Shown: positions 1 through 27,374 of the stretch, piece after piece
Layout of the letters: each line of letters starts with the position of its first letter
Numbering within the stretch: position 1 is the stretch's first letter
Source: Octopus sinensis
Taxonomy: Eukaryota
Length of the DNA: 27,374 nucleotides
Direction: 5' to 3'
Assembly: GCF_006345805.1 (NCBI RefSeq)
Contig: NW_021833320.1
Span: 1-27,374 of the forward strand
The notes under the pieces: generated by a model
Told to the model about the DNA's origin: nothing
The model's database searches: none
Seen by the model: the letters and a program-made list of their open reading frames with translations, nothing else
Made by a program: the position numbers and the translations under genes

Positions 1-906
1 TATCATAGGTGATTAGTGAGGAGAGGTACGACGACGATCTTGGGGCGAACCTGGCCGTCGACGAGGAATACCTGACCCGCCTGTTTGAGACGACCTTCGG
101 GCCGGGACCTATGGACAACTTCCAGAGATCACTGGCCTGGCAGTGCTACCGAGAAGCGCTATCCGTTCGGGATAAGCTCTATAGGCATGGCTCGAGAAAC
201 ACGGGGCCGACCTGCCCGAGATGCGGCCAGAGCGACGAAACCGTTCTGCACGCAATCGTGCAGTGTCCAACAATCTCCGACCTGTGGGCTTATGTCGAAC
301 GACTGCTGTCACGTGTGGGACGTGTCGGTTTATCAGCTGAGTCTATCGTTAATATCATCACGCCTCCTTCCTTCATACTTGTGGCTATGGCGAAAGAATG
401 TATCTGGTGGACGTGTCAATCTCTCATCAACTTCTTCAAGTATCACTTGAAAATGAAAGTGAGAGTAGAGAAGCAAGTTTTGTCTAGTGAATGTTTTAAA
501 AAAAGATGGGTGAATGTAGCAAGGATGGGACGTATGAATGACGAAGCCACCTTGACTATGATCTTATGAACCGTAAAAATTAATGCAGAGAATTGCTTAT
601 TTGTAAAAAAAAAAAAATAACATATGACTTCATTGACCGAGGTTACCGTGGTCTTTTCCGTAGACTTTTCTTTCCACGGGTAAACCTCACCTGTCCTCCC
701 CTTTACACTTTACATTGAAATTTCTGTGATAACAATCCCTATTGATCGATTTTTTCTCTTTCCTTTTTTTTTGCTTTTCTCTTTCTTTCCATTTACGATC
801 CATTTTGATCGAAAACCAACCCATCTTTTTTTTATCTCCAAAAAGAAAAGCTCTACCTTGTAATTTGTCCTGTCTGTGTGCAGCCCTGTGTGGCTAATAA
901 AGAAAC
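1..906 (+). mobile_element. 3' part of a Tx1/L1-clade non-LTR retrotransposon (ORF2 C-terminus plus 3' UTR), cut by the window start
   Basis: ORF 9-569 has the CCHC zinc-knuckle context of L1/Tx1 ORF2 (CPRCGQSDETVLHAIVQCP, preceded by WQCYREALSVRDKL). A T-rich 3' UTR ends in AATAAAGAAAC and joins (TATC)n. The 3' UTR recurs at 23233-23454. Confidence 0.85.
9..569 (+). pseudogene. Disrupted ORF2 C-terminus (zf-RVT-like zinc-binding region) of the Tx1-like LINE
   Basis: An in-frame TAG at 6-8 lies directly upstream of the GTG used by the ORF track, so this is not a real start. CxxC...H...C motif present; stop at 567-569. Confidence 0.75.
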
Positions 907-907
907 A

Positions 908-1113
<206 letters not shown>

Positions 1114-1240
1114 GGAACCCCGACGGGATGAAAAGGAAACTTGATTGCTGCTGGATTCGAACTCAGACGGTAAACAAGTAGAAGAAATGCCGCTCAGCAT
1201 TTGGTCAGGAATGCTAACGATTCTGCTCTTTGGCCACCTT
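1114..1240 (-). mobile_element. SINE family B (AAGGCGGCGAGCTGGCAGAA-type head), 3'-truncated
   Basis: Reverse complement aligns with the copies at 6131-6346 and 22271-22452; B-box-like GAGTTCGAATCC. Confidence 0.75.
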
Positions 1241-1261
1241 AATATGAATACACGCTCACAT

Positions 1262-1370
1262 GCTAGCATACGCACTTACATACACACACACACCACACAC
1301 ATACACACACACACACACACGCACCCAAACACACATACACATATACTCACGTACGCACGCATACACGCAG

Positions 1371-1401
<31 letters not shown>

Positions 1402-1455
1402 TCCATGTACTATGAAGTAAGAGAAAAAGATATATATATATATGTATATAGATAA

Positions 1456-1506
<51 letters not shown>

Positions 1507-1512
1507 AAGAGA
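1262..1512. repeat. Compound microsatellite (CA)n, (TA)n, (GATA)n, (GA)n
   Basis: Seen directly. Confidence 0.95.
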
Positions 1513-1527
1513 GTGCGAAGTGGGAGA

Positions 1528-1581
1528 TGATGATGATAATGATGACGACGACGACGACGACAACAATGATGAAGACGACAG

Positions 1582-1612
<31 letters not shown>

Positions 1613-1636
1613 AGTGATGATGACGATGACGACGAC

Positions 1637-1670
<34 letters not shown>

Positions 1671-1702
1671 GTGGTAGTGGTGGTGGTGGTGTTGGTGGTG
1701 GC
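1528..1702. repeat. Compound trinucleotide repeat (GAT)n/(GAC)n/(GGT)n
   Basis: Seen directly; explains the poly-Asp, poly-Thr and poly-Met ORFs. Confidence 0.95.
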
Positions 1703-2004
1703 TATGTCCAGAACGGCTTTGATCCCCGAATATTGCAATATCAGAAAAGCCAATGGAAAAGTGAGATGCTTTGAGAAGCGGATGCGAGATACATGAAACA
1801 AACAGCCCCTTGGCTAAGACCCTAATCAAATATATACAGTTACAGTTTCTACATATCGTGTTAGCCGTTTGCAGCATTGAGATGGACTGAAACAAAAGAA
1901 ATAAAAGGTTCTGCAACGATATATAACGAAATCATACAGTGGCAACTTCTGTTACTAACTGCACACGTTATGAAAGGAAAAAATGAAGCTTAAAGATTTA
2001 TAAA

Positions 2005-2510
2005 TACACACACACACACACACACACCACGCACATACACATAGAGGCACACAGAGGTATACACACAGGGGTACACACACAAACAGAGGAACGCAAACGC
2101 ATACGCACACATACACACACACACACACAAATACATACACACACAGAAGAACGCACACGCATACACACACATACACACAGGCACACACACAAACACATAC
2201 ACACAGGCACACACACACACAAACACATACACACACAGAGGCACGCATACGCACACATACACACACAGACACACAAACAGGTACACACACAAACACATAC
2301 ACACACAGAGGCACGCACACGCATACGCACACATACACACACCCACAGGCACACACACACAAACACATACACACACAGAGGAACGCACACGCACACACAC
2401 ACATACACACAGGCACACACACACACGAACACATACACACACAGAGGAACGCATACGCACACAGACACACGCACACACACACACACACACAGACACACAC
2501 GCACGCATAT
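2005..2510. repeat. CA-rich minisatellite with a higher-order unit of about 55-70 bp
   Basis: Recurring block AAACACATACACACACAGAGG(A/C)ACGCA(C/T)ACGCA, about 5 copies, embedded in (CA)n. Confidence 0.85.
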
Positions 2511-2787
2511 GGATCCCGTTTAGAATATCTGACCATAGTGTTCAGTTATTCAATCAACTGGATTACGAAGTTCGGCGAACTAGAACATGCGCAGGCATGG
2601 CTATGTAGTAAAACAATTTGTTTCTCAACCACATGGTTCCAGACTCGGTCCCACTGTGTGGCAGCTTCGGTAAGTATCTTCTACTATAATTGCGGACCGA
2701 CCAAAGCCTTGTGAGTGGATTTGGTAGGCGGAAACTGAAAGAATCCCATTGTGTGTGTGTTAAATGTTATATAATATATATATATAT

Positions 2788-2828
<41 letters not shown>

Positions 2829-2832
<4 letters not shown>

Positions 2833-3103
2833 ACAGTAGTCTGGAACAACTGAATCTTAGTCAGTCAGTTGATGGGCTCCACTACCTCAATGTTCTTAAA
2901 ATTTAATCCACATCTTTGTCTATATATCTACCTCTCTATAATGTTGCCACTTGATATGAAATTTTGATTAATGGAAAACTCTATAATTGGCTGATGAGTG
3001 CTCAGCATTTTAAAACTGTTGTAATACTACAACGTTTAATAAAATGATGTAGTACGAAACGATCGTACCAATTACCGGAGTCATTCTTGTTGCTTATTTT
3101 GAT
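2829..3103 (+). mobile_element. Hammerhead-bearing insert, probably a Penelope-like element pseudo-LTR fragment or a retrozyme monomer
   Basis: About 275 bp of non-repetitive sequence with (TA)n on both sides; carries a type I hammerhead with a palindromic stem III, the arrangement described for Penelope-like elements. Confidence 0.65.
2970..3085 (+). ncRNA. Type I hammerhead ribozyme, predicted cleavage after GUA (A3067)
   Basis: Stem I TAATTGG(2984-2990)/CCAATTA(3068-3074), extended by ACTC/GAGT and AATG/CATT. Core CTGATGA 2991-2997; G2998 pairs with C3055; GAAA 3056-3059; stem III within palindrome ACGATCGT 3059-3066; H17 = A3067. Stem II is a long interrupted hairpin, 2998-3055. Confidence 0.88.
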
Positions 3104-3529
3104 TATATATATATATAATATATATATATGTATATGCATATATATACATATGCGGTGTTTGTGCTTGTGTTTGTCCCGTACCATCGCTTTACAGCCAGTG
3201 TTGTTTCTTTTTACGTCCCCGTAACATAGTGGCTTGGCAAAAGTGACCGACATAATAAGTACCAAACTAGAAAAAAAAGCAAAATACCCCACCATAACAC
3301 AGGGGTTCGATTTGTTCGGCTTAACCTCGTCAAGGTGGTGCTCCAGCATGGCCACTGTCCAATGACTGAAACAAGTAAAAGAAGGGATTGAGTAGTCAAC
3401 AAACAAATGCACCATTGATATAATTATTAAGAGGAATCATTACGGAACTGGGAAACAAGCCTTTAAATTTCAGGTATAATCAATGCGATGGGCTTGAATT
3501 CAGTTTCAATGCGCGGAAATATATATACA

Positions 3530-3906
3530 CTAGCAGTATCGCCCGGCGTTGCTCAGGTTTGTAAGGGAAATAACTATAAAGCATTTTTAGAGAGTTATAG
3601 CCAAAAAACAGCAAAGAAATGGAAAAAAAAAGATGGTAATTTTTTTTTAGTTAAAAAGTGGAGTTGCGTTCCCTAGACAGTTTGCGGTTTGTGTTTCTGA
3701 TTCTCGACCCCATGTCGAATTTATCGATTTTTTCAGAACTGGGGGAACTTTTCAAAATTTTCGCTGCGTTAGTTTTGAATTATGACATGGGCTATGTGTG
3801 TGTCAAGTTTCATCAGAATCGGTTGAAAGCCGTGGTCAGGGTGAGGGTACGAGAAACAGACACACAAGAAAACGCACAGACAAACTGCCGTTTATATAGA
3901 GAAAGA
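3530..3906 (-). mobile_element. Complete non-autonomous Helitron, 377 bp
   Basis: The minus strand starts A|TCTTTCTCTATATAAA and ends with a GC-rich imperfect hairpin (CCTGAGCAACGCCGGGC) about 8 nt before CTAG|T. No TSD; A|T target site. The internal AAGTTTCATCAGAATCGG...ACAGAC motif resembles widespread small Helitron-type elements. Confidence 0.85.
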
Positions 3907-3963
3907 TATATACATACATACATACATACATACATACATACATACATACATACATACATACAT

Positions 3964-4031
<68 letters not shown>

Positions 4032-4100
4032 CAATAAATGCATATATACATACGTATATGTACATACCTACATATATATGTATATATACATGCATATATG
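3907..4100. repeat. (TACA)n-(CA)n-(TA)n microsatellite
   Basis: Seen directly. Confidence 0.95.
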
Positions 4101-4104
4101 GATA

Positions 4105-4430
4105 CAGGACATCAAAAAAGCGTTGAACACAATGAGAAATGAAAACATAAAAACAAAAACATAGAAAACGAACTTTTTTTTCGAACAACGAAAAAAAGCA
4201 AACAGAGAAACGAGACATGCAACGAGACTTGAATATTCCCCTTCATCAGTTGTCCCTGTTTCATCCACTCCGCGTTTTCGAAGTTAAGGACAATACGCGA
4301 CTTCGATAAAAAGTCCTTCTTGCAAAGCAAATTAAATAAAATTTGGGATTTTTTGCGGAGGGTGAAAGTGGTAACAAGAACAGGACAGTGAGAACAAGAC
4401 ATTAAAAGCAAGCGGTGAGGGTTGTTAATC
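4105..4430 (-). mobile_element. Possible retroelement 3' tail (Penelope-like architecture)
   Basis: The minus strand has a T-rich tail ending at a TA microsatellite and a TCGAAG...CGAAAACG motif laid out like those at 18773 and 22732. Family assignment is tentative. Confidence 0.35.
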
Positions 4431-4579
4431 CAAGACGATGGTAGGTGGAAAATAACTAGACATTAAAAATTGCTTATAGGATTTTTAGTATCACTGAAGT
4501 CATGACGAAAACATTTTTTTAAACAGACAACACTAATGGGGATTTCTTATTGTCTTATCTCTTATTTCTTATTTTCTAG

Positions 4580-4657
4580 TTGGCCGGTCGCTTGACTGTT
4601 CAGGAGCGAGCTGAGATAGCAGCACGCTATGAAGTCTGGAATTCTATTGTTTTGGTA
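4580..4657 (+). pseudogene. Short N-terminal fragment of a Tc1/mariner-type transposase (HTH start)
   Basis: Translates to AGRLTVQERAEIAARYEVWNSIVLV, resembling N-terminal HTH regions of IS630-Tc1-mariner transposases. No TIR found. Confidence 0.4.
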
Positions 4658-5120
4658 TATATACCAATGACAGTGCATAGTATGATCCACGAAGGTGATA
4701 ATCCAAGTAGAAGAATAATGAAAACCCAAATAGAATTCGAGTGGCAATCTGAATAGAGTTCAGGGGTAAGGTAATCCTTGAGAGGTGGCAACACTTCCAG
4801 AAGTGGGTCGAAATGTAGACGAGGGCGTCTAAGATGGGAGCATGCTTAGAGAGACAGGATCATACTGAGCTCAGGGAAGCTGGAAGAAATCATTAAGATT
4901 TTGAGCATACGCTCTTTTACGGAAAGGATAGAGAAAAATGGAGGGAGTAGACTGGAAGAAGAAGTTGGCTTGAGGTGTGGGCAGCAACGGAACAAAAGTG
5001 ACCTGTGTGTGAGACAAAATCACACACACACACCACACACATACAAGCACATACATACATACATACATACATACATACATACATACATACATACATACAT
5101 ACATGTGTGCGTGTGTGTGT

Positions 5121-5440
5121 GAAGGCACGTGGCTTAGTGGTTAGAGTATTCGGCTTATGATCGCAAGGTCGTGAGTTCAAATCACGATGAAGTGTTGTGT
5201 CCTTGAGCAAGATATTTTATTTCACGTTGCTCCAGTTCACTAGCTGGCGAAAAGGAGTAGTATCTATATTTCAAACGGTAGGCTTTTGTATTCTATGTCA
5301 CGCTGAATCTCCCTGAAAACTACGTTAAGGATACGCGTTTGTGGAGTACTCAGCCACTTGTACGCTAATTTCAAGAGCAAGCTGTTCCGTTGATCGGATC
5401 ACCTGGAACCCTAGTCGTCGTAACCGGTGGAGTGCCAGTT
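5121..5440 (+). mobile_element. tRNA-derived SINE family C
   Basis: A box TGGCTTAGTGG, B box GAGTTCAAAT, then a central domain TGTGTCCTTGAGCAAGA...GCTCCAGTTCAC, then a family-specific tail. Confidence 0.85.
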
Positions 5441-5469
5441 TATGTACATATACATACATATATGCTTCT

Positions 5470-5804
5470 GAGACCCCCTTCAGTCATGATTGACCGTGGG
5501 ATTGCACCTAGAAAGTTACCCTCCCAGGTACAAGTCCGGGCAAGGTTGTTTATGGAAGACCAGCAGTCGCCCATGCATACCGGCCTTCCCTCTCTACGCC
5601 ACCAGTGTTATCCAAGGAAAAGGCAAAGGCCGATACAGCTTGGCACCAGTGACGTCGCAACTCATTTCTACAGCTGAGTGAACTGGAGCAATGTGAAATA
5701 TAGTGTCTTGCTCAAGAACACAACACGAAGCTCGGTCCGAGATTCGAACTCACAACCTCACGATCGTAAGCTCGACGCTCTAACCACTGAGCCATATGCC
5801 TTCA
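5470..5804 (-). mobile_element. tRNA-derived SINE family D (same head and central domain as C, different tail)
   Basis: The minus strand reads GAAGGCATATGGCTCAGTGGTTAGAGCG...GAGTTCGAATC...TGTGTTCTTGAGCAAGACAC...GCTCCAGTTCACTCAGCTGTAGAAATGAG. Confidence 0.85.
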
Positions 5805-6130
5805 CATATATACATATATACATATGTATAAATGTATATGAACTTATATGCATGTAAGTGTATACGCGTGTTCATGTGTATGTCAACATGCATGTGCATA
5901 TCTGTGTAACAATCCATGTTATTTATGTTATGTAACTGAAGTTCCTTCTCGTTGCGGTTCGAAAATGGACGACTAATACTTTAAAGTTTGATAAAAATGT
6001 GACTCGATTGTCAGATGCTTTGAATTCACTACATGTTTCCGTTTTTGTCCTTCTTTTGTTTTTCGAGTTTTCTGTCAAAAATAGACGGGTCTCATCAGTA
6101 TTAAATACTATTTTCAAAATACAGAATCGT

Positions 6131-6346
6131 ATTGGTTTCAAATTTTGGCAGAAGACCTGCAATTCTAGGGAAGGTGTAACCCGATGACATCGACCCCAGT
6201 GCTCAACTTGTACTTATTTTATCGACCTCAAAATGATGAAAGGCAAAGCTGACCTCGATGGAATTTGAACTCAGAAAGTAAAGATGAACGAAATCCGCTA
6301 AGCATTTTTGCCCGGCGTGCTAACGTTTCTGCCAGCTCGTCGCCTT
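6131..6346 (-). mobile_element. SINE family B, near full length
   Basis: Head AAGGCGACGAGCTGGCAGAAACGTTAGCACG, B box GAGTTCAAATTCC, tail CCAAAATTTGAAACCAAT. Confidence 0.85.
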
Positions 6347-7069
6347 AAAAACCACAGAAACATATTATTTTTGTTAATTTTGGGGTAAATTCCCGTTTAC
6401 TTTTCTTATCATTGTTCAATATTCGCCATTAAAATTGATATTATATCGAGAACATCGATCTAAAAATGTTTTGAAACATCACTTACTTCAAGAAAACCAA
6501 TGAGATGCTGATGCATTACATGGATGCATTTTGGGGTAATATCCTTTATCCCAAATTTTAGAGCTTTTCCCATTGTTTCCATAATGTTACTAAGCATGTA
6601 TGACATACGTTTTAAAGTTATTGAATATCCAGTCATTGTATTACCACAGCTTTCTCCGTTTCTTCAAACTGTTTTAACAATTGATTCGGTTATATTAAGT
6701 TGTACCGTGGATACTGTCGAGCCGTTACATTTTAAAGTTGATTTAATATTTTAATTTTCGTTTCTAGAGAAACCGACTTGCTTACACCATCTTGTTTTGA
6801 AATGAAACACTGTAATTTATAATTACAAATGTATTTCACGGAATATAAAAATAAAAAATAAAAATAGAACTTCAGTATTACTTTAACAAGCAATCTCCCT
6901 CACTCTCTGAGAAGTGACATAAAAATATAATGAAAGGAATACATACCAAAAGTAAAAGAAAAAACCCCGAAAAAAACTCCAGTTAAAATCGGGAAGAACG
7001 ACGTAGCGTAGAGAAGTATTTCTAAAAGATATACGTAAGGCTATGAAAAATAAATGAAGGAAAAAATTA

Positions 7070-7106
7070 CCATATATATATGTTAACATATATGTACATA
7101 AATATG

Positions 7107-7145
<39 letters not shown>

Positions 7146-7289
7146 GCATATTAGATATGCATGAGTACAAATGTATGATATGTATGCATTATATATATGT
7201 ATATATATGTATACATATATATGTGTGTATGCATGCATGTGTACATATGTATGCATATATATATGTATATATGCATATGTATGTTTATA

Positions 7290-7328
<39 letters not shown>

Positions 7329-7526
7329 ATATATATATATATATATATATATGCATACGTACAAGCATCTACATAGACATGCACACTCACTCACACACAT
7401 ACACATGCTCGAACGAATGCATCCAGCCATCCAAGCGAAAAACTATTCTTTATGGTAAATGAGGAAATCATTACCTTCGAGCCACTATATATATATATAC
7501 ATACATAGACACATATGTATGTATAA

Positions 7527-7572
<46 letters not shown>

Positions 7573-7622
7573 CTATATATATATGCACATAATACATAGA
7601 CATGCATACATATATGTATATA

Positions 7623-7686
<64 letters not shown>

Positions 7687-8216
7687 TATATATATATTAC
7701 TATATATATTATATACATGTAAATATGTACATACAGATATACACCTGTTTAGCTTTATATGGACACACATATAAACATGAATGTATATTCATATATACTG
7801 TTCCATATGCACACAACCACACATACTCACATAGCCAAACATAGCATTAATACATACAAATACTCATATAAAAACGCATAAATATAGTCAGATTTCTGTT
7901 TTAATTACCTTTAAAAAACCCAGTATATGATTTGTTTTTTTGCAGTCATCAAATAAAAATGTGTTTAAACGAAGAATTTTCTCAGATAATTGAAAGAAAA
8001 ACAAACTTGTTCATAGAAATACAGTATTTTGGGAAATATATCTTAGTTTGACTTCATATATGTGCTATATATGATATATATATAATATATATATATATAT
8101 AATATATATATATATATATTAATATATATAGCATATATATTTATATATTATGTGTGGTATGCTTGTACTTACATCTGTGCACGTAAGTGTATGAATGTAT
8201 GCATATATATCTATAT

Positions 8217-8296
<80 letters not shown>

Positions 8297-8460
8297 GTAT
8301 AGTATAATATATACTGTATACATATATATATATATTATATATATATGTATATATATATATATATGTATGTATATTGTATTACATATGTGAATGTGTGTTT
8401 GGATGTATGTGCGTGTGTGCATGTGTGTGTATATAATGTATATGCATATGTGCGCATATC
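7070..8460. repeat. Large field of (TA)n/(TATG)n/(TATC)n microsatellites with short unique spacers
   Basis: Seen directly. Confidence 0.9.
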
Positions 8461-8539
8461 TATGAATGTTCGCGTCCACCTATGGATGTGTACATGAAAC
8501 CACCTGAAGAAAAATTGTTACACTATTCGCACCATTATT

Positions 8540-8950
8540 CAGTCAACCACCATAGCCAACACTACCACCCACCACCACCCACCACCTGCCTCCACCAGGA
8601 CAACACTCACCACTACCACTACGACCATCACCATTAAAGGAGCCAACGCCAGTACTACCACCGCGACCACCTCCACAACTGCCACCAACATTCTTATGCC
8701 ACTGCCACCACTACCATTGCTGCCAGCACTCCTCCTACACCAACACCACCAGCACCACCAGCATCAGCACCACCACCACCACCCACCACCACCACTACCT
8801 ACACTTTCACCACCAGCACCACTGCCGCCGCCGCTTTCATTCCGAAAACGACGGTAAAGAGGACGATGACGATGACAACTGCCACCAACACCACTACTAC
8901 CACCACAACCACCACGACCACCACTGACACCCTTACTACCACTACCAGCA
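8540..8950. repeat. Degenerate (CAC/ACC/TAC)n trinucleotide low-complexity tract
   Basis: Seen directly. Confidence 0.9.
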
Positions 8951-9259
8951 TCCAAAACAGTAACTCAGCCCTTTTCGGTTGTAGTGCAGTAGGCACCACT
9001 ATCACTATGAAAACACAGCTATGATGTACTACAATTCTAGCTACGTTATATACGGATATTGCTTGATTGTAGTATTGAAGTGGCGTAGAAGTTAAGTGAT
9101 GCTTGAATATATTGAGAAAGCAATTTATTACCAAAATAAAAAAAAAATTAGAAAAAGAAAGGAAGAAATAGAGTCAAGATATAAATTTTAAAAAATGGGA
9201 AAACAACCGTCTGAAGTCAAAGTATTGCATGGTGAAGGAAAAGAAAATGTATTGATATT

Positions 9260-9945
9260 TCGAGTAATTTGTCCTCTGTCAAGATAGGCGAAGAAGGGGA
9301 GGAAGTATCAAAAATAGTTGGAGAATAATACTTCTGCGCGCGCACTTGTGCGTGTGTGTGCGTGCGTGTTTATGTGTGTGAATATTTTACAGCAACATAC
9401 AGGGTAAATAATGGTGGAACGGAAGTCAATACAGATAAGTAGTTTATGGTAGAAGAACATGTGTTGAACGCAGAGTTAATGTTGGTCATATTCTGGAGGA
9501 ATTAGAAAGTTGTGAACCAGTGGGTGAGAAGGAAGACTAGGGTGTAAGAGAGAATGAAGGGAAAGGTAAGAGGTAGTAGCGCTTCAAGCGTTATTGACAT
9601 AATGGCATGTATATGTGAACATGTTTTGCATACATATATTAGAATACTGCCGTGAACGGGACTGGGGGATTCTAGTGAGAATGCATGTAGCGACAAATTC
9701 TGTTGGTGTCAACGAAACACCACGTATGTGTGAACGTAGGTAGTGACAAGTAGAACGATAGCAAGTAGAACGGTGGCGTGAAAGTGAATGCGTGGGTGTT
9801 TATGTGTACTTTATGCTTGATGCATCGAGGATTGACTGTCCCTAAGTTGAAGTCTAACTGCTGCTTATAGAATATTTTAGAAGGAATGCTTCTGAAGAAG
9901 TGAAGTGGCGAGAAACTAGTTTTAGACTCTCGCTCATACATGCTA
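9260..9945 (-). mobile_element. Degenerate Penelope-like element 3' region (end of GIY-YIG ORF plus tail)
   Basis: The minus-strand peptide KQQLDFNLGTVNPRCIK resembles the C-terminal EQxLIFxLGTLxPxGLN motif of Penelope GIY-YIG endonucleases. It is followed by a pyrimidine-rich tail and a decayed TTGACAGAG...CTCGAAATATC motif near 9265-9295. Confidence 0.4.
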
Positions 9946-10667
9946 CTTTGTTAATATTACCTGAATAGCTGCAACCATCCGTGTTCTCTGATCTATCGCT
10001 CGCTATCCTCCATACAATACACTCATACATCTAATTCATTAAGTGTATCACTTCTCAAACACTTCACCGACTTTCGTTCTATGCGTTTACATTCTTCAAC
10101 TATTTTTCATTCTCTCCTTCTCTACGCATACAAAGATTATTTGACAAAGGGCAAATAATCCGAAACACCATGATCTCCTTTCGTTCGCAGCGTAAAATTT
10201 CGTACAATTATCTTTTGCTCGCTGTGGTTTGTTTCATTTGGCTCATAAATTCATTACATAATTCTTTCACGCTGACACAAATGAAAATCCCGGATTACGT
10301 AGATACTGGATTTCTGAAATTTATTTACTTTTGATGGTTTGCTGTAAGAAAATATGCACGTGTATTTGAGTGAACGCAAACGTAAACGAAAACATGGATG
10401 CAACCACCCAAATCCACTCATACACATATTTTAAGGGGATATGACAAACACAGAGAGACACACAAAGACATCACAGACCTCAAAGAAGCGCACACCCAAT
10501 AAAAAAAATCAGCTACACAGTTACCTAGTTATATACCAACATACAAAGACTCGTTTATACACACAATGACACACGAAGACAAATCTAGGACTAGAAACAT
10601 CGAGAAATGGAAATTAGTACATACCTAATGTCTTCAATATATTCCTATAATCACAAGACGGTACGTA

Positions 10668-11261
10668 GAAGCAGGTTCTGAGCGGTTTTCATGTGGTGTA
10701 GCTTCTGCTGCTCTGTCAGCACCCAGGGGAAGAATTTTGCAGACTCTCTTCACAAGCACAAATCTTCCGTTAAAATGGAATACAGTGATCCTGTGCTTAT
10801 TCTCACTTTGTCAACAATTTCCTGGATTGTTACACGACGGTCTTCCGTAACTATTTGCCGTCCTTTCACAATCGTCTCCTCGTTTCGATTTGTGAATGGC
10901 CTGCTTGAGCGTGCTTCGCTCTCCACTGGGATGTAATAATATTTGAAGCAGTTGTACCACACCTTGATCTGGGTTCTTCCCATGGTATCATTGCTAAAGG
11001 CCATCTGATTGTTCTAGATGGTATAAGTATTAATATTACCCCAGCTTTTGGCAAAATTTGAAGCAATATCTCTAAACGATGCGTTCTGCGAAGACGAAAA
11101 TTCGACGGCTGCGTCTCTATTCATGAGCGCAACCGCCGAAAACTGACTCGGCCAACCGGTGCGAAAATTTTCACGCATGCTCAGGAAGGGTGGGGTCACC
11201 TCCCGCCGAAAAGATTTTTAATGGGAGAACATAAAGTCGGACACTTTTCGAACGTACCTTG
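10668..11261 (-). mobile_element. Mariner transposon relic: left TIR plus disrupted N-terminal transposase
   Basis: Minus strand: TA|CAAGGTACGTTCGAAAAGTGTCCGACTTT (TA at 11262-11263). Peptide RYCFKFCQKLG...AFSNDTMGRTQIKVWYNCFK...ESEARSSRP...EDRRVTIQEIV...RVSAKFFP is a typical mariner paired-HTH region. Contains stops; truncated before the DDD domain. Confidence 0.9.
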
Positions 11262-11499
11262 TACACGTAAAAAATGTTTGAAATGCTGAATACGTTTGCG
11301 CAACGAACAAGGAGATCTAGAGCAGCCTCACAAGCAATAACACGTTAAAAGAAAATGTTATGAATTAAAAAAATATTACAAACTTCATATAATATTGAAA
11401 TCGATCTATGAAAAATTTAAAAACTAGCAAACTGGCAAATGGAAATGGCAAATATAGATAATGTGTCGATAAAACATTTAGAAACAGGCCACTTAAAAT

Positions 11500-11828
11500 A
11501 AATATACGCATACATATACATACACACATTCATATATATAAATGAATATAAATATATATATAAATGCATACGCATACATATGTAAATATATACAAATATA
11601 CACATATACATATATATATACGCATACATATATATGTATAGCTACGTATAGATATATGCACATATATATATATGGATATGTTTATGTGCATATATGTATG
11701 TATATATATTCCTTGCAAAATTTAATAAAGATGAACTCTCTTAAATAGGTGTGAGTAATCTCTCAGTTTATGTTAAGTTGCGTTTATATATAACTGACAA
11801 ATATTAATGTATATATATATATATATAT

Positions 11829-11865
<37 letters not shown>

Positions 11866-11889
11866 TATATATACATATATATATATGGA

Positions 11890-11932
<43 letters not shown>

Positions 11933-11933
11933 T

Positions 11934-11975
<42 letters not shown>
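11500..11975. repeat. (TA)n/(TACA)n microsatellite field
   Basis: Seen directly. Confidence 0.9.
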
Positions 11976-11978
<3 letters not shown>

Positions 11979-12000
11979 CACTATATGACTTATAAATATG

Positions 12001-12127
12001 ATCTCTTCTACTCTAGGCACAAGGCCCGAAATTTTGGAGGAGGGGGCCAAGCCGATTATATCGACCCCAGTATGCAACTGGTACTTAATTTATCGACCCC
12101 GAAAGGATAAAAGGCATAGTCTACCTC
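12001..12127 (-). mobile_element. SINE family B, 5'-truncated
   Basis: The minus strand reads CCTTTCGGGGTCGATAAATTAAGTACCAGTTGCATACTGGGGTCGATATAATCG, matching the other B copies. Confidence 0.8.
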
Positions 12128-12379
12128 TACTTATAAAATATAATAAAATAATTTTGTTGTGTCTGCGGAGAGTCTTTTTGTCTTTACGCCTTATTAACTA
12201 ACACACTCACCGGTTCGATTTCCACTCAATTTATTTATATATTTACTTATTTATCTTTCCTTCCAGAATTTCGTTGCTTCTCGCAAACTTCTCAATTGTT
12301 GTTGACTTTGTCTGTTATCGGATCTGTGTTCCTTTTGTTTATTTGTTCCCATGTGTGTCCGACAGCGTGCATGTGTATA

Positions 12380-12430
12380 CACCTATGTATGTATGTATGC
12401 ATGTATGTATGTAGTATGTATGTATGTATG

Positions 12431-12479
<49 letters not shown>

Positions 12480-12860
12480 GTATGTATGTATGTATGTATG
12501 TATGTATGTATGTATGTATGTATGTATATATATGTATGTGTGTGTTGTGTGGGTGTGTACCTCTGTCTCCTTGTGTGCGCGTGTTTGAATGTGTCTATGT
12601 GTATGTGTTTGTGTGACTATGTACATGCGTCTGTTATGTATGGATGTATCTCTATATGTGTCTTTGTGTGTATGCGTGTATGTGTATGTGCAGTGTGTGT
12701 CTATAAGGTCATGTGTTTCCGTCTTCTTTTGTCTATGTATGTATGTATGTAGGTGCTTGTCTGTCCGTATTACCTATGTACCTGTCTATCTACTTACCTA
12801 TGTATCTATCTGTTTATCTATATATCCATTTACCTACCTATATGCATATATATATTTGGC
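12380..12860. repeat. (TATG)n and degenerate (TG)n/(TATC)n microsatellites
   Basis: Seen directly. Confidence 0.9.
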
Positions 12861-13929
12861 TACATGACAGCCTACTAACAAACGTACCTATGTAGATATA
12901 TTCTGTGGGTATTGGGGTATAACTACCTTCTATGTGTATTTCCGGATAGAAAAACGAAGTATTATAAAATAAATTATCTCTATATGTTTTATTAAGTTGT
13001 GAAACAATTGCCGTTAAATTAAAATTTCCAATGGTTAAATAAATTTTATCGTACTATATTTCTCTCATTATATATATATATATTCAACATGAGAGACAAA
13101 CTCAGGCAGAAACAAGGGAAATGCCATTTGTATTTGAACACTATGTAAATATTCTCTTAAAAAAACTTTTCTGTTAATTTTTCCAAAATTTAATTGTTTT
13201 CCATACTTACAGTTGAAACAGTCTCAATGGCTGAAACCGGTACCGAAATGATTTTTATAAAATTATTTTAGCATTTTCTATCTTGACTTTTTTTTCCATA
13301 TATTTATATAAACAAGCATTACATAAGCACACACACACACACACACAACAATCTCCTTTATTGTTTTGTATCTGTAACAAGACGAATTTACATTTTTAAA
13401 AAAAATTCCGTAGCAAAAGCCTTTAAAAGCAATAGTTTAACTGCACGAAAAAATATGCTATCTTAGATTTTCTAATAAATCGCTGTCATACATATTGTAC
13501 ATTAATATTTATTATTTAATCATGCCACCGTTAAATGCATGACATGCATAATATTTTAGCCGTTACAGTCATGTTTTAATTTGTTTCATATAAAGTGGTA
13601 CTTCCTATATGCTTCCGTCATAAGTAGAGTTGCGCAGAATAAAGGACTCATCTTATGATAAGTGATGGACAAAATATGAAAAGCATCAGAGCATTTTCGT
13701 CGTTTGTTTGTGTATGACATCATGTATTTATATCTGTTTAAAATTTCACAGCGAGAGGGCTTAAAAAATGCAAACTGTTATTTCCTTAAATGTTATCTTA
13801 GGGTTTCTAGTACGCAATGGGTATATATAAACAAACACACACGCGCGTGCTCACACGTACATACACATATACACAAACATATATAAATATACATATATAT
13901 ATATGTGGGTTTTCATGTGTGTGTGTGTG

Positions 13930-13965
<36 letters not shown>

Positions 13966-14249
13966 ATCCACGTTTTATATATGCAAGCACATATGCAGTC
14001 CATCGGAGCACAAAATTTAAAGAATTTAAATATAAACATACGCGCATACACGCACTTATATAAACACATACATATTCACAAGCACATACGCACACACATA
14101 CACAGACACACACACATATATATATATACACACACACACACGCACACATGTCTCTATGTATCCACATTTGATATATGCTTGCACATAGAAGTCATCGGAG
14201 CACAAAAGATCTATAAAAATTGAAATATAAATATATAGAAATTCATCTC

Positions 14250-14388
<139 letters not shown>

Positions 14389-14541
14389 CATGTATTTGGA
14401 TGTAGATATTGAAATAGAAACAGAGATATACTCACAAACATTCAAACACTCATATTGATAGATAAATTGATGCATGCAGGCATACATTACACACACACAC
14501 ACACACACACACCACACACACACACACATACACGCACTCAC

Positions 14542-14579
<38 letters not shown>

Positions 14580-14741
14580 ATACACAGACACACACACCCA
14601 TATACACGCACACACATAAGTATATACCTACAGCCATCATACACAAATATAGAACTTCTTTCTAAGCCGCGAGGAACAAAATATTTCCGAAACATCTCGA
14701 CGGAGAAACTTCAATCATTCCTCCATCTTTATCTATTGTCT

Positions 14742-14793
14742 TTATTATTGTTGTTGTTGTTGTTGTTACTATTATTATTGTTATTGTTTATTA

Positions 14794-14842
<49 letters not shown>

Positions 14843-14958
14843 TTATATATTATTATTATTATCATCATCATCATCATCATCATCACATTATTATTATTAT
14901 TATATTTTATTTTATTATTATTATTATTATTTTATATTATTATTATTATTATTATTAT
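14742..14958. repeat. (TTG)n/(TTA)n/(TCA)n compound microsatellite
   Basis: Seen directly. Confidence 0.95.
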
Positions 14959-15263
14959 CAAAGTGTCATCAGTATATTATTTTTGTTGTAGCTGTTGTTG
15001 CAGCATATTTTCTGGGTTCTGAATTGGGAACCTTTCGATAGGATTATAAAGTCAGCCTTGAAAGTGAAATTTCTCTAATAAGATTACAGAACCTATACCG
15101 GAAAATAAACAAGATTTCTCGGCTTTCTTTCGCTTTCCCCTTCTGTTTATACTTCGCTATGTTTATAAACGTAGATACATGAATACATGCGTACATATGT
15201 ATATATATCTGTGTATATATGCGTGTGCATTTGTGTGTGTCTGCATGTGTGTGTATGTATATG

Positions 15264-15300
<37 letters not shown>

Positions 15301-15330
15301 ACGAAATATTCATACGAATTTCTCCAAGTA

Positions 15331-15522
<192 letters not shown>

Positions 15523-15764
15523 TTGTCTATCTTTTCGCTTGTCTGTTTGTCTGCCTGCCTGTCCACCTAAATACCTTCGAGTTCATTCATATTTTTATTT
15601 GATTGTTTCACCATAAAAAATGCAGAGTCGCTATGAAGCCATTTCTATATATCTGTAGGTAACAGCAGCCAAATCTTTCTTTCTCCTTTCCCTCTCTATT
15701 TGTCTGTCTGTCTGTCTGACTGTTTCTCTTTTTCTCTCTCTCTACACACACACAGATATAAGTA

Positions 15765-15819
<55 letters not shown>

Positions 15820-16000
15820 TTCTTTTGGTCTCGCGAGAATATATATATATATATACACACGCACGCGCACACGCATACTTACATGTCCATATATTTGCAA
15901 GTATATGTGTATGTATATATATATTATACATACACATTTACATTTACCTGCACAAACATATATATGTATATATGTGCATAGATACGTGTATTTATGCATA

Positions 16001-16052
<52 letters not shown>

Positions 16053-16084
16053 GTTTGTGGTCCTGCATGTTGCCCTTTTTTTAA

Positions 16085-16420
16085 ATCCTAGATTTTTGGT
16101 TATGTTTTTCCAAAAATTCTTTTTCAATCATTCTAAAAGTATATATTATAGGATTGCTTCTGTTCCCAGCCCACACATTCTGGTTGTCTCTAATTCCATA
16201 TCTTTATATCAGAATAATTCATCTTTTTCTTCGAGACACACATTATCATCTGCAGAGACTGATTCTTCATTTAAAAGGCATAAATTTTCTGGCGGTCTTT
16301 GACACCATCATATTATCTATTGACATCTGCCTCCCTGTTGCTGTGTATTTGGCATACACCAATATGGTATCTGTGTTATTCTCGAAAACCTTTTTACTGA
16401 TGTATACCTTCGACATTGTG
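16085..16420 (-). mobile_element. Degenerate R4/Dong-clade non-LTR retrotransposon fragment (restriction-like endonuclease region)
   Basis: Minus-strand translation across frameshifts gives VFENNTDTIL...CLLNEESVSADDNVCLEEKDELF*YKDMELETTRMCGLGTEAI...KNITK. This matches the R4/Dong RLE pattern V.EN...TILWD...C.LIDVSIP.D.N...KE.EKL.KY.DL..E..RMW.L.T..IP. Confidence 0.65.
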
Positions 16421-16422
16421 TA

Positions 16423-16560
16423 AGGGTGCGTGACCTAGCAGTTAGGTGTCGCATTCAGGATCGCGAGATCGTAGGCTCGCTTCCTAGACTGGACAGGTTG
16501 TTGTGTTCTTAAATAATCCACTTCATCTCACGTTGCACTATCACTTTGACATCTGACGAA
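16423..16560 (+). mobile_element. Old, diverged tRNA-SINE (C/D-like head)
   Basis: AAGGGTGCGTGACCTAGCAGTTAGG...GATCGCGAGATCGTAGGCTCG...TTGTGTTCTTAAATAA...TTCATCTCACGTTGC aligns loosely with 5121-5240. Confidence 0.55.
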
Positions 16561-16607
16561 TGGTACACAGTGCATCAGTATAAGTAATATATTTAATGTA
16601 AGGAGTA

Positions 16608-17397
16608 GGATCTTTACCTTTTGACCAACAGATTTTAAAAATATTTTTTTTTGTAACTAAATACTTTCAAACTTCGTATACTTGTAGAATGTGTCGCATA
16701 AAACATATTTTACTCTTGGCGTTGTTGAGAAAATTCTGTATTTTGGAAGTTATCTTTTGTTAAAGTTGTCGTGTTTCGGTAATTCCAACCAATCAATGAT
16801 GTGTATTCAGCTGAATAAAATTACTGCTGTTGTTTGTCAACAACAACTATCGGTGGCGTATATTTCGTTTGTCACTGTTATTTATGACATCATTCGTGCG
16901 TTTGTACTGGTTTTAGCTTTAAGGTTTTAGGGTTATGGCTAGGGTTTTAGGGTTAGGGTTAGGTTTAATGCTTTAGGGTTAGGGCTAGGGTTGGGATTTT
17001 AGGGTTAGAGTTACGGAAAAAATGAAAAATGAAGCACGAACGATTATGGTGGTGCCATGAAGTAAACATACTTCAAATACACTCGTTTATTCATACAAAC
17101 GTAACTGAGATAAAATATTTCATAAATAACAGTGACAAACGAAATATACACCGCCGGAAGTTGTTGTCGACAAACAACGGCAGTAATTTTATTCAGCTGA
17201 ATAGACGTCATTGATTAGTTGAAATTACCGAAATACGACAACTTTGACAAAAAATAACTTCCAAAATACAAAATTTTCTCAACAACGCCAAGAGTAAAAT
17301 ATGTTTTATGTGACACATTCTATCAGTATACGAAGTTTGAAAGTATTTAGTTACAAAAAATTATTTTTTAAATCTGTCGGTCAAAAGGTAAAGATCC
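16608..17397. mobile_element. Foldback MITE, 790 bp, with TIRs of about 280 bp and an 8-bp TSD (Merlin-like termini)
   Basis: Starts GGATCTTTACCTTTTGACC, ends GGTCAAAAGGTAAAGATCC. Arms 16608-16887 and 17120-17397 are reverse complements. TSD AAGGAGTA at 16600-16607 and 17398-17405. Confidence 0.92.
16915..17013 (+). repeat. Degenerate interstitial (TTAGGG)n array inside the MITE
   Basis: Units TTAGGG, CTAGGG, TTTAGGG and TTGGGA seen directly. Confidence 0.85.
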
Positions 17398-18719
17398 AAG
17401 GAGTATGCTAATGAGCATTACAAACATTTGAACACTAAAAAAATCCCAGCTGTGAAGGTTACTCAGCAAGAAATTGCAGAATCGTCTAGGACTACCAGAG
17501 ACAAACATGCTGATGACATTTGTTTTTTTGTCGCTATTTCAACGCTAGTATAATTCCAAAACATATGTATCCCATATGAGTCATACATATGGAGGTATTC
17601 TTTCTAGGCTAAGACATGGGAAACAAACCAGAGACAGCCTGATCAAGGGTTTCTTCCCCATCTCCACATATTCTGCATTAAAAGCATTCTTTTCTATTAT
17701 ATACTTTTGTGAGTTTCTGATGGGTAGGTTTTGATCTTGTACTACAGCCCAGAAAACATCAGTCTCAGCATTGGGTCTTGTGTTTCTTAGCCAGTAATAT
17801 GAATTTTCTTTGTTTTTTTTTTCTACCCTGTTAGGCTTCTTTTGATATTGACCATGAAGGAGTTTTCTTGCTATCGCTTTATCATGGCATTCTGTTCAAA
17901 TTTTAACATAAGTTTTAACCTTTCGTTTATTATTTTACTTTTTAAGAGCTGAAATAAATTTAATTATATAAAGTCTTACTGTAACTTAAATAAGATGAGC
18001 ACATTGTTTCTGTACAATTCATGTGCAGAAAAAATGGAAGGAAACTCACTTTCAAAGAAGACGCATACGGCTTTAATTCAAGACTGGTTTACAGGCAGCT
18101 GATCAGTGCTATTAACCCATTAAGTATCAATGTTCTATTTTTGAGACAGAGTTTCTAAATTTAATATAAATGATATTGTAAAGTAATTTGTGTTTCTTTT
18201 GTCATTTATTTAATATTTACAATATTTTTCCAAGAATAAATAAACATAAGCAATATAACCGGAGAAATATAATCAAAGAGTCTTTAGGAGCTAAGAAATT
18301 GTAAAAATTTGCAAATAATAAGAGTTAATTGAGGAAAGAAGACGGGTACTTCTTCCTCGAAGTGCTGTCAACAAACTGAGACGGTCCGTCAGGTGACTCT
18401 TTTTCTCCACATCAGTTATATAGTTACATAATTATTTAAGTCGAAGTGAGGCTTATAATATTTAAATTTATTTATTGATTTACGCAATTATTATTTATTA
18501 ATTCGATACAAATAGGCTGCATCCCATTATCTTAACATTTTGATTCATCCTTGTCTTTACCTATAATTTATGAGCATATGTTAGCATATGTATACCCATG
18601 GTTAAACATAGATAATATACCGGTAGTGTAATGGATACTGCTATCCCTTAGACGGTTATTTTAACCTCTAACTCAGCTAGCCTATATTATGTTTATATAT
18701 ATATATATACATGATAGAT

Positions 18720-18899
18720 CGGTGGGCACTACACACATTTTTTTCTCTCCTTGTTTCTTTCTGTGTTCCTTTCTGTGGAAGAGCGTAGGATCGAAACGTA
18801 AAATACTTTTTCAATTCCTGAGCGTTATACTAATACATCTGTTTGTTTTCTACACCACCTGTATTCGTCTTTTGTTTTTTTCGTGATTTCTCTCCCTAT
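18720..18899 (+). mobile_element. Penelope-like 3' tail with a minimal hammerhead-like motif, copy 1
   Basis: CTTT-CTGTGGA-A-GAGCGTAGGATC-GAAA-CGTA-AAAT at 18769-18804. Homologous to 22650-22830; ends at (TA)n. Confidence 0.6.
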
Positions 18900-19063
18900 A
18901 TATATACGACGGGCTTCTTTCAGTTTCCGTCTACCAAATCCACTCACAAGGCTTTGGTTGGTCCGAGGAAAAAGTAGAAGACATTTGCCTAAGGTGCCAC
19001 GCAGTGAAACTAAACTTGAGACCATGAGGCTGAGAAACAAATTTCTTGCCACACAACCACGGC
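18900..19063 (-). mobile_element. SINE family A, 5' half
   Basis: Reverse complement aligns with 24692-24850. Confidence 0.85.
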
Positions 19064-19888
19064 TGTGTATCTACACGAATCTCTCTATTCACATACACAC
19101 ACACACATACGTACATACACACACATACGTACACACACACATACACAAACACATATACACACGTATACACATATACACCGATCCGTACAACGAACGAACA
19201 TTAAAAACCCCAGTGGAGTCACAACTGTTTGACGATCTTATGTCTTTAATCTGACATATTTCCCGCTAAAACATAGTCCTGCAATTTATTACAGACATTC
19301 TACTTCCTATTTCGTCCTCCGCCATCATAGCCATGGTGTTCACGTATTCCTGAAAATGTCACTTTTAATTTAGTTGAGAAACTCTTTAAGACACCCCGCT
19401 TCGCTTTCGAACAACAGAAGGATTCAAATCAAGTGGGAAACAAGTATTATGTTTATAAAATGGCAGAGGTGAAGTTTACATCTTCAAATAAATAATTTTT
19501 GTTGTTGCTGTTGCTGTTGTATCTACTGCTACCGATGCTGCTGTTTAACCTCAGAAAATGAACCACAATACTGGATTAACTAATCGAAGAACGTATTTGG
19601 TCATCGGTGTTTCTAGTCAAGAACATAAGGCCTACGTTATGGCACATGTTCTTCGAATATTTACGACTGAAACCCGTAATCTCGATTTCAATAAAATGGC
19701 GGGGATTGTCTTGCTTGGAAACCAAGTTCTATCGATAAATCGGTTGAGTGACTACTTACAAGTACCGATGCTAACTCATATAGTCACAGGATTTATTGTT
19801 AGGACAGAATTTAAAATTAGTCGTAACATCATGCAGCATGATTGCTAATATAATTTCAGCATGTGCAAGCTTATTTAGTGCTTACACT

Positions 19889-19915
19889 TGATGATGATGA
19901 TGATGATGATGATGA

Positions 19916-19983
<68 letters not shown>

Positions 19984-20010
19984 ATAATAATAATAATAAT
20001 AATAATAATA
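19889..20010. repeat. (GAT)n-(CTA)n-(TAA)n compound microsatellite
   Basis: Seen directly. Confidence 0.97.
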
Positions 20011-20249
20011 TAAAAATCGTGTTAACTGAAACGACTCATGTACTGAGAAGAGCATTATTGCCGTGAAAGCAACATCCATTCATGTTGTGAAAACAACATC
20101 CGTTCAATATATTTATTTATCAATTTTTTAAATACATATTTTACCTGCGAATTTGCATATGTAATCTGGGAATGCATACAATGAGTTTCTCTGCCATAGG
20201 TGTACGGAAAACACTCGGCGAGAAACGGAAGAAAATTTGAAGAAGGAAA
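20011..20249 (+). mobile_element. 5'-truncated 3' end of an R4/Dong-clade LINE, flanked by (TAA)n on both sides
   Basis: Encodes KIVLTETTHVLRRALLP* (stop at 20066), resembling the R4/Dong terminal motif QK.ALLGTAHILR..L; then a 3' UTR of about 180 bp and (TAA)n. Confidence 0.6.
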
Positions 20250-20266
20250 ATAATAATAATAATAAT

Positions 20267-20471
20267 TTTTACTATAGGCTTGAATCTTTATGGGAAGGGC
20301 GACAATCCATCACATTGACCCCAGTACTTGACTGGTACTTAATCTGTCGAGCCTGAAAGGATGGAAAGCAAGTCGACCTCAACCGAATTTGAACTCAGAA
20401 ATTAGCGACAGACGAAATACCGCTAAGCATTTCGCCCTGCGTGCTAACGAGTCTGCCAGCACGGTTCACCT
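20267..20471 (-). mobile_element. SINE family B
   Basis: Reverse complement aligns with the other B copies (GAGTTCAAATT, AAGTACCAG...CTGGGGTC). Confidence 0.85.
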
Positions 20472-20489
20472 AATGAGGATGCTGACGGC

Positions 20490-21378
<889 letters not shown>

Positions 21379-21422
21379 AATAATAATAATAATAATAATA
21401 GACATGAAAACAAGAAAAATAA

Positions 21423-21868
21423 CACAACCATATGTGCGCGACATGGGGATCTCATATCAAGATAAACAGCACATGACCTTGCAGGTGGGGCCCAGTTAGA
21501 ATTTTCTTCAGGTTGAGTAGCCCATCCCGCTCAAACGGTCCCTGAATAAGGGTTGTTTAAGGATGTTGAAAAAACCACCCATGTCTCCAGAGGTGAATTA
21601 TTCAAACCCCAAAGAATCCCTCTCAACACATGGCTATGATGCTCCCCCACTACTTCTGCTCGTGATCAGAGATGCACATATCGTCAGCCACTAAGGGACA
21701 TGCTCAACTGGTTAAGGTCAAACAACTGACAAGCAAATCTGTGGTATTGAGCAGAATATTTGCTGTAGACCATCTTTTATACCAAGACAAAACAAATGAT
21801 CATGATAACGCTTCCAATCAGTTAAGATCAGAAGCCATGAGAGCCACTGCCTGGTACTGCATCAGGGC

Positions 21869-21870
<2 letters not shown>
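21423..21870 (-). mobile_element. Second, inverted copy of the 550-bp (TAA)n-flanked element, lacking about 110 bp of its 3' end
   Basis: Reverse complement aligns with 20827-21270 at roughly 90% identity by eye. Confidence 0.9.
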
Positions 21871-21929
<59 letters not shown>

Positions 21930-21996
21930 GTTGTTGTTATTATTATTATTATTGTTATTGTTGTTGCTGTTGCTGTTGTTGTTATCGTCGTCGTCG

Positions 21997-22033
<37 letters not shown>

Positions 22034-22080
22034 TATTATCATTATTATTATTATTATCCTTATTATTATCATTATTATTA

Positions 22081-22117
<37 letters not shown>

Positions 22118-22143
22118 GTTATTATTATTATTATTATTATCAT

Positions 22144-22188
<45 letters not shown>

Positions 22189-22240
22189 AACTACTACTAA
22201 TAATAATAATAATAATACTACCACTACTATTATTATTATC

Positions 22241-22270
<30 letters not shown>
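21871..22270. repeat. Compound (TTA)/(TTG)/(TCG)/(TCA)/(CTA)/(TAA) microsatellite
   Basis: Seen directly. Confidence 0.97.
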
Positions 22271-22272
<2 letters not shown>

Positions 22273-22452
22273 GGCGGCGCGTTGGAAGAATTGTTAGCAC
22301 TCCGGACAAAATACTTAGCGGCATTTCGTCCATTTATGTTTTGAGTTCAAGTTCCACTGAGGTCGATCTTGCCTTTCATCCTTTCAGGGTCGATGTAATC
22401 GACTTAGCCCCTCCCGAAAAATCGCCGGCCTTGTGCCAAAATTTGAAACCAT
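22271..22452 (+). mobile_element. SINE family B with an internal deletion
   Basis: AAGGCGGCGCGTTGGAAGAATTGTTAGCAC...GAGTTCAAGTTCC...CCTTGTGCCAAAATTTGAAACC; lacks the AAGTACCAG segment. Confidence 0.85.
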
Positions 22453-22573
22453 TACTATCAATGTCTATATATTTGCTTACAGTTCTCAATGCACCACTTA
22501 TTACAAGCACAATTTATTACAGTTTATTTTAATTGACTATACATATATACACGGACACGCACACACACACGCA

Positions 22574-22608
<35 letters not shown>

Positions 22609-22649
22609 GTATATATATTTATATATATATATTGGTCATCTCGTTATGT

Positions 22650-22830
22650 TGGACAGTTGAACTCTGCACATTTTTTCTCTCTCTGTTTTTTTTTTCATTC
22701 TCTCTCCGTTTTTCTCTCATCTTAATCCTTCCTGTCGAAGAGCCTAGACTCGAAACGTAAAAGACTTTCTCACTTTCCTGAGTGTCAAACTAAAGCACCT
22801 GCTTGTTGTTCATACACCTGTCTTCGTCTA
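22650..22830 (+). mobile_element. Penelope-like 3' tail with a minimal hammerhead-like motif, copy 2
   Basis: CCTTC-CTGTCGA-A-GAGCCTAGACTC-GAAA-CGTA-AAAGA at 22727-22764. Homologous to 18720-18899; ends at (TA)n. Confidence 0.6.
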
Positions 22831-23105
22831 TTATATATATATATATATATATTGAAAAAGTAAGTTGAAAATGCTTATGCTGTGGGACCTCTATTGTGGA
22901 AAATAGAAAGAAAATATGTACCGGTTTCAGGTGTTTAAGGAGACCTCTTCACGATGGATAAAACGGAAAGTAAAATTGGAACAAATATAGTTAAACTTTC
23001 GTAATATCACTTCTGGAAGCTCATATTTTTTATATAAAAATCACAATGATGCTGTATTTCGCATCCTTCTATTAGTCATTGGTTGGTAGTAATGGTCACT
23101 TAATA

Positions 23106-23454
<349 letters not shown>

Positions 23455-23629
23455 TTATCTATCTATCTAATGTATATACATTTCATTCACAATGGATTGG
23501 TTGGTTCGTGGCTATATTAGAGGATACTTACCCAACGTGACTAATATATATCTTTTGGACACATTTAGTTATAAAACTTAAATATGCTTCCAATGATTGG
23601 ACTAAGGAAGGGTTTGGAGAAAAATAGAT

Positions 23630-24200
<571 letters not shown>

Positions 24201-24464
24201 AGAAATGGCTGATAATTTGCTTGATCATATCTCAGCCATTATGGACACCCACTTTCTGAAACACTTGCTGTAGGCAACTCCATTGATTTAAATGCTGCCA
24301 TATGGACAGGATAAAGGAAATAATTTTCTGCTCTTATAATGTTTGCATATTTTCGATGGTATTAAAAAAAAAAAGAAAATAGAGAGATTAATGACTTCAT
24401 AATATTTTAAGAATATAAAAAAAAAAAAATTTGTTACAATTTTAATAATCTTTTCTTTCATGAT

Positions 24465-24670
24465 TTCCTTTTATTTTATTTCGGTTTTGGGACACTGCCT
24501 CGAAGAGTTTAGTGGAACGAATCGAACCAAGTTCTTATGTCTTACTTTTTTTAAATGTGGTTCTTGTTTTATCATTCGCTTTTACTGAACTGCTAAGCTG
24601 CACGTTTGTAAGCAAAGCAGGTCGTTATCAAGCGGTTGTGGAGACAAATATAACACAGACAAAAAGACAC
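24465..24670 (-). mobile_element. Old SINE family A, 3' half
   Basis: Aligns loosely with 26170-26340. Confidence 0.6.
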
Positions 24671-24691
24671 ATAGACATTATATATACATAT

Positions 24692-25070
24692 AGGCGTGGC
24701 TGTGTGGTAAGAAACTTGCCTCCCAACCACATGGTTCCAGGTTCAGTCCCACTGCATTGCACCTTGGGCAAATGTCTTCTACTATAGCCTCGGGCTGACT
24801 AAAGTCATATGAGTGGATTTGGTAGACGGAAACTGAAAGAATCCCATCGAATATATATTTACGTGTGTGTCTTTGTGCCTGTGTTTGTCCCCCACTATCA
24901 CTTGTCAACCGATGTTGATGTGTTTACGTCACCGCACAATAGCGGTTCGGTAAAAGAGACCAATAGAATAAGTACCAGGTTTATAAAGATTAAGTCCTGG
25001 AGTCAATTTCTTCGACTTAAAGGCGGTGTTCCAGCATGGCCGCAGTCAAATGACTAAACCAAATAAAAGA

Positions 25071-25071
<1 letters not shown>
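24692..25071 (+). mobile_element. SINE family A, full length
   Basis: A-box-like TGGCTGTGTGG, B-box-like GGTTCAGTCCC, CORE-like CACCTTGGGCAA segment, short internal TA/TG tract, tail CAGTCAAATGACTAAACC. Confidence 0.9.
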
Positions 25072-25104
<33 letters not shown>

Positions 25105-25139
25105 GTATACACACACACACATATATGCAAACGAATATA

Positions 25140-25260
25140 TTCGACGGCCTCTTTCGGTCAGCCCGGGACTATAGTAGAAGACACTTGCCCAAGATGCAGC
25201 GTAGAGGGACTGAATCTAAGACCATGTGGTTGGGAAGCAAGCTTCTTAACCATGCAGCCA
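25140..25260 (-). mobile_element. SINE family A, partial 5' half
   Basis: Reverse complement aligns with 24695-24800. Confidence 0.8.
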
Positions 25261-26024
25261 ATAATATGAAACACATCATTACTTATGACGTTATTGAAAA
25301 ATAACACAAAAGGGAAGATGGCGAATAACAAATGACAGATACAAAAAGAAATAAGGAATAGGGGAGAGGAAGAGAGATGGTGCGCTAGATAGGGGGTGGT
25401 GAGAGGGAATGGGAGTAAGAAGAATGTATGAAGAGAATAAAATATTGATAATGTTGTACAGATGTAATGTAGATATTATGCAGATGTTATACAGACACTA
25501 AAGTACAATCAAGGGAAATATAATATACATCCAGTTATATAGAAGAGATACGAAGAGAATCAAACATATAAACTCATACACACATAGATGCCTACAGATA
25601 TACGCACACATCTACATACAAATGCATACGCATATATGGGGATTTGTGAATGCGTGTGTGTGTGTGTGTGCTTGTGTGTGTACAACTAGCAAGGATGTTT
25701 GTTGCCGTGATACTTGTTCTGGCTCTCTGAGGACTGAGTTCAAATACCGCTGAAGTTCAGTGCACATTTCTTCTACCGGGAGGCGAGAAAGGTAGTGTTG
25801 ACCGAGTGCTAGAGCAGTACCCTCTGTCTGCATTCAGGTGCCACACATCCGAGCTGTTCCTATGAATCAAATGTAGAGGACTGAAGGGGTCTATCTAGAT
25901 AGGTTCAGGACTACAACCGTTCCTAAAGCAGTAAGTATAATACCAACCTAAGTCTTTTTCTCTCTCTCTTTCACTCACTTTCTCCCTCTCTCCAGACATA
26001 CATACATACATATACATACATACA

Positions 26025-26058
<34 letters not shown>

Positions 26059-26129
26059 GTACGTACGTACGTACGTACATACATACATACATACATACAT
26101 ACATACATACATACATACATAATATATAT

Positions 26130-26346
26130 TCTTTTTTTTCACTCTTTTACTTGTTCCAGTCATTTGACTGCGGCCATGTTGGAGGACCGCCTTTAGTTGA
26201 GCAAATCGACCCCAGAACTTATTTTTTGTGAGCTTAGTACTTATTCTACCAGTCTCTTTTGCCGAACCGCCAAGTTACGGTGACGTAAACACACCAGCAT
26301 CGGCTGTCAAGCGATGTTGGGGGGACAAACACAGACACACAAACAC

Positions 26347-26400
<54 letters not shown>

Positions 26401-26577
26401 ATATAGATATATATATATATATATATATACGACGGCTTCTTTCAGTTTCCGTCTGCCAAATCCACTCACAAGGCTTTGGTCGGCTCGAGGCTATAGTAGA
26501 AGACACTTGTCCAAGGTGTCATGCAGTGGGAATGAAGACGTAACCATGTGGTTGGTAAGCAAGCTCCCTGCCACTCC
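26130..26577 (-). mobile_element. SINE family A, near full length
   Basis: Both halves plus an internal (CA)n(TA)n tract; small deletion in the head. Confidence 0.88.
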
Positions 26578-26724
26578 TTTCTTTTTTGAGGAACCGCTAA
26601 GTTACGCGGACGTAAACACACCAGCATCGGTTGTCAAGCGATGTTGGACACACACACACACACACACACACACAAGCATACACACACAAGCATACACACA
26701 CACACATACACACACACATACACA

Positions 26725-26789
<65 letters not shown>

Positions 26790-26948
26790 GACGGGCTTCT
26801 TTCAGTTTCCGTCTACCAAATCCACTCATTAGGCTTTGGTCGGCCCGAGGCTATAGTAGAAGACACTTGTGCAAGGTGCCACGCAGTGGGACTGAACCCG
26901 GAACCATGGGGTTGGTAAGCAAGCTACTTACCACACAGTCACTCCTGC
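26578..26948 (-). mobile_element. SINE family A, tandem neighbour, 3'-truncated
   Basis: Intact head GCAGGAGTGACTGTGTGGTAAGTAGCTTGC...; expanded internal microsatellite; stops at GCGGTTCC. Confidence 0.88.
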
Positions 26949-26949
26949 T

Positions 26950-27300
26950 TAATTCAAAGATTTGAGCAAGTCGATTCCAACATCGGAACCAACTTCGTGC
27001 AAGCTAGAAGGCGCGCTGGCAAAACGCTGCTTTTCTAAATCGAAATCTTCCCTGTCACCGTGGTTTTGTGGCATGAAGCGAAGCAAACCTTGCCATACAC
27101 TCAAGGAAACACAGTAAAGAATCCATAGGCACTCGAGCAAGCTGAGTTGTCAATTTCTTCCGTTTGCCGAAAGGTTTGCAAAGCAGCAACAGGCCTCAAG
27201 AGGCACATTCGTATCCATTGAACATGACCACTGCTTTATTTTATTGAAACCTAATTTGCCGTTCACGACCAGAAAATCTTTCATCACATAAGTACATACA
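26950..27300 (+). mobile_element. Degenerate 3' end of an RTE-clade LINE
   Basis: Fragments FKDLSKS and WQNAA, and a terminal C2H2-like finger CQ..(frameshift)CRKVCKAATGLKRHIRIH* (stop 27219-27221), as at RTE ORF ends. Short 3' UTR and an AAGTACATACAT tail. Confidence 0.6.
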
Positions 27301-27374
27301 TTATAAATTAACTAAATTTTATCCCTTAATTCCCGATTAGATATAGGTGAGACAACATAGTTTGTGAAAGAAGT

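What the first reader, a model, noticed from the sequence alone, without database searches (positions are those of the whole stretch)
2970..3085. Apparently intact type I hammerhead ribozyme with a very long stem II and a dimer-type stem III
Seen in sequence: every catalytic-core nucleotide is present (CUGAUGA, G10.1-C11.1, GAAA, GUA cleavage triplet). Stem I has 7 perfect pairs, an internal loop (UA/CCG), 4 more pairs, a GAAA bulge and 4 more pairs. Stem II folds as GUGCU/AGUAC, bulge, CA/UG, G.A, CAUUUUA/UAAAAUG, AAAC/GUUU, GUUGUA/UACAAC, closed by an AUAC loop: roughly 28 bp, versus the usual 1-5 bp. Stem III can close only around a 2-nt loop, but ACGAUCGU is an 8-nt palindrome. Established: minimal type I hammerheads with palindromic stem III occur in Penelope-like elements and metazoan retrozymes and cleave as dimers. 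Inference: the stem I loop at 7 bp and the stem II bulge at 5 bp from the core are placed to make the tertiary contact. The preserved pairing in decayed surroundings suggests a young or active family that could cut any host transcript running through it.
Basis: partly seen in the sequence, partly recalled or inferred. Interest (0 to 1): 0.88.

Follow-up and report, generated by a model that had tools for sequence, protein, structure and literature searches.

The report
Long-armed hammerhead ribozyme in retrotransposon fragment
The motif is a real hammerhead self-cleaving RNA motif with an unusually long second arm, but it is the dead-end tail piece of a very abundant Penelope-like jumping gene, not a host gene, and whether it cuts has not been tested.

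Summary
Window 2970-3087 (+) carries every hammerhead core nucleotide, a type I layout, a ~24-bp stem II and a palindromic stem III. It is not chance. The host genome (2.72 Gb) holds 8,751 copies with an intact core and 45-75 nt between the core boxes, against 6 for the reversed pattern. Across about 35 subfamilies, stems I, II and III keep pairing through compensatory changes.

The window copy (2830-3102) is a 273-nt, 5'-truncated 3' end of a Penelope-like element (PLE). It is inserted in a (TA)n tract inside an older SINE-like repeat. Longer copies encode RT plus a C-terminal GIY-YIG nuclease with the CxCX5C, no-CCHH, CxxC and CxH signature of the "Hydra" PLE clade. They also show PLE hallmarks: 5' truncation, head-to-head partial copies and (TA)n targets.

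Distant Hydra-clade relatives have ordinary 5-7-bp stems II, so the 58-60-nt arm is a lineage-specific expansion. Rfam's hammerhead models miss it. Hammerheads in PLEs are known; this is a new structural variant.

Catalysis, the proposed tertiary contact and cutting of host transcripts are untested. The window copy is solitary and has no partner for dimer cleavage in cis.

The parts
2768..2828 (.). (TA)32 microsatellite, 5' flank of the insertion (target tract)
   Evidence: Tandem Repeats Finder. Family copies are generally flanked by (TA)n.
2830..3102 (+). 5'-truncated 3'-terminal fragment (273 nt) of a Hydra-clade Penelope-like element, short 3'-end form. No ORF and no partner copy.
   Evidence: 95-96% identical to more than 40 scored genomic copies. 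The alignment gives the boundaries. Longer copies lead back to an RT/GIY-YIG ORF.
2970..2990 (+). Stem I, 5' strand: AAUG 2970-2973, GAAA bulge 2974-2977, ACUC 2978-2981, UA 2982-2983, UAAUUGG 2984-2990
   Evidence: Sequence and MFE fold. The four proximal pairs are 98-100% paired across 54 distinct copies, with G-C / A-U / G.U alternation.
2991..2997 (+). Catalytic core box C3-A9 (CUGAUGA)
   Evidence: Subfamilies carry CUGAUGA, CUGAAGA, CUGACGA or CUGAGGA, so only N7 varies.
2998..3055 (+). Stem II, a 58-nt imperfect hairpin of about 24 bp. Base GUGCU 2998-3002 / AGUAC 3051-3055. Tip GUUGUA 3018-3023, loop AUAC 3024-3027, UACAAC 3028-3033. Bulged U at 3050. AAUAAA at 3038-3043.
   Evidence: Folds. 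All 34 subfamily representatives fold as one long hairpin of 17-24 bp. Covariation: 81% of cells paired against 35-52% in slid registers, score 0.280 against 0.162 shuffled (0/500).
3056..3059 (+). Core box G12 A13 A14 A15.1 (GAAA)
   Evidence: Kept in 93 of 100 copies sampled without reference to the core.
3059..3066 (+). Stem III palindrome ACGAUCGU. It cannot close as a hairpin and pairs with a second copy.
   Evidence: Family variants CGAUCG 37, CAAUUG 25, CGAUUG (G.U) 23, CAAUCG (A.C) 7. Pair 76-79: GC 16, AU 11, GU 4. The cofold dimer forms it.
3067..3068 (+). Predicted self-cleavage site (after A17 of GUA, before C1.1)
   Evidence: Position follows from the hammerhead consensus. Not tested experimentally.
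3068..3085 (+). Stem I, 3' strand: CCAAUUA 3068-3074, CCG 3075-3077, GAGU 3078-3081, CAUU 3082-3085
3083..3102 (+). Conserved 3'-terminal block AUUCUUGUUGCUUAUUUUGA, the end of the short 3' form. Likely recognised at reverse-transcription start (inference).
   Evidence: Near-identical in all subfamilies. Twelve of 30 copies end here and run into (TA)n. Eighteen continue about 125 nt to ...GCUGAACU and then (TA)n.
3104..3151 (.). (TA)24 microsatellite, 3' flank of the insertion

Best explanation
Window 2970-3087 is the hammerhead ribozyme (HHR) motif that sits 36 nt from the 3' end of a Penelope-like retrotransposon of the 'Hydra' clade. The element is present in thousands of copies in this 2.7-Gb animal genome.

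How the source elements are likely to work:
- They occur as partial tandems and head-to-head pairs.
- A transcript carrying two HHRs in the same orientation can pair the two ACGAUCGU (or ACAAUUGU) palindromes into an extended stem III. This forms a double hammerhead that cuts after GUA. The element's own RT/EN protein may help, as shown for another PLE.
- In this lineage stem II has been expanded from the usual 5-8 bp to a conserved 58-60-nt arm of about 20-24 bp. The arm keeps an invariant bulged U five pairs from the core and an AAUAAA/AUUAAA hexamer. I infer that it has a second job, such as a protein handle for the RT/EN or a 3'-end signal, besides closing the core.

The window copy is a 273-nt, 5'-truncated, dead-on-arrival insertion into a (TA)n tract inside a SINE-like repeat. 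It has no ORF, no known promoter and no partner HHR. At this locus it is most likely inert unless a host transcript runs through it and meets another copy in trans.

Shown: the motif, its family, the covariation and the PLE identity. Inferred: catalysis, dimer cleavage and the extra role of the arm.
For: Motif and fold.

Family size:
- 43 scored copies at 95-96% identity out of 1,747 candidates.
- 8,751 intact-core copies against 6 for the control.
- 6,330 copies found with anchors that ignore the core, against 11. Of the first 100 listed, 93 keep GAAA and H17.

Covariation:
- Stems II and III: 81% of cells paired against 35-52% in slid registers; 109 double-change cells against 51 shuffled; covariation score 0.280 against 0.162; 0/500 shuffles as high.
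- Stem I position 2 alternates G-C 27, A-U 14, G.U 12.
- Stem III alternates CGAUCG, CGAUUG and CAAUUG.

Dimer: the cofold MFE forms the 8-bp intermolecular stem III and is 6.8 kcal/mol better than two monomers.

PLE identity:
- Variable 5' truncation, (TA)n flanks, adjacent inverted 5'-truncated copies and 30-45-nt inverted tails.
- About 19 head-to-head pairs, about 5 tandem pairs and no tail-to-tail pairs among 100 listed hits.
- An ORF with RT motifs FDINNYYSSI and LYRDDALF, linker CNCRIKSKC (CxCX5C), a GIY-YIG-like NVIYKCT...YLGCT...KQRVSNH without CCHH, CQLC..E, and C-I-H.
- This signature matches the Hydra-clade definition in PMC8557442.

Lineage-specific arm: Hydra-clade relatives on ENA contigs have two direct HHRs flanking the ORF with stems II of only 5-7 bp.
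Against: - No cleavage or RNA-end data exist.
- No Rfam hammerhead model matches, even at E<=10.
- In 16 of 35 subfamily representatives the 10.1-11.1 position is U.U, not a Watson-Crick pair. This may weaken catalysis.
- The monomer MFE pairs UGAU of the core with AUCG of stem III. That is an inactive alternative fold.
- Genomic 3' ends lie 36 nt or about 160 nt downstream of the cleavage site. The RNAs that were copied into DNA were therefore not cut at the 3' HHR.
- A small sample of about 19 short 5'-truncated copies shows no pile-up of 5' ends at C1.1.
- For the Anolis PLE, HHR mutants did not impair insertion in vitro (PMC11167929).
- RNAalifold on the MAFFT alignment called only the tip hairpin.
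- I did not recover a full-length copy, so the N-terminal Hydra motifs (DKT, RWK) are seen only in the distant relatives.
Confidence: 0.8

Rival explanations
1. The conserved structure is mainly a protein-binding or 3'-end recognition element of the retrotransposon RNA. The long hairpin plus the conserved 3' block would be used to start target-primed reverse transcription. On this reading the hammerhead core is a catalytically weak or silent relic that is carried along.
For: - The long arm, its bulged U and the AAUAAA/AUUAAA hexamer are conserved in length and place across all subfamilies.
- The 3' block AUUCUUGUUGCUU is nearly invariant.
- Copies end downstream of the cleavage site, so uncut RNA is the template.
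- Many subfamilies have U.U at 10.1/11.1.
- In the Anolis PLE, HHR mutants insert normally in vitro (PMC11167929).
- Naiad PLEs thrive without canonical HHRs (PMC8557442).
Against: - Every subfamily keeps CUGANGA, GAAA, A15.1/U16.1, H17 and C1.1, while neighbouring helix positions change freely. A pure binding hairpin does not require this.
- The stem III palindrome is kept by a double change. That makes sense for a dimer hammerhead.
- Distant relatives keep the same core with a short stem II.
Confidence: 0.15
2. The window copy is part of a retrozyme-like non-autonomous element: short tandem repeats, each with a hammerhead, that make circular RNAs.
For: - Some genomic copies lie in same-orientation tandems with short periods: 311, 398 and 562 nt.
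- A three-copy array has a 545-nt period at C3:153693758-153694910.
- A 2026 preprint derives animal retrozymes from PLE pLTRs (10.64898/2026.07.22.740005).
Against: - The window has a single copy and no second HHR or 3' block within 27 kb.
- It is flanked by (TA)n and a split SINE-like repeat, which is a simple insertion.
- Its sequence is collinear with the 3' UTR of ORF-bearing copies.
Confidence: 0.04
3. A chance resemblance to the hammerhead consensus in AT-rich repetitive DNA.
For: Rfam models give no hit. The region is AT-rich, so hairpins are easy to draw.
Against: 8,751 matches against 6 for the reversed-pattern control. Compensatory changes occur in all three helices. The fold z-score is -4.9. 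Distant relatives have an HHR at the homologous place.
Confidence: 0.01

Closest known systems
Minimal type I hammerheads of metazoan Penelope-like elements (Cervera & de la Pena 2014, PMC4209133)
   Same: - Type I layout, located in the terminal repeat region of a PLE.
- Very short palindromic stem III that implies dimer cleavage.
- Thousands of variable copies per genome with covariation.
- Frequent pairs on opposite strands 100-700 bp apart.
   Different: - Stem II there is 'larger than usual' at 6-8 bp. Here it is a 58-60-nt arm of about 20-24 bp.
- There is no extra nucleotide between A9 and 10.1.
- Stem I here is long and composite.
Hydra clade of C-terminal EN+ PLEs (Craig et al. 2021, PMC8557442)
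   Same: - CxCX5C linker, GIY-YIG without CCHH, CxxC and CxH around the conserved E/N.
- (TA)n target sites, HHR present, aquatic invertebrate hosts including Mollusca.
   Different: - Described elements are under 3 kb with 'canonical' HHRs.
- This family has a 3' UTR of about 1.35 kb between the stop codon and the HHR, and an N-rich low-complexity insert in the ORF.
- Tandem spacings of 4.6-4.8 kb suggest a longer unit.
- Its HHR escapes Rfam HH1, and its core-box spacing exceeds the 7-17 nt and 35-50 nt ranges searched in that paper.
Poseidon PAc hammerhead of Anolis carolinensis (Frangieh et al. 2024, PMC11167929)
   Same: A PLE-borne HHR. Two alternative genomic 3' ends (the 'tail') are explained by internal starts of reverse transcription. 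Templates are uncut RNA.
   Different: - PAc's HHR overlaps the ORF start. Here it lies 36 nt from the short 3' end.
- The PAc tail is 30-40 bp. Here the two ends are about 125 nt apart.
- PAc activity was measured and is protein-dependent. Here nothing was measured.
Double-hammerhead dimers of newt satellite 2 and avocado sunblotch viroid (Forster et al. 1988, cited in PMC4209133; recalled)
   Same: Stem III too short to form alone; two units pair to build an extended stem III and cut.
   Different: Those are tandem satellite or viroid RNAs with short stems II. This one is a dispersed retrotransposon end.
Rfam Hammerhead_1 (RF00163)
   Same: Same core and topology.
   Different: The 45-position model does not score this motif. 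Over the whole genome it returns only seven 42-48-nt canonical hits at other loci.

Membership tests
Hammerhead ribozyme, type I | Core boxes C3-U4-G5-A6-N7-G8-A9 and G12-A13-A14 | tested here: met
   CUGAUGA 2991-2997 and GAA 3056-3058. Only N7 varies among 97 family copies.
Hammerhead ribozyme, type I | A15.1-U16.1 pair and cleavage triplet N-U-H (H17 not G), followed by stem I | tested here: met
   A3059, U3066, A3067 (GUA), C3068. Kept in 93 of 100 copies sampled independently of the core.
Hammerhead ribozyme, type I | Three helices around the core, supported by covariation; stem I open-ended (type I) | tested here: met
   Stems II and III: (81% paired, 15 of 30 pairs with double changes, 0/500 shuffles as high). 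Stem I. Both strands of stem I run out into flanking RNA.
Hammerhead ribozyme, type I | G10.1-C11.1 closing pair of stem II | tested here: inconclusive
   Met in the window copy (G2998-C3055). Across 35 subfamily representatives: GC 8, GU 6, AU 4, UA 1, unpaired (mostly U.U) 16. U.U is also seen in distant relatives.
Hammerhead ribozyme, type I | Score above the Rfam gathering threshold for a hammerhead model | tested here: not met
   No hammerhead hit at gathering threshold or at E<=10. The likely cause is the 58-nt stem II against a 45-position model.
Hammerhead ribozyme, type I | Stem I / stem II tertiary contact | not testable with these tools
   Only an observation: the bulged U3050 is at least 90% conserved.
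Hammerhead ribozyme, type I | Site-specific self-cleavage | not testable with these tools
   No RNA or biochemical data. The DNA-level proxy (5' ends of truncated copies at C1.1) showed no enrichment in about 19 loci.
Penelope-like element, Hydra clade | Single ORF with RT followed by a C-terminal GIY-YIG nuclease lacking the CCHH motif | tested here: met
   Open frames of 709 and 787 aa carry FDINNYYSSI and LYRDDALF, then NVIYKCT...YLGCT...KQRVSNH, with no CxxC/H..H inside. Pfam itself reports nothing. The assignment rests on motifs and on alignment to relatives.
Penelope-like element, Hydra clade | Linker CxCX5C; CxxC and CxH flanking the conserved E/N | tested here: met
   CNCRIKSKC, CQLCSME and SCIHS. 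The same columns are present in P0003-P0005. Definition from PMC8557442 section 11.
Penelope-like element, Hydra clade | N-terminal motifs (RWK; DKG changed to DKT) | tested here: inconclusive
   DKT is present in relatives P0004 and P0005.
Penelope-like element, Hydra clade | PLE insertion anatomy: 5' truncation, partial tandems, adjacent inverted 5'-truncated copy, optional tail, (TA)n targets | tested here: met
Penelope-like element, Hydra clade | RT groups with the Hydra clade in a phylogeny | not tested
The nearest database proteins are unnamed ENA proteins at 31-41% identity.
Metazoan non-LTR retrozyme | Tandem array of short (about 170-400 nt) units, each with a type I HHR, yielding circular RNA | tested here: not met
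   The window holds a single copy. Short tandems exist elsewhere in the genome, but circular RNA cannot be tested.

The most novel reading that the evidence does not exclude
The 58-60-nt stem II may define an unrecognised class of PLE hammerheads. In this class helix II would have been expanded into a conserved arm, with an invariant bulged U and an AAUAAA/AUUAAA hexamer, that doubles as a protein-binding or 3'-end-processing module. If so, standard descriptors and Rfam models systematically miss such ribozymes. PLE clades reported to lack canonical hammerheads might then carry long-arm versions too. One candidate is the Naiad 'half-core' cases, with core boxes 35-50 nt apart, mentioned in PMC8557442.
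Probability: 0.3. Interest if true: 0.6.

Novelty: new variant of a known kind. Interest (0 to 1): 0.45.

Why it matters
Hammerheads in Penelope-like elements are established, and their role is still unclear. Three points make this family useful.

- Its catalytic core is kept in more than 8,700 copies and about 35 subfamilies, while stem II has grown to roughly three times the longest arm described for type I hammerheads. The papers read here-8 bp 'long'.
- Such motifs are invisible to Rfam and to descriptor searches with short spacers. Counts of ribozymes in animal genomes, and statements that some PLE clades lack them, may therefore be too low.
- It offers a natural test of whether a hammerhead can work without a loop-loop contact, or with a bulge-mediated one.

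For the host genome the window copy is an ordinary dead transposon fragment.

Tried and rejected
- **Rfam.** The scan found no hammerhead at the gathering threshold or at E<=10 on 2900-3150. The only hits were weak AT-repeat matches to miRNA models.
- **RNAalifold.** On the MAFFT alignment it called only the 6-bp tip of stem II (and my own run). I therefore counted the hand-drawn structure, with controls.
- **Pfam.** It found nothing in the family ORFs. A search of solved structures gave nothing meaningful. Clade assignment therefore rests on motifs.
- **First guess at the autonomous partner.** A LINE (APE+RT) lies downstream of one copy. It was rejected because it is an unrelated neighbour.
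- **'A 1.7-kb non-coding non-autonomous element.'** Considered and rejected. Its first 87 codons are the C-terminus of an ORF that is open for 700-800 aa in other copies.
- **In vivo cleavage via 5'-truncation points.** There is no spike at C1.1. Junctions cluster instead at TA-containing sites such as TTACCGG and ACCGG. The sample was small and overlapping matches inflated the count.
- **A mis-set spacer** (AATAAA-N45-75) missed normal copies. It was repeated correctly.
- **Flanks for more subfamilies.** Stem I statistics therefore rest on 54 distinct copies.
- **Retrozyme and chance explanations.** See the rival explanations.

Full report
**1. The observation**

Window 2970-3087 (+) reads as the first-stage reader said.
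- CUGAUGA lies at 2991-2997.
- A 58-nt hairpin lies at 2998-3055, closed by G2998-C3055.
- GAAA lies at 3056-3059.
- The palindrome ACGAUCGU lies at 3059-3066.
- The triplet is GUA, so the expected cut is between 3067 and 3068.
- Stem I is UAAUUGG/CCAAUUA, then ACUC/GAGU, then AAUG/CAUU.

The unconstrained minimum-energy fold reproduces stems I and II (-31.8 kcal/mol; z = -4.9 against 200 shuffles, none as good).

Two corrections are needed. Stem II has about 24 pairs, not 28. Several 'perfect' features are also private to this copy. Compared with the family consensus it has lost the bulged A of stem I (CCAAAUUA > CCAAUUA), one C in the distal stem I strand and one U in the stem II loop. It also carries an A>G change that turns a C.A mismatch into C-G.

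No Rfam family reaches its threshold in the window. No hammerhead model appears even at E<=10 on 2900-3150.

**2. It is not chance**

The window lies in a 2.72-Gb, 13,516-contig eukaryotic assembly.
- A DNA search found 43 scored copies at 95-96% identity out of 1,747 first-look candidates.
- The pattern CTGANGA-N45-75-GAAAYRATYRTAC occurs 4,294 + 4,457 times, against 4 + 2 for the reversed pattern.
- Anchors that ignore the core (AWTAAA ... TTCTTGTTGCTT) give 6,330 hits against 11. Of the first 100 listed, 93 keep GAAA and a permitted H17. The exceptions are singletons, or the two arms of one insertion.

**3. Covariation**

The listed copies fall into about 35 subfamilies whose helices differ while the core does not.
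- Each subfamily's stem II folds on its own as one long imperfect hairpin of 17-24 bp.
- On a MAFFT alignment of 35 representatives (A1), my drawn structure for stems II and III has 81% of cells paired, against 35-52% when the 3' partners are slid by 1-3 columns.
- Fifteen of 30 pairs show changes on both sides. There are 109 double-change cells against 51 in shuffles. The covariation score is 0.280 against 0.162, and 0 of 500 shuffles reach it.
- Examples at the base of stem II: GUGCU/AGUAC, GUACU/AGUAC, GCACU/AGUGC, AUACG/CGUAU, GUACG/CGUAC.
- Examples at the tip: GUUGUAA/UUACAAC, GCUGCAA/UUGCAGC.
- The stem III palindrome occurs as CGAUCG (37), CAAUUG (25) and the G.U intermediate CGAUUG (23). 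The A.C intermediate CAAUCG is rarer (7).
- In 54 distinct copies read with flanks, the four stem I pairs next to the core are 98-100% paired. Position 2 alternates G-C (27), A-U (14) and G.U (12).

Caveats:
- The copies are related, so cells are not independent events.
- The pattern required the core.
- RNAalifold on the same alignment called only the tip hairpin.
- The 10.1-11.1 position is a standard pair in only 19 of 35 representatives. The rest are mostly U.U.

**4. What it belongs to**

Aligning copies with flanks shows variable 5' ends and (TA)n on both sides. There are two alternative 3' ends:
- ...CUUAUUUUGA (12 of 30 copies);
- a form about 125 nt longer, ending ...GCUGAACU (18 of 30).

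Many copies have an inverted, 5'-truncated copy directly upstream, or a 30-45-nt inverted 'tail'. Among 100 listed hits about 19 pairs are head-to-head, about 5 are tandem (311 nt to 4.8 kb apart) and none is tail-to-tail. These are the hallmarks of Penelope-like elements as described by Craig et al. 2021 (PMC8557442).

Walking upstream gave a 1.72-kb stretch whose first 87 codons are open. That peptide has 12,989 first-look candidates in the genome and continues into frames of 700-800 aa in other copies. These frames carry:
- RT motifs FDINNYYSSI and LYRDDALF;
- a CNCRIKSKC linker (CxCX5C);
- a GIY-YIG-like NVIYKCT...YLGCT...KQRVSNH without the CCHH motif;
- CQLC..E, and C-I-H near the end.

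Together with (TA)n targeting and an HHR, this is the published definition of the 'Hydra' clade of C-terminal EN+ PLEs (PMC8557442 section 11). Pfam does not recognise the ORF, so the assignment is by motifs and by alignment to relatives. The HHR lies about 1.34 kb downstream of the stop codon and 36 nt from the short 3' end.

**5. The window copy**

The element fragment is 2830-3102. It lies between (TA)32 at 2768-2828 and (TA)24 at 3104-3151.

The sequences outside the fragment (about 2627-2749 and 3157-3262) are two halves of a SINE-like repeat. In uninterrupted paralogues these halves lie only about 40 nt apart (for example L050 963-1085 and 1125-1232). The fragment therefore inserted into that repeat's internal microsatellite.

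No second copy, HHR or 3' block exists in the 27-kb window.

**6. Comparison with relatives**

The nearest database proteins (31-41% identity) lie on short ENA contigs and share DKT, CxCX5C, CxxC and CxH. In two of these contigs the ORF is flanked by two direct hammerheads, 2,373 and 2,498 nt apart:
- CUGAUGAUUUAGUGCCCCGCACUCAUGAAACAGUCUGUA
- CUGAUGAUUGGUUCACCGCCAUGAAACAAGUUGUA.

Their stems II are 5-7 bp. They also have U.U at 10.1/11.1 and near-palindromic stems III.

The long arm is therefore a lineage-specific expansion of an ordinary PLE hammerhead. In the papers read here, type I stems II are 4-5 bp, and 6-8 bp is called long (PMC4209133; PMC13725137). Rfam Hammerhead_1 run over the whole genome returns only seven canonical 42-48-nt hits elsewhere (only 74 candidates were scored, so this is a lower bound).

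**7. How it probably works**

- Stem III cannot close on itself. Cofolding two copies gives a symmetric dimer with the 8-bp intermolecular stem III, 6.8 kcal/mol better than two monomers. This is the double-hammerhead arrangement proposed for PLE and satellite hammerheads (PMC4209133).
- Tandem copies exist in this genome and could supply two motifs on one transcript.
- For the only PLE studied biochemically, the HHR cleaved only in the presence of the element's protein and was dispensable for insertion in vitro (PMC11167929).
- In line with that, genomic copies here end downstream of the cleavage site, so the reverse-transcribed RNAs were uncut at the 3' HHR.
- A small sample of short copies shows no excess of 5' ends at C1.1.
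- The conserved arm, its invariant bulged U (3050) and the AAUAAA/AUUAAA hexamer (3038-3043) suggest an added role in protein binding or 3'-end formation. This is inference.
- The monomer MFE also pairs part of the core with stem III, an inactive alternative.

**8. Verdict**

This is a genuine, family-wide hammerhead motif of a Hydra-clade Penelope-like element, with a stem II several times longer than described. It is a new variant of a known kind. The window copy is a solitary dead fragment. Catalysis, the tertiary contact and any effect on host transcripts are untested.

Noticed in passing
window 3038-3043, and family alignment A1 columns 51-56: An AAUAAA hexamer (AUUAAA in some subfamilies) is conserved in the 3' strand of stem II in nearly all subfamilies, about 23 nt upstream of the HHR cleavage site. 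In two distant relatives an AAUAAA lies just downstream of the HHR (L081 about 3315, L083 about 2600). It could be a polyadenylation signal or part of a recognition or bulge motif.
   Followed up: partly
window 3050: The single unpaired U five base pairs from the core, on the 3' strand of stem II, is at least 90% conserved across 35 subfamilies, while its neighbours covary.
   Followed up: no
window 2593-2767 and 3152-3382: The PLE fragment and its (TA)n tracts split an older SINE-like repeat. In paralogous copies (L050, L019, L032 and others) the two halves are only about 40 nt apart, across an internal TA/TG microsatellite.
   Followed up: yes
G000 subfamilies; L081 and L083: Large subfamilies with CUGAAGA or CUGAGGA cores have U.U rather than G-C at 10.1/11.1 (UUGCU...GCAU-GAAA). 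Both distant relatives do too. This looks like a clade trait and not decay.
   Followed up: partly
G000:C3:153693758-153694910; C1:17579841/17580152; C3:71668500-71668692: Same-orientation tandem arrays of the element's 3' end with short periods (545, 311 and 131 nt), some with identical fold-back junctions. These are possible retrozyme-like or satellite derivatives.
   Followed up: no
several G000 loci listed: Mini-insertions made only of the last 20-36 nt of the element, joined to their own reverse complement (for example ...AAGCAACAAGAATGACTCCGGAGTCATTCTTGTTGCTT). They look like snap-back products of abortive reverse transcription.
   Followed up: no
L049 2321-4450 (-), L050 1481-3844 (+): The family ORF carries a long asparagine-rich low-complexity insert between the RT and EN parts. 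It is absent from the relatives P0003-P0005.
   Followed up: no
L036 9580-9901 / element positions about 300-800: The 1.35-kb 3' UTR contains an internal duplication of about 290 nt and a 16/32-nt tandem repeat.
   Followed up: no
window 9-569 (+): An open frame with a zf-RVT domain (E = 2.5e-7). This is the tail of a LINE-type reverse transcriptase unrelated to the PLE.
   Followed up: partly
window 2004-2504: A 500-bp imperfect (AC)n tract with a 66-70-nt higher-order period lies just upstream of the SINE-like repeat.
   Followed up: no
G000:C13:29988995-29989039 and six other loci: Seven canonical 42-48-nt Hammerhead_1 matches above the Rfam cut-off lie elsewhere in the genome. This is a different, short type of HHR.
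   Followed up: no
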